NCBI GenBank assembly: GCA_964407915.1
Contig: CAYOXK010000005.1
Span: 734-64,733 of the forward strand
Reading direction: 5' to 3'
Source of the DNA: an uncultured Gammaproteobacteria bacterium
Lineage (GTDB): Bacteria > Pseudomonadota > Gammaproteobacteria > Arenicellales > Arenicellaceae
Length of the DNA stretch: 64,000 nucleotides
The notes below the pieces were generated by a model that worked only from the letters and a program-made list of their open reading frames with translations, did not search any database and had not been told where the DNA came from. Below, piece after piece: positions 1-64,000 of this stretch. How positions within the stretch are numbered: the first letter of the stretch is position 1; every line of letters starts with the position of its first letter. Both the position numbers and the translations under genes were made by a program.

Positions 1-1625
1 GACTGAAACGTAGCTTGTAATTCCCCAGAGCTTAACAGATGGTCATGACTTGCCAGTTTTTCAAGGGCTGAGTGCAGCTCTTGGCCTCGAAAGCGCTCTA
101 AAAACATGGCTGTGTTGGTCAGGGCGTGTTCATTACACAGTTCTAGTAAGTTAATCAGCACTTCTGACCCCTGCACCCGAGCTTCACGCAGCTTGCTCAA
201 GTCGGGCACCTGTGATGCAAAATCCGGGTTTTGCAATAGCAATGAAATGGCAGTGCGGATGGGCGACAGCTTAGTAGGTTGAGTTAAGTGCTGTGGTTTT
301 CTTTTCCAAGTTGAATTCTCGGCCTGAGCTGGTTCGAGTTCGAGTAATGCGGCCGGCGCCGTGTTCACCATTCGGGCGATGGTCTCGATGAGCATTTGCC
401 GCAGCACACCTTGTGGGAGCTGTTTGATAAGAGGTTTAGCCAGACTCGCCAATTTGGCGCGACCATCCATGCGATCTAAATCGGCCTTCTCAGACAAGTG
501 GTTGATCAAAAAAGCAATGATGGGAGTGGCGCCTTTAACGCGCTGCATAAAAGCGTCCTTGCCTTCTTTTTGTACCATTGAATCGGGGTCTTCACCGTCG
601 GGTAAAAACAAAAAGCTCACTGTACGACCGTCTTGCATTTGCGGTAGACACGCTTCTAAAGCCTTCCATGCGGCAGCGCGCCCAGCGCGATCACCGTCAA
701 AGGAAAATACCAGATTACTGGTTTGCCGAAACAGGCGCTGCAGATGCATAGCGGTGGTGGCGGTACCTAGTGTAGCAACAGCGTGTTCCACGCCGGCTTC
801 CCACAGCGCCACCACATCCATGTATCCTTCAACCACTATCACATGGTCGTGTTCTTTAATGCTGCCGCGGGCGCCATATAGGCCATACAGTTCTGAGCCT
901 TTATGGAAGATGGGCGTTTCAGGAGAGTTAAGATATTTGGGTTCGCCTTGATCGAGTACCCGTCCCCCAAAACCCACCACGCGACCGCGATGATCCTCGA
1001 TGGGAAACATTATTCGCTCACGAAAACGGTCGTATACGCGCCCTTTTTCGTTACGAGTGAGCATGCCCGTATCCTCTAAGGCCTTTTTAAGGGCAGGTCC
1101 AGTGGCCAGTTTTGTCATTAGATTGTCCCATCCTTCTGGCGCATAACCCAATGCAAAGCGTTTTGCCGTTCTGCCGCTGATACCCCGTTTGAGCAAATAT
1201 TCAACGGCTTGACCGCGCGCAGGATGCTGGCGCAATTGCTCTTGAAAATAGGTGCTCACCGAGTTCATTAGAGCGTATAAATCCACGCCCTGCTGTGTGT
1301 GCTTAGTCGATTGCGGCGCCCTAGCTTCTTCAGGAATTTCAAGGCCTACAGCACTTGCGAGTTTTTCTACGGCCTCTCTAAACTCAAGATGGTCGTATTC
1401 CATCAAGAAACTAATGGCGGTGCCGCTCGCACCGCAGCCAAAGCATTTATAAAACTGCTTGCCGGGTGAGACGGTGAAAGATGCGGTTTTTTCGGTGTGA
1501 AATGGGCAGCAGGCTTTATAGTTCGCGCCCGATTTTTTGAGTGGCACGTAACCATCAATAAGATCCACCAAATCAACACGGTTGATGAGTTGGTCTATAA
1601 AGTGTTGGGGTATGAGGCCTGCCAT
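1..1625 (-). CDS. dnaG: DNA primase (runs off the left edge of the window)
   Basis: Translated by hand from ATG at 1625: MAGLIPQHFIDQLINRVDLVDLI..., zinc finger CPFH...CFGC, YLNSPETPIFHKG, TOPRIM VEGYMDV. Frame is open at position 1. Absent from the ORF track because its stop lies outside the window. Confidence 0.97.
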   Translation of the reverse strand, partial: MAGLIPQHFIDQLINRVDLVDLIDGYVPLKKSGANYKACCPFHTEKTASFTVSPGKQFYKCFGCGASGTAISFLMEYDHLEFREAVEKLASAVGLEIPEEARAPQSTKHTQQGVDLYALMNSVSTYFQEQLRQHPARGQAVEYLLKRGISGRTAKRFALGYAPEGWDNLMTKLATGPALKKALEDTGMLTRNEKGRVYDRFRERIMFPIEDHRGRVVGFGGRVLDQGEPKYLNSPETPIFHKGSELYGLYGARGSIKEHDHVIVVEGYMDVVALWEAGVEHAVATLGTATTAMHLQRLFRQTSNLVFSFDGDRAGRAAAWKALEACLPQMQDGRTVSFLFLPDGEDPDSMVQKEGKDAFMQRVKGATPIIAFLINHLSEKADLDRMDGRAKLASLAKPLIKQLPQGVLRQMLIETIARMVNTAPAALLELEPAQAENSTWKRKPQHLTQPTKLSPIRTAISLLLQNPDFASQVPDLSKLREARVQGSEVLINLLELCNEHALTNTAMFLERFRGQELHSALEKLASHDHLLSSGELQATFQ

Positions 1626-1700
1626 GGGACTATTTTAGCGGTAAGCTGAATGCAACGTTGGTGAAATTACATCACCATTTGTCATTCAAGCGGCCTGTTC

Positions 1701-1864
1701 GTTATTCCCGCGCCCCCTGTCATTCCCGCGCAGGTCGGAAACGTCATCCCCGCGCAGGCGGGGACCCATTTCCTAGCACAGCGCCAAACCCAAACATTTG
1801 GATTCCCGCCTACGCGGGAATGACATTAGGGATGCGGGAATGACACGGGGGACGCGAGGACGAC
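1701..1864. repeat. Cluster of GTCATTCCCGCGNAGGCGGGAATCC-type palindromic (REP/dRS3-like) units in inverted arrangement
   Basis: Forward units at 1701-1716, 1719-1742 and 1743-1768 (gtcatccccgcgcaggcggggaccca). Reverse units at 1799-1824 (tggattcccgcctacgcgggaatgac) and 1834-1844. Intergenic between dnaG and yqeY. Confidence 0.85.
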
Positions 1865-1920
1865 AGTGTGGTGTCGGAAAAATACGCGGCAGATAACCAA
1901 CTACCGCGTTGAGACAGAGT

Positions 1921-2364
1921 TTAGCTTAGGCGGCTTTTAATAATTCCGCTTACTTTGCCCATGTCAGCGCGTCCTTGCAGCTGCTCTTTAAGCGCACCCA
2001 TCACTTTGCCCATGTCTTGCATGCCCGCTGCGCCCGTAGCGGCGATGGCGGCATCGACGGCGGCGCTTACTTCTGCGTCGCTCAGCTGAGCAGGTAAATA
2101 ACTAGCGAGGTTGTCTACGTGGGCTTGCTCTTTGTCAGCAAGGTCGGTGCGTTCGCCTTGAATAAACTGCTTAATCGCATCCTGCGATTGCTTAATCTGT
2201 TTTTGGATAATGCCGAGTACTTGCTCGTCGTCAAGCTCGATACGCTCATCTACTTCCTTGCGTTGGATGGCGGCGCGTAACATGCGAATTGACTCTAAAC
2301 GCGAGGTGGCTTTCTCTCGCATTGCGGTCTTCATGTCGTCTAAAATTTGTTCTTTAAGGGACAT
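1921..2364 (-). CDS. GatB/YqeY domain protein
   Basis: MSLKEQILDDMKTAMREK...LESIRMLRAAIQRKEVD...DMGKVMG...GRADMGKVS; usual position between rpsU and dnaG. Confidence 0.93.
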   Translation of the reverse strand: MSLKEQILDDMKTAMREKATSRLESIRMLRAAIQRKEVDERIELDDEQVLGIIQKQIKQSQDAIKQFIQGERTDLADKEQAHVDNLASYLPAQLSDAEVSAAVDAAIAATGAAGMQDMGKVMGALKEQLQGRADMGKVSGIIKSRLS

Positions 2365-2408
2365 GTGCGTGTTGTTTGTGTGGCTATTAGGCCGGTAAAA
2401 AAGCCGAT

Positions 2409-2445
2409 CAAAACGAGTGCGGGATCGAGTCCCAAACTCGTTTTG
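2409..2445 (-). terminator. Hairpin downstream of rpsU (terminator/attenuator-like)
   Basis: 10-bp inverted repeat caaaacgagt/actcgttttg with an inner ggga/tccc stem; a T-run follows on the minus strand. Confidence 0.5.
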
Positions 2446-2447
2446 AA

Positions 2448-2663
2448 TTAGTACATTCGCGTAGTACGAATGCGGCCGCGTGAAGCGCGTTTCATTTCAC
2501 GTTTTTTGGCAGCTGCGCCTTTACGTTTGCGCACGGACGTTGGTTTTTCATAAAATTCGCGAGCGCGCATTTCAGTAAAAATACCGGCTTTTTCGCATGA
2601 ACGACGAAATTTGCGTAGGGTTACGTCAAACGGCTCGTCATTTTTAACTTTTACTTGTGGCAT
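2448..2663 (-). CDS. rpsU: 30S ribosomal protein S21
   Basis: [27 protein letters not shown]...[14 protein letters not shown]. Confidence 0.98.
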
Positions 2664-2930
2664 CTGGTTTCTTCGTCTTTATGTTTGAGTCGGCTGTTTC
2701 CTATATCATTCAACCAACGCTTGGGCGCGCGATTCTATCTATAATTCAAGCGTTTGTACACACTTAGAACCAAATTATGTTAACCGTGTCGGCCGTCGTG
2801 TGGCGCGGAGCCGAGTCGTTTTTGCAGTCTGTTTCCTATGCAAACCGCTTTTTTGTAAAACCCTGTTCAGGCGCGGCGACCATCTACCGTTATAATGCTA
2901 CCCCGCCCTAACCCTCTTGTGTGACTCAAA

Positions 2931-3950
2931 ATGCGTGTATTAGGTATTGAAACCTCTTGTGATGACACTGGTATTGCCTTGTACGATTCGGAACAAGGGT
3001 TACTTGCACATGCTCTTTATTCACAAATCGAAACCCATAAGCGTTACGGTGGCGTGGTGCCTGAGTTGGCCGCACGCGATCATATCCGTAAAGTTATTCC
3101 TTTGGTCGAAGTGGTTATGCAACGTGCCCAAGCAGAGCCCTCGAGTGTGGATGCCGTGGCGTATACCTCAGGCCCTGGTTTGGCGGGTGCTTTGTTGGCG
3201 GGCAGCGCCATTGCCAAGGGCTTAGCGTTTGCGTGGAATGTGCCGAGCATCGGTGTACACCATATGGAAGGTCATATGCTGGCACCGATGCTAGAAGAAA
3301 ACGCGCCGGAGTTTCCGTTTATCGCGCTGCTGGTTTCGGGGGGCCATACCTTACTGGCGGAAGTCCAAGGTGTGGGGGAATATAAAATTTTAGGTCAAAC
3401 GCTCGACGATGCTGTGGGTGAGGCGTTCGACAAAACCGCAAAATTGTTGGGCTTAGGGTATCCAGGTGGACCGGCCATTGCACAGCGAGCTAAATCAGGA
3501 GACCCCAGCCGCTTTACGTTTCCGCGGCCGATGCTAGACCGCCCAGGGTTGGATTTTAGTTTTAGCGGACTCAAGACCTTTGCGCTCACCACGGTGCAAC
3601 AAAACGCTCTCGACCCACAAACGGTAGCGGATATCGCGTGGGCATTTCAAGACGCGGCGGTAGATACCTTGGTGCGCAAATGCAAACGGGCGATTGAACA
3701 AACCAAGATTCCAAGACTGGTTGTGGCTGGCGGTGTGGGTGCTAATTTAGTTTTGCGTGAGCGTTTAGCGACCATGATGACCGCTGCCAAGGGCCAAGCT
3801 TTTTATCCCAAAATTGAGTTTTGTACCGACAACGGCGCCATGATCGCCTACGCAGGATGTCAACGCTTGCACCAAGCAACCACCGACTTAAGCTTTAGTG
3901 TAAAAGCGCGCTGGTCGTTAGAGGAGCTCCCACCTCTTTTTCCCGCGTAA
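2931..3950 (+). CDS. tsaD: tRNA t6A threonylcarbamoyltransferase TsaD
   Basis: [59 protein letters not shown]. Confidence 0.98.
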
Positions 3951-4104
3951 GGCGGGGACCGAAACCATGGGTTGTTAGCACCACTTTGTCATTCCCACGT
4001 AGGCGGGAAACCATGGTTTGGCATTATGCTAGGTAATGGATCTAGGTCCCCGCCTTCGCGGGGATGACGAACAACATGTGGGGATGACGGGGCGCGGGGA
4101 TGAC
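3941..4104. repeat. Second cluster of the same palindromic repeat family
   Basis: Forward units at 3941-3960 (tcccgcgtaaggcggggacc) and 3988-4013 (gtcattcccacgtaggcgggaaacca). Reverse units at 4045-4068, 4078-4088 and 4089-4104 (ggggcgcggggatgac, near reverse complement of 1701-1716). Lies between convergent tsaD and plsY. Confidence 0.85.
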
Positions 4105-4117
4105 GTATCCGACGAAT

Positions 4118-4726
4118 TCAGCCTTTACTGCCTATCTTACTTTCAGTGCCGGCTTTCAGGCGCTCTAGGTTCTCGCGGTGTTGCCTGAACAAAAACGCGA
4201 TTATCCATAACACGCCACCGATCAGTTGCAGCTGTGCTGGGTCGTTGAAGATGGCGAAGCTAGCTAGGCCCGTAACCGCGGCGGCGACTAGCGCGGCTAA
4301 CGACGAGTAGCGAAACGCCAGCGCGGTGGCAGCCCAGACGCCTACAAACACACCGAGCAATGGCAATGATAGCCCCGCGAATACGCCAATCGCAGTGGCG
4401 ACACCTTTGCCACCTTTAAATCCAAAAAACACCGGATACAAATGCCCCATAAAGGCCGCGATGCTCACTACCGCCACCCAGCCATTACTCACGCCCATTT
4501 CAATCGCCAGTAGCACGGGCACCAGGCCTTTGAGTACATCGCCCGCGAGCGTAATCAGTGCGGCGAGCTTGCCGCCAGTGCGTAAGACATTAGTGGCTCC
4601 AGGATTGCCGCTGCCCGCTGTGCGCGGATCAGGCAAACCCATGAGTTTAGCGGTGATCACCGCGCTCGACACCGAGCCCAAGCAGTATGCGAAAAGCACT
4701 AAGAGATAAGGTATAAAGCTGTCCAT
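4118..4726 (-). CDS. plsY: Glycerol-3-phosphate acyltransferase PlsY
   Basis: GSGNPGATNVLR, GHLYPVFFGFKGGKGVATA, HRENLERL...GTE. Confidence 0.97.
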   Translation of the reverse strand: MDSFIPYLLVLFAYCLGSVSSAVITAKLMGLPDPRTAGSGNPGATNVLRTGGKLAALITLAGDVLKGLVPVLLAIEMGVSNGWVAVVSIAAFMGHLYPVFFGFKGGKGVATAIGVFAGLSLPLLGVFVGVWAATALAFRYSSLAALVAAAVTGLASFAIFNDPAQLQLIGGVLWIIAFLFRQHRENLERLKAGTESKIGSKG

Positions 4727-4872
4727 AAGGTTTGGCCCAAAGAGTCAAATAGTTGTGTGGCTGGATTGCGCTACCACGTCTAGAGGCGTGAAAGCGACGC
4801 ATCGAGTTCTTGCCCTTACGTGCCGCATTTTACGCTATGGCGGAAGCAGTCGCTTCACTTTAGAATGCGCAC

Positions 4873-5226
4873 ATGGATACCATATTTATAAACGGCATTC
4901 GTTGCCAGTGTGTGATTGGGGTTTACCCGTGGGAGCAAGCAACTACGCAAACCATCGTGTTTAATCTAGAGTGCGCAGCAAACTTTGCACCCGCAGCACG
5001 TAGCGATGCGTTGGAAGATGCGCTCGATTATCAGCAAGTCACTGAGCGAATTGTGGAATACGCGCAAGCTTCGCGGGTACAGCTCATCGAAACCCTAATT
5101 ACCCAAATAGCCGATCTACTCATGGAAGAGTTCAAATTAAGCTGGTTACGGCTAACCTTGGACAAAGGCGGCGTATTAAAGCACGCTAAGCAAGTTGGCT
5201 TGATGACCGAGCGCGGTAGTCGCTAA
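4873..5226 (+). CDS. folB: Dihydroneopterin aldolase
   Basis: MDTIFINGI...IGVYPWEQ, DALDYQQV, LIETL; divergent from plsY as usual. Confidence 0.93.
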   Translation: MDTIFINGIRCQCVIGVYPWEQATTQTIVFNLECAANFAPAARSDALEDALDYQQVTERIVEYAQASRVQLIETLITQIADLLMEEFKLSWLRLTLDKGGVLKHAKQVGLMTERGSR

Positions 5227-5999
5227 TTCACCACCGACCGGCCACCGTCTACGGCCAAGGTCTGGCCTGTGATGTAGCTTGCATTCGAGACAAAAAACAA
5301 CACCGTTTGGGCTATCTCCTCTGGTGTGCCTAGCCGACCGAGCGGAATCGATTTCAACACAGTGTCTAACTGCAGTGGGTGGTCGTCATTTTCTGGCCAC
5401 AATATGGCCCCGGGGGCGATGCCATTAACGCGAATCTGGGGTGCCAGATCTCGCGCTAAGGCCCGCGTTAACATTTCTAAGCCGGCTTTTGCGGCGCAAT
5501 AAATGGCGTGATCGGCTAATGGGCGACGCGCATAGATGTCTACAATATTCACCACGCTGCCCTTTTGTTCGCGCAAATGCGGCACGCAGGCTTGAGTTAA
5601 AAAGAATGGCGCTTTTAAGTTACTGCTGAGCAAATCGTCCCATTGCGCGAGCGACGCTTGAGTGATGGGTGTGGGGTAAAAAGTGGAAGCATTGTTAACT
5701 AAAACATCCAACCGCCCAAACTGCGCGATGCACTCGGCTACGAGCGGTGCGATGGACTCTATATCGTTTAGATCGGCGGCAAACGAGCTGGCCGAGTTAG
5801 GGCGGCGCTGGTTGAGGCTTACTACAAGATCGTGCGCCTGGTCGGCGGAGGTGTTGTAGTGAACGAGCACGTTATAACCAGCCTCGTGCAGCATTTGCGT
5901 TATACGTTTACCAATACGCCGCGCGCCGCCTGTAACAAGGGCCGTTTTAGTGAGATGGGCGTTTTGATCAACAGCGTCGGCCGAGGAGGTGTTAGTCAT
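5223..5999 (-). CDS. Pteridine reductase (SDR, FolM/PTR1-like)
   Basis: TGGARRIG, VLVHY, LVNNAS, YCAAK, PQIRVNGIAPG; next to folB. Confidence 0.85.
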   Translation of the reverse strand: MTNTSSADAVDQNAHLTKTALVTGGARRIGKRITQMLHEAGYNVLVHYNTSADQAHDLVVSLNQRRPNSASSFAADLNDIESIAPLVAECIAQFGRLDVLVNNASTFYPTPITQASLAQWDDLLSSNLKAPFFLTQACVPHLREQKGSVVNIVDIYARRPLADHAIYCAAKAGLEMLTRALARDLAPQIRVNGIAPGAILWPENDDHPLQLDTVLKSIPLGRLGTPEEIAQTVLFFVSNASYITGQTLAVDGGRSVVN

Positions 6000-6228
6000 A
6001 AGTTACAGTGTGGGTAAGAGATGTGGTCAATGGCATGATGCAGGCTCCTATTATGGACGAGCCCATAAAATGCTATACACAAGCAAGCCTTCGCAAGCGC
6101 GCCAGTCTAACATTGATCTTCGCACCGCTGTTTAAGCGGTAGCTCTAATCTTGCCGGCTGGTAAACATATTGATCTGTATAGAGAGTACAATGCGCACAC
6201 TCAAGAACTCTTTATCACAATCATCGTA

Positions 6229-7038
6229 ATGGACTATTTTCAGGCTTTCATCCTCGCGGCTCTGCAGGGCCTTACCGAGTTTTTGCCTATCTCGAGTTCT
6301 GCTCACCTCATCTTGGTGCCGGCCTTTTTAGGGTGGCAAGATCAAGGTTTGGCATTTGATGTGGCGGTGCATGCTGGCACTTTGTGTGCGGTACTCTATT
6401 ATTTTAAGCAAGACCTAATCGCCATTATCCGCGCATGGTGCAGTGGGTGGACCACGCAAAGCTGGAATGCAGATGGGTGGCTAGGTTGGTGGTTGATTGT
6501 TGCCACCATTCCGGTCGGTCTGGTGGGCTTGTTAGCCGGTGATTGGATCGAATTGAATCTGCGCAGTGCCTTAGTGATTGCGGCAACAACCTTCATCTTT
6601 GGCTTGGCGCTGGGCTGGGCAGATCGCCGTTCTGTGGCCAACAATGCAAGCCTACAGTCGCTCGACTTCAAACAAGCCATGCTTGTGGGAGCTGCGCAGG
6701 CTTTGGCGTTGATTCCTGGCACGTCGCGCTCGGGTATCACAATGACGGCGATGTTAGCGCTCGGATATTCGCGCACGGCGGCCGCGCGGTTTTCATTTTT
6801 GCTCGCAATTCCAGCCATCTCCCTACCCGCCTTGTTAAAGGGCGCGGAGCTTAGCCAACAAAACAGTCCTGTGGCTTGGGATTTACTCTCTATCGCTGTT
6901 TTCGTATCCGCGGTAGTGGCCTTACTGTGCATCCGGGCTTTTATGCGTTTTGTGGAGCGCGTGGGCATGATGCCTTTTGTGTATTATCGGATCGCGTTGG
7001 CATTGGTTATTATTGTTTTTGCATGGAAGGCGGTGTAA
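6229..7038 (+). CDS. uppP: Undecaprenyl-diphosphate phosphatase
   Basis: LQGLTEFLPISSSAH, PGTSRSGIT, AARFSFLLAIP; start placed at ATG 6229. Confidence 0.97.
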   Translation: MDYFQAFILAALQGLTEFLPISSSAHLILVPAFLGWQDQGLAFDVAVHAGTLCAVLYYFKQDLIAIIRAWCSGWTTQSWNADGWLGWWLIVATIPVGLVGLLAGDWIELNLRSALVIAATTFIFGLALGWADRRSVANNASLQSLDFKQAMLVGAAQALALIPGTSRSGITMTAMLALGYSRTAAARFSFLLAIPAISLPALLKGAELSQQNSPVAWDLLSIAVFVSAVVALLCIRAFMRFVERVGMMPFVYYRIALALVIIVFAWKAV

Positions 7039-7970
7039 TGGAAGATGTAAAACAAGCGCACTCTCAGGTCGCTGACGGGTCTGAAGAAGAACTGCGTTCC
7101 GACCTCAAACGGCGGTTTGTGTTTGATCACGCGGATGTGCGGGGCTGTTATGCACGCCTTGTTGAGAGCTGCCAAATGATTCAGTCGACGCACTATTACC
7201 CCAATGCATTGGCGCGTTTAATTAACGAATTTACCGTGGCAGCGGTCTTGTTAAAAGACAGTATCAAGGCCGATGGAGGGCTATCAGTGCAAATGCGCAC
7301 CGAGGGCGATATTCATCTATTGATTGCCGATTGTGCGAACGACGGTTCAGTGCGGGCTATCTGTGAATATAATCACAGCGCGGTGCTATCCGAGCAGATT
7401 GCGCTCAATTTACTGCCTAGTCCGGTGTTAGCGGTCACCATTACGCCCGATAGTGAAGAGCGTTATCAAAGCATCATTCCGGTGGAAAAATCCACTTTAG
7501 CGCTTTGTTTAGAAGACTACTTCGAGCGCTCTGAGCAACTTCCGAGCCGCTTTCATCTACTGGCCAGTGCCACCCAAGTGGTTGGTTTTTCCCTGCACGC
7601 TTTACCCACGCAACAGATCACCGACACCCAACTAAGTGCCCAGCAGTTTGAGCATTTGGGTGTTTTGCTCAAGTCGATGACCCTAAGCGAAGCGCATGAA
7701 GATACCAGCGCCACAGCGCTTACCAAGTTATTTCACGATGAAGCGTGTCGACTCTTCGCGCCGCAGGCTTTGCAGTTTGGCTGCGAGTGCAGCACCGAGC
7801 GCTCTCTTAACGCCTTACAATCTCTAGGCAAGGAAGAAGTGGCTGCCTTAGTAGCCGAACATCAAGCGCAGGGTAAAGACGTAATTACTATTGATTGTCA
7901 TTTTTGTTTTCAGCAGTATTACATATCATTTGAACAAGCCAACAGCCTCTTTTTAGACGTTCTCCAATGA
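7038..7970 (+). CDS. hslO: Hsp33 redox-regulated chaperone
   Basis: C-terminal zinc motif FGCECS...DCHFC; ATG overlaps the uppP stop (TAATG). Confidence 0.9.
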   Translation: MEDVKQAHSQVADGSEEELRSDLKRRFVFDHADVRGCYARLVESCQMIQSTHYYPNALARLINEFTVAAVLLKDSIKADGGLSVQMRTEGDIHLLIADCANDGSVRAICEYNHSAVLSEQIALNLLPSPVLAVTITPDSEERYQSIIPVEKSTLALCLEDYFERSEQLPSRFHLLASATQVVGFSLHALPTQQITDTQLSAQQFEHLGVLLKSMTLSEAHEDTSATALTKLFHDEACRLFAPQALQFGCECSTERSLNALQSLGKEEVAALVAEHQAQGKDVITIDCHFCFQQYYISFEQANSLFLDVLQ

Positions 7971-8524
7971 GCACATTACAAGATCAATTAAAACTAGCCG
8001 GCTTAGTTAAGCCTAAACAAAAGGCGCAGGCACCTAAGCCGAAAAAAGCCCCTAAGCCCGCTAAGAAGGATCGCGTTAAAGTATCGGACGAAACGTTACG
8101 CGCGCAGCAGGCCATGATCAAGAAGGCCAAGCGAGACCGCGCCCTAAATGAACAGCGCGAAGCCGAACGAAAGCAAAAGGAGCTCGATGCGCAAGTGTTG
8201 CAGTTGATCGATCATGCCAAACTTGACCGTGCCGACGCGCAGGATTCGTTTAATTTCACGCATCGCAAAAAAGTAAAAAGTATTGCCGTCACTTCGGAAC
8301 AGCGACGCGGTTTAAGTAACGGCACATTGGGCGTGGTGGTTACCTCGGGGCAACGTTTCGAAGTGGTTCCCAAGACGGCCGTGCTAAAGCTGCAAGAGCG
8401 CTATGCACCTGCGGTGGTCTTCTTCGCGGCAACAGCGGCTGAGCAAGTGGCGGCTGGTGCTGTTAAAGGCGAGCAAGACGACCTCTATGCAGGATATGAA
8501 GTACCCGATGATTTAATCTGGTAG
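7967..8524 (+). CDS. DUF2058 (YaiL-like) protein
   Basis: MSTLQDQLKLAGLV N-terminus, ERDRAL-like KRDRALN segment, C-terminus YAGYEVPDDLIW. Confidence 0.85.
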   Translation: MSTLQDQLKLAGLVKPKQKAQAPKPKKAPKPAKKDRVKVSDETLRAQQAMIKKAKRDRALNEQREAERKQKELDAQVLQLIDHAKLDRADAQDSFNFTHRKKVKSIAVTSEQRRGLSNGTLGVVVTSGQRFEVVPKTAVLKLQERYAPAVVFFAATAAEQVAAGAVKGEQDDLYAGYEVPDDLIW

Positions 8525-8592
8525 CGACCCATTTATTGATGTCCCATAACTAAAAAAAACGAAAAGCGAAAAGCGAGCAAAGGAGCTAAGTG

Positions 8593-9798
8593 ATGAAGAA
8601 AATACTAATCGGATTGATCGTACTGGTTGCAGTAGCGATTTGGGCAATGAGCACCATTGGCGTAAAGCGAATGGATCAATCCATGAACTTAGTACTCGAG
8701 CACACTCCGTACTCAATAAGCGCCGAAGCGGCCGAATTACATGCTTCGCTAATAGTAGGCGACTGGCACGCCGACACGGCACTTTGGAACCGTGATATGC
8801 GTGGACGGCATGACTTTGGGCATGTTGATTTAGCACGTATGCAGGAAGGCAATTTAGGCTTGCAAATGTTTACCACGGTCACCAAGTCGCCGGCTGGGCA
8901 AAACTATGAACGTAACGAGACGGGCGCGCGTGACAACATCACCATGTTGGCCATGGCGCAACTGTGGCCGTTGGCTACTTGGTCGAGTCTTACTGAGCGT
9001 GCATTGTATCAAGCGGGTAAAGTGTTTGATTTGGCCGAACGTAAACCGAATGATTTCACTGTGGTATTAAATAAAGCAGATCTTGCTGAGTGGTTGTTGA
9101 CTCGTTCAAGTAACCCCACGTTTACGGCCGGCTTGATTGGCACAGAAGGGTCGCATGCCTTGGACGACAAGCTAGAAAACATTGATGTGTTGTACAACGC
9201 GGGCTTTCGCATGATGAGCTTGCAACACTTTTTCGACAATGCGCTCGGCGGTTCGTTGCACGGTACCAGTCAACTCGGGCTCACTGATTTTGGTAAGCAG
9301 GCCGTTAAAATGATGCAAGCCAAAGACATTATCGTAGATGTGTCGCATTCCTCTGAAGCCAGTGTGCGCGATGTATTAGCGCAAAGCACCAAACCGTTGG
9401 TGGTAAGTCATACGGGCTTTAAAGGTCATTGCGACACCCCCCGAAATATCTCGGATGAGTTAATGATCGACATCGCTAACCAAGGTGGCTTGATTGCGGT
9501 AGGGTTTTGGGATGGTGCCATTTGTGGTGCCTCACCCGAGAATGTTGTTGACGCAATTGAATATGGAATTGCTTTAGTAGGCGCAGATCATGTGGCGTTA
9601 GGCTCAGATTTTGACGGTACCGTAGAAACCTCATTCGATGCGAGTGAAATGGCCATATTGACGCAGACTATGCTTGATCGAAACATACCGCGCGATGTAA
9701 TTCGTAAAGTAATGGGTGGCAATATGCTGCGGTTTTTAAGTCAAAATTTACCTGACCAAATTAATGTGCGCCGCTCGCTCTCTGTAGTCACACAGTGA
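8593..9798 (+). CDS. Membrane-anchored dipeptidase (peptidase M19 family)
   Basis: N-terminal hydrophobic anchor; DWHAD, TEGSH, VDVSH, VVSHT, DHVALGSDFDG. Confidence 0.88.
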   Translation: MKKILIGLIVLVAVAIWAMSTIGVKRMDQSMNLVLEHTPYSISAEAAELHASLIVGDWHADTALWNRDMRGRHDFGHVDLARMQEGNLGLQMFTTVTKSPAGQNYERNETGARDNITMLAMAQLWPLATWSSLTERALYQAGKVFDLAERKPNDFTVVLNKADLAEWLLTRSSNPTFTAGLIGTEGSHALDDKLENIDVLYNAGFRMMSLQHFFDNALGGSLHGTSQLGLTDFGKQAVKMMQAKDIIVDVSHSSEASVRDVLAQSTKPLVVSHTGFKGHCDTPRNISDELMIDIANQGGLIAVGFWDGAICGASPENVVDAIEYGIALVGADHVALGSDFDGTVETSFDASEMAILTQTMLDRNIPRDVIRKVMGGNMLRFLSQNLPDQINVRRSLSVVTQ

Positions 9799-11282
9799 AC
9801 TTCACTATTGGCGCGAGCATTATAAAACCCTTAAGCCTGTACTTATGTTTGTGCTTTGGTCTGTTGGGCACAGTGCAGGTGGCGGTGGCCGAGGATATTG
9901 AAGGATGGCTGCATACGGTTTATGGTGATGCACGAGTGGGCGATTCGGGCAGTCGATTGGTGGCGTATTTAACTGATGATCAGAACCGCCGTTATGAGCT
10001 GCTAGTTAGAGAGTCAGCCGCGGTGTCGCTTAGGTCGCTTCAGGCCAACAGCGGCAAGCGGGTAAGTGTGAGTGTAGTCAGCGCGCCTAAAATGGACGGT
10101 TCGGTGTCAAGCGACTCGTCGTTATACATCAACAACATGGTCGTGCGAGCGCCCGCGCCCGACTCGGCTAAAAGGATGCAGCGTGGGGCTAGTTCGGCAG
10201 CCACGCCCGCATCAAAGCGCTATGTTTCACTGCTGTGTAAATTTAGCGATGTGGCCACCGAAGACCAACCTTTTAGCTACTTCGACGCCATGTATGGTGA
10301 TGCGCCAGGGCAACTCGGCCATTACTGGCGCGAAGTGTCCAGCGAAGCGATTAACTTAATTGGCTCTCGTGCCTACGGGGGCGCTGGTGGCAGTTCGGGC
10401 TGGTTCACCATGATCGGCCCACGTTCCAAATACATCAGTCCCACCCGCGAAGTAGATCTTGGCTTGTTGTTTGACGACTGTACTTCGGTGGCCGATTCTT
10501 TCGTGGATTTTTCGAACGTAGATGGCATTAATCTCATGTTTAACGGCGAAATCGGGTGTTGCGCTTGGGGAGGCGGTTGGCGCGCCATCCTAGATGGCAA
10601 CAATCGGGAGTTCCCAACCACTTGGGAGCCCGACTGGGCATGGTCTGATGTCGCTGTGTTAGCACATGAAATGGGTCACTCGTTTGGTTTGCCGCACTCG
10701 AATAACTCCGATGGCGATAACGATCCCTATGATTCGCCGTGGACGGTAATGAGCTATGCGTTTGGTGGCTTTGCCGATCCTATTTATGGGCTCAAAGGCG
10801 TGCACCTTAATGCTTATGAAAAGCTTAGTTTAGGTTGGTTACAAGGTGTTGAAGTGTATCGTGTACCGAAAACGGGCATCACTCGGCGGGTTAAATTGTC
10901 GTTTTTAGATCGCGCTCAGGCGACCAATGGAGCATACAGAACGGCCCTATTTGAGATCAGTAAAAACCGCTACTTTACGGTGGAAGCTCGTCGTCGTGGA
11001 GGCATCTACGAGGGGTTGGAAGGCACGGCCGTGTTGATCCACTCGGTTGATGAGCAACGTAAAGAGCCATCGTGGGTGGTGGATGCAGGCTCACCCGCGG
11101 CCGACTTTGCCGATACCGAGGGCGTGATGTGGCGCGTGGGCGAAGAGTATCGCAATGCGGCGTTGGGTATTTCGGTAAAAATCATCAGCCAAGACGCCAC
11201 GGGCTTTACGGTAGATGTGTTGGCCGAGGGTGACTCTACCTCGCTACCTGCGCTGTGGCTATTATTGGACGACGTGAACTAG
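9795..11282 (+). CDS. Secreted zinc metalloprotease (M6/immune inhibitor A-like)
   Basis: Signal peptide ending VAVA-E; LAHEMGHSFGLPH zinc motif; W-T-V-M-S Met-turn; HLNAYEKLSLGWL; YFTVEARRR; hydrophobic tail LPALWLLLDDVN. Confidence 0.75.
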   Translation: MNFTIGASIIKPLSLYLCLCFGLLGTVQVAVAEDIEGWLHTVYGDARVGDSGSRLVAYLTDDQNRRYELLVRESAAVSLRSLQANSGKRVSVSVVSAPKMDGSVSSDSSLYINNMVVRAPAPDSAKRMQRGASSAATPASKRYVSLLCKFSDVATEDQPFSYFDAMYGDAPGQLGHYWREVSSEAINLIGSRAYGGAGGSSGWFTMIGPRSKYISPTREVDLGLLFDDCTSVADSFVDFSNVDGINLMFNGEIGCCAWGGGWRAILDGNNREFPTTWEPDWAWSDVAVLAHEMGHSFGLPHSNNSDGDNDPYDSPWTVMSYAFGGFADPIYGLKGVHLNAYEKLSLGWLQGVEVYRVPKTGITRRVKLSFLDRAQATNGAYRTALFEISKNRYFTVEARRRGGIYEGLEGTAVLIHSVDEQRKEPSWVVDAGSPAADFADTEGVMWRVGEEYRNAALGISVKIISQDATGFTVDVLAEGDSTSLPALWLLLDDVN

Positions 11283-11286
11283 GCAC

Positions 11287-12543
11287 TTAATTTAGTGCAA
11301 CGTCATGCTCTGCTAAAAAGGCCTCACGAGCGTGCTCAATGGCAACGCAACGCGCGCGCTCAAGCGCGGCCTTAATCCTAGCAGGCTTGTCGTGTTGTGC
11401 CGCGATTGCCGCGGCATCTACGCCAGCCGCCGCTCGTTGGAGTTCCACAAAAAGTCGCGCTTGTGGGTAATCGCGAGTTTCGAAGCTAGTGCGCCCGCGC
11501 GCATCGGCCAAACAGGCATCGGCTATTTGTTGCGCGCGTTCTGTATCCAATAGCGAGCGCGTTTTCTCTAACACTCGTAAGATGGTCGATGCCTTTAGGG
11601 CAAACATTTTGTGCATATGCAAATGGTACTCGCCAACCGCAAGGGCCAACGCGCGATATTTGTTCGGCACGCGCAAGCGTTCGCACAAGGCCTTAATTAA
11701 CGGCACGCCCGCTTGTTCGTGGCCTTTATGCGAGGGCAGCACGTGCGCTGGCGTAATGCCCTTGCCCAAGTCATGGGTAAGCGCGGCAAAACGCACGATT
11801 GGGTCGGAACTGATTTGCGCGACCTGCTGCATAACCATTTCCATGTGCACACCTGTGTCAACTTCAGGATGATATTCAGCGGATTGTGGCACGCCGTACA
11901 GCGCATCCACTTCGGGCAAAATCTTCGTCAGCGCGCCACAGGCTCTTAGCGTTTGTAAAAAAATGTGCGGGTGTTGCGTAAGTAAGGTTTTATGCAGTTC
12001 TTGCCACACGCGTTCGGCAACCAGGGCATTGGCTTCGCCGTTATCCACCATCGTTTGCATCAATTGCAGCGTGTCTGGCGCCACCGAAAACTTAAAGCGT
12101 GCGGCAAAGCGAGCCACTCTTAATATGCGTACGGGGTCTTCCACGAAGGCGGGCGACACGTGTCGCAACACGCCATCGCGTAAATCTTGCATTCCATTAA
12201 AAGGGTCGATTAGCTCTCCAGTCACCGACTTGGCCATGGCGTTTACGGTGAGGTCGCGTCGTGCTAGATCTTCTTCTAATGTGACATCGGGCGAGGCATG
12301 GAACTCAAAGCCCGCGTAGCCACGTGCGGTTTTGCGCTCGGTGCGAGCGAGCGCGTATTCTTGCCCGTTAGCCGGGTTTATAAAAACTGGAAAATCTTGT
12401 CCTACTTGACGTAGGCCCAAATCCAACATTTGTTGTACGGTGGCACCCACTACCACCCAATCCTGATCGGCTACGGGCAAACCTAACGCTTCGTCGCGTA
12501 CTGCACCCCCCACGAGATAGCAATCGAGTTCCGCAATCGACAT
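11287..12543 (-). CDS. cca: Multifunctional CCA-adding enzyme with HD domain
   Basis: YLVGGAVRD, EYALARTERK, DLARRDLTVNAMA, EDPVRILRVARF, YHPEVDTG, THDLGK. Confidence 0.97.
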   Translation of the reverse strand: MSIAELDCYLVGGAVRDEALGLPVADQDWVVVGATVQQMLDLGLRQVGQDFPVFINPANGQEYALARTERKTARGYAGFEFHASPDVTLEEDLARRDLTVNAMAKSVTGELIDPFNGMQDLRDGVLRHVSPAFVEDPVRILRVARFAARFKFSVAPDTLQLMQTMVDNGEANALVAERVWQELHKTLLTQHPHIFLQTLRACGALTKILPEVDALYGVPQSAEYHPEVDTGVHMEMVMQQVAQISSDPIVRFAALTHDLGKGITPAHVLPSHKGHEQAGVPLIKALCERLRVPNKYRALALAVGEYHLHMHKMFALKASTILRVLEKTRSLLDTERAQQIADACLADARGRTSFETRDYPQARLFVELQRAAAGVDAAAIAAQHDKPARIKAALERARCVAIEHAREAFLAEHDVALN

Positions 12544-12546
12544 GGC

Positions 12547-13212
12547 TTATTGAATGCCGTATTGGTCGCGATAGGCGCGCATCGCATCAAGGTTGGCGCT
12601 CATGGCCGGATCCACTTTGAGGTACTCGATAATGTTTTCTAATGTGGCGATGGCAACCACGGGGATATTGTATTCCTGCTCCACTTGCTGAATCGCCGAA
12701 AAGTCCGTTGGTTTGTTGTCAACCTGACCAACTTCTTGTCGATCTAATGCGAGGAACACCGCACAGGGTTGCGCATTAAAGTCCTTTATAATCGCAAATG
12801 CTTCGCGAATAGCGGTGCCAGCGGTAATCACATCGTCAATAATGGCTACCTTGTTTTTGATGGGTGCGCCAACCATACTGCCCCCCTCTCCGTGGTCTTT
12901 GGCTTCTTTGCGATTAAACGCGAACGGCACTTCTTGTCCGGTGTTTTCGGACAGCGCCATAGCGACCGCACAGGCCAAGGTGATGCCTTTATAAGCGGGG
13001 CCGAACAGTACATCGAACTTGATGTCTGAGTTATCGATGCTTTGTGCGAAAAAGCGACTGAACTGCAGCATGGTGGCGCCACTGTTAAACAGCCCTGTAT
13101 TAAAAAAATACGGGCTAATGCGACCTGACTTTAATTTGAACTCGCCAAATTTCAGTACGCCGGTTTGTAAGGCAAACTCAATAAACTTTTCTTGGTATGG
13201 CAGCATCTGCAA
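12547..13212 (-). CDS. pyrE: Orotate phosphoribosyltransferase
   Basis: LKSGRISPYFFN, FGPAYKGI, NRKEAKDHGEGG, IIDDVITAGTA. Confidence 0.98.
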   Translation of the reverse strand: MQMLPYQEKFIEFALQTGVLKFGEFKLKSGRISPYFFNTGLFNSGATMLQFSRFFAQSIDNSDIKFDVLFGPAYKGITLACAVAMALSENTGQEVPFAFNRKEAKDHGEGGSMVGAPIKNKVAIIDDVITAGTAIREAFAIIKDFNAQPCAVFLALDRQEVGQVDNKPTDFSAIQQVEQEYNIPVVAIATLENIIEYLKVDPAMSANLDAMRAYRDQYGIQ

Positions 13213-13279
13213 ATTCCTTGGACGTTTCCCGTATTATACTGAACTCGTCACTTCAATCCGCAATTCTACCCCTTAAATC

Positions 13280-14119
13280 ATGAAAGTTATCTCTGTCAAC
13301 GTAAACGGCATTCGCGCAGCCGCCAACAAGGGTTTGTATGAATGGCTTGCGAATGAAGACGCCGATGTGGTTTGCGTGCAAGAACTTAAAGCGCAACCCG
13401 ACCAAATTCAAGGCGCGCCCTTTTATCCACAAGGGGTACACACCTATCTGCACGCGGCTGAGAAAAAGGGTTACAGTGGTGTGGCTTTGTACTGCAAACG
13501 CGAACCGGATCGAGTGCAGTACGGATTAGGGGAGGGCTTTGCCGACGTGGATTCGGAAGGCCGTTACATACAGGCCGACTTTGGTGGCTTGAGTGTGGTG
13601 TCTTTATATCTACCTTCTGGCTCCAGCAAAGACGAACGGCAAGTGTTCAAAATTGAGTTAATGGCGCGCTTTGAGAGCAAGCTCGCCGACATGATCGCCT
13701 CGGGACGACGCTGGATAATTTGTGGCGACTGGAATATTGCGCACAAGAAACGCGATATTAAGAATTGGCGCGGTAATCAGAAAAATTCTGGATTTTTACC
13801 TGAGGAGCGGCAGTGGTTAGACTGGTTGTTTGGTGAAACGGAGCCAGAAACAGCACAAGCTATAGTCACGCCGATAACACAAAGTGGTGATGCGGGTTTT
13901 CGCGACGCCTTTCGCATTGTTAATGATCTAGACGAGCAGTACACCTGGTGGTCGAACCGCGGTCAAGCGTGGGCGAACAACACGGGGTGGCGCATTGACT
14001 ACCACGTTATATCGGCCAACCTGGCGACCGCCGTTAAACCGGGCTCTGCGCGCATTTACACAGACGAGCGATTTTCGGATCATGCGCCGTTAGTGCTCGA
14101 ATACGATCTCGCCCTATGA
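13280..14119 (+). CDS. xth: Exodeoxyribonuclease III
   Basis: SVNVNGIRAA, QELKA, KKGYSGVA, GDWNIAH, YTWWSNRG, GWRIDY, SDHAP. Confidence 0.95.
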   Translation: MKVISVNVNGIRAAANKGLYEWLANEDADVVCVQELKAQPDQIQGAPFYPQGVHTYLHAAEKKGYSGVALYCKREPDRVQYGLGEGFADVDSEGRYIQADFGGLSVVSLYLPSGSSKDERQVFKIELMARFESKLADMIASGRRWIICGDWNIAHKKRDIKNWRGNQKNSGFLPEERQWLDWLFGETEPETAQAIVTPITQSGDAGFRDAFRIVNDLDEQYTWWSNRGQAWANNTGWRIDYHVISANLATAVKPGSARIYTDERFSDHAPLVLEYDLAL

Positions 14120-15648
14120 ATCACGCACTCGAAATACCTGCCCAAATCAAGTGGTGGCGCGAATCGGCGGTATGGGTGATGCTGCTGTTAGGCTTTTCGG
14201 CCGGTATTCCCATCTTGCTGATTTTCTCGAGCCTTTCACTCTGGCTAGCCGAAGCTGGCGTGTCACGCTCGGCGGTCACTTTTTTTAGTTGGGCCGCGCT
14301 GGGCTATTCATTTAAATTTGTCTGGGCCCCGCTTGTCGACCGACTGCCTATCCCGTTATTAAGTCGTTGGCTCGGCCGTCGCCGCTCTTGGTTGCTGTTG
14401 AGCCAGCTCAGCATCATTGCGGCCATTCTGCTGATGGCGAATACCGATCCACAGATAGGCCTAACGGCGGTAGCCTTGGCCGCGGTGTTGCTGGGTTTTT
14501 CGTCGGCTACGCAGGATGTGGTTATTGATGCGTTTCGCATCGAGTCAGCAGAGCCGCGTTTGCAAGCTATGCTGTCGTCTACTTATATCGCGGGCTACCG
14601 TACCGCCATGATTGTAGCGGGCGCGGGTGCTATTTACTTAGCCCAATATTTTGGCAGCACCACCGACAACTACAGCTTTAATGCTTGGCGACTCGCCTAC
14701 ACCTGCATGGCCGGAGCCATGCTAGTAGGGGTACTCACTACGTTGTTTATTGGCGAACCGGCGGTCTCCAAAGAACGCATCTATGCGGCCACTACGTCTG
14801 CTTACGCGCGGTTTTTACTGCTCTTTTGCACGTCTATCGTGGCCTTTATTTTGGTGTTCGTGATTACCCCAGACACACCGCAGTGGTTTGCCGGTGGCAT
14901 GCAGGGTGTGTTTGGCTTTCTGTACAACAGTGTTGTGCTCGCGCTTGCGCTGGCAGCGGCCTGGTTCACGGCAGTTGTCAGTTTGCACTATCACTGGGTA
15001 GACCATGACATGGTCAATCAGGGTTATATCGACCCCATTCGGGACTTCTTTGCCCGCTATGGCAAGTTGGCTATTTGGGTGCTCTTACTGGTGGGCTTTT
15101 ACCGCGTATCCGATATTGTGATGGGCGTGATTACCAATGTGTTCTATCACGACATTGGTTATAGCAAAGCGCAGATTGCTTCGGTGACCAAGGTGTTTGG
15201 CGTGGTGATGACCATCGCGGGTAGTTTCCTTGGTGGCATTTTGGCCTTACGCTTTGGGGTGATGCGTATTTTGCTGTTGGGCGCCGTATTAGTGGCGGTT
15301 ACCAACTTAGCGTTCGCGTGGTTAGCGTATCAAGAACCGCTCGTGGAATATTTAGCGGGCGTGATCGTGATTGATAATTTGAGTCAGGGCATAGCAGTGG
15401 CCGCTTTCATTGCGTGGTTGTCGAGTCTAACGAATGTGTCGTTCACCGCCACACAATATGCCATTTTTAGTTCGGTGATGACGCTTTTTCCAAAGCTGAT
15501 TGGCGGTTTTGCCGGTACGCTTGTTGAAGCTATGGGTTACCCCAATTTCTTTATCTTAGCTAGCTTGATGGGCTTGCCAGTGATTGTGTTGATTTTTGTG
15601 CTTCGCGACCAATTGATTATACGAGGCCCAGATGCATCTACAGTTTAA
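14116..15648 (+). CDS. ampG: AmpG family muropeptide MFS permease
   Basis: LGFSAGIP, FKFVWAPLVD, GRRRSW, SATQDVVIDAFRIE, FTATQYAIFSS. Confidence 0.93.
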   Translation: MNHALEIPAQIKWWRESAVWVMLLLGFSAGIPILLIFSSLSLWLAEAGVSRSAVTFFSWAALGYSFKFVWAPLVDRLPIPLLSRWLGRRRSWLLLSQLSIIAAILLMANTDPQIGLTAVALAAVLLGFSSATQDVVIDAFRIESAEPRLQAMLSSTYIAGYRTAMIVAGAGAIYLAQYFGSTTDNYSFNAWRLAYTCMAGAMLVGVLTTLFIGEPAVSKERIYAATTSAYARFLLLFCTSIVAFILVFVITPDTPQWFAGGMQGVFGFLYNSVVLALALAAAWFTAVVSLHYHWVDHDMVNQGYIDPIRDFFARYGKLAIWVLLLVGFYRVSDIVMGVITNVFYHDIGYSKAQIASVTKVFGVVMTIAGSFLGGILALRFGVMRILLLGAVLVAVTNLAFAWLAYQEPLVEYLAGVIVIDNLSQGIAVAAFIAWLSSLTNVSFTATQYAIFSSVMTLFPKLIGGFAGTLVEAMGYPNFFILASLMGLPVIVLIFVLRDQLIIRGPDASTV

Positions 15649-17203
15649 TAACTCTATTCTAAAGCGCTTACCTGCCGACCCTGAAACGCGCAATACGCGT
15701 CGTCAAGTGCATAATGCGGTGTACTCGTTTGTCGACCCTACGCCGGTTGCCGCACCAAAACTGGTGGCTGTTTCTGAGCACATCGGCGAGCAGTTGGGTT
15801 TGTCTGCAGAGGACTTGCACAGCGAGACGTTTTTGCAAGTGTTCGCCGGTAACCAAAAGCTTGCAGGTATGCAACCTTACGCCATGTGCTATGGCGGTCA
15901 TCAGTTTGGGCATTGGGCGGGTCAGCTCGGCGATGGGCGTGCCATTAATTTAGGTGAGGTTGTTACGCCAAGTGGTGCGCATTGGGCTTTACAGCTTAAG
16001 GGTTCTGGCGCAACGCCGTACTCTCGCACCGCCGATGGTTTAGCTGTATTGCGCTCATCCATTCGCGAATTTTTGTGCAGCGAAGCGATGCACCATCTAG
16101 GCGCGCCCACGACCCGTGCTTTAAGTCTAATAACCACTGGCGAGCAAGTGCTGCGCGATGTTATGTACGACGGCCACGCCGCACACGAACCCGGCGCGAT
16201 CGTGTGCCGTGTGGCCCCCAGTTTTTTGCGCTTTGGTAATTACCAAATATTTGCGTCACGCAAAGAATATGACGAACTGCGCTTATTAGTCGATTTTACG
16301 ATTGAGCAACATTTTAGCGAACTGTTGGAACAGTACGCGGCGGGTTCTAAAGCGCTGTATTTGGCATGGTTTGAACAAGTATGCGAACGCACGGCCACGA
16401 TGATCGTGGGGTGGATGCGGGTGGGCTTTGTGCACGGCGTGATGAATACCGATAATATGTCGATCCTCGGACTCACCATCGACTATGGCCCCTATGGCTG
16501 GCTCGACAACTTTGACCCCGAGTGGACACCCAATACTACCGATGCCCAGCACCGGCGCTATCGCTACAGCCAACAGCCCAACATCGCACTGTGGAATCTG
16601 TATCAGTTGGCGAACAGCGTATTCCCACTCATCGATGAAACCCATGGCCTAGAACAGGCGCTGGAAGGGTTTCAAGCGAGCTATCAAAAGCAGTGGCTGA
16701 GTATGATGGCCAGTAAGCTCGGCTTGCAAAAAGTACAGAGCGGTGACGAACCGTTGTTTGAGCGACTAGAAACATTGCTGGCGACAGTCGAGACCGACAT
16801 GACCTTGTTTTATCGCTTACTATCGGAACAAGAAATCGACGATTACACGCAACTTGCCGACGTCTATTACGAGGTAAGTACACACGACGCGGATTATACC
16901 GCCGCGATGCAGCAATGGTTGCAGGACTATCGTGCGCGGCTAGCGGTGGAGCCCGAAGTGCGTAGTGTGCAGGAGCGCTTTGCCGCCATGCAAACCGTAA
17001 ATCCCAAGTACGTGTTTCGCAACTACTTGGCGCAACAAGCCATCGACCTTGCCCATGCGGGGGATTACTCGATGGTGCAGCAGCTTTTAACCGTTCTGCA
17101 AAACCCCTACGTTGCGCAACCGGGCGCGGAGGCCTTTGCTGAAAAAAGACCGGACTGGGCGCGTACGCGCGTGGGCTGTTCCATGCTATCGTGTTCATCC
17201 TGA
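15632..17203 (+). CDS. selO: Protein adenylyltransferase SelO (YdiU)
   Basis: YGGHQFG..AGQLGDGRA, LQLKGSG.TPYSR.ADG.AVLRSSIREFL, HGVMNTDN, IDYGP, C-terminus CSMLSCSS (Cys codon TGT). Confidence 0.96.
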   Translation: MHLQFNNSILKRLPADPETRNTRRQVHNAVYSFVDPTPVAAPKLVAVSEHIGEQLGLSAEDLHSETFLQVFAGNQKLAGMQPYAMCYGGHQFGHWAGQLGDGRAINLGEVVTPSGAHWALQLKGSGATPYSRTADGLAVLRSSIREFLCSEAMHHLGAPTTRALSLITTGEQVLRDVMYDGHAAHEPGAIVCRVAPSFLRFGNYQIFASRKEYDELRLLVDFTIEQHFSELLEQYAAGSKALYLAWFEQVCERTATMIVGWMRVGFVHGVMNTDNMSILGLTIDYGPYGWLDNFDPEWTPNTTDAQHRRYRYSQQPNIALWNLYQLANSVFPLIDETHGLEQALEGFQASYQKQWLSMMASKLGLQKVQSGDEPLFERLETLLATVETDMTLFYRLLSEQEIDDYTQLADVYYEVSTHDADYTAAMQQWLQDYRARLAVEPEVRSVQERFAAMQTVNPKYVFRNYLAQQAIDLAHAGDYSMVQQLLTVLQNPYVAQPGAEAFAEKRPDWARTRVGCSMLSCSS

Positions 17204-17235
17204 TTAAAAATCACATCCTTTAAGAGAAATTGCGC

Positions 17236-17757
17236 ATGAGCAACCGTAAATTAATTGTTTCGGTATTCGCCGAAGACCGACCGAATCTGGTTAACGAGAT
17301 TTCAGATCAAGTGCTGGAATTTGATGGCAATTGGTTAGAAAGCAGCTTGTCGCGCTTATGCGGTCAGTTTGCTGGACTCATCCATATTGATATTGATGAC
17401 GAAAATCGTGACGACTTACTTGAGGCATTAGAGGGGTTGGCCGAACAGGGTATTTACATCACAGAGCAAAGTGCCGTGGGTGTGGTTGATGACTCCGACA
17501 CGGTTAATGTGATTGAAATTATGGTCGAAGCCAATGATCGTCCCGGTATTATTGGCGAAATAACCCGTACACTCGGCGCCGCAAATATTAATATCGACAG
17601 CCTCGATACGGGCTGCGAGAGTGCGTCGATGGCGGGATACACGCTGTTTCGTGCGCACATGATGCTGGCCATGCCTGAAGGCATGGACGAGGATGATTTG
17701 GAAGAGTTAATCGCAGGCGTGTCCGACGACATTATGATTTCGGTGCTGGAAAACTAA
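17236..17757 (+). CDS. Tandem ACT-domain protein (GcvR-like)
   Basis: Two ACT motifs: EDRPNLV...GNWLESSLSRL and ANDRPGIIGEI...NINI. Confidence 0.8.
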   Translation: MSNRKLIVSVFAEDRPNLVNEISDQVLEFDGNWLESSLSRLCGQFAGLIHIDIDDENRDDLLEALEGLAEQGIYITEQSAVGVVDDSDTVNVIEIMVEANDRPGIIGEITRTLGAANINIDSLDTGCESASMAGYTLFRAHMMLAMPEGMDEDDLEELIAGVSDDIMISVLEN

Positions 17758-17782
17758 TTTACGACTCAGTCTAAAGCTCAGC

Positions 17783-17800
17783 GCGGTGCGTGCGCACCGC
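17783..17800. terminator. Hairpin between convergent genes
   Basis: gcggtgcg-tg-cgcaccgc, a perfect 8-bp inverted repeat. Confidence 0.4.
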
Positions 17801-17827
17801 CAACTATATATTCAGCGACACTTGCAA

Positions 17828-18763
17828 CTATGCCGTGCGCTTGTTCTGCCACCAATAGAGCAGACCTTGCGCGTTTAAGTTGGCGTCTAAGCGTAACCAC
17901 TCGCGCGCGGTGGCTGTGTCGAGATTGGGTAGTTCGTTGGTGGCCCGCGTTACCAAATAATCTTCAATCCGCTGCCCCAGCGAGTCTGGCTCCCCTGCTT
18001 GCATAACTTGCTTGGTGATCGCCACATAGTCATCAATTTGTTCGTGTAAACCTGCGATGATGCGTGTGCTTGGCGTTAGCTCGCTGTAGTGGGTGGGGTA
18101 GAGTCGGCTCGGGCTTAGCGCCATTATTCGGTCAATCGAGGCGTGCAGAGCGTCGGGATTAAACTGTACGGGAGTCGTGGTGGGGCATACAAAGCTGTGC
18201 TGCTCGTCGCGCAAAGCGCGGTAAGCGATACCGAGTGTGTCGCCCGTAAATACGCATTTAGAGCCTTCGTCCATAATGCAGTAGTGGTGTGATGCATGGC
18301 CCGGCGTGTCGTAAAACGTGAGGGTTTTGCCGCCAAATTGCAGTTGCTCACTGTCCTCTAAAGAGCGCACGCGCGCGGCATCAACGCCTTCGATCGTGCC
18401 ATACAACTTGGCAAATTCAGCTTCGCCATAAACGGCGGTTGCGCCGGCGATCAGCGCCGATGGATCAACCATGTGGCGGGCGCCGCGGGGGTGAACAACC
18501 AGCGTAGCATTTTCGCATAAGCGCATAAGTGCGCCCGCGCCACCCGCGTGATCCAAATGGATATGCGTTAATAAAATCCAATCCACATTGGCAAAGCTCG
18601 CATTTAATCGCTTTAGTGCCGCCTCTATATACGGCACAGAGTCATTGGCGCCAGTATCGATTATGGCAAAGCGATCGCCATCCCTTAGCAAATGTATAGA
18701 GGCGAGCTCGGGTTGATAATAGTGCGCGTCGACCACGAAAATGTCGGGGTTAGAAGTATGCAT
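17828..18763 (-). CDS. MBL-fold metallo-hydrolase
   Basis: THIHLDHAGG, TPGHASHH, FTGD, PTH. Confidence 0.9.
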   Translation of the reverse strand: MHTSNPDIFVVDAHYYQPELASIHLLRDGDRFAIIDTGANDSVPYIEAALKRLNASFANVDWILLTHIHLDHAGGAGALMRLCENATLVVHPRGARHMVDPSALIAGATAVYGEAEFAKLYGTIEGVDAARVRSLEDSEQLQFGGKTLTFYDTPGHASHHYCIMDEGSKCVFTGDTLGIAYRALRDEQHSFVCPTTTPVQFNPDALHASIDRIMALSPSRLYPTHYSELTPSTRIIAGLHEQIDDYVAITKQVMQAGEPDSLGQRIEDYLVTRATNELPNLDTATAREWLRLDANLNAQGLLYWWQNKRTA

Positions 18764-18909
18764 AGTTGAGTTTCTTTACAAAGCGGTAATCATTACAGAG
18801 CGCATTAAACACTATCTACGCCCAAAAAAAATGTAAGAATGAATCGTTCCAGACGTTCTTTAAGTCTGAGTTGTAACTAAAACCATTCACTTTAAGAGGA
18901 TTATTTATT

Positions 18910-19311
18910 ATGCAAAACCAGAAAGTATTGAAAAAAACAGCGGTAGCGACAGGCGCAGGTCTTGCGAGCAGCGTACTCGCCGCTGCGTTGATGAGTGTAT
19001 CATCAGTGGCGTCTGCGGGAGACACCGAACGTTGTGCAGACATCGTTAAAGGCGGCAGCAACAGCTGTGCCGTAAAATCCTTAGGTATTTCATGCCAAGG
19101 TAATGCCACTGAAGACAATATGGTGGGCGCATGGATTAAAGTACCTGCGGGTACGTGTGGCAATATCGTCAACTTGTGTGCCGGAACAGCGGACGCACCT
19201 GAGGGCACTGACCCTAAAAAATTAGCCAAAGCATGCGAGAAAATTGCCGAGCAAAGTGATTCTGCGGTAGCGGGTGGTCGACTCGTGGATAAATTCGGCG
19301 AAGCGATTTAA
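18910..19311 (+). CDS. DUF2282/BufA1-like exported Cys-rich RiPP precursor (atypical, 6 Cys)
   Basis: Signal peptide to about VASA36. ERC...NSC...ISCQG...W.KVPAGTC matches the DUF2282 pattern. Followed by MNIO, DUF2063 and DoxX. Confidence 0.85.
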
Positions 19312-19389
19312 GCAAAAGCAACGCTGGCGTTAGCGCATTAGTTTGTCTATTCACTAGACTAATTTATGCTAACTGCAGCGACGTATTAG

Positions 19390-19412
19390 GGGTGGATTCG
19401 TCCACCCTTTTT
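19390..19412 (+). terminator. Intrinsic terminator between precursor and MNIO gene
   Basis: gggtgga-ttcg-tccaccc followed by ttttt. Confidence 0.65.
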
Positions 19413-19455
19413 ATTTGCCGGTCGCGCCACGCCTAATTATTCGATAATCACCTAT

Positions 19456-21150
19456 ATGTCTTATTCGATGAACACTGTGAACGACATACATGTGGGCTTA
19501 GGTATTCGTCCCGAGCTGTTTGCCGCAGTGCGCGCGGCCAAGCCGCCGCTCGCATTCTTCGAAGCGCACTCAGAAAACTATTTTGGCGATTCTCTTAACC
19601 GAGATTATTTGTTGGATTTAGCGACAGAGTATCCCATTGCTTTACATGGGGTAGGAGCATCGCTCGGTCGCGCCGATGCACTCAATGCCGAGCATTTGCG
19701 TGAACTGCGTCGGCTCGTAGAGGCTGTCAAGCCACTGTTTGTGTCTGATCACTTAGCGTGGAGTGCGTATCAGCACACACATCTTCCCGATCTATTCCCC
19801 GTGCCGCTCACACCACAAGCGTTTGCGGTGGTGTGCGATCACGTGCGCGCGATGCAAGACGCGCTTGGGCGCCAGATATTAGTCGAAAACCCATCAAATT
19901 ATGCGCTGTTTAGCGCGGCGCAATGGCCAGAGTCCCACTTTTTGAACGAGCTCGCCGAGCAAACGGGTTGTGGCGTCTTGCTCGATGTAAACAATGTGTA
20001 TGTGTCGGCGTCTAATGTCGGGAGCGACCCCGTGGCCTATATAGAGCAACTGGAGTCGGGGATTATTCAGGAGTATCACTTAGCCGGTTATACCCCCGTT
20101 ACACGGTCGTTGCAGGGCAAGCCTACGCAACTCTTGATCGACACCCACAATCACCCAGTGCACTCGCCCGTTTGGGGATTGTTTGAAATGACCGTGGCTC
20201 GGCACGGAGTGCGCCCCACGCTGATTGAGTGGGACAGCGACTTCCCTGCGCTGGATGTACTGCTTGGAGAGTGTGACAAGGCCCAGACGCGGTTGCTCAA
20301 GGCGCGGCCGCTCGCGACTGCCACGAACAAGCTAGAGATCGCCAAGACAGAAGCACAAAGTACAGCTCCAGCATCGCAGCACACGAGTAAGGCCATGCCA
20401 GTGGCGCTAGAATTATCGGCATTCCAGCATGGTTTTACGCGGGACGTACTCGCTAAAGCCACCACTACTGCGGCGTTTACCGAATCACACAACGAGCGTG
20501 TTGGTATTTACCAAAACAATGTATTTGCGGCGTTGCACGACTATTTAATGCAAGTATATCCAGCGGTGAATGGCGTGTTGGGCGCGGAGTATTTTCGCGC
20601 ATTGTGTCATTCCTTCTGCGCCCAATATCCGCCTAATTATGGGGATATCCATCGCTATGGTGCTGCTCTGCCGGAGGTGCTGGCTAACGAAGTAGCGTTG
20701 CAGGAAATGCCGTATCTGTATGATTTAGCGCTGTATGAATGGGCCCTGCACAGCGCCTATTTTAGTGCGCAAGGCGAGATGCTTGATCATCAAAACAGTG
20801 ATCAAGCGACATTGCTCGCGACACCGCTTACATTAAACGCAAGCGTAGCCGTCATCGCGTCACAGTATCCAATTTTAGCGATTCACGAGCAGTCCTTACC
20901 TGGGTATGAAGGCGAAGTGGCCATCACCTTACAACAAGGAGGCGACAGCGTTGTAGTGTACAAACAACAGCAATGTGTGCATACGTTCAGCATCCAACCG
21001 ATGCAAGTACACTTTTTTCGAGCACTGCAAAAATCCACCACGTTGATGCAAGCAATTGAGGGCTTGGGCGGGTCTATACCACAAGCACAGTTAAGCGAGG
21101 CGCTGAGTTTATGTTTACGCCATGCTCTACTGAACCCGTGTTCACTCTAA
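19456..21150 (+). CDS. Fused MNIO (DUF692, BufB-like) + DUF2063 (BufC-like) protein
   Basis: N-terminal half: GLGIR, EAHSENY, LHGVG.SLG, SDHLAW, LVENPSNY, LLDVNNVYVS, HLAG, LIDTH, TLIEWD. After an Ala/Thr-rich linker: RVGIYQNN...YPAV...LGAEYF...YLYDLALYEW. Confidence 0.92.
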   Translation: MSYSMNTVNDIHVGLGIRPELFAAVRAAKPPLAFFEAHSENYFGDSLNRDYLLDLATEYPIALHGVGASLGRADALNAEHLRELRRLVEAVKPLFVSDHLAWSAYQHTHLPDLFPVPLTPQAFAVVCDHVRAMQDALGRQILVENPSNYALFSAAQWPESHFLNELAEQTGCGVLLDVNNVYVSASNVGSDPVAYIEQLESGIIQEYHLAGYTPVTRSLQGKPTQLLIDTHNHPVHSPVWGLFEMTVARHGVRPTLIEWDSDFPALDVLLGECDKAQTRLLKARPLATATNKLEIAKTEAQSTAPASQHTSKAMPVALELSAFQHGFTRDVLAKATTTAAFTESHNERVGIYQNNVFAALHDYLMQVYPAVNGVLGAEYFRALCHSFCAQYPPNYGDIHRYGAALPEVLANEVALQEMPYLYDLALYEWALHSAYFSAQGEMLDHQNSDQATLLATPLTLNASVAVIASQYPILAIHEQSLPGYEGEVAITLQQGGDSVVVYKQQQCVHTFSIQPMQVHFFRALQKSTTLMQAIEGLGGSIPQAQLSEALSLCLRHALLNPCSL

Positions 21151-21169
21151 ACGATAATCGAATAAAACT

Positions 21170-21583
21170 ATGATCAGTCTCTACAATGCATTTAGTGCTT
21201 TTGCCATTTCTATTGTCACGCCACTCGCCAATCTTTGGGCGCGCATCTATGTAGGCCTGGTGTTCTTTCGTTCCGGCCAAGCGAAGTTGGCCGACTTTGA
21301 AGAAACCATTGAGTTTTTCGCTGACGATTGGGCCTTACCTTTCTTGCCGGCTGAACCCGCTGCGTATCTCGCCACGGCGGGTGAACTTATTCTACCCATA
21401 TTGCTCATCTTAGGTTTGTTCACTCGGGTCGGCGCATTGGGTTTGTTGCTTATGGCCATCGTGATTCAAGTGTTTGTGTTTCCGATGAACGAGCATTACT
21501 ACTGGATGATTATTCTGGCGCTGCTAGTAGGCCAAGGTGGTAGCAAATTGTCGGTTGATCATTTGTTGCTAAAAACCAAGTAA
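21170..21583 (+). CDS. DoxX family membrane protein (BufD-like)
   Basis: RIYVGLVFFRSG..K, AYLATAGELILPILLILGLFTR, G.SKLSVD. Confidence 0.9.
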   Translation: MISLYNAFSAFAISIVTPLANLWARIYVGLVFFRSGQAKLADFEETIEFFADDWALPFLPAEPAAYLATAGELILPILLILGLFTRVGALGLLLMAIVIQVFVFPMNEHYYWMIILALLVGQGGSKLSVDHLLLKTK

Positions 21584-21661
21584 ACGCGACCTGTTGATGC
21601 TTTCTGTTCGTCAGAGAGCACCACGCTTTACACGGCGCTCGGTAGTGGTGAGAATGACGCT

Positions 21662-22582
21662 ATGCAGAAAACTAGCCACCCATCGCGTGCCTACATCGGT
21701 CGTTATGCGCCGAGCCCTACCGGTGCCTTGCACTTAGGTAATCTGCAAACGGCCCTTTTGGCGTGGCTGCACGCACGGTTACATGGCGGAACTTTTTTGT
21801 TGCGTATGGAAGATCTCGACACCCCGCGAGTGGTGACTGGTAGCGCAGCGCAGATTGTTGCGGATTTAAGCTGGCTTGGACTAGATTGGGATGGACCAGT
21901 TATTTTTCAATCAGAGCGCTTGGCTTTGTATGATCAAGCTTTTGCCCACTTGCAGCAGCACAATCACGTGTTTCCCTGCTTTTGTTCGCGTAAGGATATT
22001 CGCGAGGCGGCCAGCGCGCCGCATGGTTCGTCGCCTACCTACCCCGGCACCTGCTTGAATTTGAGTGCGCAAGACTGCACCGAGCGCGCGCGCAGTAAAT
22101 CGCCTGCGTATCGCTTGCGTTGTGCACCATCGCTCGGCAGCGCCGAGGATGAGCTTGACTGTTTTGTAGTGAAACGAGCCGATGGGGTGTATGCGTATCA
22201 CCTCGCGGTAACGGTCGACGATCTCGTACAGGGTGTCACGCATGTGGTGCGGGGCGCGGACCTGCATACTAGCCAGACGCAGCAGCGTTATCTAGCGCAA
22301 CTATTAGAGCCGCATCGTGCACCACTGGCGTACCTAAGCGTTCCCTTAAAACTCGATACCGCTGGCCAGCGGATGTCTAAGCGCGATGGTTCTGAATCTG
22401 CGCAACAGTGGATTGCGCGTGGCGGCACGGCCGCAGATCTTGTGGGTAAGTTAGCCTTTGAAGTGGGGCTGATTGATGCCGCTAAGCCACTTAGCGCGCA
22501 AGAACTACTCAAAACCATTGATCTAGATTGTTGGCAAGCGGCGATGACTACCTACTCGCCCATTCGCGCAAGCGCTATTTAG
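21662..22582 (+). CDS. gluQ: Glutamyl-Q tRNA(Asp) synthetase
   Basis: GRYAPSPTGALHLGN, LRMEDLD, CFCSRK, YHLAVTVDD, VVRGADL, RMSKR; lacks an anticodon-binding domain. Confidence 0.9.
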   Translation: MQKTSHPSRAYIGRYAPSPTGALHLGNLQTALLAWLHARLHGGTFLLRMEDLDTPRVVTGSAAQIVADLSWLGLDWDGPVIFQSERLALYDQAFAHLQQHNHVFPCFCSRKDIREAASAPHGSSPTYPGTCLNLSAQDCTERARSKSPAYRLRCAPSLGSAEDELDCFVVKRADGVYAYHLAVTVDDLVQGVTHVVRGADLHTSQTQQRYLAQLLEPHRAPLAYLSVPLKLDTAGQRMSKRDGSESAQQWIARGGTAADLVGKLAFEVGLIDAAKPLSAQELLKTIDLDCWQAAMTTYSPIRASAI

Positions 22583-23234
22583 GTGGGTCGACCTGCTGCG
22601 TATGGCTGCTGTTCACTCGAAACCAGCCAGCAATGCTGTATCGCTCTTGGTGAACGGGGAGCACTTCGTGGGGAAACTCCTCGCTTAAAAATAAGACGAC
22701 AGTCGCGGCCTTTGGTTGTACTCTAACTAACAGTGCTTGGTGTTGATCGTAAACAAGCAACTCACCGCCTGCGTCGTCGGGCCAATCGTTGTTTAGGTAT
22801 GTCACCAGCGACAGCACACGATTACTCTGGCCTTTAAAGGCGTCGTAGTGCAAGCGGTAGAAGTCGCCTGGCTCATACAAGGCGAAATGATTTTCAAACG
22901 AAAACAAGCCTAAAAACAAACGCTGATTTAAATATCGTTGCAAATCAGCCGTCCACCCGCGCCACGCGTTCAGACTTACGCGCTGATTGTCTAGCCACAG
23001 AATCTTATCGCGGCGAATGGCGGGGTTACGCGTTTGCTTGGGGCCGCGCCCGATACTGGCCTTCTTAAATTCGTCGAGTTGCCGTTGCTTGAGTTCTGCT
23101 TGCAGCTGGCTGAGCACTGGCCTCGGCAGCGCGTTCTCTCCTACCCAATAGCCATCGCGATGTATCGCGTTGGCGATGAGTTCAAATAATATAGTTTGTT
23201 CTAGTGGCGCAGGTACTACTAGGTTGCGCGTCAT
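22575..23234 (-). CDS. 2OG-Fe(II) oxygenase (SM-20/EGLN-like)
   Basis: IRRDKILW, HYD (HxD), YLN..W....GGEL, HEV, RYSIAGWF. Confidence 0.88.
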   Translation of the reverse strand: MTRNLVVPAPLEQTILFELIANAIHRDGYWVGENALPRPVLSQLQAELKQRQLDEFKKASIGRGPKQTRNPAIRRDKILWLDNQRVSLNAWRGWTADLQRYLNQRLFLGLFSFENHFALYEPGDFYRLHYDAFKGQSNRVLSLVTYLNNDWPDDAGGELLVYDQHQALLVRVQPKAATVVLFLSEEFPHEVLPVHQERYSIAGWFRVNSSHTQQVDPPK

Positions 23235-23237
23235 GGT

Positions 23238-23660
23238 TTAGGAGTCGGCTTCAAAATCTTTGCGGCCCCTGAGTTTTTTGCGTTGGCGTATGTGTGCGAA
23301 TGGGTCTTTCGCTAATTCGGGATCGTTCACGATTTTATGCGTAGCATGCGGATGGTCTATGCGTGGCATTAAAGTTGCTGCTGGTTTTTTATTGAGTTTT
23401 TTAATGCGCTCTAAGCGTCCACGCACCCAGTGAAACAGAAAATAGAGCCCAACGCCCCCTGCAAAGGCCAGCCACTTTAAGATAAAGCTGCGACCTAGAC
23501 CTTCTGTGCGATTTTCAAGCTGTGCGCTCGCGATATAGTCGGAGTGAATCCAGCTCACCAGAAACAAGTAAGTAAAGAGCAGCACTGTGGAAACAATGCC
23601 GGCTTTGTATTGCTTCCAAATGAGCGCTATAAAAGCGAATCGAAAGGCTTGTTTGAACAT
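23238..23660 (-). CDS. Hypothetical membrane protein
   Basis: Two hydrophobic segments and a basic C-terminus; ends 3 nt before the oxygenase start. Confidence 0.65.
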   Translation of the reverse strand: MFKQAFRFAFIALIWKQYKAGIVSTVLLFTYLFLVSWIHSDYIASAQLENRTEGLGRSFILKWLAFAGGVGLYFLFHWVRGRLERIKKLNKKPAATLMPRIDHPHATHKIVNDPELAKDPFAHIRQRKKLRGRKDFEADS

Positions 23661-23709
23661 TAATCGGTCTCGTTAGTAGACGTACGTCGTGGTTATATTG
23701 AACTAACGC

Positions 23710-23976
23710 TTAGCCAAATATATTGATGCCGAGCACTGCGAGCACCGCGAACAGACCCTTTTCTTTCATAGAGCGTTTGATCTGATCTTCTTCTTCCTTT
23801 ACCAGAATTTCCAGATCTTGCTGGCTGAGTTTGGCTGGGTCGCTGCCCGCTATGGCAATGCGCGTGCGTGCGCGATCAATCGCATTTTCGCGGATATGCT
23901 GATTAAACTTGTTGGGTATCGCACGCACAAAACGTGGCGTGGAAATCGCAGGTAAGTATTTCATGGTTGGTCTCAC
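23710..23976 (-). CDS. Hypothetical small protein with C-terminal hydrophobic tail
   Basis: Clean ORF, same direction as the two downstream genes. Confidence 0.6.
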   Translation of the reverse strand: MRPTMKYLPAISTPRFVRAIPNKFNQHIRENAIDRARTRIAIAGSDPAKLSQQDLEILVKEEEDQIKRSMKEKGLFAVLAVLGINIFG

Positions 23977-24219
23977 AGCAGCGCGAATCGAAGGTGGTTG
24001 CGCAATAATCCTTAATTTACCAGTTATTGAGTCAAATTAACGAAACCCGCGTTAAAATTTAGCAACTAAGACGCGTCAATTGCCTTGGCTTGCAGATCAG
24101 ATTGACTTTGGCTGTGATAAACTTCGCGCCTGTTTTTTTAAAGGGCTTTTTTAACTTGGCCGCAAACCAAATTACGCCGCCTTTTTCTGACAACTTTCTT
24201 GTTTAACCACCTTCTTCCT

Positions 24220-24813
24220 ATGCACGCAAGACAAGCGCAAGTGACTCGCAATACTAGCGAAACACAAATTTCCGTCAAGCTCAACTTAGATGGTACTGGG
24301 CAGTGCCGTTTTGCGACGGGTGTGCCCTTTCTGGAGCATATGCTCGATCAGATTGGTCGCCATGGGCTAATCGACATGGATATCGAATGCTCTGGCGATT
24401 TGCACATTGACGACCACCATACCACCGAAGATATCGGTATTACGCTCGGGCAAGCTTTTGCTGAAGCATTAGGAGACAAAAAAGGTATTCGTCGCTATGG
24501 ACACGCCTATGTGCCGCTCGACGAAGCGCTAAGCCGTGTGGTGGTCGACTTTTCGGGTCGGCCGACCCTGATGCATCGCGTAGACTATAAACGCGCTCGC
24601 ATCGGTGGTTTTGATGTGGATTTGTTTGACGAGTTTTTTCATGGTTTTGTGAACCATGCCAAGCTAACGCTGCACATCGATAATATTCGGGGCAAAAACG
24701 CGCACCATATTGCCGAAACCATTTTTAAAGCCTTCGGTCGTGCGTTGCGCATGGCTTTAGAGCATGATCCCCGTATTGCGGGTGTTATCCCATCAACAAA
24801 AGGCGCGCTCTAA
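24220..24813 (+). CDS. hisB: Imidazoleglycerol-phosphate dehydratase (monofunctional)
   Basis: [41 protein letters not shown]. Confidence 0.97.
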
Positions 24814-24897
24814 GCTTTGCAGCGCTGCGAGGCGGGTTGGGTGTCTCGCTTGCTAACCCGACTTAGGTAAGCTGCGGGTGTTCACGCGATTGTTAAT

Positions 24898-25539
24898 ATG
24901 CACATAGCCATTGTTGATTTAGGAGTGGGAAATTTACGTTCTGTTGAGCAGGCCGTAAAAACCGTGGCACCGAATGCTTACGTGCAAGTGACGGCCGATC
25001 CTCTGCAGATCGATGCCGCAGACAAACTCATTCTTCCAGGGCAAGGCGCCATTGGTACTTGGTTCGCGCAACTCAAAGAGCGCGACTTAGGGCCTAGTCT
25101 AGAGCGCGCTAAAACGACCAAACCCTTGTTTGGTATTTGCGTTGGGATGCAGGCCATGTTTGAGTACTGCGCCGAGGATGGCGGCATGCCAGGGCTCGGT
25201 TGGTTTGCGGGACGCGTGGAGCATTTCTCTAAATTTCATGCGCCCGACCTTAATCCCATTCTGAAAATACCCCAAATGGGCTGGAATACGGTGACGCAAA
25301 CGCAAACGCACCCGTTGTGGCATAACATTCACGATGCCGCTTTTTTCTATTTTGTGCACAGCTATTGCGCCAACGCCGACGATGCCAATAAAGTGTTGGC
25401 GCAGGCTGATTACGGGCACACATTTGTGGCCGCTGTGGGTGCCGAGAATATTTTTGCCACCCAGTTTCATCCCGAGAAAAGTCATGCTGATGGTTTGCAA
25501 TTGCTGCGCAATTTCACGCAGTGGAATGGCAAGCTTTAA
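24898..25539 (+). CDS. hisH: Imidazole glycerol phosphate synthase glutaminase subunit
   Basis: GNLRSV, LPGQG, GICVGMQ, IPQMGWN, YFVHSY, QFHPEKS. Confidence 0.97.
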   Translation: MHIAIVDLGVGNLRSVEQAVKTVAPNAYVQVTADPLQIDAADKLILPGQGAIGTWFAQLKERDLGPSLERAKTTKPLFGICVGMQAMFEYCAEDGGMPGLGWFAGRVEHFSKFHAPDLNPILKIPQMGWNTVTQTQTHPLWHNIHDAAFFYFVHSYCANADDANKVLAQADYGHTFVAAVGAENIFATQFHPEKSHADGLQLLRNFTQWNGKL

Positions 25540-25565
25540 CGCGCTACACCTTTACGATAATCCTT

Positions 25566-26303
25566 ATGTTACTTATTCCAGCAATCGATATTAAAGACGG
25601 CAAGTGTGTTCGCCTCCGCCAAGGTCTAATGGAGGACTCTACCGTTTTTGGTGATAGCCCGTTGGCTATGGCCGATCAATGGGTGGCGCAAGGTGCGCGG
25701 CGCTTGCACTTGGTTGACCTAGACGGTGCGTTCGCTGGTAAGCCCGCCAATGCTAAAGAGATTGAAGCGATTGCGCACAAATACCCACATGTGCCGATTC
25801 AAATTGGTGGCGGTATTCGCGATGAGCAAACCATTCGAGCCTACTTAGATAGTGGCGTGAGCTACGTAATTCTGGGTACTCGGGCAGCCCAAGAGCCCGA
25901 TTGGATTAGTCGTTTGTCGAGTGAATTCGGCCCGCACATTATTGTTGGCCTAGACGCCAAAGAAGGCCGCGTGGCCATTGATGGTTGGGCAACCTTAACC
26001 GACCACAATGTGGTGGACCTTGCGCAGCGTTTTGCCGACGATGGTGTGCATGCCATCATTTTTACCGACATCGCACGCGATGGCATGTTGCAAGGTGTTA
26101 ATGCCGAGGCGACCGCAGACCTCGCGCGCGCGGTCAATATTCCAATTATTGCGTCGGGTGGCGTGACTTCGTTAGATGATCTACGTGACGTTGCGGCTTA
26201 CCAAGAGGCAGGCATAGCTGGGGTAATAACCGGTCGGGCAATCTACGAAGGCACACTCGATTTTGCCGCCGGCCAAGCCTTGCTCGACAAACTGACTGCT
26301 TAA
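25566..26303 (+). CDS. hisA: HisA isomerase
   Basis: [46 protein letters not shown]. Confidence 0.97.
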
Positions 26304-26308
26304 TCGCC

Positions 26309-27091
26309 ATGACGCTTGCGAAACGTGTAATTCCCTGTTTGGACGTTGATAACGGCCGTGTCGTCAAGGGTGTTAACTTTATTGGAATTCGCGATGCCGG
26401 AGATCCGGTAGAAGTCGCCAAGCGGTACAACGAGCAGGGCGCCGACGAAATCACGTTTTTGGATATTACGGCTACTTCCGACCAACGCGCGACTCTCTAC
26501 GAAGTGGTCGAGTCGGTGGCAAGCCAAGTATTTATCCCGCTGACCGTCGGGGGTGGTATCCGCACATTGGCCGACATACATCAGCTTTTGCAGGTGGGTG
26601 CCGATAAAATATCGATCAACAGTACGGCTGTGTACAACCCTGAGTTTATTGGCGAAGCCAGCGCCCATTTTGGCTCGCAATGTATCGTGGTGGCGATTGA
26701 TGCCAAACAAACCCAGCGGGTGGCGAATGGCGACACAGCCGATCGATGGGAAATTTTTACGCATGGCGGTCGGCAAGCAACGGGCATCGATGCGGTGCAA
26801 TGGGCACAAAAAATGGCCGCGCTTGGTGCTGGCGAAATTTTGCTCACGAGCATGGATGGCGACGGCACTAAAGCGGGTTACGATCTAGCCTTAACGCGGG
26901 CTGTAAGCGATGCGATTCCGATTCCCGTCATCGCCTCGGGCGGGGTTGGCACGTTGCAGCATTTAGTTGAAGGTATCACGGTGGGGCATGCCGACGCGGT
27001 GCTGGCGGCCAGCATTTTTCATTTTGGCGAATATTCCATCGAACAAGCCAAGCGTGCTATGCGCGCTGCGGGACTCGAGGTTAGACTGTAA
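26309..27091 (+). CDS. hisF: Imidazole glycerol phosphate synthase cyclase subunit
   Basis: [46 protein letters not shown]. Confidence 0.98.
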
Positions 27092-27093
27092 GC

Positions 27094-27483
27094 ATGGCAT
27101 GGATAGATGACATAGCGTGGAACGAACAAGGCTTAGTGCCTGCCATTGCACAAGACGCTGCAACGGGCGCTGTATTGATGGTGGCGTGGATGAATCGTGC
27201 TGCCTTGCTCGAAACCATCGAAACGCAGCGAGCCGTGTATTGGTCGCGGTCGCGCGCTAAATTGTGGCGCAAAGGTGAAGAATCAGGTCATGTGCAAACC
27301 GTGCAAGAAGTGCGCATCGACTGCGATGCCGATGTCGTTTTGCTAGCAGTTAAGCAAATTGGTGATATTGCATGTCATACTGGTCGCAACAGTTGTTTTT
27401 ACAGGGTGTATACTAACGGCGAATGGGTGACGGTGGCGGACGTGCTCAAAGACCCACTGGAGATTTATGGAGAGCGCAAATGA
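27094..27483 (+). CDS. hisI: Phosphoribosyl-AMP cyclohydrolase
   Basis: [29 protein letters not shown]. Confidence 0.97.
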
Positions 27484-27863
27484 GTAAACCTGGCGCGCTG
27501 TCAGACAATCAGCAAGCGGCCACTAAAGCGGAGTCAGCCTTGGTGGCACCACGCGATGTATTGGAGCGTTTAGAAGCGGTCATTTACGAGCGTCTGCACA
27601 ATGCCGAGCACAGCCAATCGTATGTAGCGAACTTGGCGGCTAAAGGCGGCGATGCCATTTTGAAAAAAATTGGCGAAGAAGCCACCGAAACCGTTATGGC
27701 CGCTAAAGACGGCCAAGCCGAGCAGATCATCTATGAAGTAGCCGATTTGTGTTTTCATACTATGATCATGTTGGCCCATCACGAGTTGAGTATCGAGCAA
27801 GTATTAGATGAACTGGAGCGTCGCATGGGCGTGTCTGGTCTTACCGAAAAAGCGTCGCGCTAG
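27480..27863 (+). CDS. hisE: Phosphoribosyl-ATP diphosphatase
   Basis: [26 protein letters not shown]. Confidence 0.95.
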
Positions 27864-27918
27864 CATTTAGCGCGGCACCGTAAACCGAGTTTTAAGACAT
27901 AATTTAGAGGACAGTAAA

Positions 27919-28146
27919 ATGGGTTTTGGTGGAATTTCTATATGGCAGTTGTTGATCATTTTAGTCATTGTGGCACTGATTTTTGGCACCAAAAAATTGC
28001 GGGGCATTGGCGGTGACTTGGGTGGCGCGATCAAAAGTTTTAAATCGGCGCTTAAGGATGAAAACAAAAATGCCGAGGCAGAAGTAAATGGCGAGTCCGA
28101 AGCCGAGACCGACAAAGCGGATGCAAAACCAGGCAGTAAACACTAA
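27919..28146 (+). CDS. tatA: Twin-arginine translocase subunit A
   Basis: [33 protein letters not shown]. Confidence 0.97.
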
Positions 28147-28225
28147 TTGAAAACCTTTGCTATGTGTCTTCCTTTTAGTCACTTTGGCGTTAAACCTGTC
28201 GGCTTAGCGTCGCGCGAGCATCGCT

Positions 28226-28795
28226 ATGTTTGATATCGGTTTTTGGGAGTTGCTGGTTATTGCGGTCGTGCTTCTGTTGGTGATGGGGCCCGAGCGACTT
28301 CCCGAAGTAGCCCGCCAGGCGGCGTTTTTAATTCGCAAAGCGCGTCAGAGCATGTATCGTTTACGTAATGAAATGCAAGGCGAGATAGACGGTACGCCGT
28401 TTGCTGATTTGCGTGCTGCGCAGCAAGAGATGCGCGATTTTAAAAACGATATGCGCCAGTTTGGTAGCGAACTTGCCGATTCAGCGCAAAGTAGCAACGC
28501 TGCCAAACGGGGGCAGCCAGCGCCTGTGCGTGGCGTTCCAAGCCAAGCTGTACCGCAGGCCGAGAGCACTAAAACCGAGAGTGCTAAAACGGCCAGTAGT
28601 ACGCCTTCAACGCCTTCTGCCGGTTCGCAAGCCACCCCCAAAGTGACGAAACGAGCGACCAAGCGAGTTACTCAGAAAGCGGCTTCGAAAACCGCGGGTG
28701 CGGCGAGCGCCAATACTACGCAAAAGCCGGTGCGAAAAGTCGCCAAGAAAATCAGTAAAAAAGTGGCTAAGCAAAACACGGCAAAGCCTGGCTAG
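28226..28795 (+). CDS. tatB: Twin-arginine translocase subunit B
   Basis: MFDIGFWELLVIAVVLLLVMGPERLP; long low-complexity C-terminus. Confidence 0.96.
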   Translation: MFDIGFWELLVIAVVLLLVMGPERLPEVARQAAFLIRKARQSMYRLRNEMQGEIDGTPFADLRAAQQEMRDFKNDMRQFGSELADSAQSSNAAKRGQPAPVRGVPSQAVPQAESTKTESAKTASSTPSTPSAGSQATPKVTKRATKRVTQKAASKTAGAASANTTQKPVRKVAKKISKKVAKQNTAKPG

Positions 28796-28942
28796 ACCCT
28801 AGCTAGGTCACTCAGTTCAGCGCGGCGGTCTGCGCCTTTAACCCTAAATTAGCCCGTAGCCAATTGGCGCTTAAATCAGATCCTTATTGTCTGTGCCTAG
28901 TTCCGGCCAACCCTTTAGCTTGCAACGTATTCGTTAAACTCT

Positions 28943-29713
28943 ATGGACAAGATCCCTCCACCAACAGAACGTGAGGAACCCGTTTCCGAACCTTTTGTGT
29001 CGCACTTAATCGAGCTGCGCAATCGGATGCTGATTGCCGTAGGCGCAGTGCTCGTACTTTTCATGTGCTTGGTGCCGTTTGCCAGTGAGCTCTACGAGTG
29101 GTTTGCCAAGCCGTTGATCTCGAATTTGCCGCAAGGTGGAACCATGATTTCCACCGAGCCGCACGGGCCGTTCTTTATCCCGTTTAAGTTTGCCTTTGCT
29201 ACCGCTTTTGCGTTGGCGATTCCCGTGGTTTTATACCAAGTATGGGCCTTTATTGCGCCAGGACTTTATAAGAACGAAAAGAGTATCGCCTTGCCCTTAG
29301 TGGTATCGAGTACCTTATTGTTTTACCTAGGTATCTTCTTTGCTTATTACGTGGTGTTTCCGATCATTTTTCGCTTTTTTATAGGCATGGCCCCCGAAGG
29401 GGTGGCGGTGATGACGGACATCAGCGCGTACATGAGCTTTGCTTTAAAACTGTTTTTTGCATTTGGGGTGGCCTTCGAAGTGCCCGTTGCTACCGTGCTG
29501 TTAGCGCGAATGGGCGTCGTTTCTACACAAACGATGGCGACGCAGCGCCCGTACATTATTCTTGGCGCATTTGTCGTTGGCATGCTGATGACGCCACCGG
29601 ACATTTTTTCGCAAATCATGTTGGCGGTTCCTATTTGTTTGCTCTTTGAGCTAGGCCTGTTTTTTGCACGTCGCCTCGAGAAACGCGACCAACGTAAACA
29701 AGCGAAAGAGTAA
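28943..29713 (+). CDS. tatC: Twin-arginine translocase subunit C
   Basis: SHLIELRNR, YQVWAFIAPGLY.NE, AFEVP, TPPDIFSQ. Confidence 0.97.
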   Translation: MDKIPPPTEREEPVSEPFVSHLIELRNRMLIAVGAVLVLFMCLVPFASELYEWFAKPLISNLPQGGTMISTEPHGPFFIPFKFAFATAFALAIPVVLYQVWAFIAPGLYKNEKSIALPLVVSSTLLFYLGIFFAYYVVFPIIFRFFIGMAPEGVAVMTDISAYMSFALKLFFAFGVAFEVPVATVLLARMGVVSTQTMATQRPYIILGAFVVGMLMTPPDIFSQIMLAVPICLLFELGLFFARRLEKRDQRKQAKE

Positions 29714-29807
29714 GCGCTTAAGCAGTGCTTTACTCCAAGGCGCGCAAGTAGGGTGTGTACACCTAGTAAGCGAGCCTGCAATTTACTAACGATGTAACGA
29801 GAGTACG

Positions 29808-30692
29808 ATGACCAAAATAATTGACGGCAAACACATTGCTGCACAGATTAGACAAGAAGCCAAAGTCGAAGCAGACGCATTAAAGGCGCAAGGTATTGAG
29901 CCCTGTCTGGCGGTCGTGTTGGTGGGTGACAACCCAGCGTCAACCGCCTACGTTGGTAGCAAGGTGCGCGCGTGTGAAGAAGTGGGTGTGCGCTCGATAA
30001 AAATCACCATGGAGGCTGATTCATCCGAAGAGGCGCTCTTAAGCCAAATTGCGCAGCTCAATCAAGATTCGAGTGTGCACGGCATTTTGGTGCAGTTGCC
30101 CTTGCCTAAGCACATGAACGAAGATCGGGTAATCGAAGCACTTGACCCCGCGAAGGATGTAGATGGTTTTCATCCCGTTAATGTGGGTAAACTGGGCATC
30201 GGCCTAGATTGTTTAACGCCGTGCACTCCAAGCGGCATCCCTGAGCTGATTGTACGCAGTGGTTTGAACTTGTCGGGCCAGCACGCGGTGATTATTGGAC
30301 GCAGCAATATTGTGGGTAAACCCATGATGAACATTCTGGTGCAAAAAGGCGAAAAAGCGAATTGTACGGTTACTTGTTGTCACAGCGGTACGCGGGATCT
30401 CACCGAGTTTACTCGGCAAGCGGACATTATTATTGCTGCGATTGGCGTGCCTGAGTTTGTTAAAGCCCATATGGTTAAGCCAGGCGCAACAGTGATCGAT
30501 GTGGGCATCAACCGAATAGACGACGCCAATGACCCGCGTGGATATCGCTTAGTGGGTGATGTGGATTTTGATGATGTGAAAACCGTTGCCGGGGCTATAA
30601 CACCTGTGCCCGGTGGGGTTGGGCCTATGACTGTTGCAATGTTGATGAAAAACACCGTGAAAGCGGCGCGGATGGCCAACGCCATCAGCTAA
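29808..30692 (+). CDS. folD: Methylenetetrahydrofolate dehydrogenase/cyclohydrolase
   Basis: GILVQLPLP, KDVDGFHP, PCTP.G, GRSNIVGKP, DVGINR, ITPVPGGVGPMT. Confidence 0.98.
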   Translation: MTKIIDGKHIAAQIRQEAKVEADALKAQGIEPCLAVVLVGDNPASTAYVGSKVRACEEVGVRSIKITMEADSSEEALLSQIAQLNQDSSVHGILVQLPLPKHMNEDRVIEALDPAKDVDGFHPVNVGKLGIGLDCLTPCTPSGIPELIVRSGLNLSGQHAVIIGRSNIVGKPMMNILVQKGEKANCTVTCCHSGTRDLTEFTRQADIIIAAIGVPEFVKAHMVKPGATVIDVGINRIDDANDPRGYRLVGDVDFDDVKTVAGAITPVPGGVGPMTVAMLMKNTVKAARMANAIS

Positions 30693-30839
30693 ATCCGGGT
30701 CACTTGTCGCACCGGTGACCTGTGTCACCTCTGTGGACGTTTTAATAGAGTTGCTTGTGCTTATTGCGTTACACTCCGCGCTGGCGAAAAACCTTGCCGC
30801 CGCATCAATGTACTGTTCTGTAACCTCCCTCAAACGCGT

Positions 30840-32894
30840 GTGACTAAAGCTAAAGCAAAGTCTTCTGGCCTAAATATTTTTGGCCAACTGAATCCGCAGC
30901 AATACGAGGCGGTTAAGCAAATCGACCGACCCATGCTGGTGTTGGCGGGTGCTGGCAGCGGCAAAACACGCGTGATTACTTTTAAAATTGCCTGGTTGCT
31001 CAGCCACCATCAGATTGATCCGCGCACGATCTACGCCGTTACGTTTACGAATAAAGCGGCGCGCGAAATGAAGCAGCGTGTGAGCGAATTATTAGATCCG
31101 TCACTGTGTAAGGGTCTGACGGTTTGCACTTTTCATCGGCTTGGGATGACCCTGCTTAAAGAAGAAGTCGCGGCCTCTGGGCGCAGCCCTAATTTTTCGA
31201 TCTTTGACCCACAGGATTCCTTGCATGTGGTTAAGGAATTGCTCAAAGCGGACCTTGACGACGACGGTCTAGTGGCGCGTGTGCGCAATCAAATATCCAA
31301 TTGGAAGAATGATCTGGTCAGTCCCGAGCAAGCGCATGCATTAGCGATGACTTCGCCGATCGAAGTGGCGGCCGCCAAAGTGTATGCCGACTACGAACGG
31401 TATTTGTTAGCGTGTAATGCCGTCGATTTAGACGACTTGATCTATCTGCCCAATGTCATTTTGCGCAAATTCGATGACATCCGAGCCAAATGGCAGAAGC
31501 GTGTGCAGTTTTTACTGGTGGACGAATATCAAGACACCAATGCGGCGCAATACAATTTGGTCAAAACGCTGATCGGCGGCGCCGGGGGAACGGGTTTGAC
31601 CGCCGTGGGTGACGACGATCAATCCATTTATGCTTGGCGGGGTGCGCAGCCAGAGAATCTCGAGCATTTAGGCCGAGATTTCCCTGATTTGTTATTGGTT
31701 AAGCTAGAACAAAATTATCGTTCCATGGGGCGCATTTTGTTACTGGCCAATCAGGTGATTCAGAATAATCCACGCCCTTTTGAAAAATCGCTGTGGAGTG
31801 AATTGGGTTTTGGTGATCCAGCACTGATTATCGCGGCCGATGATGACGAGCGCGAAGCCGAGAAGGTGGTGGCCAATTTGATGCAGCATCGCTTTGAACA
31901 CCAACGCCCTTATGCGCATTACGCCATTTTGTATCGTGGTAACCATCAGTCGCGCATGCTGGAGAAAAAGTTGCGTGAAATGCGAATTCCCTATTCTTTG
32001 AGTGGCGGTCTATCGTTTTTTGAACGCTCTGAGATTAAAGATTTAATGGCGTATTTGCGTTTAATTGCTAACCCCGCTGATGACAATGCCTTTGTGCGCG
32101 CTATTAACACCCCGCGCCGCGGGATTGGTGCCAGCACTTTAGAAGCGTTGGCGACTATCGCGCGCGCCGAGCAAGGTAATCTCTACGCGTCTATCTCAAG
32201 CCCAGCCATCCACGAGCATCTAGCGCCACGCGGGCAAGTCGCCCTGCGCACGTTTGCCGATATGGTGGACGGGTTGATTGAATACAGCGATCACCACTCG
32301 GTGCCTGACACAGTAGAACAGTTATTAACCGGGATCGATTACCAGAATTGGTTGGTGAAACAAAGTGCCAGCCCCGAACAAGCAGAGATGCGCTGGCGTA
32401 ATGTGGAAGAGCTGAGTCGATGGGTTGGCTCCATTGCCGAGAAAGACGCAGCGCGCGACTTAGCCGAGGTGGTGCATGTAATCGGTTTAATGGGTATTTT
32501 AGATAAAAATGATGCCGAGGAAGACGCCAATAAAGTGTCGCTGATGACGTTACATGCCGCCAAGGGCTTAGAGTTTCCGCATGTAACGATTGTAGGGATG
32601 GAAGAAGAAATATTGCCGCATCGCACCAGTATTGAAGACGATATGGTCGAAGAGGAGCGGCGGCTCTTCTATGTGGGCATTACCCGAGCACAGCGCGATC
32701 TGGTGTTGAGCTATGCCAAAAAACGTTCGCGTTTTGGGGATGTGATAGAGTGTCAACCGAGCCGTTTTTTGGATGAATTAGATAATGAGCACATTATTTG
32801 GCAGCACCGCGAAGAGATAAGCCCCGAAAAAGCCGACGCCATCGGCGCGGCGCACTTAGCGGCAATGCGCGCTATGCTGCACTCGGCCCAATAG
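30840..32894 (+). CDS. rep: ATP-dependent DNA helicase Rep
   Basis: VLAGAGSGKT, VTFTNKAA, VDEYQDTN, VGDDDQSIY, LEQNYRS, MTLHAAKGLEF; Rep-like LWSELG and LSGGLSFF segments. Confidence 0.9.
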   Translation: MTKAKAKSSGLNIFGQLNPQQYEAVKQIDRPMLVLAGAGSGKTRVITFKIAWLLSHHQIDPRTIYAVTFTNKAAREMKQRVSELLDPSLCKGLTVCTFHRLGMTLLKEEVAASGRSPNFSIFDPQDSLHVVKELLKADLDDDGLVARVRNQISNWKNDLVSPEQAHALAMTSPIEVAAAKVYADYERYLLACNAVDLDDLIYLPNVILRKFDDIRAKWQKRVQFLLVDEYQDTNAAQYNLVKTLIGGAGGTGLTAVGDDDQSIYAWRGAQPENLEHLGRDFPDLLLVKLEQNYRSMGRILLLANQVIQNNPRPFEKSLWSELGFGDPALIIAADDDEREAEKVVANLMQHRFEHQRPYAHYAILYRGNHQSRMLEKKLREMRIPYSLSGGLSFFERSEIKDLMAYLRLIANPADDNAFVRAINTPRRGIGASTLEALATIARAEQGNLYASISSPAIHEHLAPRGQVALRTFADMVDGLIEYSDHHSVPDTVEQLLTGIDYQNWLVKQSASPEQAEMRWRNVEELSRWVGSIAEKDAARDLAEVVHVIGLMGILDKNDAEEDANKVSLMTLHAAKGLEFPHVTIVGMEEEILPHRTSIEDDMVEEERRLFYVGITRAQRDLVLSYAKKRSRFGDVIECQPSRFLDELDNEHIIWQHREEISPEKADAIGAAHLAAMRAMLHSAQ

Positions 32895-33156
32895 TAAAGG
32901 TTTTGGTGGCTTGAAAAAGCCGCACAAAAAGCGCCATGTGAGCGCAAACACTTGACACATCTGGTACAATCACCGCGCTTCAGTGTCTCTGTCGCCCAGC
33001 CTTTATCGTTTGTTTGTAAATGGAATGGTACTCGTTGACGTAACTGGGTTTAAAAGGCTTCTGGTAATGCTTCTGGAAAGAGGGTTGTGTTGGTAAACTG
33101 CCAACCTTGAGTGTGTTAATTTATAGATAGGCTCTTTCAAATTAAGAGCTACTAAT

Positions 33157-33208
33157 TTGAGGAGTAACTATGTTTAGGAGTACAACGTTGAGGAGTAATT
33201 ATGTCTGA
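33157..33208 (+). promoter_or_regulatory. Duplicated ribosome-binding region and 12-codon uORF overlapping the petA start
   Basis: ttgaggagtaa(c/t)tatgt at 33157 and 33188. ATG 33170 to TGA 33208 encodes MFRSTTLRSNYV. Confidence 0.5.
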
Positions 33209-33821
33209 CAACCATGATCTCGACAATCCGGTCGAAGATGTGAAAAGGCGTCGTTTTTTGACTGGACTCGCTGCGGGCTATGGCGCAGTGGGTGTCGGTT
33301 TTGCCGCAACCCCTTTCGTAGTGAGCATGCAGCCTAGCGAACGCGCTAAAAATGCTGGTGCTCCCGTATTTTTTGATTTTTCTAAGCTTGAAGAAGGTCG
33401 GCTTGTAAAGGTTGAATGGCGTGGCAAGCCTGTCGTAATTTTGCGTCGCAGCCCAGCGATGATGCAAGGCCTTGACGAAATTAAAGATAATCTTGCTGAC
33501 CCCAACTCCTTAGTGAGCGTGCAACCGAGTTATGCGCAGAACAATCAGCGTGCCGATGCTGCCCGTCCAGATGTGTTGGTAATGGAAAGCGTCTGTACGC
33601 ATTTGGGCTGTTCGCCGGTGGAAAAACTCACCATTGGACCAGACCCCGAAATGGGCGCCGATTCCCAAGGTGGCTTTTTCTGCCCCTGTCACGGTTCTAA
33701 ATTTGATCTTGCTGGCCGCGTATACAAAAACGTACCCGCAACGACTAACATGACAATACCGCCGTACAAATTTGTTGGCGATGTTGTTACGATCGGCGAA
33801 GACGACGGGAGGACTGCGTAA
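33201..33821 (+). CDS. petA: Ubiquinol-cytochrome c reductase Rieske subunit
   Basis: Tat-type RRRFL, CTHLGC, CPCHGS, PPY. Confidence 0.97.
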   Translation: MSDNHDLDNPVEDVKRRRFLTGLAAGYGAVGVGFAATPFVVSMQPSERAKNAGAPVFFDFSKLEEGRLVKVEWRGKPVVILRRSPAMMQGLDEIKDNLADPNSLVSVQPSYAQNNQRADAARPDVLVMESVCTHLGCSPVEKLTIGPDPEMGADSQGGFFCPCHGSKFDLAGRVYKNVPATTNMTIPPYKFVGDVVTIGEDDGRTA

Positions 33822-35215
33822 TGGCTATTCATCGTCACGATAATCATAAAAGCGCCAATGCTTTTATGCAGTGGATAGACGCGCGTCTACCCGTAACCAA
33901 AGTTTGGAATGAGCACTTGGCCGAATACATGGCGCCCAAGAATTTCAATTTTTGGTACTTTTTTGGCTCACTCGCCATTCTGATGCTGGTTGTACAACTG
34001 GTTACCGGCATCTTCTTAACCATGCATTATAAGCCGGATGCACAGCTTGCCTTTGCGTCGGTTGAATACATCATGCGCGATGTGCCCTACGGCTGGTTAG
34101 TGAGGTATTTGCACTCAACCGGCGCGAGCATGTTCTTTGTGGTGGTTTATTTGCACATGTTTCGCGGCGTTATCTATGGTTCGCACCGCGAACCGCGTGA
34201 GCTTGTGTGGCTCATAGGCTGTTTGATTTTTGTCGCGTTAATGGCCGAAGCGTTTATGGGCTATTTGCTGCCATGGGGCAATATGTCGTACTGGGGTGCG
34301 CAAGTAATCATCTCGTTGTTTGATGTAATCCCTTACTTTGGGCCAATGCTCACTGAATGGATTCGCGGCGACTTCGTTATTTCCGACGCCACTTTGAATC
34401 GCTTCTTTGCTTTTCATGTCATTCTTATGCCGCTTATTTTAGTGGCACTGGTGTTTTTGCACCTGGTGGCATTGCACCATGTGGGCTCGAATAATCCAGA
34501 TGGTATTGATATTTATGACCACGTAGACGAAAACGGCAAGCCACTTGACGGTATTCCGTTTCATCCTTACTACACGGTGCATGATCTAGTCGGCGTGTCA
34601 GGATTCTTGATTATCTATCTGGGTATTGTGTTTTTTGCGCCTGATTTTGGCGGTATCTTTTTAGAGAAGGACAATTTCGCGCCGGCCAATCAATTGCAAA
34701 CTCCAGTGGATATTGTGCCGCTTTGGTACTTTACGCCGTACTACTCTATCCTGCGCGCGAGCACCGACGACCTGTTGTTCTGGCTACAAGTTATTACCGG
34801 TGTGTCAGCCCTATTGATGTTGGTGTTCGGTAAGTACAGCTTTAAGAGCAAGATTGCTATTGGCGTTGGTGCCGTAGTGTTGATCGCTGGCTTGGATTAT
34901 GGCTCGGGCAAAGCGTGGGGCGTAATTTTGATGGCGGCCGCAATCGTGGTGTTCTTCTTGTTGCCATGGTTAGACCGCTCGCCGGTTAGATCAATTCGCT
35001 ACCGAAGTTGGCCATTTAAAGTGGCACTCGCGTTATTTGTGGTGGCTTTTGTGATTCTTGGGTATTTGGGAATGAACTCACCATCTCCAGGTCGCACCGC
35101 GTTGGCACAGGTTTGCACGGTTATCTATTTTGCGTTTTTCATACTCATGCCGTGGTTCACAAGCATTGGAAAAACCAAACCCGTGCCAGAACGTGTCACG
35201 TTTACACCGCATTAG
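33821..35215 (+). CDS. petB: Cytochrome b
   Basis: NFWYFFGS, RYLHSTGAS, GYLLPWG.MSYWG, LNRFFAFH, P.WYF (PLWY). Confidence 0.98.
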   Translation: MAIHRHDNHKSANAFMQWIDARLPVTKVWNEHLAEYMAPKNFNFWYFFGSLAILMLVVQLVTGIFLTMHYKPDAQLAFASVEYIMRDVPYGWLVRYLHSTGASMFFVVVYLHMFRGVIYGSHREPRELVWLIGCLIFVALMAEAFMGYLLPWGNMSYWGAQVIISLFDVIPYFGPMLTEWIRGDFVISDATLNRFFAFHVILMPLILVALVFLHLVALHHVGSNNPDGIDIYDHVDENGKPLDGIPFHPYYTVHDLVGVSGFLIIYLGIVFFAPDFGGIFLEKDNFAPANQLQTPVDIVPLWYFTPYYSILRASTDDLLFWLQVITGVSALLMLVFGKYSFKSKIAIGVGAVVLIAGLDYGSGKAWGVILMAAAIVVFFLLPWLDRSPVRSIRYRSWPFKVALALFVVAFVILGYLGMNSPSPGRTALAQVCTVIYFAFFILMPWFTSIGKTKPVPERVTFTPH

Positions 35216-35234
35216 TCGCAAGGGAGAATTAATT

Positions 35235-36056
35235 ATGAAAAAAGTAATATCAGCTTTCATTTCTTGCGCGGCGGTGCTGGCCTTAGGGTTTACAACTCTG
35301 GGTACGGCTTATGCGGCTGGCGGGTCTAAAGTGCCGTTGGACAAAGCGTATTTGAATATGAGCGACAAGGCGTCTTTGCAAAGCGGCGCTAAATTGTTCG
35401 TCAATTACTGTTTGTCGTGCCACAGTGCCGAGTATTCGCGCTACAACCGCGTTGCCGAAGATTTGGACATTCCGATGGATCTGCTCAAAGAGAACTTAAT
35501 GTTCACAAGCGAGAAGACTGGCGATCGGATGACAACCACGATGCCCGCGGCGGACGCTAAGCGTTGGTTTGGCGTGGCGCCTCCCGATTTGTCGTTGGTT
35601 GCTAAAGTGCGTAAACCAGATTGGATTTATACGTATCTGCGTGCGTTCTATTTAGATGAAAGCTCGCCAAGCGGATGGAATAACTCCTTATTTCAAAATG
35701 TAGCAATGCCACACGCGATGTACGAACTTCAGGGCGTGCAACGTTTAGTGGGCAAAAAAGATGCTGCGCATGCTGAATCGGGTGAGCACGCCGAGAGTGA
35801 CGTGGTAATGCCAAGCACGAGCGAAGCGGTGTTAACGACCGTTGGCGATACCATTTTTGAACTGCAACACCCTGGTAAAATGACGCCTGCTGAGTTCGAT
35901 GCGGCGATGGAAGATCTCACCTTGTTTCTAACGTATTTAGGCGAACCTGCGCAAATGCAGCGTAAAACCATGGGCGTGTACACTTTGGCCTTCCTAATTG
36001 GTTTATTGTTGCTCTGTTATATGTTGAATAAAGAGTTTTGGCGCGACGTACATTAG
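35235..36056 (+). CDS. petC: Cytochrome c1
   Basis: Signal peptide, CLSCH, PPDLSL, MPH, C-terminal transmembrane helix. Confidence 0.96.
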   Translation: MKKVISAFISCAAVLALGFTTLGTAYAAGGSKVPLDKAYLNMSDKASLQSGAKLFVNYCLSCHSAEYSRYNRVAEDLDIPMDLLKENLMFTSEKTGDRMTTTMPAADAKRWFGVAPPDLSLVAKVRKPDWIYTYLRAFYLDESSPSGWNNSLFQNVAMPHAMYELQGVQRLVGKKDAAHAESGEHAESDVVMPSTSEAVLTTVGDTIFELQHPGKMTPAEFDAAMEDLTLFLTYLGEPAQMQRKTMGVYTLAFLIGLLLLCYMLNKEFWRDVH

Positions 36057-36097
36057 TAGCCACTACTAAGACGCTCGCAACAATACGCTCGGGCTTG

Positions 36098-36140
36098 CAC
36101 CGAACTGATTTCCGTAAGCGAATCAGTTCGGTGACCTTTT
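36098..36140 (+). terminator. Terminator-like hairpin after petC
   Basis: caccgaactgatt...aatcagttcggtg inverted repeat followed by cctttt. Confidence 0.6.
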
Positions 36141-36290
36141 GTAGCTTGCGCTTTTGCTAAACGGTCATCTTTCGCAAATCGATTAACACGACAGTCGATG
36201 AACAATCAGGACGTTCTTCTCAGTAAGCCTGCCAGAAACTAAAGCTTGGCAAACGTCATCTCACTAACTTTACTAAAGCGACTCCTAATC

Positions 36291-36917
36291 ATGCTTAACA
36301 CATTATCAACGCGACGGTCTCTGATGAGCCTTTATTCGGGCACCGACTGCATACTAAGCCATGCTTGCCGTATCGTCATTCATGAGAAAGATATTGAGTG
36401 TGAGGTGGTTTACACAGACCCCACTGACACCTGTCAGGAATTGGCCGAGTTTAATCCCTATTACGAGACGCCAACGCTAGTTGATCGCGATCTGATCTTA
36501 TATGACGCGTTCATTATTAACGAATATCTCGATGAGCGGTTGCCGCATCCACCTTTGATGCCGGTTGACCCAGTCGCGCGCGCCAAGCAACGCCTAATGA
36601 TCATGCGTTTAAACCGTGATTGGTTAGGTTCGTTTAAAGCGCTGCAAGCCAATAGAGGCGATAAAGAAGCGCACAAAGTTATTCGCGATGGCTTCATTTC
36701 AATTTCGCCGCTATTTCAAGAGCAAGCGTATGCAATGGGGGACGACTACACGTTAGTGGATGTAGTGCTCGCGCCCTTGTTGTGGCGTTTGCCCGCGCTA
36801 AATATTGTCCTGCCGCGGCAGGCTCAAGTAGTTGAAGACTATGCTGAAAAATTGTTTAGCCGCCCCGCGTTTCAAGATAGTTTGAGCGATACCGAACGCG
36901 ACATGCGAGGTTTTTAA
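36291..36917 (+). CDS. sspA: Stringent starvation protein A
   Basis: GST fold; NPY.ETPTLVDRDL.LY, EYLDER.PHPPLMPVDP..RA, APLLWRL. Confidence 0.95.
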   Translation: MLNTLSTRRSLMSLYSGTDCILSHACRIVIHEKDIECEVVYTDPTDTCQELAEFNPYYETPTLVDRDLILYDAFIINEYLDERLPHPPLMPVDPVARAKQRLMIMRLNRDWLGSFKALQANRGDKEAHKVIRDGFISISPLFQEQAYAMGDDYTLVDVVLAPLLWRLPALNIVLPRQAQVVEDYAEKLFSRPAFQDSLSDTERDMRGF

Positions 36918-36942
36918 GGCTTTTTACGCCTATTGATTGCTT

Positions 36943-37434
36943 ATGCTTGCTACCAAACCCTATTTGTTGCGCGCCATTTACGAGTGGGCTGAAGACAACG
37001 GGTTTACCCCACAAATTTTAGTTAACGCGACCGCGCCTGGTGTCATAGTGCCGCGCCACCACGTGGTGGACGGACATATCGTTCTGAATATCGGCGCGTC
37101 GGCGATCAAGCTGCACACGATGGATAACGAGTTTTTGCGGTTTTCAGCTCGCTTCGGTGGGGTTGAAGAACACATTGAATTACCGATTGATTCAATCACG
37201 GCCATATTTGCGCGCGAGAACTCACAAGGAATATACTTTGAGTCTGAAGAGCGTACTCCAGCATTCGTCAGCAGCAGTGACGTACCGAGAAAGAAACCGC
37301 ATTCCTTAACGAGCAATTCAAAAGACGCAGGAACAGCTAAGAAGGAGTCGGGTAAGCCGGTTAAGAAAGGCCCGACCAAAGGCTCGTCAAAAAGTAGCTC
37401 TTCTAAGCCTTCGCACTTGAAAATCATCAAGTAA
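36943..37434 (+). CDS. sspB: ClpXP adaptor SspB
   Basis: KPYLLRAIYEW..DNG.TP, FSARFGG, ARE..QG; C-terminal HLKIIK ClpX-binding motif. Confidence 0.95.
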   Translation: MLATKPYLLRAIYEWAEDNGFTPQILVNATAPGVIVPRHHVVDGHIVLNIGASAIKLHTMDNEFLRFSARFGGVEEHIELPIDSITAIFARENSQGIYFESEERTPAFVSSSDVPRKKPHSLTSNSKDAGTAKKESGKPVKKGPTKGSSKSSSSKPSHLKIIK

Positions 37435-37572
37435 CCTCCAGTATTACTAGACTGTTGCTCAGCGCCAGTACAGCGAAGTAAGCTGTTACTGTTCACCCAA
37501 GCTCATCGCTACTCTGCCGCTATGCGGCCTTGTCTACTTTGCGTAGGATCACGCATTTCTATAGGAGACCCC

Positions 37573-38124
37573 ATGCCAGAATTCAGAGGAACGACCATAC
37601 TGTCAGTGCGTCGTGGTAACCAAGTAGTGATTGGTGGCGACGGCCAAGTGTCGCTTGGCAATACCATCATGAAAGGCAATGCCTGCAAAGTTAGACGTTT
37701 ACATAAGGGTCAGGTGATAGCCGGTTTTGCCGGCAGTACGGCCGATGCGTTTACCTTATTCGAACTGTTTGATGCCAAGCTAGCCAAACACCAAGGTAAT
37801 TTAACCAAGGCCGCCGTAGAGCTTGCCAAAGACTGGCGTACTGACCGCATGTTACGCAAGCTCGAAGCTTTGCTGTGCGTGGCGGATAAAGACGCGTCAT
37901 TTGTTATTTCGGGCAATGGCGATGTAATTGAACCGCAAGGGGGTGTTATGGCCATCGGCTCCGGTGGGCCGTATGCTGAATCGGCCGCGCGGGCATTGTT
38001 TGCTAATACTGAATTGAGCGCGCGCGAAATTGTTGAAGCATCATTGAACATTGCCGCCGATATCTGCATTTATACCAATCACAATCTTACGATCGAAGAA
38101 TTGACCATAGAGAACCCAGCATGA
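37573..38124 (+). CDS. hslV: ATP-dependent protease subunit HslV
   Basis: [37 protein letters not shown]. Confidence 0.98.
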
Positions 38125-39461
38125 GCGAAATGACCCCCCGAGAAATTGTTCAGGAACTCGACAAACACATCATCGGCCAAACGAGCGCGAAGCGCGCTGT
38201 GGCGATTGCACTGCGTAATCGCTGGCGTCGTACACAGGTGAGCGACGCGGATTTGCGTCGCGAAATTACCCCTAAGAATATTCTGATGATTGGCCCCACC
38301 GGTGTGGGTAAAACGGAAATTGCGCGCCGATTAGCCAATCTCGCGAACGCGCCGTTTCTTAAAGTAGAAGCGACTAAGTTTACTGAAGTGGGTTATGTGG
38401 GGCGCGAAGTGGATTCGATCATTCGTGACCTAGCTGACATAGCGGTTAAACGCGAACGCGAATTCGAAACCTTAAAAGTACAAGCACGCGCCGAAGATGC
38501 CGCTGAAGAGCGCGTGCTCGACATATTATTGCCGCCAGCCCGCGATGTGGGCTTTGCGGCTGAGTCTGCGCAAAGCTCGGAAGGCGCTGGCCGCCAGCGC
38601 TTTCGTAAAAAACTGCGCGAAGGCGATCTGGACGATAAAGAAATAGAAATTCAAGTGAGCCCCTCCAAGGTGGGTGTGGAGCTGTTTGGTCCGCAAGGCA
38701 TGGAAGATATCACCAATCAGTTGCAAGGCATGATGCAAAGCTTTGGTTCGCAAAAGAAACAAGCGCGCAAAGTAACCGTGAAAGAAGCACTCAAGTTGCT
38801 TGCCGAGGACGAAGCCACCAAACTGATTTCTGAAGAAGACATAAAGCTCAATGCCATCGAGCGCTTAGAGAATCACGGCATTGTGTTTATCGACGAAATC
38901 GACAAGATCGTGGGCCGCAGCGAAGCGGGTAAAAGCCCAGATGTTTCGCGTGAAGGCGTGCAGCGCGACCTGTTGCCGTTAATCGAGGGTAGTACCGTGT
39001 CGACCAAATACGGTATGGTTAAAACGGATCATATTTTGTTCATCGGCTCGGGCGCATTCCAGCTGTCAAAGCCTAGTGATCTTATTCCAGAATTACAGGG
39101 ACGCATGCCTATTCGTGTAGAGCTTAAGGCGCTTACGGTTGAGGATTTTACGCGCATCTTAACCGAGCCTGATGCCGCGCTGACTACGCAATACAAAGCG
39201 CTGCTTGCCACCGAGAATGTGGGTTTAGAGTTTACCGAAGACGGTATTGCCCGTTTGGCTGAGCTGGCGTGGAAAGTGAACGAGAGCACTGAGAATATTG
39301 GCGCCCGACGCCTGCACACCTTGCTCGAACGTTTATTAGAAACCGTGTCGTTTGAGGCCAGTGACCGCTCCGGCGATCGCGTGGTTATTAATCAAGCGTT
39401 TGTGAACGAGCACTTAGACGAGCTCGCAGAGGATGAAGACTATGCGCGCTACATACTGTAA
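38121..39461 (+). CDS. hslU: ATP-dependent protease ATPase subunit HslU
   Basis: [48 protein letters not shown]. Confidence 0.98.
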
Positions 39462-39497
39462 CGCTTACGACACTGGCTACCTAGGCGCAGCGCGACA

Positions 39498-39818
39498 ATG
39501 ATCTTTGCCATTCTGTTTGTGTTGGTGTTTTTAGTGGGGGCCGTCACCTACCACTACACATCGCAATGGTGGCACGGCGTTGCACTCGCTGCGGTGTTGT
39601 TCAGCTTAAACGTGGTGTCGGACCAGGCCGCCCGCGAGTACTGGCTAATTAGCCTGATTTTTGGCTTACCAATTGTATTCGTGGCCGCGTTGTTAGGCGC
39701 TTATGTGGTGGAACAACGACGCACGACGCATGAGGTCGGTGAAGGGTTCGACGAAAACCCAAAGGCCGAATCGCCCACGGAATCAGCCTCGTCACCCAAG
39801 CAGCCACAGAGCGACTAA
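39498..39818 (+). CDS. Hypothetical membrane protein
   Basis: Three hydrophobic segments and an acidic tail. Confidence 0.6.
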   Translation: MIFAILFVLVFLVGAVTYHYTSQWWHGVALAAVLFSLNVVSDQAAREYWLISLIFGLPIVFVAALLGAYVVEQRRTTHEVGEGFDENPKAESPTESASSPKQPQSD

Positions 39819-39825
39819 TGACAGC

Positions 39826-40989
39826 CTAATCATCCCGCTTAATCGTAATATCGCGTTTAGGATACGGAATTTCCAAGCCGTTTTCGCGAAAGGCTCGATG
39901 CATATCCTTTACGAGGGTGTGGATTACTTTACCCCGCAGCTCGGGTTCATCAATCCAACCGAGTAATTCTACCGAGACACCGCTGGCCGCAAAGCCCCGA
40001 AACCGCACCCGCGGCGCGGGAAAAGCACAGATTTCTGGGTGGTTCGTGGCTACCTGCATCAACACTTCCTCAACTTGATCTAAGTTAGCGTCGTAGGCGC
40101 ACTCCATCGGCACGCGAATGCGCATTTTCAGGTGCGAGCCGCCGCTTTCGTTAACCACCATAGCATTGCCAATGATGCCATTAGGAATGGTGGCTTCGAT
40201 GTCGTCCCGCGTGAGTATGCGCGTACTGCGAATACCGATGTGCGTTACTTTGCCGCGCTCCCCGCTTGATAAATTGATGTAGTCGCCGACCTTATAGGGG
40301 CGGTCGGCCAGAATGAACATACCCGAAAATAGGTTGGCAAGCGTATCTTTGGCGGCAAAACCCACCGCGATACCCACTACCCCAGCTGACGCTAATAGCC
40401 CCACGGGATTGATACCCCAGATCATTAATACGGTATAGGCGCTTACCAGCAAGATCAATATTTTGCTGACAATAATCAATAGGGGCTCAGTGCGTATGTC
40501 AATGCTTTGAAATCGCACTGGGTCTTTAGAGAGCGCGGTAATGAGTAAGCTGCTAATACGCAGGGCCGTACGCGTTAGTACAAACACCAGCATGGTTAGG
40601 GCGAAAGGTGTAATGTAGCCCGCCAAACCTTCAGTAAAGCCTGCCGAGCGCGTGGCGATGATCAATCCAAGCCACATCACAAAGGAAAAAATAGGCCGCC
40701 TAAGACCCTCGATAACCTCGTCGTGGATAGTGGTGCTGGTGTGGTGGGTTATCCGCTTGAGTAGCATGATGAGATAGGTGCGCAAACCAAAGGCAAGGCC
40801 GTAGAACAACGTAAATATCGCTAAGGCCTCCACGACAGGGTAAGTTTGTACGATCTCCCAATAGGGCTGTACTTGGCTCGGGAGCAAGTCAGCAAATGCC
40901 GGTAACTGTTCGTTAAAGTCAATGCGTGCGGGGGACGCCGCATCCGCTACTGCGGTATCGGTGGGGGGTGTTGTGTTGGGTTCGTTCAT
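39826..40989 (-). CDS. Mechanosensitive ion channel (MscS family)
   Basis: GIAVGFAAKDTLANLFSG, RPYKVGD, G.V..IG.RST, IPN. Confidence 0.93.
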   Translation of the reverse strand: MNEPNTTPPTDTAVADAASPARIDFNEQLPAFADLLPSQVQPYWEIVQTYPVVEALAIFTLFYGLAFGLRTYLIMLLKRITHHTSTTIHDEVIEGLRRPIFSFVMWLGLIIATRSAGFTEGLAGYITPFALTMLVFVLTRTALRISSLLITALSKDPVRFQSIDIRTEPLLIIVSKILILLVSAYTVLMIWGINPVGLLASAGVVGIAVGFAAKDTLANLFSGMFILADRPYKVGDYINLSSGERGKVTHIGIRSTRILTRDDIEATIPNGIIGNAMVVNESGGSHLKMRIRVPMECAYDANLDQVEEVLMQVATNHPEICAFPAPRVRFRGFAASGVSVELLGWIDEPELRGKVIHTLVKDMHRAFRENGLEIPYPKRDITIKRDD

Positions 40990-41153
40990 TCGATTTACTC
41001 TCGCACCGCGTTCCTATGGTGTGAATACGGGGCTAACATTCGATGGCTTAGTTAAACAACTCAAACAGTTTAACAAACAAACCCATTTTATTCGAAAGCA
41101 CTGTAACCATTACGCGAGACAGCGAGGGAGTCAAATACGAACCTTAGGAGCGT

Positions 41154-41849
41154 TTACAAATCCTGCGATTTAATCCAATGCTTGATTTCGTCGGTTAAGG
41201 CGATGTCATCTTTGCCCTTTTGCGAAATGACAGGCCCGATGCGGCACGTGATTACCCCGGGCTTAATCCAGAAACTCTCGCTTGACCAAAAGCGTCCCGC
41301 ATTATGTGCAATTGGTACGACCGGCACGTCGGCTTCAATTGCGAGCCGTGCGCCGCCCTTTTTATATTGCCGCTCCATACCTAAGGGAGTGCGTGTTCCC
41401 TCAGGAAACACGAGCACATAGCGATTCTCTTTGATCTTGTCTTTGCCTTGATCAACCACCTGCTCCAATGCATTTTTGCGATCAGAGCGGTCGATGGCGA
41501 TGGGGCGAGTCATCCACAGCCCCCAACCAAAAAATGGAATCTTCAAAAGTTCCTTTTTTAAGACCCAAGCGAGCGGTGGCAAGAAAGTTTGGGTTGCGAT
41601 GGTTTCCCATGTGCTTTGATGATTACTCGCAAAGACACACGGCGTGGTTGGAACATTCTCCAGACCTTCTACTTCATGCCGTAATCCACAGCAAACTTTA
41701 AGCCACCACACCACAAACACCGCCCACCCTGCAATCACTCGCGAACGAACGCGCGGCGGGGCAAAGAAGACCAGGGCCGATATGACCGTAAACGGTACGG
41801 TCGACAATGCTTCACCAAGATAGAAAAGTATAGAGCGTAAATAAATCAT
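41154..41849 (-). CDS. plsC: 1-acyl-sn-glycerol-3-phosphate acyltransferase
   Basis: NHQSTWET, KKEL..IPFFGW, FPEGTR, PIAHN. Confidence 0.93.
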   Translation of the reverse strand: MIYLRSILFYLGEALSTVPFTVISALVFFAPPRVRSRVIAGWAVFVVWWLKVCCGLRHEVEGLENVPTTPCVFASNHQSTWETIATQTFLPPLAWVLKKELLKIPFFGWGLWMTRPIAIDRSDRKNALEQVVDQGKDKIKENRYVLVFPEGTRTPLGMERQYKKGGARLAIEADVPVVPIAHNAGRFWSSESFWIKPGVITCRIGPVISQKGKDDIALTDEIKHWIKSQDL

Positions 41850-41927
41850 AAGCGTGGGCAGCGTCGAAAGTGTTAGAAAAGCGCTAGAGTTTCGTGTTGA
41901 CTAGTGACGTGTTTTGGGGGGGGTGCG

Positions 41928-42488
41928 CTACGGCTTTGACTCAATTAACAACCAATCCGCAAAGCCCGACAGGTCCTTGAACACGGGTGTTTCGGCTAAA
42001 TTGAGAGATACATCTTTACTAATCTCTTTGGCGGTGCGTTTACCATTACCCGTTTCCACCAGAATAGGGATGGCGCCTGCCGCTTGCGCCGCTTGCAGGT
42101 CGCGGATTGAATCGCCCACCGAATAAATGCCGCTAAACGAAATGCCAAGTTGTTGGGCTAATTCGGTGTATAAACCGATTTTAGGTTTACGGCAATCGCA
42201 GTTATCTTCGGCTTTATGGGGGCAAAACGCGACGCTGGAAATCTTACCGCCCGCTTGATGAATAGCGTCCAGCATGCGCAAATGAATTTGCCCGAGCATG
42301 TCAGCGCTAAACAGACCGCGCGAAATGCCCGATTGATTGGTAAGAATAATAATCGCAAAGCCTGCTTGGCTTAGCCGAGCGATAGCCTCTACGCTGCCCT
42401 TGATTGGCAGCCACTCCTCGGGTGTTTTTATGAACTCCGGCGACTCTATATTAATGACGCCATCACGGTCTAGAATTATCGGTTTCAT
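41928..42488 (-). CDS. gmhB: D-glycero-D-manno-heptose 1,7-bisphosphate phosphatase
   Basis: LDRDGVIN, TNQSGI.RG, CPH...CDCRKP, VGDS..D. Confidence 0.93.
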   Translation of the reverse strand: MKPIILDRDGVINIESPEFIKTPEEWLPIKGSVEAIARLSQAGFAIIILTNQSGISRGLFSADMLGQIHLRMLDAIHQAGGKISSVAFCPHKAEDNCDCRKPKIGLYTELAQQLGISFSGIYSVGDSIRDLQAAQAAGAIPILVETGNGKRTAKEISKDVSLNLAETPVFKDLSGFADWLLIESKP

Positions 42489-42532
42489 AAAGCGTCTCTT
42501 AGCAAAAGCACTCAGCGTGCAGCATTACGTGA

Positions 42533-44620
42533 TTAGCTTTGCAGCTGGGAAATATCAGCGACACGTAAAAATAAATCTTGTACGCGTTTGAGTAAAGCTA
42601 AGCGATTGTCTTGTTGAGCCGAGTTTTCGCTCATCACCATTACGTGCTCAAAGAAAACGTCGATCGGGGATCGCAGTTCCGCTAATTTTTCCAAGCCCGC
42701 CTGATAATTGCCGGCATCGAATAGCGCGTTACAATCAGCCTCTAAGGTGGTTAGCGCAGTGTACAGTTGTTGCTCTGCTGGCTCGACTAAATGGGCCGTA
42801 TCGACCGCTGCGTGCTGACTCTGTTGCTTTTTTAAAATGTTGCCAATACGTTTGTTTGCCGCGGCAAGGTCTACGGCACCCTCTAAACGAATAAATGCCG
42901 CCACGGCCTTTACGCGGTGTTCAAAATCCAATGGGCTATTGGGCACACATGCCGCCACGGCGTTGATCGTGCTGGTGCTGATATTCTGACTTTGGTAATA
43001 GGCCGTGAGGCGCCCGCGAATAAAGTCCACAATCGCGCTTTGGGTGTCGGCGTCAACCGCAAACTGTTGGCTTTGATACGCCTCGGCACTCCACGCGACG
43101 AGCTGCGTCAGTTCCAACTTGCACTCGCCTTCAATCAATATGCGTAAAATACTCAAAGCGGCACGTCGCAAGCTATACGGATCTTTATCGCCCGTGGGGA
43201 CTTCGCCCGCCGCGTATATGCCCACTAAGCTGTCGAGTTTGTCGGCTAGCGCTACCGCTTGCGCCTCGGGACTTTTGGGTAATTGGTCGCCAGAAAATTT
43301 AGGCCAGTAATGTTGCTCGACACAGTCTGCAACCACTTGGGGTTCGCCATCGAGCTCGGCGCAATAACGACCCATAACGCCTTGCAGTTCGGCAAACTCG
43401 CCAACCATATTGGAGTTTAGATCGGCTTTACACAAATAAGCACCGCGTTGCGCCAGTTCTACATTGGCTGCGAGCGCGCTACCAATGGTGCCCGCCAAAG
43501 CCTCAATACGCTGAGTTTTTTGTAGCAGTGAACCCAGTTTTATGTGGAACAACACCGCATCCAAGCCTGGTACGCGATCCGCAAGGCGAATCTTTTGATC
43601 GGCCGTCCAGAAAAATTCTGCGTCGGAAAGCCGAGCGCGCAATACCCGTTCGTTGCCCTGAATCATGCGTGCTTCGTCGTTACTTTGAATATTACTCACC
43701 GTAATAAAATAGGGTAACAAGGCGCCCGCTGCGTCGGTTAAATGAAAATACTTTTGGTGGTCGCGCATAGACGAGATTAAACATTCTTGGGGTACATCCA
43801 AAAAGGCTGAATCAAACCGACCCAAAACGGCGCGCGGATGTTCTACGAGACCAGTTACCTCGTCGAGTAATTGTGGGTCGACCTCGAGCACACCATCAAC
43901 GGACTTAGCCAGAGTGGATATTTGCGTTTTAATCGCGTGTTGACGTTCGGCAAAGCTGGCCAGCACATGACCTTCTTGCAGCATCTGCGCGGCATATTCG
44001 GATGCGCTATTCAGTGTAACCAAATGGCTGCTATGAAAGCGATGACCCCGACTCGTGCGACCAGCACTCAAGCCTAAGCAGGTAATCTTGAGCACATCGG
44101 CGCCAAAGAGCGCCATTAACCATTTGGCAGGACGCACAAACTCAGCATCTCCGTCGCCCCAGCGCATACGTTTTGCAATAGGCAGCTTTTTGATGGCTTG
44201 ATCAAGTACAGCTTGCACCACCGCTTCGATGTCTTGCCCAGACTCGGTAACGGTATAGCTTAGCCATTCCCCTTTATCTGTTACCAAGCGGGCTAACTCG
44301 TCTACCGTTACCCCACAAGACTGCGCGAAGCCTAATGCGGCCTGAGTCGGCACGCCATCTTTAAATGCCGCTTGTACTGCGGGGCCTCGGCGTTCGACCG
44401 TTTGATCAGCTTGTGCAGCGGCCACATCACTGACTAAAACGGCAAGGCGTCGCGGTGCTGCAAATGGCGTAACCTGCGCCGTATCGGTAATGAGTTGTGC
44501 TTCGAGTAAGCCCGCGTGAATCTCGCGGGTAAATGCATCGCTTAGCGTTTTAAGTGTCTTGGGCGGGAGTTCTTCCGTGCCCAGTTCGATCAGCAGGAAG
44601 TCGCGCTTAGGTGAGCTCAT
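42533..44620 (-). CDS. glyS: Glycine--tRNA ligase beta subunit
   Basis: [53 protein letters not shown]. Confidence 0.97.
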
Positions 44621-45549
44621 TGCGTACCTCCCTGACTAGACTTAAGGGTTGCAGTAACAAGGTCTTTACCGCGCGGAAAGCCGAGTGCTTCGCGGGCCTC
44701 ATAATAGGTGTGAGCCACGCCGCGCGAAAGGGTACGTATACGGCCAATATAGCGCGCGCGTTCGGTAACGCTGATGGCATGCCGAGCGTCGAGCATATTA
44801 AAGCTGTGCGAAGCCTTTAAAACTTTTTCGTAGGCCGGCAGGGGGAGTTTTTGGTCGATCAAATATTGCCCTTCTTGCTCTGCCGCGTTGAACTGTCTGA
44901 AAAGGTCTTCGACGTCAGCATGTTCAAAATTAAAGGTCGATTGTTCAAGCTCATTTTGGTAAAAAATATCGCCGTATTTAAAACCATTGGTCCACACTAA
45001 GTCGTACACGCTTTCAACGCCTTGCAGATACATCGCAATGCGCTCTAAACCATAGGTTATCTCGCCCGTAACGGGTTTGCAGTCTAATCCGCCCACTTGT
45101 TGAAAGTAGGTAAATTGCGTGACCTCCATGCCGTTTAACCACACTTCCCAGCCCAAGCCCCAAGCGCCCAGTGTAGGGGATTCCCAGTTGTCTTCCACAA
45201 AGCGAATGTCGTCAACTAACGGATCGATGCCTAGGACTTTCAGTGATTCAAGATACAGCTCTTGAAAATTGTCCGGCGACGGTTTGAGAATGACCTGATA
45301 CTGATAATAATGTTGCAAGCGATTCGGGTTTTCGCCATAGCGGCCATCGGTTGGGCGGCGCGAGGGTTGCACATACGCTGCGCGCATGGGCTCGGGCCCT
45401 ACGGCACCTAAAAACGTGGCTGTATGAAAGGTGCCGGCGCCTACTTCCATATCGTAGGGTTGCATAATCATGCAGCCTTGGTCGGCCCAGAATTGTTGTA
45501 GGCGTAGAATGAGGTCTTGAAAGCTCAGAACTGGTTGAGAATCGGGCAT
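44617..45549 (-). CDS. glyQ: Glycine--tRNA ligase alpha subunit
   Basis: [55 protein letters not shown]; start placed at ATG 45549. Confidence 0.98.
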
Positions 45550-45821
45550 CGGGATTTTTCTCGAACTATTCGAGGTGAATTGGGTGGGCACCTGTAAGCG
45601 CCACGGTAAATCATTGAGCCTTTTGCCAGAGGGCAAAGCCACTCGGGGGTGCTTAATAACAGCGCGCTATTATAGCTTCCGAGGTGAATTTAGCGAGGTT
45701 TTTGCGGCAGCAGTTTCGCCTTTGCTGCTATACCTCAGGCGGTATAGCTTGCATAACCTCTCGACATAATAGACATATTGTCCAATTGTTGCGAATATAT
45801 GAAGAAAACGTGAAAAAGTAT

Positions 45822-45850
45822 TAGACAAGCTTTCGCAGATGCAGTAATTT
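45822..45850 (+). promoter_or_regulatory. Sigma70-like promoter with no downstream CDS
   Basis: -35 TAGACA (45822-45827), 17-bp spacer, -10 TAATTT (45845-45850). Confidence 0.5.
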
Positions 45851-45856
45851 TCAACT

Positions 45857-45960
45857 CGACTGAGGTCAAGCCCAAGTCACCTAGGAGTGAGGAAGGTGCA
45901 ATTAATAGCACTCTCATAAGGGAAACCCGCCAACAATAATAATAAGGGCGGGTTTTTTTA
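45857..45960 (+). ncRNA. Candidate small RNA
   Basis: Bounded by the promoter above and an intrinsic terminator; no substantial ORF; contains GGA motifs and short hairpins. Confidence 0.4.
45923..45959 (+). terminator. Intrinsic terminator
   Basis: aaacccgcc / ggcgggttt stem with loop aacaataataataag, then a T-tract. Confidence 0.75.
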
Positions 45961-46088
45961 TGCCTACTGTTTTTGATTGTGTTTGTGTTTGGGTTTTGGT
46001 CGTGTTTGGGGCCCGATCTACAGTTTTGCGCTAACGACTACTCAATTGAATCGCCGTTAGCCCCTTATCCGTATCAGACCCTTAAATA

Positions 46089-46322
46089 TTATTTTAGGTT
46101 TTTGACATACGCGACACCAAATAAAAACGTCATGATAAATGACTTTGGCTCGCCATCGCCTTTGGCCTTGATTGCAGCACGAAATATAAAATATTCAATC
46201 ACATGCGCTACGGCTAACAGCAAGCCGATCGCGTTGAGCGGCATCACTAAGATTTCAGGTAACGTGAATAATAAGTTGGCCACAACCAACCCCCAAATTA
46301 CTACTAAGCTCGCTTTTATCAT
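46089..46322 (-). CDS. Small membrane protein (DUF1145/YhhL-like)
   Basis: Two transmembrane segments, LLLAVAHVIEY motif, FLFGV.Y C-terminus. Confidence 0.65.
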   Translation of the reverse strand: MIKASLVVIWGLVVANLLFTLPEILVMPLNAIGLLLAVAHVIEYFIFRAAIKAKGDGEPKSFIMTFLFGVAYVKNLK

Positions 46323-46619
46323 TTTTTTTCTCAAGTAGATTGTCTATAAATAGATTAGTAAAAATAGCGCGGAAGAATCGCAACTCCAGTTTAGCAGAGA
46401 CCCAGCGACCTTTTACAGCAATGCGCAATCTCGCAGAATGAGATTAGTAAGCGGCTATTTAGTAAGCGGCTATAATGGCGATCTCAATGTCTTGCTACAC
46501 GCTTAGCGCTTGGTAATGTACCGCGCAGTAAGCTCTCTGATGTGCACATACCTAGCGCACATCATTCACCGTATAAGTACGGATATCGATTTTTTCACTC
46601 AATTTAACTCGCATCTCAA

Positions 46620-47414
46620 ATGACTATGGATACATCAAAACTTTTTTCTTTAGAAGGCAAGATCGCGCTCGTTACCGGTGGTTCGCGCGGTATTGGCAAG
46701 ATGATTGTCGAAGGCTTCTTAGCCCAAGGTGCCACCGTGTACATCTCGTCTCGCAAAGCCGATGTTTGTGATGCAGTGGCTGAAGAACTGGGACCCAAAT
46801 GTATTTCGCTACCCAGAGACATCAGCAATGTTGCGGGTTGCCAAGGCTTGGCTGCTGAGTTTGCGCGTCGCGAACCAAAGTTAGACATCCTAGTCAATAA
46901 TGCCGGCGCCGCATGGGGCATGCCGTTCGAGGAGTTCTCAGAGCAGGGGTGGGACAAAGTGATGGATTTAAACCTGAAGTCACCGTTCTTTTTACTGCAA
47001 GCACTGCACGGCTCGCTGCGTGCGGCTGGCTCGCCGCAGCAACCGGCCAAAGTGATTAATATTGCGTCAATTGATGGTTTACGTCTAAATCCATGGGATA
47101 CCTATAGTTATCATGCATCTAAATCGGCTCTCATCTACTTAACCAAGCGTTTGGCGGCACGGCTTGTAGCCGATCATATTAATGTAACGGCGATCGCGCC
47201 TGGTGCTTTTCCATCCGAAATGAATCGTGCGGCGCGTGATCACGCCAACGAAGTTGCTCTGTCGATTCCCTCTAAGCGAATTGGCGTGGCTGAAGATATG
47301 GCAGGCACCGCTATTTTCCTGGCGAGCCGCGCAGGTGATTATATTGTAGGTGATACCATTGCCGTTGACGGCGGTATTGTGCACGCGTCAGTAGGTAATA
47401 GTATTGATGCTTGA
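46620..47414 (+). CDS. Short-chain dehydrogenase/reductase
   Basis: TGGSRGIG, LVNNAG, YHASK, IAPG.FPS. Confidence 0.93.
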   Translation: MTMDTSKLFSLEGKIALVTGGSRGIGKMIVEGFLAQGATVYISSRKADVCDAVAEELGPKCISLPRDISNVAGCQGLAAEFARREPKLDILVNNAGAAWGMPFEEFSEQGWDKVMDLNLKSPFFLLQALHGSLRAAGSPQQPAKVINIASIDGLRLNPWDTYSYHASKSALIYLTKRLAARLVADHINVTAIAPGAFPSEMNRAARDHANEVALSIPSKRIGVAEDMAGTAIFLASRAGDYIVGDTIAVDGGIVHASVGNSIDA

Positions 47415-47524
47415 GCGAGAACATCGCGCTGTCCCTATAACCCCATTGTGACCTTAAGGCGTATGCAGTAAAGTCGCTCAAAGCACACTGATTCCGCATC
47501 GACAATTAAACATCGAGATAAACT

Positions 47525-48304
47525 ATGGATGAGCAATGGGTTCCGCAGAAAAAAGACCGTAGCGCTTTGTGGGGTGTGCTCTGCAAGGTAACCGCGTACT
47601 ACGTGGTGTTTATCGCGATCGTTGCGCTCTGCATACGATTTATCCCAGGCTTTGTCGATAGCTTGCCGATTGGTGGTGTGAGTGACCTCTCTGGCGCGGC
47701 CGATCTTGAGATCTCTCAATTGGAAGATGCCCTGCTGAATGGTGATTTTGAAGAAGAAGATTTCACGGCAGCTGAAACGCGCACTCGAAGCGCGTTCAGA
47801 ATTGACGATGCGCTTTCGCTCTTCTACGCCATGCTTGGATGTTTGCTTCTCATGTTCCCTGTGTCGTGGGTGCATAAAGCGATTCATCGCGAGGGTGATC
47901 ACGATCACTCGCTAGACGAAACCACTTTAGTGCTGCCCACTGTGGTCGCGGGTATCGTCATGGTGGTTCAGCACAGTCTAGCGTTAGCATTTAGTTTGGC
48001 GGGTATTGTGGCTGGCGTGCAGTTTAGGCGCGCCTTGACGGATACGTTCGACACCTTGTTTATTTTTGTATCGATTGCGGTTGGAATCGCAGGCGGCATT
48101 CATGCTTTGGATATCGCGGTAGTCATCACGGTGTTCTTTTCCTATACAGCTCTTGGAGTTTGTTTGTTCGGCGATGGTTTAGAGTCGCAACATTCGGCGC
48201 ATTCAAAGCGCGAGAAACTCAGAGCCAAACAAGAAGCCGCGGGGGGCAACGACAGTCTTGACGACAGTTCCAACAATAACCACTCGGTCGCGGCCGACAA
48301 ATGA
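47525..48304 (+). CDS. DUF4956-like membrane protein
   Basis: SLALAFSLAGIVAGVQFRRALTDTFDTLFIFVSIAVGIAGG resembles the DUF4956 core. Confidence 0.7.
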   Translation: MDEQWVPQKKDRSALWGVLCKVTAYYVVFIAIVALCIRFIPGFVDSLPIGGVSDLSGAADLEISQLEDALLNGDFEEEDFTAAETRTRSAFRIDDALSLFYAMLGCLLLMFPVSWVHKAIHREGDHDHSLDETTLVLPTVVAGIVMVVQHSLALAFSLAGIVAGVQFRRALTDTFDTLFIFVSIAVGIAGGIHALDIAVVITVFFSYTALGVCLFGDGLESQHSAHSKREKLRAKQEAAGGNDSLDDSSNNNHSVAADK

Positions 48305-48320
48305 GTCAGACGCCATCCTT

Positions 48321-49451
48321 ATGAACTTGGCTCGCAACGCATACCTTGGGCTAGCACTCTGTGTTGGCCTGTTGGCGTCGGCCTGCGTATCGAGTCCACC
48401 CAATTCCTCAACAACGGCCGCGATAGCTCGCACTGTTGCAATTGGCGATATCCACGGCGATTTCGATCGCTTTGTTGCGGTACTGCAGGCCACTGGCTTA
48501 GTGGACGAAAAGCTCAGCTGGGCGGGCGGCAAAACTACGCTTGTACAGCTCGGCGACAGTACTGATCGTGGTGCCGACTCGCGCAAAGCCATCGACCTGT
48601 TACGCAAATTAAGTAAACAAGCACTCCGCGCGGGCGGTAAAGTGCATATCGTGATCGGTAATCACGAAGTAATGAACGTAACCGGTGACTTGCGCTATGT
48701 ACACCCCGGCGAGTACGCCGCGTTTAAAGATCAATATTCCAAACGTCGTCTTGATGCTTACTATCGACAGACCGTGGCTCAGCTGAAAGCGACCACGCCG
48801 CGGGGCGAAGCTTTTGCGCTGCCAGCAGATCATCGTGAACAGTGGAACAAGCAATTTCCACTTGGCTATGTCGCGCACCGCGACGCATGGAGCCCTGAAG
48901 GTGAATATGGCCGCTGGACGTTGCTCAGTGCAACCGCAGTCAAGGTAGCGGATACTGTTTTTGTACACGGCGGCCTATCCAGCAAATACGCAAGCTTAAG
49001 CTTAAGAACGCTCAATCGGCGTGTGCGAGAGGAGATCAGAAATCCTAAGCTATGGGGCGAAGGCTCAATTATTGATGACCCAGAGGGCCCGTTTTGGTAT
49101 CGCGGTTGGGCAGAACTGCCTGAAACGCCCGAGAACGAAGCGTTGCTTGATAAAGTGCTCAGTAAGCTTGGAGCGCAACGCATGGTAGTGGGGCATACTC
49201 CGCTAGTAAACACGGTGCTGCCGCGATTTAATGGCAAAGTAATCGTGGCGGATGTGGGTCTGTCGGACTACTACGGGGGTGCTAATGCCGCTCTGGAGCT
49301 GGTTGGTAATCGCGCGTACGCGCTCATCAACGGTCAGCGCGTGCCTTTACCTACCAGCAGTGCTGACGTAATGGATTATCTCGATACTGCGGCGCAGATC
49401 GTTGCAGACGACACTAGAATTCGTGAGTATCAGCAATCGCTACGCGAGTAA
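48321..49451 (+). CDS. Lipoprotein calcineurin-like metallophosphoesterase (Shewanella-like phosphatase type)
   Basis: Lipobox LLASA-C; GDIHGD, GDSTDRG, GNHE, VHGG, GHT. Confidence 0.85.
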   Translation: MNLARNAYLGLALCVGLLASACVSSPPNSSTTAAIARTVAIGDIHGDFDRFVAVLQATGLVDEKLSWAGGKTTLVQLGDSTDRGADSRKAIDLLRKLSKQALRAGGKVHIVIGNHEVMNVTGDLRYVHPGEYAAFKDQYSKRRLDAYYRQTVAQLKATTPRGEAFALPADHREQWNKQFPLGYVAHRDAWSPEGEYGRWTLLSATAVKVADTVFVHGGLSSKYASLSLRTLNRRVREEIRNPKLWGEGSIIDDPEGPFWYRGWAELPETPENEALLDKVLSKLGAQRMVVGHTPLVNTVLPRFNGKVIVADVGLSDYYGGANAALELVGNRAYALINGQRVPLPTSSADVMDYLDTAAQIVADDTRIREYQQSLRE

Positions 49452-49490
49452 GCCGTAATTTGATTTGGTGAGTTTGTTGGTAAGCTCAGG

Positions 49491-50639
49491 CTAACCGACC
49501 GTTGAACCACGACACCGCCCGGCTATTTCTTTTTGATAGCGGGAAGGATCCTCAACCAGCTCGTAAAATTCCTCAAAATATTGTTTGGTGCGCTTTTTCA
49601 TTGACGCACGAATTAATTGTGAACTGTCTACTAACGCCATAATATCGGCTTTGTGGTGTTTAAACTTATCGATACCCGCTTGATAATATTCGTCGTCTTT
49701 ACACCAGCCATTAAAATAACGTTGACGCACAGATTTGATGGGTACCGTGCCGGGTGGTGCGGCGTAGGGTGCATTGACCAAGCCCGACATATCAAAGTCG
49801 TAGGGAACTGGAATGAGTTTGCCGCCCTCTTCAGGTGGCGCGAGCAACTCAACATTATGACAACACAGCTCGCCAGGCATGCCTGTGAGAGTTGAATAGT
49901 CATTGTTAGCGATGAACAAGGCAAAAATCTCGAGCAGAGCGGTTTCGTGTAAATCCAAGTGATAGCGGCTCGCTGTTTGCGGCTGTACGTGTTTCAGCTG
50001 TTTGCGCTTGGCGAATTCGCTAATATCTTCGATCACAAACGCGGTGGTGGTGCGCGGCTTCTGTTTGCCGTCTAGATCGACATAGCTTAAGTTCAGCACG
50101 CGAGTGTGTAACGCATAATCACTCACTGTAGCAAAGACCTGATACGCCAAATGCTCTAATCCAACCAAGTCATTGAAAATCCCGCCAGGTTGGCAGGGGC
50201 CGACTAATTTCAATTTATCCTGGCCATGCAAGAGCGTGTTCTTAACCTGCTTTTTAGGAAAATTGAGTCGCAGGGGCGGTAGATTACAATGCGCCCGTCG
50301 AAAATTACCGCGCGTCTTTACTTTCAACGGCAGCCGCACTATTACATCGTTAGTGTCTTTGTAGCTGAAATTACCATCAATATAAAACCGCGCATCCTCG
50401 CCCTTCTGCTCATAGGTTTGGGTAAGCGGAACGCTGAGCACGGCGGTTAAGGGCTGCTCGTCGTTGAACAAAGGTTGTTGCGCCGCATTGGCAAAGTACA
50501 CCACCAGTAGCCACAGTGGTATGACGGTAAACTGTGCCCCGTATTTTATTAAGCGCCTTGCCGGTCTGATGTTTAATTGCAACGGCGCGTTCGTAGCACC
50601 CATTACTTTGTGGATTACACCCATAATGTCTTTGCCCAA
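49491..50639 (-). CDS. Exported protein with CotH-like atypical kinase motifs (start uncertain)
   Basis: KTRGNFRR, EHLAYQVF, FIANNDY, HNVELL, IPVPYDFDMSG; hydrophobic N-terminal segment. Confidence 0.6.
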   Translation of the reverse strand: MGKDIMGVIHKVMGATNAPLQLNIRPARRLIKYGAQFTVIPLWLLVVYFANAAQQPLFNDEQPLTAVLSVPLTQTYEQKGEDARFYIDGNFSYKDTNDVIVRLPLKVKTRGNFRRAHCNLPPLRLNFPKKQVKNTLLHGQDKLKLVGPCQPGGIFNDLVGLEHLAYQVFATVSDYALHTRVLNLSYVDLDGKQKPRTTTAFVIEDISEFAKRKQLKHVQPQTASRYHLDLHETALLEIFALFIANNDYSTLTGMPGELCCHNVELLAPPEEGGKLIPVPYDFDMSGLVNAPYAAPPGTVPIKSVRQRYFNGWCKDDEYYQAGIDKFKHHKADIMALVDSSQLIRASMKKRTKQYFEEFYELVEDPSRYQKEIAGRCRGSTVG

Positions 50640-50850
50640 CCTAAGGTCATTATTGAAGAGAAAGCCTGGGTAAATACTAGCACTAGAGCGTTATCAGCGA
50701 CTAGCTTCTCAGGTGTGCTTCGCCATACACAGCAATGACCATCGTAAGGAATGTATGCCCGCCGCGCAAGCGCCATCCACCGCTGCAGATAAAAGTGGCG
50801 ACGATTTAAATGCAGCATTTTTAAACGGCAGTCAGTGTTGTGTTGCTTGG

Positions 50851-51798
50851 TTACTGAACCGCCGCATCAGTGGCCGCTACTAAAGCCCTGCGTATGCCTG
50901 GTTCAGACATAGAATGGCCCGCATCTTGAATAATTTCGAGTTTTGCTTCGGGCCAAGCACGCGATAATTCCCAAGCTGATTCGGCGGGGCAAACTACATC
51001 GTAGCGGCCCTGTACGATTACGGCGGGAATGTGCCGAATGCGATCTATGTTGTCGAGCAATTGGTTTTCGTTATCAAAAAAACCTTTGTTCGTGAAGTAA
51101 TGACATTCAATGCGCGCAAATGCCACCGCAAAGCTGGGTTGGTCGAAAGCGTTCATCAGATCGCTGTCTTGCAGTAATTTCGAGGTGCTGGCTTCCCATA
51201 CCGACCAGGCGCGGGCCGCCGCATAGCGCGTTTCTTGGTCGTCGCTGGTTAAGCGTTTGTGGTAGGCCGCTACTAAGTCACCTCGTTCGGCTTCAGGGAT
51301 GGGGGCTAAAAAGTGTTCCCACGCGTCGGGATATATACGACTCGTGCCTTCTTGATAAAACCAGTCGATTTCCTTTTTGCGCAGCAAAAATATGCCACGC
51401 AAGAACAACGCGGTGCAGCGGCTGGGGTGCGTCTGCGCATAGGTAAGGCTTAAGGTAGAGCCCCAACTGCCGCCGAACACGGCCCATGCGTCAATCGCAA
51501 GATGCGTACGTAACGCTTCGATATCCGCCACCAGATCCCACGTGGTGTTCTCGCGCAGTTCGGCAAAAGGGGTGCTTTGTCCGCAGCCGCGTTGTGAAAA
51601 TTGAATGATCCGCCATTTACGCGGATCAAAATAGCGTCGATAAGTAGGGCTTAATCCACCGCCTGGCCCGCCATGCAGTAGCACTACCGGTCGCCCCTGT
51701 GGGTTGCCACTTTGCTCAAAGTGAATGGTGTGTAGCTCCGACACCTTTAAAAAACTAGAGTCGTAGGCAGCAATTTCTGGGTAAAGGTCTTTTAACAT
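50851..51798 (-). CDS. pip: Proline iminopeptidase
   Basis: LHGGPGGG, QRGCGQS.P, FGGSWGSTL, LRGIF, QGRYD.VCP, AGHS. Confidence 0.96.
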   Translation of the reverse strand: MLKDLYPEIAAYDSSFLKVSELHTIHFEQSGNPQGRPVVLLHGGPGGGLSPTYRRYFDPRKWRIIQFSQRGCGQSTPFAELRENTTWDLVADIEALRTHLAIDAWAVFGGSWGSTLSLTYAQTHPSRCTALFLRGIFLLRKKEIDWFYQEGTSRIYPDAWEHFLAPIPEAERGDLVAAYHKRLTSDDQETRYAAARAWSVWEASTSKLLQDSDLMNAFDQPSFAVAFARIECHYFTNKGFFDNENQLLDNIDRIRHIPAVIVQGRYDVVCPAESAWELSRAWPEAKLEIIQDAGHSMSEPGIRRALVAATDAAVQ

Positions 51799-51839
51799 GG
51801 CGGCGTTGGGCTTGGCGTGGTTGAATAAGCGATCCTTAA

Positions 51840-52937
51840 TTGGTACTCGGTTTTACCGCATCTGGTGCGCGATGCGTTCTACATGGTGCTGTAACAGAGT
51901 GCCAATACACTCTACCTTTTATTCAAGAACATAAAAAGATCAAGGTGGTTACTTTGCACAGATTATGTTGCGGCGCTCAGATTGTTTCTGATCGCGTGCG
52001 GCGGGGCAGGCTTATAGTTAGTCTAATTTTAGCTAATCTATTCGCCCTGCTGAGTCTCGCCTCACTGCCAACCCTAAGCGCTGAAGAAACCCGCACGAGT
52101 TTTGCATCACGCGTGGTTGCGGTGCCCGATTCGTTTGATGTGCAGGGGCATCGCGGTGCGCGAGCGCGTTTTCCTGAGAACACGCTGCCGGCCTTTTTGT
52201 ATGCGTTGGAAATTGGGGTAGATACTTTAGAGTTAGACTTGGGCGTAAGCCAAGACGGTCACGTGGTTATTCTGCACGATCAAGTGGTTAATTCCGATAT
52301 TTGCCAAAGTACGGTGCTGAGCGAGGCTCAAGCACAGCAGTGGGTGCATCAGCTTACCCTATCGCAGATCAAGTCATTTGACTGTGGCCGCCAACGTAAT
52401 GCCAGCTTTCCTAATCAACAAGCCGTACCTAACACGCCAATACCGACCTTAGCGGAGTTGTTCCAAGCGATTGCGGAGTCGAACCACCCCAATGCCCAAA
52501 CGGTGTTATTTAATATCGAAACCAAGAGCAATCCTGCCAACCCATTAGCTCAACCGCAACCCGCTGACTTTGTGGCGCGCGTGCTAGAAGTCGTTCGGCA
52601 CTTTGGCGTAGTCGAACGCGTAACTCTGCAATCGTTCGATCACCGTACTTTAGTTGCCGCTTACCAGCAGGCTCCTTCTATTAAGCGCGCCGCGTTGTTT
52701 CGCGATGCCCCCGCCGACTGGATTGCGGCGGCTAACGCTGCGCAGGCCGACATTATCTCGCCGCGCGGCAATCTAATAACCGCGGACAGCGTCGCGGCGA
52801 TGCAAGCAGCGGGTTTTAAGGTGATACCGTGGACGGCCAATACCGTTGAACAGTGGCTGGGTCTAATCAATATGGGCGTGGACGGCATTATTACCGACGA
52901 CCCCGAACCCTTGTTGGAATTGCTCGGGCGCCGTTAA
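51840..52937 (+). CDS. Glycerophosphodiester phosphodiesterase (true start probably further downstream)
   Basis: QGHRGAR...PENT, ELDL, HD, NIETK, QSFD, WTAN, GVDGIITD.P. Confidence 0.9.
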   Translation: MVLGFTASGARCVLHGAVTECQYTLPFIQEHKKIKVVTLHRLCCGAQIVSDRVRRGRLIVSLILANLFALLSLASLPTLSAEETRTSFASRVVAVPDSFDVQGHRGARARFPENTLPAFLYALEIGVDTLELDLGVSQDGHVVILHDQVVNSDICQSTVLSEAQAQQWVHQLTLSQIKSFDCGRQRNASFPNQQAVPNTPIPTLAELFQAIAESNHPNAQTVLFNIETKSNPANPLAQPQPADFVARVLEVVRHFGVVERVTLQSFDHRTLVAAYQQAPSIKRAALFRDAPADWIAAANAAQADIISPRGNLITADSVAAMQAAGFKVIPWTANTVEQWLGLINMGVDGIITDDPEPLLELLGRR

Positions 52938-52978
52938 AAGCGAATGTTATCAAGCGTTAAGGGCTACCCTCACCTGCC

Positions 52979-53926
52979 CTAGCCGCCAATTGCCTCGCTA
53001 AACCATGTTTGAATATCCGCGGCCACATCAGTAGGAATCTCTTCCATTGGCAAATGTCCTGCCTGTGGGTATGTGATTAATTGCGCTCCGGCGATGCGTT
53101 CAGCAAACGCGCGGCCGTGCGATACCGGAATAATATTGTCTTGCTCTCCCCACAAAATCAGCGTGGGCTGGGTGATGGTGTTAATGGTGTGCCAGAGTTG
53201 TGCTTCGCGCGGTTGTGTCATGGCCGCGGCCATGGCTTGTCGATTACCCGGATAGCGCACCATTTCCCAATATCGGTCGATCATCGGTTCGGTCATAGTG
53301 TTGGCATCGGCCACCGATTGGCGTAACGATTGCGCGACTAAAAAGCGCGGAGTAATTACCGGCAGAATTTTTTGCCCAATCCAAGTGCTCGCAATGCGTG
53401 CACCGATATAAGGTTTAATGGCTTCGCCCGTTTGCGCACCGGCGGGATCAATCAACACCAATCCACTTACGCGTTCAGGTGCCAGTAAGGCCGCGCGCCA
53501 CGCTACGCCGCCGCCCATCGAGTTTCCTACCCAGATCGCTTTTTCAATCCCCAATTCGTCTAGCACTTCTAGGCCCGCTTGCACGCGAGATTGTGCGCTG
53601 TAATCGTGCTGTGCGTGTGGTCCGCTTAAGCCGTGCCCCTGTTGGTCAAAGCTCACTAATCTAAATTGCGCCGCCAAGGCCTCTCCCATCGGCTCCCATG
53701 TTTGCAACGACGAATTGGCTCCATGCAGTAACAGCAATACTGTACCGTTTGGATTGCCATCGTCGCGGTAGCGTAAGCCCGAAGCTTGTGTGCGCAGCAA
53801 CGGCGTGCGCCCGTACTTGGCTTCCATGGCAGCGGTGTCGGTATCGGCTGCGTAGCCAATAACGAAGACCAAGGCGACCAGCGCCACGAGTAAACCCAAC
53901 AAAGTTAAAACAATCTTTTTAATCAT
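52979..53926 (-). CDS. Alpha/beta hydrolase with N-terminal membrane anchor
   Basis: LLHG, D..GHG.S, GNSMGG nucleophile elbow, WGEQD, AGH. Confidence 0.9.
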   Translation of the reverse strand: MIKKIVLTLLGLLVALVALVFVIGYAADTDTAAMEAKYGRTPLLRTQASGLRYRDDGNPNGTVLLLLHGANSSLQTWEPMGEALAAQFRLVSFDQQGHGLSGPHAQHDYSAQSRVQAGLEVLDELGIEKAIWVGNSMGGGVAWRAALLAPERVSGLVLIDPAGAQTGEAIKPYIGARIASTWIGQKILPVITPRFLVAQSLRQSVADANTMTEPMIDRYWEMVRYPGNRQAMAAAMTQPREAQLWHTINTITQPTLILWGEQDNIIPVSHGRAFAERIAGAQLITYPQAGHLPMEEIPTDVAADIQTWFSEAIGG

Positions 53927-55194
53927 CAGTGTAATACTCCTATTACGCTTGCGGTAAGGCAGGTTGCCAGTGTGCCGCTTACAATGCTCAACATACCGAG
54001 GCGGGCGATCTCGTCGCGGCGCTCTGGCGCGAGGGTCGACAAGCCCCCAATTAATATGCCTAAACTACCAAAATTAGCGAAGCCACATAAGGCGTAAGTC
54101 AAGATAAGCTCGCTGCGCGGCGACAGTGTTTCGGTGGGTAATTGCGATAACTGAATAAACGCGATTAACTCATTGAGTACCGTCTTTACCCCCATCAACG
54201 ATCCCGCGCTCGTTGCTTCGCTCCACGGAATACCCATCAGCCAACAGAGCGGCGCCATAATCCAGCCCAATAGGCGCTCTAGTGTAAGCGCCGCACCGCC
54301 CACTTCAGGCAATAAACTTAAGATGTCGTTAGTAAGCGTGGTGAGCGCAATAAAACAGATCAGCAGTGCCACAATCGCCAACATCATTTGCATGGCGCTA
54401 ATACCGCCTTGCGCTATCGCATCCATCGGCCCGTGATAGTCGCTATAGACTTCGGCCTCGGCCGGCGTGGGGCCACTGGTTTGTGGGATGAGGGTTAAGG
54501 CAATAAGAATACTGGCGGGAATGCTTAAAATAGAGGCACTCAAAATATGCCCCACCGCATTGGGAATCACCTGCCCTAAAAAGGTGGCGTACAGCACGAG
54601 TACGGTGCCAGCGACCGTGGCCATGCCTAGGGTCATCACCATAAATAATTCTGAAGTGGTGAGTTTGGCAACACTGCGCCGAATAAACAGCGGGGCTTCA
54701 GTCATGCCCACAAATACATTGGCCGCCCCCGACAAAGCAACCGCGCCGCCGATACCTAGACTGCGCGAAAACAATTTTGCGAGCTGCTCGATGATCCACG
54801 GCAGAATACGCCAATAAGACAGTAACGCGGTGAGCGCGCCAATGACCAAAATCAATGGCAACGCACGAAAGCCAATAATGTATAGCGCGCTGGTATCGCT
54901 CACCTCAAATGGCAAAGCCCCACCACCCAAATAACCAAACACAAACGAAGTGCCGGCTTGCGACGCCCGCTCAATGGCCAACACGCCATCGTTCATTGCG
55001 GTAAACACGTTTTGGAACCACGGCAGGTGTAAAAACAAGACGGCGAGCAGCAGTTGCAAGCCAATCGCGCTAAACCACAGTTTAATATTGGGGCGTTGGC
55101 GGTGCTTAGAAATGGCCCAAGCGATGAGCGGAAACGCCACAAGGCCTAGTGCACTTTGAAGTTGGCCTAAGTGCAATTCATTCAGAAAGGTCAT
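53926..55194 (-). CDS. NupC/NupG family (CNT) nucleoside transporter
   Basis: ANVFVGMTEAP, GMATVAG, K..LNELIAF, YALCGFANFGS. Confidence 0.93.
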   Translation of the reverse strand: MTFLNELHLGQLQSALGLVAFPLIAWAISKHRQRPNIKLWFSAIGLQLLLAVLFLHLPWFQNVFTAMNDGVLAIERASQAGTSFVFGYLGGGALPFEVSDTSALYIIGFRALPLILVIGALTALLSYWRILPWIIEQLAKLFSRSLGIGGAVALSGAANVFVGMTEAPLFIRRSVAKLTTSELFMVMTLGMATVAGTVLVLYATFLGQVIPNAVGHILSASILSIPASILIALTLIPQTSGPTPAEAEVYSDYHGPMDAIAQGGISAMQMMLAIVALLICFIALTTLTNDILSLLPEVGGAALTLERLLGWIMAPLCWLMGIPWSEATSAGSLMGVKTVLNELIAFIQLSQLPTETLSPRSELILTYALCGFANFGSLGILIGGLSTLAPERRDEIARLGMLSIVSGTLATCLTASVIGVLH

Positions 55195-55470
55195 ATGGCA
55201 TGAGCGTTACGATGAGTGACTTGCTTTCATACCATTAGGTGGGCTCAAGGTAAAGCCTAGATATGGTAGCTTAGTGAGAGATCTGTGTTGCTCAACTCTT
55301 GTGTGGCAGCGAACCAGATAAAGGGCTTTAAGCTATTACACTGGCGAGCTCGTTGCTGCCGTATACAGAGGGTGATTGTGAACGCGAGATTCAGCCCGTC
55401 TGACGTAGGAATAGAGGTGAGTTATGCACTCGAAACTGGCTAATCGGATATCCGTAGCTTTACCTAAAAA

Positions 55471-55509
55471 TGTAAAACATGCTTTACTTAATGTAAAGTA
55501 TGTTTTACA
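55471..55509. promoter_or_regulatory. Tandem palindromic operators TGTAAA-N6-TTTAC(A/T)
   Basis: TGTAAAACATGCTTTACT (55471-55488) and TGTAAAGTATGTTTTACA (55492-55509), upstream of an XRE-regulator operon. Confidence 0.7.
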
Positions 55510-55543
55510 TTGCGGTTCTCAACAACAAAACGGAGCTAAAACT

Positions 55544-55990
55544 ATGTTGAACCTATCTTTTCATGAAAAGAGTACGTGGGGTACGCTGCTCGCCACCGGG
55601 TTGATCGGAATTATGTATTTTCGTTCGGCTTGGAGTATGTGGCAGGCTGGGCAGTTGCATCCCGCCTCCAACTTAGGCCTAGCGGCGGGATTGACGGCTT
55701 TACTGGTGGCGGTGCTAGTGGCTTATCATGCGCTGGTTGCCATTATCGCGAAACCGGAGGAGGAAGACGAGCGTGATCAGTTGATTGGTCGGCGTGCAAG
55801 GAGTGTTGGCGGAATGATCCTAGGCCTTGGCGTCATCGGTGTTGTCTTTCAGATACTGATTGGCGGCATGTTTGGCGACCCCGTGGCTGGTTCACCCATT
55901 CTGATCGCGAATGCGTTGATGGCCATAGTATTCATAGCCACTATCGTCGAACTGTCGCTAACTTTGTATTTTTACCGCAGAGGTGTGTGA
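55544..55990 (+). CDS. Four-TM membrane protein (DUF2178-like)
   Basis: EDERDQLIGRRA motif between transmembrane pairs; start placed at ATG 55544 after ggag. Confidence 0.7.
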   Translation: MLNLSFHEKSTWGTLLATGLIGIMYFRSAWSMWQAGQLHPASNLGLAAGLTALLVAVLVAYHALVAIIAKPEEEDERDQLIGRRARSVGGMILGLGVIGVVFQILIGGMFGDPVAGSPILIANALMAIVFIATIVELSLTLYFYRRGV

Positions 55991-56199
55991 TGGGCAGCGC
56001 TAAGGTCGAGAATCGTGTGCGTGAACTGCGCGCGACCGGACCGGGCATGACTCAGCAGGCACTGGCCGAGGCGGTCGGCGTCTCGCGTCAGACCATCATT
56101 GCTATCGAACAAGGCCGCTATTCACCATCATTGGAAGTGGCGCTTAAAATTGCTGCAGCGTTTGGCGAGCCCGTCGAGCACGTGTTTTGGTTAGATTGA
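55990..56199 (+). CDS. XRE family HTH transcriptional regulator
   Basis: NRVRELR, MTQQALAEAVGVSRQTIIAIEQGRYSPSLEVALKIA. Confidence 0.93.
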   Translation: MGSAKVENRVRELRATGPGMTQQALAEAVGVSRQTIIAIEQGRYSPSLEVALKIAAAFGEPVEHVFWLD

Positions 56200-56360
56200 C
56201 GCTAAGACTTAAGGGGGTGCTAACCACCCACTAAAAGTTGGCCCTTGTCTTGCGCTTTTAATCTTAAGCTGCAGTTAGCGCAGACACTATTTTACTTGTA
56301 GATTTAAGGGCAGAGCGCTTGTCTGACAATCTTGATTTCAGCCCTCGGTTTTTTAACCGT

Positions 56361-56531
56361 TTGACAAACAAACAGTAAATTAAAATAATGATCGGCCGCG
56401 CATCGCTTGATGCCGGTTTTTGCACAAGGATTGTGCGTAGTTAGACCCAGTATTCGCGCCCGCGGAGTTGGGTTTATTAAGACACGGCTCAACAATGAGT
56501 GTTGAGCTGCTAAACGAAAAGGAGTTTCGCT
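56361..56531 (+). promoter_or_regulatory. Promoter and structured leader of the pilus operon
   Basis: TTGACA (56361)-17 bp-AATAAT. Hairpins gcacaAGGAttgtgc (56422-56436), gctcaaca/tgttgagc (56487-56507) and cgaaa-AGGAG-tttcg (56515-56529), the last holding the SD. Confidence 0.6.
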
Positions 56532-56861
56532 ATGTTGCAGACTAATTCTGAATTATTTCCTATCTATTTAACTGGTGCGCTCACGCAGCGCCAGCGTGAT
56601 CTATTGCGCTTAGAAGATTTCGAGCCCTTGAGTGCAGAAGAGCGCGATGAGCAAAAAGCCGAGGTCTATTACTGCTATCTAGAAACGCATGATCTACTGC
56701 ACGAGCTTTTGCCGGGTAAGAAAATAACGGATAACAAAGTGTTCGACTACATGCTGAATAATCAGATGGTGACGGGCGAGATCGCGCAATACAGCAAGGT
56801 GATGCTGTACGCCATTGTTAAAGAATATAGCCAGCAAGATCGGTTCTCTTTGCTTAAGTGA
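56532..56861 (+). CDS. Hypothetical cytoplasmic protein, first gene of the pilus operon
   Basis: Strong SD AAGGAG; 109 aa; no motif recognised. Confidence 0.7.
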   Translation: MLQTNSELFPIYLTGALTQRQRDLLRLEDFEPLSAEERDEQKAEVYYCYLETHDLLHELLPGKKITDNKVFDYMLNNQMVTGEIAQYSKVMLYAIVKEYSQQDRFSLLK

Positions 56862-56906
56862 CCATTATGTACTTGCCACACAACCGTACTTTTAAGCCTT
56901 GAAAAG

Positions 56907-57797
56907 TTGCGCGACACGGTGGTAAAAAGAAGTTCTTACAACTTCGGGGGGAGTATTGTGGGGTATATCGACGGTGTGCGCGCGGTTCTCGCGTGCAGCA
57001 TTTTTGGCACAACTACAAGCGGTGCCGGTCGCAGTCATCACGGTGTTATCCGTCGCACTGTGATCGTCGCGGTGTGCGCGTGGCCTCTTTTGAGTACGGC
57101 AGACTTCAGGTTTGAACCGGCGTCGGGCACACAAGCGTTCGACAAAATTCCCGATTCTGCACCCAGCACACAAGTCGAGACTCTCGCCGAAGCGAGGCGC
57201 GATCGAAAGCCCGCCGTTCCAAATGCTAGCCAATCTGGGTGGCGAATTGGCCACAGTGCAAAGGTGGTAAGCCAGAGGGCCGCTCGAGTTAATCATGTGA
57301 ATCAGGAATCTCACATGACCGATTTGATAAGCGCCTCGAAGGTGGACGCTCCCGCTTTGTTTTCGCAGGCAGCACTCAGCGCGCCCACAACAACTCGAGT
57401 GAAACCTGAAACGGTGGTTGCCACTTCGCAATCAGTGCGCGCGAGCGCTTCTAATGCACCCTTGGGAACGCCCTTGTCTTTCAATTCTTCGCCATCGCAT
57501 TCTTCCAGTTGCGCAAATTTTGAATTCACGCAAGGTTTGCTCAAGGCCAACCTGATTAGAGCGTTGGCGCAATGCGGTCTGACCATTGGTCGCTGGGGAA
57601 TTGGCGACGAAGAATACGAATATGACATGGAGATTGCTAAAGGCTATTCCCTCAGAGTGGCTGGTATTGCCGCTTTGCTCGACGCCATTGAAGCGACTTA
57701 TTTGATTCGGGGTACTCGTAACAGCTTAGATCAAACCATCGATTTTGAGCCGAGTCGCGGCGCAATTCTGGAAGGAATGGAGATCAAGGAATGGTAA
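56907..57797 (+). CDS. Putative TcpQ/PilL-like pilus accessory protein (start uncertain)
   Basis: Ser/Ala/Thr-rich N-terminal part, small C-terminal alpha/beta domain (GLLKANLIRAL...W...Y...IAALLDAI...Y); directly upstream of the secretin. Confidence 0.45.
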   Translation: MRDTVVKRSSYNFGGSIVGYIDGVRAVLACSIFGTTTSGAGRSHHGVIRRTVIVAVCAWPLLSTADFRFEPASGTQAFDKIPDSAPSTQVETLAEARRDRKPAVPNASQSGWRIGHSAKVVSQRAARVNHVNQESHMTDLISASKVDAPALFSQAALSAPTTTRVKPETVVATSQSVRASASNAPLGTPLSFNSSPSHSSSCANFEFTQGLLKANLIRALAQCGLTIGRWGIGDEEYEYDMEIAKGYSLRVAGIAALLDAIEATYLIRGTRNSLDQTIDFEPSRGAILEGMEIKEW

Positions 57798-59368
57798 ACC
57801 TATCTGCACACCGATGGTTCCTGCTCGCCTTAGTTCTATTGGGTGCTACAGCCTGTGAGTCGGCTGCTCGCAAAGACGCAATCGGCATCTCTGCCCGGGT
57901 GGACGACGATATTCGTAAAACACAAAACGCGCGTGAAACAGAGGATCGCTATTTACATGCCCAACAGGAGCGAGCATCGCGGCCTACGCGAGTGGTGCGA
58001 ATTCCGCGTTCGGCACAATGGTTGCGCGATGAAGTTACTGCGCGTTACGACGACGCGCCCGTCGCGTTAGCGATTGCAACGGTATTAGACGGTCGGCCGT
58101 TTCGAATGGATTTGCTCGCGCACAACGCGGCCGAACATCCTAGCTCTGGCGACACGCATATTACCTTGCCGACGGGTGATATCGTGCCCCTTTCCAAAAC
58201 GAGTAGCCGCAACAAAGCAGATGCCGTCTTGGTGAGCAATCCACCTGAAGCGACAACGATTAAACAACATCTCGATGCGATTGCCAGCCAGGCGGGATGG
58301 TCCTATTCAGTGTCGAATGGGGTGGTGGTTTTTTCAGATCTATTGGTACAAACATTCCCCATAAAGTCGAATACCCATGGCGCTAAGCAAATGTTTCGGT
58401 TTAGCAATGCATCGGCCAGCGTTGATACAGGCCAACAGCCAATCGATCTCTTTCAAGAATTACGCACTTCGCTGGCGAGTATGGTGATGTCACCAAATAC
58501 CTTCACCATCAACCCATCCGCCAACTCAGTGACCGTGAAAGCGAGTCATGCCGTGCTACGGCAAGTAAAGCAATATGTAGATCAACTCAATTACGCAGCG
58601 GGGCGGCGCGTGGCGATTCGTATGGACATCTACGACATAAACTTAAGTGCTCTGGGCCAACGCTCGTTCGACTTCGATATTAAGAACTTACTTGCCGATG
58701 CAGAGAGACTAAAAGGATTTATTACCGACTTTGCGATTGTTGGCAGCGGGCAAGTAAACACACAAAGTGCGCCTACCTCGTTGAACCTGCGTGTGGAAAA
58801 CGCGGATAGCACTTTGAATGGAGCTACGGCTTTACTCAAAGTATTGCGCGGTAAGGGCGCCGTTACCAAACGTACCGCTAAAGAATTTATTGTCAGTAAT
58901 AACGAACAGGTAAACGAAATTCGCACGCGCATTACGCCATACGTTTCGGGCGTGACCGTAGATCAGATCACCACGGGCATCACGCAATCAAATACACCGA
59001 CTATCGAAACCAAAGAAGCCAATACCGGTACGGCAATCCAACTGTATCCCACCATTTCGGGAGACCGCGTGTATATCCAGATGACGATTGAAGATTCGAG
59101 CTTGGTGCGTTTTGATGATTTTGAATTTGGTGGAGATGAGGGTGTTGGGCTTGTGTCGGGCAAATTACCGGTTACTGAAGTCGCGCAGAGTCAATATGAG
59201 TTCGCGATGATCGATGGTGAAACGATCGCCGTGGCCGGCTCAATTACATCGTCGCGAGCCCACGAGGTAGTGAACGGCAGCCTCATTCCTATTCTTGGAG
59301 ACAGTGTCGATAAGAACGAGACCCGCACACAATCATTAATATTTGTTACGTCCAATATCTTGGACTAA
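57791..59368 (+). CDS. Lipoprotein secretin, PilN/BfpB/TcpC-like
   Basis: Lipobox GATA-C; LDAIASQAGWSY; N3-like INPSANSVTV...LRQVKQYVDQLN; RVAIRMDIY; DGETIAVAG; C-terminal LIFVT. Confidence 0.8.
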   Translation: MVNLSAHRWFLLALVLLGATACESAARKDAIGISARVDDDIRKTQNARETEDRYLHAQQERASRPTRVVRIPRSAQWLRDEVTARYDDAPVALAIATVLDGRPFRMDLLAHNAAEHPSSGDTHITLPTGDIVPLSKTSSRNKADAVLVSNPPEATTIKQHLDAIASQAGWSYSVSNGVVVFSDLLVQTFPIKSNTHGAKQMFRFSNASASVDTGQQPIDLFQELRTSLASMVMSPNTFTINPSANSVTVKASHAVLRQVKQYVDQLNYAAGRRVAIRMDIYDINLSALGQRSFDFDIKNLLADAERLKGFITDFAIVGSGQVNTQSAPTSLNLRVENADSTLNGATALLKVLRGKGAVTKRTAKEFIVSNNEQVNEIRTRITPYVSGVTVDQITTGITQSNTPTIETKEANTGTAIQLYPTISGDRVYIQMTIEDSSLVRFDDFEFGGDEGVGLVSGKLPVTEVAQSQYEFAMIDGETIAVAGSITSSRAHEVVNGSLIPILGDSVDKNETRTQSLIFVTSNILD

Positions 59369-59389
59369 TGGATTGAGGTAACCGCTACT

Positions 59390-60649
59390 ATGTTTGGCAA
59401 ACGCGACCATTACAGCTCTGAGCGAATATTGGATCCTGCAACGGGGGTACGCGTACCTGTGGTGCTTAATCCAAAGATGGAGATTGCCGACCCGCAACTG
59501 CCCGCACGCGATCGGGTGAATCAGTATGTTCGCTTTATTAAAGAGCAAGGTACGCGCTACTGCCTGTTTACGCCTACGGGTTTAAAAGTATCGCGGGCGT
59601 CTGGTGTTTCGTTATCGTCGCAAGTAGAGCAGCTGGCGGTTACTTATCAACTTGAAGACGAAAGCATTATTGCGCAGTTTGGCGAAACCTACTATTTGGC
59701 CAATTTGTCGTCAGGCTTTGTAGTGCGCGAGACCTTAGTGCCGATTGCTCAGTTCGATGCAAACGATTTAGGGCAAAACGAAGTGATCGCTTTGCGCGGC
59801 GTTAAAGGTTCCCAAGAGATGGGAATTCGTGTGATCGACGCAGCGTTACTGTTGTCGGGTCGGGGAGTCACTAAGTCTCATCTTTTTCAGACGGAGGTAA
59901 AAGCGTTCGCGGCAGCTGGATACCGACATCCAGTGCAAATACGCAAAGCCATTTTTCTTGTGAGCGCATGTGCAATTCTGTTCGCTACCGCTTATAGCTA
60001 CCGTGCTTATGAACTAGAACAGCAGCGCATTGAACAACAAAAGCGCGCTGCCGTTATTCCACCTAAGGTAGGTAAAGATAGTTCCGTAGAACAATTGCGT
60101 GCGTATGCACAGTGGTTGCATGACCATCTGCACTATTACTTGCGTAACGGTTTGCAGAATATTGAGATTAGCGCGTCTACCCTCACGCTCCGTGGGCGTG
60201 TTGAGCCCGCATCATTTATCAAATTTTATGAACATCATAAATCGCTTGGCGTGTTACCAAACTATGCCGTGGTGCTCTCGCCAGCGGGCGATGCGGGTGG
60301 TGATATCGCCAATAGCTCTACTTGGACATTGCAGCTAAATTTAGAACGTCCCATTCCTGGAGTTGCGCAGTTTGGTTTGGAGCTGTTTGAGAACTATGTA
60401 GTGACCATGTCAGCGGCTCTACCGCGTATTAATTTTGCGGGTTCAAGTGAAACGCCATCCGTGAATGCCTACGGCATTAAAGAGGGGCAATTCAATATCG
60501 TGGGTGAGTACACCTCACCAAAAAATCTATATAACCTAGCCAATGTGATGATCGGCATTCCTTCCTATACACAGGGTATGCAGCTCAATTTCGCAAATCA
60601 AAGTTCGGCGCAAATGACCATTCAAATGCGATTGGTTGGGAGGGGGTAA
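59390..60649 (+). CDS. Putative PilO-like pilus alignment protein
   Basis: Cytoplasmic N-terminal domain, one transmembrane segment (AIFLVSACAILFATAYSY), short coiled coil, periplasmic domain; position after the secretin. Confidence 0.45.
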   Translation: MFGKRDHYSSERILDPATGVRVPVVLNPKMEIADPQLPARDRVNQYVRFIKEQGTRYCLFTPTGLKVSRASGVSLSSQVEQLAVTYQLEDESIIAQFGETYYLANLSSGFVVRETLVPIAQFDANDLGQNEVIALRGVKGSQEMGIRVIDAALLLSGRGVTKSHLFQTEVKAFAAAGYRHPVQIRKAIFLVSACAILFATAYSYRAYELEQQRIEQQKRAAVIPPKVGKDSSVEQLRAYAQWLHDHLHYYLRNGLQNIEISASTLTLRGRVEPASFIKFYEHHKSLGVLPNYAVVLSPAGDAGGDIANSSTWTLQLNLERPIPGVAQFGLELFENYVVTMSAALPRINFAGSSETPSVNAYGIKEGQFNIVGEYTSPKNLYNLANVMIGIPSYTQGMQLNFANQSSAQMTIQMRLVGRG

Positions 60650-60651
60650 CC

Positions 60652-61380
60652 ATGCGAAGTCTATCGTTTAAAGGTTCGGTTTTCGTGATGTGTAGTTGCT
60701 TTATTGGGCAAGCGTGGGCGGTACAGTCGGACCCCGTTGCAGAGCGTAAAGCAAGAAACGCACAGCTTGAACGGGTATCGCCCGTCATGGCCCGTGAGCA
60801 AGCCTATACCCCTTCTAGCCAGGAAGCGGTCAGTGAGAATTTACGGCAGGTAAAAGCCATGCTCACTACTATAAACGCAACCTTGAGCGACTTGGCATTA
60901 CTCGGATCGCGAGCTGACCAAGCTAAGTTGTTGCTAAACGCAGATAAAAGCACGCAGCAAATTCTGGCGGACTTGTTGGCTGACGAAGCACAGCGAGTTG
61001 CAGCGTCCCCGATTCCTGTAAAAGCTGCGCACGCAGCGCCACCAGATGTGGGTAGTGAAGCATCATTCAATAATGCACCCATCCAAGCCATCGCGCCTGA
61101 ACCCCCAAAAGCGTTCGAACGGGTAACGCCCGTGGTAGTGCGCTCCTACGACCAAGAAATTAGCCATGGGGATGTGCGTCCGGCCAAAGTTATTTTGCGC
61201 GTAGGTAAGCGCGACCCCGAAGTTTTTTATGTGGGCGATACCGTGCAAGTAAACGATACACAATTTACGTTGGTCTCGGCGGTAGCGATGCGCACGAGTA
61301 ATAAACAACATGGACGACCTGTTTACGAGATTACCTTGCGCAGCCATTCAGGTGAGATCCAAATATTGGAGTGGGAGTAG
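60652..61380 (+). CDS. Putative PilP-like periplasmic protein
   Basis: Signal peptide (AWA-V), coiled coil, Pro/Ala linker, small C-terminal beta domain; position before the ATPase. Confidence 0.45.
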   Translation: MRSLSFKGSVFVMCSCFIGQAWAVQSDPVAERKARNAQLERVSPVMAREQAYTPSSQEAVSENLRQVKAMLTTINATLSDLALLGSRADQAKLLLNADKSTQQILADLLADEAQRVAASPIPVKAAHAAPPDVGSEASFNNAPIQAIAPEPPKAFERVTPVVVRSYDQEISHGDVRPAKVILRVGKRDPEVFYVGDTVQVNDTQFTLVSAVAMRTSNKQHGRPVYEITLRSHSGEIQILEWE

Positions 61381-61381
61381 C

Positions 61382-63025
61382 ATGGGTTGGTTTGACCGCA
61401 GCTCGTCTAAGCCGCGTCGCGTAGTTGCCAACGCGAAAGTCACGCGTCGCCCACACGCAGGCGTTAACGGCATTGAACGCGATGTGGTGGTGCATAAAGA
61501 AGGTGAAGTAGGTGATTATCGCTTATTGTTGACGAAGACCGCGAGTGCCGAGCCTGCCGTGACCGCCATTCTGCTGAAGAACCCAAGTTTGCGTTGTTTA
61601 GTAACTAGGCAAAACGAGATATTTGCGGTGAAACCTAAGTTGCAAAGCTCGCCTGCGCAAGCACTGAACCACCTTGTGGCATTGTGCAAGAAATTGTCCG
61701 ACGGCCAGCCAATACATCTGTTTTATGTGTCGGAAACCATCTATCAGTCGTATTTAGAGGGGTTAAGCAAAGTACATTCGTCGGGCATTGCGATGCTCGA
61801 TAACGAAAAAATTAATCAGTTGTTTTTAGAGGCTATTCGGCAAAAAGCGAGCGACATACATATTCGCTATCGCGCCTCGGAAGCGATCATTTTGTTTCGC
61901 GTAAATCAGCTGTTGCGCCCGCACGAGATTGTTGAGGCCAGCACGGCCAAGCGCATCATCACGGCGATGTTCAATACCACCAAGGGTGGGAAAGACTTCT
62001 CGATGCAGCAATCAATTGACACCTCGTTTAAATACAACGCTGAAACGGGCGATGAGTTTATGGTGCGCGCTAATTCAAGCCCAGAAAAGCGCGGCGTAAC
62101 GGTAGTGTCGAGATTGCGTAACACTAAAGAGCTATTGCCTCTTGAGGTGGCTGGCTACACGGCCAAGCAACTCGCTCATTTGCGTACCATAACCGATAAA
62201 CATCAAGGCCTACTGCTGATCACGGGCCCGACCAATTCAGGCAAGTCCACCACCCTCACTACTATCATGGCCCATATTCCGCGCGAGTATGCAGTGTGCG
62301 AAGTGGCAGACCCGATCGAGGTAGTGCTGCCTAATGTTTCGCACTTTGAGGTTGCGAACGACAACGATCAAGAGATGGATCGAGTGATGAAAGACATGGT
62401 CCGTCAGGACCCCGATTACTTAATTGTGGGCGAAATTCGCTCTCAGCAAACAGCGCATGCGGCTACATCCCTTGCTTATGCCGGCACCTCGGTAATGACG
62501 ACCATGCACACGAATAGTATTGCGGCGGCGTTTCCGCGTGCAATCAAGCTAGGAATGGAGCGAGATGATCTCTCCGTGGAAGGTTTCTTGAACGGTGTGG
62601 TCTCTCAAAACTTAGTGCCGGTGCTGTGCGAGCAGTGCAAACGTCCCTTTATGAGCAAGCCGAATATGTCGGAAGAAGACAATAAACGTAAAACGGCTTA
62701 CTACGGCGAAATTTTTGCAGGATATCAAATCTATTATCGTAATTTTGCAGGATGCAGTGCCTGCCGTCGCACTGGCGTGCAAGGCATAACGCTAATCGCC
62801 GAAGTGTTGGAAATGTCGCAAGAAGTGCGCAAGCTCGTCGCGCGCAAAGAGCATTATTTAATTGGTGAGTACATGGAGGCAAACGGTATCTACACCAAAC
62901 ACAGTCACGCGGCGCATAAAGTAATGCAGGGCATGTTTGATCCCACCTTGGTCGAAGACAAGATAGATCCATTTAAGCCGAGCGATGTAACGGCGGCCTT
63001 GCGTGCTGGGGGCATTAATGTTTAG
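61382..63025 (+). CDS. GspE/PilB-family extension ATPase (PilQ/TcpT/BfpD-like)
   Basis: ASDIHI, Walker A GPTNSGKST, ADPIE, RQDPD, Walker B LIVGEIR, His box TTMHTN, CEQC...CSAC tetracysteine; start placed at ATG 61382. Confidence 0.9.
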   Translation: MGWFDRSSSKPRRVVANAKVTRRPHAGVNGIERDVVVHKEGEVGDYRLLLTKTASAEPAVTAILLKNPSLRCLVTRQNEIFAVKPKLQSSPAQALNHLVALCKKLSDGQPIHLFYVSETIYQSYLEGLSKVHSSGIAMLDNEKINQLFLEAIRQKASDIHIRYRASEAIILFRVNQLLRPHEIVEASTAKRIITAMFNTTKGGKDFSMQQSIDTSFKYNAETGDEFMVRANSSPEKRGVTVVSRLRNTKELLPLEVAGYTAKQLAHLRTITDKHQGLLLITGPTNSGKSTTLTTIMAHIPREYAVCEVADPIEVVLPNVSHFEVANDNDQEMDRVMKDMVRQDPDYLIVGEIRSQQTAHAATSLAYAGTSVMTTMHTNSIAAAFPRAIKLGMERDDLSVEGFLNGVVSQNLVPVLCEQCKRPFMSKPNMSEEDNKRKTAYYGEIFAGYQIYYRNFAGCSACRRTGVQGITLIAEVLEMSQEVRKLVARKEHYLIGEYMEANGIYTKHSHAAHKVMQGMFDPTLVEDKIDPFKPSDVTAALRAGGINV

Positions 63026-64000
63026 AGCATTTTTAAATTGGCAGAACCATCACATCCTGTTCGATTTTAACGAACGGCAAACCTTTCTTATGGTGTTGGG
63101 TACGCAGTTAGAAAGCGGCACACCCTTAAGCCGTATTCTCGAATCAATGCACAGCCACCCGTATACGCCCGTAGTGGGCGACGTGGCGGGGCTCGCATTA
63201 GATGCGTTTCGCGATGGTAAACCCATTGCTGAGTATTGGGACAGTCAAGGGCACTTCTCTACCATGGAGGCCAAGTTGCTAGCGGTAAGCGAATCTATTA
63301 ATGGGCGAGAGGGCTTAGTTCAGGCGGTGGCGTATTTGCGCGAAAGCACCAGTCCTGATGTGTCGTTTTGGCGCACCGTTGTATTCGCTAACATCGCCTA
63401 CATTGTGGCGTCAGCCTATCTGTTTGGTTTTATGGTCTATTTGTCGGCAGCACACCAAGATACGTATCACGATGTGTTGGTGCAGGTTGGTAAGAGTAGT
63501 ACCGACATGGCCTTGTTCCAAATGGGTAATTTCTTTCTTGGCTACGGTCTGTACCTCGCGCTGGGTCTGGGTGTTTTTACGTTGGGATATCTATATCTAC
63601 GGCAGTCCATTGTGGATGTGCAAGATCGCACGCTGGCGCAAAAATTCTTGCTGTTCAATTTCTATGATCTGAAGTTTGAGTACGACATTTGCGGCATGGT
63701 TGCAGCGTTTTTACGTCAACGCATCCCTATTCAACAAACCGTGCAAATCATGGCCGATATTTACCTGAGCTCACACTTTAAAAACACTCGCTTGCTGTGG
63801 GTGTTGGCCGAGCTTGGCGACGGGGAGTCGACCATTCCAAGTTTTCGCGGACGCGTGTTCTCTGAGCAGAATTATCATTTGGTTGAATTAAATGCCGCAG
63901 ACGACACTCCTGAGGAATTGGCGCAGGGCTTCAGCGTAACCCAGCAGATTGCTGGAGTGTTATTAACGCGTAATTTTAAACGCCTTGGACGGCTGACATT
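63018..64000 (+). CDS. GspF/PilC-family inner-membrane platform protein (PilR-like), runs off the right edge
   Basis: Translated by hand: MFRAFLNWQ...RQTFLMVLGTQLESGTPLSRILESM...EAKLLAVSE..., two transmembrane segments and a second helical repeat. Open to 64000; ATG overlaps the ATPase end. Confidence 0.8.
   Translation, partial: MFRAFLNWQNHHILFDFNERQTFLMVLGTQLESGTPLSRILESMHSHPYTPVVGDVAGLALDAFRDGKPIAEYWDSQGHFSTMEAKLLAVSESINGREGLVQAVAYLRESTSPDVSFWRTVVFANIAYIVASAYLFGFMVYLSAAHQDTYHDVLVQVGKSSTDMALFQMGNFFLGYGLYLALGLGVFTLGYLYLRQSIVDVQDRTLAQKFLLFNFYDLKFEYDICGMVAAFLRQRIPIQQTVQIMADIYLSSHFKNTRLLWVLAELGDGESTIPSFRGRVFSEQNYHLVELNAADDTPEELAQGFSVTQQIAGVLLTRNFKRLGRLT

Follow-up and report, generated by a model that had tools for sequence, protein, structure and literature searches.

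Among MNIO-modified peptides, bufferins make up the largest group known. They are a widespread bacterial response to copper stress and, to our knowledge, only a few of them have been characterised so far. In the buf1 cluster of Caulobacter vibrioides (BufA1–BufB1–BufC1–BufD1), Sec export of the precursor was demonstrated for BufA1, BufB and BufC were necessary and sufficient to form thiooxazoles on the central cysteines, and DoxX was dispensable for this step (PMC11626156). The first and last cysteines of the bufferin form a disulfide, and of the two copper ions in Buf1, one has a reported Kd of about 6 × 10⁻¹⁵ (PMC11626156). The oxazolin system HvfABC(X) of Haemophilus influenzae (PMC11252979) likewise combines an MNIO with a PME1 partner and places 5-thiooxazoles on an exported Cys-rich protein, but its substrate is an EGKCG-repeat protein rather than a DUF2282 protein. 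Methanobactin MbnABC has the MNIO fold and the iron ligands in common with these systems, together with a partner protein and an oxidative conversion of Cys to heterocycles that serve to bind copper; its peptide, however, is small, leader-dependent and devoid of a Sec signal, and its product is an oxazolone–thioamide that is secreted as a chalkophore.

Identity and make-up of the locus

The window analysed here is a stretch of 64,000 nucleotides from an uncultured gammaproteobacterium of the Arenicella lineage. A preliminary description had reported an exported Cys-rich peptide followed by MNIO, DUF2063 and DoxX domains. The list of open reading frames and Pfam profiles revealed all four domains in this order on the forward strand, in three genes of the same direction encoding a DUF2282 precursor (bufA-L), an MNIO::DUF2063 fusion (bufBC) and DoxX. 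The HMM searches for DUF2282, MNIO (named DUF692 in that description), DUF2063 and DoxX all gave matches, and the claimed bufferin architecture was borne out by a gene layout that agrees with bufABCD as described (PMC11626156). The features of the locus are as follows.

18832–18877, + strand: promoter-like motif, TGTAAG(A/C), 16–17 nt, GTTCTT, ~10 nt, (G)TTGTAAC, ~78 nt 5′ of the precursor start codon
18895–18899, + strand: Shine-Dalgarno-like AGAGG, 10 nt 5′ of the ATG, read from the sequence
18910–19311, + strand: bufA-L, long six-Cys DUF2282 bufferin precursor, 133 aa (Pfam and homologues)
18910–19017, + strand: predicted Sec signal peptide, residues 1–36, cleavage after VASA (sequence inspection)
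19027–19170, + strand: DUF2282 core, residues 40–87, with CysI C42, CysII C53, CysIII C62 and CysIV C83 (Pfam alignment)
19171–19308, + strand: genus-specific C-terminal module, residues 88–133, with C90, C109 and a conserved GGRLV tail (alignment and AlphaFold)
19388–19416, + strand: intrinsic-terminator-like hairpin, 9-bp stem and T-tract, in the gap between precursor and enzyme genes (terminator scan)
19456–21150, + strand: bufBC, single-chain MNIO::DUF2063/RRE maturase, 564 aa (family matches and AlphaFold)
19492–20289, + strand: MNIO (BufB) TIM-barrel domain, residues 13–278 (PF05114, 299 bits)
20290–20421, + strand: variable linker, residues 279–322, no alignment consensus, pLDDT <50 at residues 301–313
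20422–21147, + strand: BufC-like part, DUF2063 at residues 323–408 followed by an RRE-type C-terminal domain (PF09836)
21170–21583, + strand: doxX (bufD-like) membrane protein, 137 aa (PF07681, 75.2 bits, cut-off 23.6)

Profile searches of the genome contigs counted one MNIO and one DUF2282 gene in the whole 2.9-Mb genome; a weak 16-bit DUF2282 match on contig 64 was rejected as a second gene, being a spurious, off-frame stretch among unannotated open reading frames of housekeeping size. We consider it likely that the cluster is a functional bufferin-1 (captophorin-class) biosynthetic locus of an Arenicella-lineage gammaproteobacterium, with the chemistry and metal binding of the bufA-L product proposed by homology. 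The likeness to C. vibrioides buf1 covers the DUF2282 precursor with its Sec signal, the four core cysteines with a I–II spacing of 10 and a III–IV spacing of 20, the BufB-type MNIO, the DUF2063/RRE partner, DoxX and an identical gene order.

The preliminary description had also held that both precursor and enzyme depart from the described type, and rightly so. At 133 aa and with six cysteines, the precursor exceeds the published 80–120 aa and four cysteines, its CysII–CysIII loop spans 8 residues instead of 6, and it carries an additional helical module of ~46 residues; BufB and BufC are joined in a single polypeptide. A length outside the published Buf1 range of 80–120 residues is no strict criterion, since a later survey widened this range to 30–835 aa (PMC12452194). 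The extra two-cysteine segment and the fusion of the enzyme to its helper therefore mark the locus as a lineage-specific form of the very common bufferin system, not a new system.

The six-cysteine precursor

The bufA-L protein scored 44.7 bits on DUF2282 (PF10048; cut-off 22.4), its residues 40–87 covering profile positions 2–49 of 53. The six cysteines, at positions 42, 53, 62, 83, 90 and 109, were invariant in the alignment of 120 of 120 homologues; the 237 homologues retrieved are mostly 127–133 aa long and 70–84% identical, and the gene is under strong purifying selection. At the N-terminus, a basic n-region, a hydrophobic h-region and a VASA/GD cleavage site were recognised by eye as a Sec-type signal, within which residues 1–35 were disordered in the AlphaFold model (pLDDT <50). 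The predicted mature chain, residues 37–133, has a computed monoisotopic mass of 9721.70 Da in the reduced state. Searches of bufA-L against the PDB returned neither a sequence match nor a fold match (best E = 4.6).

Within the core, C42, C53, C62 and C83 align with Cys I–IV of 32 canonical BufA sequences, and the spacings are 10, 8 and 20 versus the canonical 10, 6 and 20. C53 and C62 are the predicted thiooxazole sites. Their flanks read ERCADIV and ISCQG in bufA-L versus EKCYGV and SCAG in the canonical protein; because of these altered residues and the 8-residue loop, modification of bufA-L by BufBC has to be assumed. The earlier idea that the product may be new stays a suggestion; by default, a bufferin core with the usual two thiooxazoles and an added C-terminal module is to be expected, since the central Cys pair and the I–II and III–IV spacings are canonical.

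The ~46 residues that follow CysIV are missing from canonical BufA. AlphaFold predicted helices at residues 83–91 and 102–110 and a strand at 124–126, with pLDDT of 80–90. C90 lies in an invariant (I/L)-C-A-G-T context, and the same C-A-G-T follows the modified CysIII of canonical BufA in other families of the order. When the extra segment was compared with the CysIII–CysIV half of DUF2282, hhalign gave a weak alignment (P = 0.0016, probability 16%) with the landmarks CAG, PEGT and CEKI, while an HMM search for internal duplication yielded ~5 bits; both offer only a hint that the segment may be the product of an internal duplication.

These features bear on a reading in which BufBC would also convert C90, and possibly C109, which would raise the number of heterocycles to three or four and create a second or altered metal site. 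The CysIII-like context of C90, the weak alignment to the CysIII–CysIV half and the invariance of both cysteines speak for it, as does the ability of a single MNIO to handle many cysteines in EGKCG-type substrates (PMC13097082). We nevertheless regard it as quite unlikely: the duplication signal is weak, C90 and C109 sit in confidently predicted helices, and an even pair of cysteines in an exported protein is most simply a disulfide; in BufA1, moreover, the central two cysteines alone are modified (PMC11626156). Just as improbable, in our estimate, is the more far-reaching idea that the six-Cys peptide is a distinct bufferin subclass born in the genus, with a module from partial CysIII–CysIV duplication, Cys90 as a third substrate site and an altered heterocycle count and metal stoichiometry or specificity. 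If it were true, the altered heterocycle count and metal behaviour would come from the Cys90 site together with the lengthened 8-residue loop, and in Arenicella genomes with both long and canonical precursors a single enzyme would yield two metallophores of different chemistry.

In a further reading, the product would be a bufferin-type metallophore with a physiological ligand or function other than copper buffering, such as binding of another soft metal or metal delivery to a periplasmic enzyme. Neither copper-homeostasis genes nor copper-type regulators were found near the locus among the open reading frames of the window and their profile matches. The changed loop and the added module might retune the metal site, and the literature leaves other metals open, with gig standing for gold-induced genes and with known MerC fusions (PMC12452194). 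Yet every characterised MNIO–PME1 product binds copper (PMC13097082; PMC11626156), and we hold a role other than copper buffering to be unlikely.

The fused maturase and neighbouring genes

The enzyme encoded by bufBC was recognised by the NCBIfam BufB equivalog NF050167, "MNIO family bufferin maturase" (315.6 bits, cut-off 310), and its AlphaFold model was confident over both domains (pLDDT 86.3, pTM 0.86). The matches to HvfB (NF003818, 200.5 bits) and MbnB (TIGR04159, 66.2 bits) stayed under the cut-offs of 360 and 325. The precursor, for its part, is a Sec-type DUF2282 protein rather than an MbnA-type leader peptide, and it carries no EGKCG repeats. A fold search matched the N-terminal domain to the MNIO structures 3BWW (TM 0.83), TglH and MbnB. 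The iron-site residues H64, H99, E144, D177, N180, H208, D229, H231 and E258 were invariant in 70 homologues and identical to the aligned positions of 3BWW; they are also identical in MbnB except for H64, which falls outside the aligned stretch. N180, D229 and H231 belong to the same conserved motifs as N175, D242 and H244 of HvfB, whose alanine variants were inactive (preprint 10.64898/2026.07.17.739211).

The PME type 1 partner is not a separate protein but makes up the second half of the enzyme, and its C-terminal part is of mixed helix and strand in the AlphaFold model. This half matched DUF2063 (PF09836) with 60.6 bits (cut-off 27.2), and residues 324–549 aligned with positions 2–217 of 237 of the HvfC profile NF050145 at 54.8 bits, under the cut-off of 142. 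More than 100 homologues of 530–590 aa carry both PF05114 and PF09836, so the fusion is no sequencing artefact. Outside Arenicella, in the unfused bufABCD loci of other families of the order (L061–L078), bufB (~286 aa) and bufC (~260 aa) are separate, overlapping genes, and the fusion is a derived state within the order.

Natural MNIO::DUF2063 fusions are not rare, since clustering at 50% identity leaves at least 90 clusters of fusion length; being common in public data, the fusion gives no sign of new chemistry. No mention of such natural fusions or of Arenicella was found in the key papers and supplements consulted. Other examples (L007/G136 and L011/G086) share the domain order, a length of ~530–600 aa and a position beside DUF2282 precursors and DoxX. 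They differ in being 30–40% identical and, where inspected, in serving canonical four-Cys precursors; these fusions probably arose through independent events. The same B-then-C order is found in an engineered HvfB-to-HvfC fusion, which was reported to be active in vivo and to exceed the co-expressed proteins in activity in vitro (preprint 10.64898/2026.07.17.739211). The laboratory fusion is linker-free, whereas the linker in the window is variable and ~44 residues long.

The doxX gene begins 19 nt past bufBC and scored 60.6 bits against the HvfX family NF050144, under its cut-off of 80. The neighbouring MBL-fold and GluQ-like genes were considered as parts of the cluster and rejected: they are conserved within the genus only, and none of the 18 bufABCD loci from other families has them alongside.

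Regulation, distribution and proposed working

A regular expression recovered the promoter-like motif ahead of bufA-L at 14 of the 15 genus loci, 12 of which have it at −74 to −80; the fifteenth locus (G485) carries TGTAAT-N17-GGTTCTT, as judged by eye. The sequence flanking the motif does not align among the genus loci, and no second copy was found ahead of the downstream genes, including the enzyme gene. By its layout, the motif resembles promoters of ECF sigma factors. Buf1 clusters are commonly, though not by definition, controlled by SigF and NrsF, and this genome lacks these regulators, a further difference from C. vibrioides; NrsF (PF06532) had no match genome-wide, and SigF/NrsF control of the cluster was rejected on this ground.

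Four ECF-type sigma genes lie elsewhere in the genome, and in none of them does the motif occur with the correct spacing. One has TGTAAGC and GTTCTC just 10 nt apart within a hairpin, and another shows a similar layout, TGCAACC-N16-CGTCTAA. The anti-sigma partners of these genes yielded no metal-related domain, one of them being a DUF3379 protein. A regulon for the motif was rejected, as its genome count of 6 compares with ~6.9 expected by chance and the remaining sites do not add up to a meaningful regulon.

The hairpin at 19388–19416 has a folding energy of −21.4 kcal/mol (z = −3.96), and none of 200 shuffled sequences was equally stable. Judged by eye, at least 11 of the 15 genus loci show a hairpin with a T-run at this position, and the element is probably an attenuator. 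No known RNA family gave a significant match in the region, and inspection revealed no recognisable Shine-Dalgarno sequence before bufBC.

Among the sampled Arenicella genomes, 15 of 17 contain bufA-L, which was found in no other genus of the order; synteny was followed in 15 other genomes of the genus, 14 of which hold the gene. Identity to the window across the genus is 65–83% for the precursor versus 44–58% for the enzyme, and in metagenomes the precursor and the fused enzyme occur on common contigs. In eleven sister genomes (11 of 16 in the genus), a canonical four-Cys bufA stands between bufA-L and the enzyme gene. This canonical gene (e.g., L047, 2566–2856) shares the locus and the fused enzyme and has ~43% identity to the bufA-L core; it differs in its ~95 aa, four cysteines, 6-residue loop and Lys/Glu-rich tail, and it is missing from the window. 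The BufBC tree indicates that canonical bufA was lost at least twice and bufA-L once. A remnant of canonical bufA in the 144-nt spacer 19312–19455 was rejected, as the spacer is too short and holds the terminator instead. The canonical neighbour was lost in the window's lineage, and bufA-L is therefore the sole candidate substrate of the fused enzyme.

The position of canonical BufA directly ahead of the enzyme gene means that it could be the primary substrate in most sister genomes. Taken further, bufA-L might be no MNIO substrate at all, but a heterocycle-free, disulfide-rich periplasmic protein, for example a thiol metal binder or a partner of canonical bufferin, with BufBC a decaying orphan in this genome. 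The hairpin between bufA-L and the enzyme gene fits such a role, as do the canonical BufA ahead of the enzyme gene in 11 of 16 genomes, the non-canonical flanks and loop length of the central cysteines and the many DUF2282 genes that are solitary, without an MNIO (PMC12452194). However, all four long-only genomes retain intact BufBC and DoxX with every catalytic residue, and the canonical gene disappeared at least twice while the enzyme stayed. The sole conserved promoter motif, moreover, precedes bufA-L and not the enzyme gene, and the central Cys pair of bufA-L is invariant. We consider it very unlikely that bufA-L escapes modification.

For bufA-L as the substrate of BufBC, we hypothesize the following working. 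Transcription would start at the genus-conserved ECF-like promoter 5′ of bufA-L, and the strong hairpin after this gene would halt most transcripts, giving an excess of precursor mRNA, with read-through supplying bufBC and doxX. In the cytoplasm, the DUF2063/RRE half of BufBC would hold the precursor while the MNIO half, using its iron site and O2, would convert C53 and C62 to 5-thiooxazoles (−4 Da each). Sec would then export the peptide, and signal peptidase would cut after Ala36, releasing a small acidic protein of 97 residues. In the periplasm, C42, C83, C90 and C109 may form two disulfides, the extra segment packing as a second helix and a strand on the DUF2282 fold, and the thiooxazole pair would bind and buffer periplasmic copper. 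DoxX would have an accessory role in the membrane and be dispensable for modification.

Together, these results leave the general picture of how the bufferin system works unchanged. The locus provides a natural single-chain BufB–BufC, of the kind that the field recently built by hand to obtain a stoichiometric, more active enzyme. It also offers a natural pair of one enzyme and one substrate, whose longer Cys loop and added, predicted disulfide module may serve to probe substrate recognition and metal-site tuning, while in the sister genomes the same enzyme faces two different precursors.

Gene content and family assignment

The locus comprises three open reading frames sharing one direction:

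18910-19311, + strand: bufA-L, DUF2282 precursor of 133 aa (DUF2282 profile, 44.7 bits; cut-off 22.4)
19456-21150, + strand: bufBC, fused maturase of 564 aa (PF05114 MNIO, 299 bits, residues 13-278; PF09836 DUF2063, 60.6 bits, residues 323-408)
21170-21583, + strand: doxX, DoxX protein of 137 aa (DoxX profile, 75.2 bits)

The architecture proposed in the preliminary description, DUF2282, MNIO-DUF2063 and DoxX, was thereby borne out, every one of the four domain profiles giving a match. The maturase scored 315.6 bits against NF050167, the NCBIfam equivalog 'MNIO family bufferin maturase' (cut-off 310), and the HvfB, MbnB, ApyH and ChrH models all fell far under their own cut-offs; the enzyme was therefore placed in the MNIO family's bufferin branch. 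In its sequence features the locus agrees with the DUF2282-type bufferins (Buf1) throughout, except that precursor size range and cysteine count depart from the original description. Judged from sequence, it is a genuine bufferin-1 cluster.

The host genome (2.92 Mb, 177 contigs, 99.5% complete; window on contig 5) carries exactly one MNIO gene and one genuine DUF2282 gene; a second DUF2282 candidate was a weak match, judged spurious. The surroundings are ordinary, with no anomaly in GC content. Profiles named SelO, an ACT-domain protein, a divergent MBL-fold hydrolase, a GluQ-type tRNA-synthetase paralogue and a 2OG oxygenase, and two more downstream frames are hisB-/hisH-like by eye. The MBL-fold gene (17828-18763, - strand) shares a 146-nt intergenic region with the divergent bufA-L and is found there in each of the 16 genomes of the genus that were compared; next to it lies the ACT-domain gene (17230-17757, + strand), an arrangement also seen in two sister loci. 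Since neither of the two adjoins bufABCD in 18 loci taken from the order's other families, their placement is more suggestive of synteny within the genus than of a functional tie. Throughout the genus genomes, doxX is followed by the GluQ-type gene (tRNA-synt_1c; 21662-22582, + strand). The window has a sigma-70-like promoter site (21627-21655) just upstream of this gene, and no terminator could be detected downstream of doxX; the GluQ-type gene may be co-transcribed with the bufferin genes.

The long six-cysteine precursor

The precursor begins with a putative Sec-type signal peptide ending VASA|GD (by inspection), which is disordered in the model; the predicted mature form has 97 residues, a pI of 4.8 and no histidine. 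Alignment with 32 canonical BufA proteins, drawn from its own genus, from further families within the order and from two distant loci, identified C42, C53, C62 and C83 as Cys I-IV of the DUF2282 domain, with canonical spacings of 10 (I-II) and 20 (III-IV). The loop between the two central cysteines, in contrast, has 8 residues instead of 6, and its flanks read ERCADIV and ISCQG rather than EKC(Y/Q)G and (S/G)CAG. Whereas canonical BufA proteins stop about 10-25 residues past CysIV, usually with C(E/D)K(I/L)(V/A)GG, the long precursor runs 50 residues past it, with two extra cysteines (C90 and C109), CEKIA immediately after C109 and a conserved GGRLV close to the C-terminus. An insertion splitting the GTC|EKI motif, as claimed earlier, is one fair description of this segment, but MAFFT places it as an extension. 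It aligns weakly by profile with the CysIII-CysIV half of DUF2282 (hhalign P = 0.0016, probability 16%).

AlphaFold modeling with 120 homologues gave a pLDDT of about 80-90 for the mature precursor and predicted strand 39-43, the Cys loop, strand 74-79, helix 83-91, helix 102-110 and strand 124-126. The predicted strands and first helix suggest that the strand-loop-strand-helix plan of BufA1 (PMC11626156) is kept, with a second predicted helix added. No solved structures resembling the model were found.

A large protein database held 237 relatives of the long precursor; the 120 listed are nearly all 127-133 aa and 68-84% identical, and the six cysteines are invariant in all 120 aligned. Of 121 sampled genomes from the order, those with the long form were 15 of the 17 belonging to the window's genus; it was found there and in no other genus or family, the others having canonical DUF2282 genes only, which match residues 1-88 of the window precursor. 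Across sister loci, identity to the window is 65-83% for the long precursor versus 44-58% for the neighbouring enzyme. The long form is thus a strongly constrained paralogue born within the genus.

The fused maturase and the proposed course

In the 18 other-family loci, bufB (~286 aa) and bufC (~260 aa) are separate, their coding regions overlapping in most, which makes the fusion a derived state of the Arenicella lineage. Most of these loci have doxX downstream; none has MBL or GluQ neighbours, which are thus not part of the system. Fusion-length proteins at ~32% identity occur in other lineages of a 400-genome sample of the class, and the two distant fusions inspected each lie beside canonical four-Cys precursors. 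Beside one distant fused-maturase cluster (locus L007, genome G136), an ORF at 3466-4131 carries an S-T-F-K motif and resembles a class D beta-lactamase or transpeptidase in fold. In a set of 1.84 billion proteins, 90 of the top 150 representatives at the 50% identity level reach at least 480 aa: the MNIO::DUF2063 fusion is not rare. Natural examples were not found mentioned in the key bufferin and MNIO papers and supplements searched.

Candidate iron ligands and site-3 residues (H64, H99, E144, D177, N180, H208, D229, H231 and E258) are invariant in 70 homologues and match 3BWW residue for residue; eight also match MbnB, H64 lying outside the aligned stretch. The model is of high confidence (pLDDT 86.3, pTM 0.86) and has a disordered linker at 301-313; 3BWW, TglH and MbnB can each be superposed on the N-terminal half. 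A man-made fusion of the Haemophilus influenzae maturase HvfB and its partner HvfC, in the same order, reportedly showed activity in vivo and, in vitro, markedly higher activity than HvfB and HvfC co-expressed as separate proteins, a gain credited to enforced 1:1 interaction (preprint 10.64898/2026.07.17.739211). This gain makes the natural fusion easy to rationalise.

Based on homology with Caulobacter BufA1B1C1 (PMC11626156), we consider it probable that the cluster is functional and follows a similar course. The single-chain enzyme would convert C53 and C62 to 5-thiooxazoles in the cytoplasm, Sec would export the precursor with cleavage of the signal peptide, the other four cysteines would form two disulfides, and the product, of a class also named captophorins (PMC13097082), would bind copper in the periplasm, DoxX being a dispensable accessory. 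That C90 and/or C109, both invariant among the aligned homologues, instead carry extra heterocycles is very unlikely. A non-copper role, which overlaps the BufA1B1C1-like course, is unlikely. A study of marine biofilms grown on biocidal antifouling coatings placed Arenicella (2.6%) with the more abundant genera and found no significant contribution of the genus to the difference between communities (PMC8383905); this abundance is circumstantial at best as regards metal tolerance.

Expression signals and history in the genus

Two putative expression signals accompany bufA-L:

18832-18877, + strand: conserved promoter-like motif upstream of bufA-L
19388-19416, + strand: 9-bp GC-rich hairpin with T-run between bufA-L and bufBC

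The motif, TGTAAG(C)-N16/17-GTTCT(T) followed about 10 nt on by GTGTAAC, precedes bufA-L in all 15 genus loci with the gene, in 12 of them between 74 and 80 nt ahead of the start codon, within sequence that is otherwise not alignable; no second copy precedes the downstream cluster genes. We take its layout to resemble that of ECF-sigma promoters. The host encodes four ECF-type sigma factors and no NrsF, and a regulon defined by the motif was rejected after a host genome search. On contig C67, the ECF sigma gene that begins at 11070 is preceded by TGCAACC-N16-CGTCTAA, a putative autoregulated promoter sharing the layout of the window's TGTAAGC-N16-GTTCTTA; this sigma factor may drive the bufferin cluster. 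Contig C16 (7685-9075) has another ECF sigma gene, and the gene behind it encodes a DUF3379 protein (107.6 bits) that is probably the cognate anti-sigma factor; nothing was found to connect this pair with the bufferin locus.

The hairpin has a folding energy of -21.4 kcal/mol (z = -3.96). At least 11 of 15 sister loci have a hairpin with a T-run at the equivalent position, although the sequences differ. Abundant precursor message with limited read-through into enzyme genes is often seen in modified-peptide clusters, and the hairpin likely has this effect here. No Shine-Dalgarno sequence is recognisable upstream of either candidate bufBC start (ATG 19456 or 19468), which, together with the hairpin, may keep enzyme low relative to precursor.

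Synteny comparison of the window with loci extracted from 15 sister genomes revealed a constant order: divergent MBL gene, long bufA, optional canonical bufA, bufBC, doxX and the gluQ-like gene. Precursor content was as follows:

Both precursors: 11 genomes
Long precursor only: 4 genomes, including the window and its closest relative, G490
Canonical precursor only, without DoxX: 1 genome (Arenicella xantha)

Long-only genomes occupy at least two separate, well-supported places on the BufBC tree, so the canonical gene was lost at least twice; by the same tree, the long gene was lost once. In Arenicella xantha (locus L060, genome G350), which lacks the long gene and doxX, a 295-nt gap (5210-5504) occupies the long-gene position, and the intergenic region retains a vestige of the conserved motif, TTGTAAGC ... 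GTGTAACATTTGAAA, whose survival suggests that the long gene was deleted. Tandem bufferin precursor genes have been mentioned in general terms (PMC12452194); the pairing of long and canonical precursors is unreported in the literature. That the long paralogue, accompanied by a canonical one in most of these genomes, is not an enzyme substrate is highly improbable; in the window it is the fused enzyme's sole candidate substrate.

Together, our results describe a genus-specific six-Cys precursor with an added, predicted helical module and a longer central loop, and a natural BufB-BufC fusion that is common in databases and undescribed in the key papers searched. Because the canonical precursor was lost in the window's lineage, the two would form a clean natural enzyme-substrate pair.

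Follow-up and report, generated by a model that had tools for sequence, protein, structure and literature searches.

A six-cysteine variant of the Buf1-type bufferin precursor in an Arenicella-like lineage of Gammaproteobacteria

Among the RiPPs modified by MNIOs, bufferins form the largest known group. The window analysed here, a 64,000-nucleotide stretch of DNA from an uncultured gammaproteobacterium of the family Arenicellaceae, carries a gene that, as judged by profile match and alignment, encodes a Buf1-type (DUF2282/BufA1) bufferin precursor with a complete four-cysteine core. Beyond this core the protein continues into a C-terminal extension containing two additional cysteines, C90 and C109. 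Our results define a conserved, selected and lineage-restricted six-cysteine variant of Buf1, which adds incrementally to a known system and is not a system of a new kind.

The precursor and its four-cysteine core

The bufA reading frame encodes a protein of 133 amino acids and follows a Shine-Dalgarno-like sequence (Table 1). By inspection, its N terminus has the features of a Sec signal peptide, including a Lys-rich n-region, a hydrophobic core formed by a 20-residue stretch, and a cleavage motif in which ASA precedes GD. The predicted mature protein, cleaved after Ala36, comprises residues 37-133 (97 aa). Export by the Sec route is characteristic of bufferin precursors (PMC11626156). Residues 40-87 match positions 2-49 of the 53-position profile PF10048 (DUF2282/BufA1) with a score of 44.7 bits (E = 1.4e-11), above the cut-off of 22.4, and a search among NCBIfam profiles gave no match. 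In a profile search of the whole source genome (2.92 Mb, 99.5% complete), the protein scores 46.1 bits against PF10048 and is the sole DUF2282 match. A chance reading frame, or an artefact of annotation or assembly, is ruled out by the conservation, dN/dS values and synteny described below.

Table 1. Features of the six-cysteine bufferin locus in the window (positions are those of the 64,000-nucleotide stretch)
Feature	Position	Strand	Basis or remark
Metallo-beta-lactamase-fold gene	17828-18763	-	divergent, upstream
Shine-Dalgarno-like AAGAGGA	18894..18900	+	9 nt 5' of ATG; read from sequence
Six-Cys bufA reading frame	18910..19311	+	
Predicted Sec signal peptide, residues 1-36	18910..19017	+	sequence inspection
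Buf1/DUF2282 core, residues 37-89	19018..19176	+	PF10048 match, Cys spacing, alignment
CysI, C42	19033-19035	+	core
CysII, C53	19066-19068	+	core
CysIII, C62	19093-19095	+	core
CysIV, C83	19156-19158	+	core
Lineage-specific C-terminal extension, residues 90-133 (~45 residues)	19177..19308	+	homologue conservation
C90	19177-19179	+	extension
C109	19234-19236	+	extension
Intrinsic-terminator-like hairpin and T-run, 9-bp stem AGGGGTGGA-TTCG-TCCACCCTT	19388..19417	+	between bufA and bufBC
Fused BufB (MNIO) and BufC (DUF2063), 564 aa, presumed modifying enzyme	19456..21150	+	profile matches
DoxX (BufD-like) membrane protein	21170..21583	+	PF07681, 75.2 bits; kept in related loci
GluQ-tRNA synthetase-like gene	21662-22582	+	downstream

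HMMER was run exhaustively against 1.84 billion representative sequences and yielded 183 matches at E <= 0.001, of which 150 are listed. Among these listed matches, 108 of the 150 DUF2282 representatives have exactly four cysteines at spacings of 11, 7-10 and 21, and the canonical C-terminal end is P.GTC(E)K(I)(V)GG. A first-pass annotation of the sequence had held that DUF2282 proteins typically have four cysteines and an end of the P.GTCEKI type, which is borne out by these counts and by sequence logos. The same annotation, whose start coordinate of 19033 is the codon of C42, placed the cysteines of the precursor at residues 42, 53, 62, 83, 90 and 109, and these positions are exact.

The first four of these cysteines are spaced at 11, 9 and 21 residues. 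Because this falls within the canonical pattern, we assign C42, C53, C62 and C83 as CysI to CysIV and regard C90 and C109 as the extra pair. A MAFFT alignment also places C83 at CysIV, with GNIV(N/S)(L/I) opposite the canonical EKIVGG, and the Pfam alignment agrees. In addition, the Ile and Val of the canonical end motif are retained as I86 (100% conserved) and V87 (95%). The first-pass annotation had further described the first cysteine motif as altered, and the alteration is real. Specifically, the position CysI+2 is Asp in 38 of 42 six-cysteine proteins, compared to Gly in 101 of 104 canonical representatives and in all 26 four-cysteine paralogues from Arenicella. The position CysIV+2 (C83+2) is Asn in 38 of the 42.

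Assignment to Buf1 is based on the PF10048 score, the spacing of the four cysteines, the signal peptide identified by inspection, and the linkage to MNIO, DUF2063 and DoxX genes. Membership in Buf2 (BUF_6/12Cys) was considered and rejected, as the DUF2282 signature is present and none of the six cysteines has a Lys residue directly after it. We propose to define a six-cysteine Buf1 protein as one that carries the core, a cysteine at CysIV+7, and another at +19 (rarely +21) from there that is followed by x-K-[IV]-A and usually by GG-x-[LV]. The window protein and all 120 listed homologues (the best 120 of 237 clusters) fit this definition, as do several divergent proteins (L002_a, L004_a-c, L005_a-b, P0121, P0126 and P0174).

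Conservation, distribution and genomic context

A search for homologues gave 237 clusters (clustered at 90% identity), and the 120 best of these share 68-100% identity with the query. The spacing 11-9-21-7-19 is common to all 120 of these listed homologues (the best 120 of the 237), and the +7/+19 pair is retained in P0121 (55% identity), P0126, P0174 and the tandem copies of loci L004 and L005. The single spacing change seen among six-cysteine proteins is the +21 that replaces +19 in L005_b, and it falls in the predicted inter-helix loop. Among the homologues compared, there is no intact protein with just one of C90 and C109. On this alignment, a six-cysteine DUF2282 subfamily such as the first-pass annotation had envisaged exists, and it is not among the characterised BufA1 proteins or in published descriptions (PMC11626156, PMC12452194).

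The extension carries the conserved motifs APEGT, KxxxKAC-x-K-I/V-A-x-Q and GGRLVD. In a set of 151 distinct mature sequences, the top residue has a mean frequency of 0.84 in the extension (residues 90-127) compared to 0.90 in the core, and A96-P-E-G-T100, K107, A108, C109, K111, A113, Q115 and G122-G-R-L-V-D127 are near-invariant. Neither His nor Met is conserved anywhere in the extension in this same set. Pairwise Nei-Gojobori estimates of dN/dS, which are rough values at a dS of ~1.5, amount to 0.076 in the core and 0.143 in the extension. Given the dN/dS of 0.14, the near-invariant motifs and the presence of the extension in 21 of 23 genomes of the genus, the C-terminal module is, on the evidence of its sequence conservation, under purifying selection and functional. 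An association was also noted between Asp44 and Arg124, where Asp occurs with Arg in 145 of 147 sequences and Gly occurs with Ser, Lys, His or no residue in four of four, although this pattern is confounded by phylogeny.

The first-pass annotation had read the C-terminal region as a GTCEKI motif split by a 26-residue insertion. The resemblance on which this reading was built is real, and the protein text read as the split motif (GTC ... AGGRL) is literally present in the reading frame. However, an insertion is one possible alignment only, since the Pfam and MAFFT alignments pair C83 with CysIV. The Lys at C109+2 is 99% conserved, compared to 86% Lys or Arg at the canonical CysIV+2, and no column of the extension varies more than the one with the 'E' of 'CEKI' (Gly 29%). 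Against the canonical HMM, the protein scores 61.9 bits when cut after C83, 67.7 bits when GNIVNL is included, and 71.8 bits when residues 84-109 are deleted, such that the deletion construct outscores the natural continuation by 4 bits. Because both segments resemble the canonical tail, these scores do not discriminate between insertion and extension.

Within the extension, HMMER aligns three colinear weak fragments (PkGT with PEGT, CeKIv with CEKIA, and vGgsl with AGGRL). The canonical C-terminal HMM run against the extension alone gives a mean of 2.2 bits, which is not significant as it lies below the 95th percentile of the shuffles (2.6). The ordered pattern P.GT...C.[KR][IL]...GG arises in 14 of 1,000,000 composition-preserving shuffles, in a test devised once the sequence was known. 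The module probably arose when the C-terminal motif was partly duplicated in tandem and the copy degenerated, which fits better than a single insertion. Copy 1 would be the contiguous VPAGTC83GNIV, and copy 2 would consist of APEGT, eight residues, C109xKIA, seven or eight residues, and GGRL, and would thus be interrupted twice.

A scan of species-representative genomes identified 39 six-cysteine loci, mostly labelled Arenicella or uncultured Gammaproteobacteria, with the others being in one 'Candidatus Oxydemutatoraceae' MAG and a few probably mis-binned MAGs. When residues 83-133 alone were used as a query against 151 genomes sampled across the order of the window, the extension was matched in 21 of the 23 genomes of its GTDB genus, in none of five genomes that represent the family's other genera, and in no genome of the order's remaining families (~128 non-genus genomes in total). 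The six-cysteine variant is confined almost wholly to one marine Arenicella-like genus. In a quick tree of the core region (52 columns), 39 six-cysteine sequences form one clade with an SH-aLRT value of 98, and three divergent six-cysteine copies branch among the Arenicella four-cysteine paralogues without clear placement. The six-cysteine form may have arisen once, an origin with which the core tree is compatible.

The locus from Candidatus Oxydemutatoraceae (L002/L043) lies on a 2.05-Mb contig between IS1595 and rve transposases and restriction-modification genes. This setting, unlike that of the Arenicella loci, may reflect mobility or a reduced, rearranged genome.

In Caulobacter vibrioides, the bufferin genes are laid out as bufA-bufB-bufC-bufD (PMC11626156). 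The window locus has the same layout, but with bufB and bufC fused into a single gene that begins 144 nt after bufA. The fused protein matches PF05114 with 299 bits (residues 13-278) and PF09836 with 60.6 bits (residues 323-408), and it scores 315.6 bits against NF050167 (MNIO_BufB), for which the cut-off is 310. The fusion is present in every related locus with a complete gene, with reading frames of 530-580 aa in the genus. Outside the genus but in the same family and order, BufB (~290 aa) and BufC (~270 aa) are encoded by separate adjacent reading frames. Both the fusion and the extension are traits of the lineage to which the window belongs.

Gene order is shared across the related loci, where a metallo-beta-lactamase-fold gene on the opposite strand is followed by six-cysteine bufA, an optional four-cysteine bufA, bufBC, the DoxX gene and a GluQ-tRNA synthetase-like gene. 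The two outer genes flank nearly all of these loci. A canonical four-cysteine paralogue lies beside the six-cysteine gene in 26 of 39 loci, and the remaining 13, including the window, have only the six-cysteine form. One member of the genus (G023) has only a four-cysteine bufA ahead of its fused bufBC, so the two lineage traits, fusion and extension, are not mutually dependent. Since loci with six-cysteine precursors only, with both forms and with four-cysteine precursors only all carry fused BufBC, one enzyme evidently serves both types of precursor. The locus in the MAG of Arenicella sp. PBSgam11 (L004/L044, 6001-9839) has three tandem, mutually divergent six-cysteine bufA genes 5' of bufBC and a four-cysteine bufA after the DoxX gene, giving four precursors for one enzyme.

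A hairpin resembling an intrinsic terminator, together with a T-run, follows the six-cysteine gene not only in the window but in most related loci (L001-L042), and the stem sequences differ among them. In loci with two precursors, the hairpin is usually 3' of the six-cysteine gene and not of the four-cysteine gene. This arrangement suggests that the six-cysteine gene forms a transcription unit of its own, or an attenuated one, in front of the (four-cysteine bufA)-bufBC genes, with the putative terminator function deduced from the sequence.

Predicted structure and fate of the extra cysteines

The mature protein was modelled with AlphaFold2 from a 128-sequence alignment. The best model has a mean pLDDT of 84.5 and a pTM of 0.74, and the other four have pLDDT values of 62-77, so that one of five exceeds 80. 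In precursor numbering, the predicted core consists of a strand at residues 39-43 that includes C42, a loop with C53 and C62 that forms the block of lowest pLDDT (62), and a strand at residues 75-79 (WIKVP). A helix at residues 83-91 holds both C83 and C90, and it is followed by a loop, a helix at residues 102-110 that ends at C109, and a third strand at residues 124-126 (RLV). The pLDDT around C90 and C109 is 87-91 per 10-residue block.

In the published model of Buf1, a disulfide links the first strand of a two-stranded sheet to a short helix (PMC11626156). The AlphaFold2 core appears to reproduce this arrangement, with the extension predicted to lengthen the helix and to add a second helix and a third strand. 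The first-pass annotation had suggested, as one possibility, that the extra cysteines close a second subdomain, and the prediction indeed seats them in an additional folded element. For the divergent member L004_b, the model has a similar order of elements, but its pLDDT of 51 is too low for it to be informative. A sequence search of the PDB with the family profile found nothing meaningful, and a Foldseek comparison of the model with the PDB gave no match at E <= 0.001.

In Buf1, CysII and CysIII are converted to 5-thiooxazoles, and CysI and CysIV are joined by a disulfide (PMC11626156). For the six-cysteine precursor, we favour as the probable outcome thiooxazoles at C53 and C62, the canonical disulfide between C42 and C83, and a second, structural disulfide between C90 and C109. 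In this scheme, the fused BufBC enzyme would turn C53 and C62 into 5-thiooxazoles in the cytoplasm, as in Caulobacter Buf1, and the precursor would then be exported by Sec and cleaved after Ala36. In the periplasm, C42 and C83 would form the CysI-CysIV disulfide, and the C90-C109 pair would staple the helix-loop-helix, with the GGRLV strand that follows packing onto the core sheet. This would yield a copper-binding bufferin of 97 amino acids, larger and more rigidly cross-linked, with a single thiooxazole metal site. Its two heterocycles and two disulfides would together shift the mass by -12 Da.

Several observations favour the C90-C109 disulfide. Specifically, the two cysteines are always gained together, the lone spacing change (+2) falls in the predicted inter-helix loop, and the extension lacks a conserved His or Met. 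Moreover, both cysteines are in confidently predicted helices, whereas the known modified cysteines are in a flexible loop. A bond between C83 and C90 would be impossible because they are seven residues apart within one helix, and the C42-C83 pairing is favoured because the core geometry that places C42 near C83 is conserved. DsbA has a preference for linking free cysteines that follow one another in the chain as a protein is exported, and once C53 and C62 are modified this preference would yield C42-C83 and C90-C109. An alternative pairing of C42 with C90 and C83 with C109 may also fit the modelled secondary structure taken alone, with C90 and C109 near the C-terminal ends of their helices.

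It is unlikely, in our view, that C90 and C109 are further substrates of BufBC, which would give four 5-thiooxazoles and a second or enlarged copper site similar to that of Buf2 on a Buf1 scaffold. Six-cysteine Buf2 provides the counter-precedent to a second disulfide, as its four central cysteines are modified, carrying -4.03 Da shifts, and just the outer two (CysI and CysVI) form a disulfide (PMC11626156). The DUF2282-type MNIOs also need little sequence around a target cysteine (10.1101/2025.11.18.689057), and both C90 and C109 are invariant in the 120 listed homologues (the best 120 of 237 clusters). However, these residues reside in helices modelled with a pLDDT of 87-91 rather than in a flexible loop like that of CysII and CysIII, there is no Cys-Lys as in Buf2, the extension offers no accompanying His or Met ligands, and the same enzyme serves ordinary four-cysteine paralogues in 26 of 39 loci. 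Were this reading true, the protein would bear four heterocycles and two sites for copper, and it would show how, in nature, a RiPP metallophore can gain a metal site by partly duplicating its own C-terminal motif.

The chance is slim that the two residues instead stay as free or reversibly oxidised thiols, forming a Cu(I) bis-thiolate or redox-sensing site in the absence of enzymatic modification. Several copper chaperones bind Cu(I) through two cysteines on adjacent helices, but DsbA normally oxidises cysteine pairs in proteins exported to the periplasm. The DoxX-type proteins have been discussed in connection with thiol and oxidative stress (PMC12452194), although there is no CxxC or similar metal motif and nothing observed here specifically favours such a site. 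Least credible is the notion of the extension as a recognition or docking 'follower' for BufBC or another partner, with the cysteine pair being secondary: BufA1 is modified when its signal peptide is absent, so recognition involves the core peptide (PMC11626156), and the extension and the BufB-BufC fusion are restricted to the same genus, but in 26 of 39 loci four-cysteine paralogues that lack the extension lie directly 5' of the same fused enzyme, and G023, with a four-cysteine form only, shows that the fusion does not need the extension.

Comparison with known bufferins

Published surveys describe Buf1 proteins as having four conserved cysteines and place six or twelve cysteines in the unrelated Buf2 group (PMC11626156; PMC12452194). 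The literature we covered on bufferins, DUF2282/BufA1, thiooxazoles and Arenicella MNIOs, which is an incomplete set, contained no six-cysteine Buf1 subfamily. Databases already label the six-cysteine homologues as members of the BufA1/DUF2282 family. The occurrence of six-cysteine and four-cysteine precursors under one enzyme creates a natural matched pair for asking what sets which cysteines an MNIO modifies, and this pair could also reveal how extra disulfides or sites affect copper affinity and stability. Both forms are present in the cultured strain Arenicella sp. 4NH20-0111, and the question is therefore directly testable.

The closest counterpart is Bufferin 1 of Caulobacter vibrioides (BufA1, CCNA_03363), which has the same Pfam signature, Sec signal, 11/x/21 cysteine spacing and W-x-x-V-P-x-G-T-C motif, and the same linkage to MNIO, DUF2063 and DoxX genes. 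The window protein differs in its conserved C-terminal module of ~45 residues with two invariant cysteines, in having Asp for the 97%-conserved Gly at CysI+2, and in having Asn for Lys or Arg at CysIV+2. Moreover, its BufB and BufC are fused, and SigF/NrsF genes are not adjacent. Bufferin 2 (BufA2; BUF_6/12Cys) is similar in its six cysteines, Sec signal, modification by MNIO and DUF2063 proteins, and relation to copper. However, Bufferin 2 lacks the DUF2282 signature and has six central cysteines with Cys-Lys motifs, whereas the first four cysteines of the window protein are of the Buf1 type and the extra two are in a C-terminal add-on devoid of Cys-Lys.

Other DUF2282 proteins (P0252, P0263 and P0245) also have extra cysteines after CysIV, at spacings of 19/6 or 11/10 or in a Cys-rich GCxSC tail. 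These tails are unrelated in sequence to the extension described here, apparently independent, and rare (a few of the 150 listed representatives). P0227 (282 aa) joins a DUF2282 domain to a C-terminal part that bears a thioredoxin-like WxxDCxxC motif, and this bufferin-thioredoxin-fold fusion is missing from the fusion list of PMC12452194. The Buf1/Buf1, Buf1/cytochrome c and MerC/Buf1 forms in that survey (PMC12452194) indicate that DUF2282 tolerates N- and C-terminal additions as well as internal duplication. Those forms involve whole domains, whereas the window protein apparently repeats only the last motif of ~14 residues, in degenerate form, to yield a two-cysteine module, and it possibly offers a view of how small proteins grow by partial internal duplication.

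What the first reader, a model, noticed from the sequence alone, without database searches (positions are those of the whole stretch)
56532..64000. Divergent type IVb-like pilus operon with no visible mobile-element context
Seen: tightly packed genes for a TcpQ/PilL-like protein, lipoprotein secretin, single-TM protein, periplasmic coiled-coil protein, tetracysteine ATPase and platform protein, continuing past the window. Established: this order matches R64/PAPI-1 pilL-N-O-P-Q-R and TCP/BFP type IVb systems, mostly known from plasmids, ICEs and enteric pathogens. The ATPase has no obvious MshEN domain and the order differs from msh and tad operons. No integrase, relaxase, tRNA or att repeat is visible at the left border. 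Inference: a resident, highly diverged T4bP in an environmental bacterium, with unknown role (adhesion, secretion of a colonisation factor, or mating).
Basis: partly seen in the sequence, partly recalled or inferred. Interest (0 to 1): 0.7.

Follow-up and report, generated by a model that had tools for sequence, protein, structure and literature searches.

The report
Divergent chromosomal type IVb-like pilus operon
This is a real, complete 11-gene operon for a surface pilus related to the type IVb pili of plasmids and gut pathogens, sitting in the chromosome of a marine Arenicella-like bacterium; it is a strongly diverged variant of a known machine, not a new kind of system.

Summary
Window 56532-64000 holds seven tightly packed + strand genes. 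The operon continues past the window and onto contig C80, giving 11 genes: g1 (small acidic protein), g2 (exported protein), g3 (lipoprotein secretin), g4 (bitopic protein), g5 (periplasmic protein), g6 (tetracysteine ATPase), g7 (platform), g8 (major pilin), g9 (pilin-like protein without a cleavage site), g10 (larger minor pilin) and g11 (SLT lytic transglycosylase).

The secretin is PilN/BfpB-type: it is sister to plasmid/ICE PilN with 99% support, it excludes MshL, GspD and PilQ, and BfpB is its only PDB hit. The ATPase and platform each form a distinct deep clade. That clade lies outside MSH/T2SS/T4aP but is not nested in the R64/ICE references.

g1, g2, g4, g5 and g9 match no known family, and the 'TcpQ/PilL-like' label could not be verified. 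The pilins have short or medium leaders with Phe+1, and the operon has no peptidase. The genome's single PilD, in the T4aP locus, must process them.

No integrase, relaxase, tRNA or tra genes flank the operon. The site is conserved in close Arenicella relatives, but only 2 of 22 genus genomes carry the system. An unlinked Dot/Icm-like T4BSS co-occurs only in that sub-lineage.

The most likely role is adhesion or aggregation in biofilms. I rate it a new variant of a known kind, of moderate interest.

The parts
56361..56389 (+). Sigma-70-like promoter, TTGACA-17-AATAAT, about 140 nt upstream of g1
   Evidence: It matches 11 of 12 consensus positions. A terminator-like hairpin of the upstream HTH gene lies at 56160-56179.
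56532..56861 (+). g1: a 109-aa acidic (pI about 4.9) protein with no signal peptide. It is the first gene of the operon and its role is unknown (a regulator or chaperone is a guess).
   Evidence: It is 75-80% identical in close relatives (L016, L019), with a copy at the same position in L025, and is absent from the distant variants L021 and L023. It has no Pfam or NCBIfam hit.
56907..57797 (+). g2: an exported (possibly lipo-) protein. It has a variable, disordered N-terminal region and a conserved C-terminal alpha/beta domain of about 95 aa with a Cys pair. Its stop overlaps the secretin start. It is a candidate secretin partner or pilotin. The true start codon is uncertain.
   Evidence: The alignment of 9 homologues shows the conserved C-domain. 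In the AF2 model only residues 283-367 are confident. There is no Pfam TcpQ or PilL hit, no hhalign hit to PilL/TcpQ and no PDB hit by fold or sequence.
57791..59368 (+). g3: a 525-aa outer-membrane lipoprotein secretin of the PilN/BfpB (type IVb) type.
   Evidence: The lipobox Cys22 is invariant. NCBIfam PilN scores 3.8e-16 and MshL 1.7e-11, both far below their cut-offs. Pfam Secretin misses it in a whole-genome search. hhalign to PilN gives 98.7%. In the tree it is sister to PilN with 99* support, excluding MshL, GspD and PilQ. BfpB is the only PDB hit, at 4.9e-15.
59390..60649 (+). g4: a 419-aa bitopic inner-membrane protein with a cytoplasmic domain (1-176), a TM plus long helix (181-252) and a periplasmic part with two alpha/beta repeats. 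It is inferred to be an assembly or alignment protein analogous to GspL, PilM-N-O or BfpC.
   Evidence: The TM is at 181-202. The AF2 model has pLDDT 81. Foldseek gives only local matches, to PilO 2rjz (prob 0.90) and Amuc_1100 (0.96), and nothing at E<1e-3. The family has 145 representatives in 1.84e9 proteins, and none of the 112 scanned has a Pfam hit. There is no hhalign hit to PilO/PilO2.
60652..61380 (+). g5: a periplasmic protein of about 230-242 aa with a signal peptide, a helical segment, a variable linker and a conserved C-terminal beta-rich domain of about 80 aa. It is inferred to be a PilP/GspC-like connector to the secretin.
   Evidence: The alignment of 9 homologues shows this layout. 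It has no Pfam or NCBIfam hit and no hhalign hit to PilP or PilM.
61382..63025 (+). g6: a 547-aa assembly ATPase of the T2SSE/GspE superfamily, with a tetracysteine motif and no MshEN/T2SSE_N domain.
   Evidence: PF00437 scores 1.3e-61 and no NCBIfam model reaches its cut-off. Homologues start at the internal Met. Walker A and B, the Asp and His boxes and both CxxC motifs are conserved. It forms its own clade (99*), apart from MSH/GspE/PilB and from the PilQ references.
63003..64000 (+). g7: a polytopic inner-membrane platform protein (356-361 aa). It is cut by the window end and finishes at window-equivalent 64088.
   Evidence: It has a weak T2SSF hit and is complete in L001. hhalign to PilR gives 95-98% with scores 65-88, against 45-57 for MshG. 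It forms its own clade (98*) in the platform tree.

Best explanation
The locus is the 5' two-thirds of an 11-gene chromosomal operon that builds a type IV pilus of a strongly diverged lineage related to type IVb pili.

Shown:
- A sigma-70-type promoter precedes g1.
- g3 is a PilN/BfpB-type lipoprotein secretin.
- g6 is a GspE-superfamily ATPase with intact catalytic and zinc-binding motifs.
- g7 is the platform protein.
- g8 (beyond the window) and g10 (on contig C80) are prepilins with G|F...E5 cleavage sites.
- g11 is an SLT lytic transglycosylase.

Inferred mechanism:
- The genome's only prepilin peptidase, PilD in the T4aP pilBCD locus on contig C17, cleaves and N-methylates g8 and g10. 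The switch of these pilins to a short leader with Phe+1 is an adaptation to that enzyme.
- The g6 hexamer drives g7 to extract pilins from the inner membrane and polymerise them. g10, possibly together with the uncleaved pilin-like g9, primes or caps the fibre.
- g4 and g5 form the trans-periplasmic alignment complex, in the way GspL/M/C or PilMNOP do.
- g2 helps the secretin to assemble or be targeted.
- g11 opens the peptidoglycan locally.

No retraction ATPase is encoded in the operon. The most likely role is cell-surface or cell-cell adhesion in biofilms or microbial mats.
For: Gene content and order are conserved in relatives with 33-95% ATPase identity.

Secretin: the tree places it with PilN at 99* and BfpB is its only PDB hit.

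hhalign to R64/ICE proteins: g3-PilN 98.7%, g6-PilQ 100%, g7-PilR 98.5%, g8-PilS 89% over 125 columns, g10-PilV over up to 181 columns, g11-PilT(SLT) 96.5%.

The ATPase motifs are conserved. The prepilin motifs are visible in the sequence. The genome has a single Peptidase_A24 gene, next to pilB/pilC. The g4 topology and model fit a bitopic assembly protein.

The flanks are chromosomal housekeeping genes, and GC content equals the genome average.

Near-identical DNA is found in stromatolite metagenomes, with weaker partial matches in biofloc, plastic-surface and runoff metagenomes.
Against: There are no expression or filament data, and no RNA run holds the pilin.

Five of the 11 proteins (g1, g2, g4, g5, g9) have no detectable homology to any characterised pilus component. 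Their roles are inferred from position, topology and weak fold hints only.

The ATPase and platform do not group with the type IVb references.

The similarity of g10 to PilV is no stronger in probability than MSH-pilin controls; it differs only in aligned length.

The adhesive function is an inference from what such pili usually do and from the habitat.
Confidence: 0.7

Rival explanations
1. It is a contact or mating pilus that works with the genome's Dot/Icm-like (MPF_I-type) type IVB secretion system. This would parallel the R64 thin pilus, which stabilises mating pairs for the IncI T4SS. Here it could support DNA transfer or effector delivery into neighbouring cells.
For: Contig C97 encodes DotB/TraJ-like, DotC/TraI, DotD, DotI/IcmL, DotH/IcmK and TrbI/DotG-like proteins. 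Among 22 genomes of the genus, DotC occurs in exactly the two that carry the pilus operon. g10 resembles the constant part of PilV.
Against: The two loci are about 1.2 Mb apart on the related Arenicella MAG's 3.57-Mb contig. The two genomes are a close sub-lineage (transporter 89% identical to each other, about 69% to the rest), so the co-occurrence is a single event. Twelve f9-family genomes and the NORP350 MAG carry pilus variants but no DotC. There is no shufflon and no variable adhesin C-terminus. No relaxase appears among the 25 of 54 families shown for the T4BSS neighbourhood, which looks metabolic.
Confidence: 0.1
2. It is a secretion device and not an adhesive pilus. In this reading a short pseudopilus pushes one or more periplasmic proteins (for example g9 or an unlinked substrate) through the secretin, as T2SS does and as TCP and CFA/III do for TcpF and CofJ.
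For: The secretin, ATPase and platform architecture is shared with secretion systems. g9 is an operon-encoded exported protein of unknown role with a conserved Cys pair. No retraction ATPase is present.
Against: The major pilin is a full-size pilin (152 aa mature) with a C-terminal disulfide region and a Ser/Thr-rich tail. No set of GspH-K-like minor pseudopilins is present. The genome already has a bona fide T2SS and a second GspD/GspE pair. The secretin groups with pilus secretins.
Confidence: 0.08
3. It is an MSH-type or type IVa-type pilus that merely looks type IVb-like because of its gene order.
For: The pilin has a short leader, Phe+1 and Glu+5, as in T4a and MSH pilins. NCBIfam MshL is the second-best secretin hit. 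The ATPase core scores higher against PilF, GspE and PilB structures than against BfpD.
Against: The secretin tree excludes MshL, GspD and PilQ with 97-99* support, and the secretin's only PDB hit is BfpB. The ATPase and platform lie outside the MSH+GspE+PilB and MshG+PilC+GspF clades. The ATPase has no MshEN/T2SSE_N domain. No MshI/J/K/M/N or PilMNOP homologues are detectable. Distant members of the family have long-leader pilins with Trp+1 or Leu+1.
Confidence: 0.04
4. It is a recently acquired or decaying remnant of a mobile-element pilus and is no longer functional.
For: Distribution is patchy, at 2 of 22 genus genomes. Flanks differ in MAG L016, where a Fic gene and an antitoxin-like (BrnA/CopG-type) gene are nearby. 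A TnpB-like gene lies 2.8 kb downstream on C80. g2 is about 100 aa shorter here than in some relatives. One relative, L018, has a split ATPase gene, and L026 has an interrupted one.
Against: All 11 genes are intact in this genome wherever the contigs allow them to be read, and the catalytic motifs are preserved. Proteins are conserved at 43-86% across species, which is consistent with purifying selection. GC content equals the genome average. No integrase or att repeats were found, and the chromosomal site is conserved in several relatives.
Confidence: 0.05

Closest known systems
R64 (IncI1) thin pilus, pilI-pilV, and the related PAPI-1/ICE pilL2-pilM2 cluster (conjugative type IVb pili)
   Same: The gene order is the same: an exported protein, then lipoprotein secretin (PilN), a bitopic protein of about 420-430 aa (PilO position), a small periplasmic protein (PilP position), ATPase (PilQ), platform (PilR), major pilin (PilS), SLT (PilT of R64) and a larger minor pilin (PilV). 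Profile matches exist for six of these. The secretin is the sister group.
   Different: It has no operon peptidase (PilU), no shufflon or variable PilV C-terminus, no PilM, and no adjacent tra or ICE genes. The PilL, PilO and PilP positions are filled by proteins with no detectable similarity. The pilin has a short leader with Phe+1, where PilS has a long leader with Trp+1. The ATPase and platform form a separate deep clade. The SLT gene is last and the minor pilin comes before it.
Bundle-forming pilus (BFP) of enteropathogenic E. coli (BfpB secretin, BfpD ATPase)
   Same: BfpB is the only solved structure that matches the secretin profile. The match is collinear, 156-524 against 156-529, at E 4.9e-15. 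BfpD aligns over the longest span of the ATPase. Both are single-operon machines with a lipoprotein secretin and an SLT-type gene.
   Different: Sequence similarity is very low. The ATPase core scores lower against BfpD (89 bits) than against PilF or GspE (134-149 bits). No retraction ATPase (BfpF) and no dedicated peptidase (BfpP) are present. No BFP locus was fetched for a tree, so the relationship is not placed phylogenetically.
'Generic' or basal unclassified type IV filament systems of Denise et al. 2019 (PMC6668835)
   Same: That study places T4bP, and in some trees unclassified generic systems, at the base of the bacteria-only TFF clade. Its T4bP model allows the prepilin peptidase to be a loner. 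Both points fit this system.
   Different: MacSyFinder could not be run, so it is unknown whether this locus would be called T4bP or generic.
Unannotated T4b-like cluster on Shewanella xiamenensis plasmid NZ_CP106875.1
   Same: It has the same layout, with gene sizes 166-516-436-247-ATPase-363-156-156 aa and an SLT gene nearby. The secretin aligns full-length (98.6%) and the ATPase at 100%.
   Different: It is plasmid-borne. Its g4 and g5 positions are again unrelated in sequence. Its ATPase is a long, isolated branch in the tree.

Membership tests
Type IVb pilus (T4bP) | The secretin is a PilN/BfpB/TcpC-type outer-membrane lipoprotein. | tested here: met
   The lipobox Cys is invariant. The secretin is sister to PilN at 99*, excluding MshL, GspD and PilQ. 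BfpB is the sole PDB hit. However, NCBIfam TIGR02520 scores 58.7 bits against a cut-off of 287.65, so it is not a member by that curated model.
Type IVb pilus (T4bP) | All assembly genes lie in one contiguous operon with the pilin inside it, and there is no PilMNOP set. | tested here: met
   The 11 genes form one block in this genome (C5 plus C80) and in 8 or more relatives. There are no PilM/N/O/P hits.
Type IVb pilus (T4bP) | The assembly ATPase and platform group with T4b PilQ/BfpD and PilR/BfpE. | tested here: inconclusive
   The family forms its own clade (99* for the ATPase, 98* for the platform). AU tests do not reject joining it to the T4b references (already in the best tree at support 63; p=0.067 for the platform), nor joining it to the MSH/GspE/PilB group (p=0.449). 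TCP, BFP, COF and Tad references were not included.
Type IVb pilus (T4bP) | The major pilin has a long leader (about 13-30 aa), a non-Phe residue at +1, and a mature size of about 180-200 aa. | tested here: not met
   The leader is 9-11 aa with Phe+1, and the mature pilin is about 152 aa, in this genome and its close relatives. Distant family members (f9 genomes) do show a leader of about 40 aa with Trp+1, or Leu+1.
Type IVb pilus (T4bP) | A dedicated prepilin peptidase is encoded in the operon (PilU, BfpP or TcpJ). | tested here: not met
   There is no A24 peptidase in the operon or in relatives. The genome's single Peptidase_A24 gene is at C17:4351, in the pilBCD locus. The MacSyFinder T4bP model does allow a loner pilD.
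Type IVb pilus (T4bP) | The accessory proteins are homologous to PilL/TcpQ, PilO/PilO2/BfpC and PilP/BfpU. | tested here: not met
   There are no Pfam or NCBIfam hits and hhalign probabilities are 0.3% or less. There is no significant fold or PDB-sequence hit. Positional and topological analogy remains.
Type IVb pilus (T4bP) | A large PilV/TcpB/CofB-type minor pilin is present. | tested here: inconclusive
   g10 is a 213-aa mature prepilin. It aligns to the PilV constant region over 97-181 columns, but the probability is similar to helix-only matches to MSH pilins.
MSH pilus | An MshL secretin, an MshE ATPase with an MshEN domain, and MshI/J/K/M/N accessory genes are present. | tested here: not met
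   MshL scores 43.7 bits against a cut-off of 250.2. The secretin and ATPase lie outside the MSH clades built from 9 MshL and 6 MshE references. PF05157 is absent. No AAA (MshM) or TPR (MshN) genes are present.
Type II secretion system / type IVa pilus | GspD/PilQ-type secretin, GspE/PilB ATPase over the curated cut-offs, and GspC/L/M or PilMNOP are present. | tested here: not met
   GspE scores 190.8 against 630 and PilB 177 against 676. The Pfam Secretin model does not detect g3. The genome's true GspE, PilB, GspD and PilQ are elsewhere and form other clades.
Conjugative plasmid or ICE pilus module | It is linked to relaxase, coupling protein, T4SS or integrase genes, or it sits at a tRNA/att site. 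| tested here: not met
   There is no tRNA in the window. The flanks are a transporter, hydrolases and glyQS on the left and metabolic genes on the right. No plasmid ATPase is more than about 31% identical. The T4BSS is on another contig and about 1.2 Mb away in the related MAG's 3.57-Mb contig. The window's other ~55 ORFs were not scanned individually for mobility genes.
Tad/Flp pilus | A TadA/CpaF ATPase, a short Flp pilin and an RcpA secretin are present. | tested here: not met
   The Flp_Fap hit is only to the pilin's hydrophobic N-terminus (E 1.6e-4, below the cut-off). The pilin is 152 aa. The ATPase is a long GspE-type protein with CxxC motifs.

The most novel reading that the evidence does not exclude
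The operon represents an unnamed class-level branch of the type IV filament superfamily. It has at least ~100 protein clusters at 50% identity, judged by the g4 family, and would be a sister to or basal relative of T4bP.

This branch kept a PilN/BfpB-type secretin. Its ATPase and platform lineages are its own. Its trans-envelope alignment complex (g2, g4, g5 and the uncleaved pilin-like g9) shows no detectable sequence relationship to PilL/O/P/M, GspC/L/M or PilMNOP.

In the Arenicella sub-lineage it has been re-wired to depend on the host's T4aP peptidase, and it may act together with the co-inherited Dot/Icm-like T4BSS as a cell-contact apparatus.
Probability: 0.25. Interest if true: 0.6.

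Novelty: new variant of a known kind. Interest (0 to 1): 0.4.

Why it matters
Type IVb pili are known almost only from enteric pathogens and conjugative elements. This system shows a free-standing chromosomal relative in marine mat and biofilm Gammaproteobacteria.

Five of its eleven proteins are invisible to current family libraries, and the secretin is missed by Pfam's Secretin model. Standard annotation pipelines would therefore miss such systems or label them only 'hypothetical'.

The family also gives a natural series for studying how pilins co-evolve with their peptidase. It runs from long-leader pilins with Trp+1 or Leu+1 to short-leader Phe+1 pilins that depend on a foreign PilD.

Finally, the g4, g5 and g2 proteins are candidates for a structurally convergent or extremely diverged alignment complex. 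None of this overturns current understanding. It extends the known diversity of a basal, poorly sampled branch of the type IV filament superfamily.

Tried and rejected
1. Bridging g2 to TcpQ/PilL. I tried Pfam at E<=5 on two homologues, a word-indexed profile search (5 hits, all the same small family), hhalign against PilL and TcpQ-domain proteins, AF2 plus Foldseek, and a PDB profile search. All were negative. The only hint was a faint hhalign hit (E about 1e-3) to a 166-aa protein in the Shewanella plasmid cluster.

2. Bridging g4 to PilO, BfpC or GspL. An exhaustive HMM search gave 145 representatives, and none of the 112 scanned has a Pfam domain. A PDB profile search was negative. Foldseek gave only local PilO-like matches.

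3. Empty-site test in six genus-mates that lack the operon. Only the transporter and one neighbouring gene are syntenic, so no clean empty site can be defined.

4. Resolving the ATPase's sister group. AU tests cannot reject any of the three topologies.

5. Expression evidence. No RNA run could be listed for the pilin gene.

6. T4BSS linkage. The co-occurrence is real but confined to one sub-lineage, and the loci are physically unlinked.

7. Pilin classification by PDB profile. Matches are dominated by the shared N-terminal helix. The only globular-domain match, to the toxin-coregulated pilin, is not significant at E 0.046.

8. Reference loci for TCP, BFP and COF were deliberately not fetched, because they lie on pathogen virulence elements. 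I used the names of PDB hits instead, so these classical T4b systems are missing from the trees.

Full report
OBSERVATION. The window is C5:734-64733 of a 2.92-Mb, 99.5%-complete genome in 177 contigs. From 56532 to the window end there are seven co-directional, tightly packed ORFs.

- g1 (56532-56861, 109 aa).
- g2 (56907-57797).
- g3 (57791-59368, 525 aa).
- g4 (59390-60649, 419 aa).
- g5 (60652-61380).
- g6 (ORF from 61310; homologues start at the Met at 61382; 547 aa).
- g7 (63003 onward).

Pfam and NCBIfam recognise only g6 (T2SSE, 1.3e-61), g7 (weak T2SSF) and g3. For g3 the hits are PilN-family 3.8e-16 and MshL 1.7e-11, both far below their cut-offs.

The secretin has a lipobox (LLGATA|C) whose Cys is invariant in homologues. 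g4 has a single TM at 181-202. g5 has a signal peptide. The ATPase has Walker A GPTNSGKS and two CxxC motifs that are conserved across the family.

The ATPase has no T2SSE_N/MshEN domain. The window has no tRNA. A near-consensus promoter, TTGACA-17-AATAAT, lies at 56361-56389.

THE WHOLE OPERON. The contig ends 963 nt after the window. That stretch completes g7 (361 aa) and adds g8, a prepilin (MKHSNRMNG|FTAIEY; 9-residue leader, Phe+1, Glu+5, 152-aa mature protein with a C-terminal Cys pair). It also holds the start of g9.

Relatives found through the ATPase and secretin show an 11-gene operon. tblastn locates the missing end of this genome's copy at the start of contig C80. That end comprises the g9 tail, g10 and g11.

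- g10 is a prepilin with a 15-residue leader (RG|FSALEL) and a 213-aa mature protein.
- g11 is an SLT lytic transglycosylase.
- g9 has a pilin-like hydrophobic N-terminus but no Gly-1 or conserved Glu+5, and two invariant cysteines.

The operon has no prepilin peptidase, no retraction ATPase and no shufflon. The genome's single Peptidase_A24 gene sits in the T4aP pilB-pilC-pilD locus on C17.

CONTEXT. In three metagenome contigs and on a 3.57-Mb chromosome-scale contig of an uncultured Arenicella MAG, the operon lies next to the same nucleoside transporter and hydrolase genes as here. In the metagenome contigs glyQS lies beyond these genes. Metabolic genes follow downstream, and a terminator-like hairpin follows the SLT gene. 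Another MAG has different flanks.

On C80 the operon is followed by a secreted protein and a TnpB-like gene. No integrase or tra genes are present. GC content equals the genome average. No plasmid in PLSDB has an ATPase more than about 31% identical.

Within the order, 14 of 201 genomes match the secretin profile. Two are in this genus, out of the 22 genus genomes examined, and 12 are in a second family (f9) that carries a much more diverged variant. The two genus genomes are a close sub-lineage: the flanking transporter is 89% identical between them and about 69% to the rest. An empty-site comparison failed because synteny is not conserved.

CLASSIFICATION. I used several reference sets:
- four annotated plasmid/ICE type IVb operons, from Erwinia (R64-type), Pseudomonas veronii (ICE-type), Plesiomonas and Janthinobacterium;
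- nine MshL and six MshE proteins from loci whose secretin exceeds NCBIfam's MshL cut-off;
- the genome's own GspE/GspD, PilB/PilQ, TfpB-like and PilT/U proteins.

Secretin tree. The family (99*) is sister to the PilN references, joined with 99* support on a long branch. MshL (99*), GspD and PilQ are excluded. The secretin profile's only PDB match is the BFP secretin BfpB, collinear at E 4.9e-15.

ATPase tree. There are three deep clades: PilQ-type references, MSH+GspE+PilB+TfpB, and this family (99*). Their order is unresolved, and AU tests reject none of the three resolutions.

Platform tree. The picture is the same, with the family at 98* and p-AU 0.067 for joining it to PilR.

Profile-profile comparison links g3, g6, g7, g8, g10 and g11 to PilN, PilQ, PilR, PilS, PilV and PilT(SLT). 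Controls show that the g8-PilS and g10-PilV alignments extend into the globular domains (97-181 columns). MSH pilins align only over the N-terminal helix, but the probabilities are comparable, so these two links are suggestive only.

In the f9 variants the major pilin has a leader of about 40 residues with Trp+1, or Leu+1. These are classic type IVb traits.

This all agrees with Denise et al. 2019, who find T4bP, and sometimes unclassified 'generic' systems, basal in the bacterial TFF clade, and who allow a loner peptidase in their T4bP model.

UNASSIGNED COMPONENTS. g1, g2, g4, g5 and g9 have no Pfam or NCBIfam hit. They also show no hhalign similarity to PilL/TcpQ, PilM, PilO/PilO2 or PilP.

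g4. An exhaustive HMM search finds only 145 representatives among 1.84 billion proteins, and none of the 112 scanned has a Pfam domain. Its AF2 model (pLDDT 81) shows a cytoplasmic alpha/beta domain, a TM plus long helix, and two periplasmic alpha/beta repeats. The repeats match PilO and Amuc_1100 locally (prob 0.90-0.96) but nothing globally. The topology is that of GspL, BfpC or a PilM-N fusion. This is an inference.

g2. Only its conserved C-terminal domain of about 85-95 residues folds confidently, and it matches nothing.

g5. It combines a signal peptide, a helical segment, a variable linker and a conserved beta-rich C-domain, like PilP or GspC in outline only.

MECHANISM. The identity of the core machine is well supported. 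The roles of g2, g4, g5 and g9, the dependence on the T4aP PilD, and the adhesive function are inferences.

The short-leader, Phe+1 pilins in exactly the clade that lacks an operon peptidase, and whose genome (searched here) holds a single PilD, suggest adaptation to that enzyme.

Near-identical DNA occurs in stromatolite metagenomes, with partial matches in biofloc, plastic-surface and runoff metagenomes. Published work associates Arenicella with seaweed surfaces and marine disease states (PMC12849669). This fits an attachment or aggregation role. No RNA data were available.

SIDE FINDING. Contig C97 carries a Dot/Icm- or IncI-like T4BSS core. It co-occurs with the pilus in the same two genus genomes, but it lies about 1.2 Mb away on the related MAG's 3.57-Mb contig. 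It is absent from 13 other genomes that carry pilus variants.

VERDICT. It is a type IVb-related, chromosomal pilus operon without mobile-element context. However, it is a separate, highly diverged branch with non-type-IVb pilin leaders, no peptidase, and accessory proteins that cannot be equated with PilL, PilO or PilP. Unchecked earlier notes of this scan report chromosomal type IVb operons in several other uncultured lineages, so the general phenomenon is not rare. I rate it a new variant of a known kind, with interest 0.4.

Noticed in passing
Own genome contig C97:2003-8315 (outside the window); related locus G092:C1 around 318 kb (L042, L045): This is a Dot/Icm- or IncI-type (MPF_I) type IVB secretion core: a DotB/TraJ-like ATPase, DotC/T4SS_TraI, DotD, DotI/IcmL, DotH/IcmK and a TrbI/DotG-like protein. 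In the related Arenicella MAG it sits among metabolic genes, and no relaxase appears among the 25 of 54 families shown. It is present in only 2 of 22 genus genomes, the same two that carry the pilus operon.
   Followed up: partly
window:55424-56199: Two overlapping small genes, a 188-aa protein with no family hit and a 70-aa Xre/HTH_3 protein, are inserted between the conserved transporter gene and the pilus promoter. Relatives have nothing there (L019) or different small ORFs (L025). This may be a toxin-antitoxin-like or regulator pair occupying a variable spot.
   Followed up: no
L069 (Shewanella xiamenensis plasmid NZ_CP106875.1, 64340-79722): A plasmid cluster annotated almost entirely as 'hypothetical' has the same layout as this operon: secretin, a ~436-aa protein, a ~247-aa protein, ATPase, platform and two pilins, plus an SLT gene and a 1110-aa protein. 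It is another unrecognised type IVb-like variant.
   Followed up: partly
Own genome contigs C2:68087-71099 and C13:41883-42755: This is a second GspD-type secretin (over NCBIfam's GspD cut-off) with a GspE-like ATPase split across two contig ends, in addition to the canonical T2SS on C54. The genome also has a TfpB-like ATPase (C18) and a third PilT-like ATPase (C33).
   Followed up: no
L018:13539-15132 and L026:13148-14741: In one metagenome relative (L018) the pilus ATPase gene is called as two pieces (438 + 70 aa). In the NORP350 MAG (L026) it is also interrupted. These are either assembly errors or decay of the system in some lineages.
   Followed up: no
Own genome contig C80:4287-5516: A TnpB-like (IS200/IS605 family) 409-aa ORF lies 2.8 kb downstream of the operon's last gene. 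I identified it by eye from the sequence, not with a family scan.
   Followed up: no
L037/L038 (genomes G145 and G192, family f9 of the same order): These distant variants of the system have a major pilin with a leader of about 40 residues and Trp+1, or with Leu+1. They also have larger g10-like pilins (317-399 aa as called, although the N-methylation motif begins near residue 111 in one, so the start may be mis-called). G145 has two secretin copies.
   Followed up: partly
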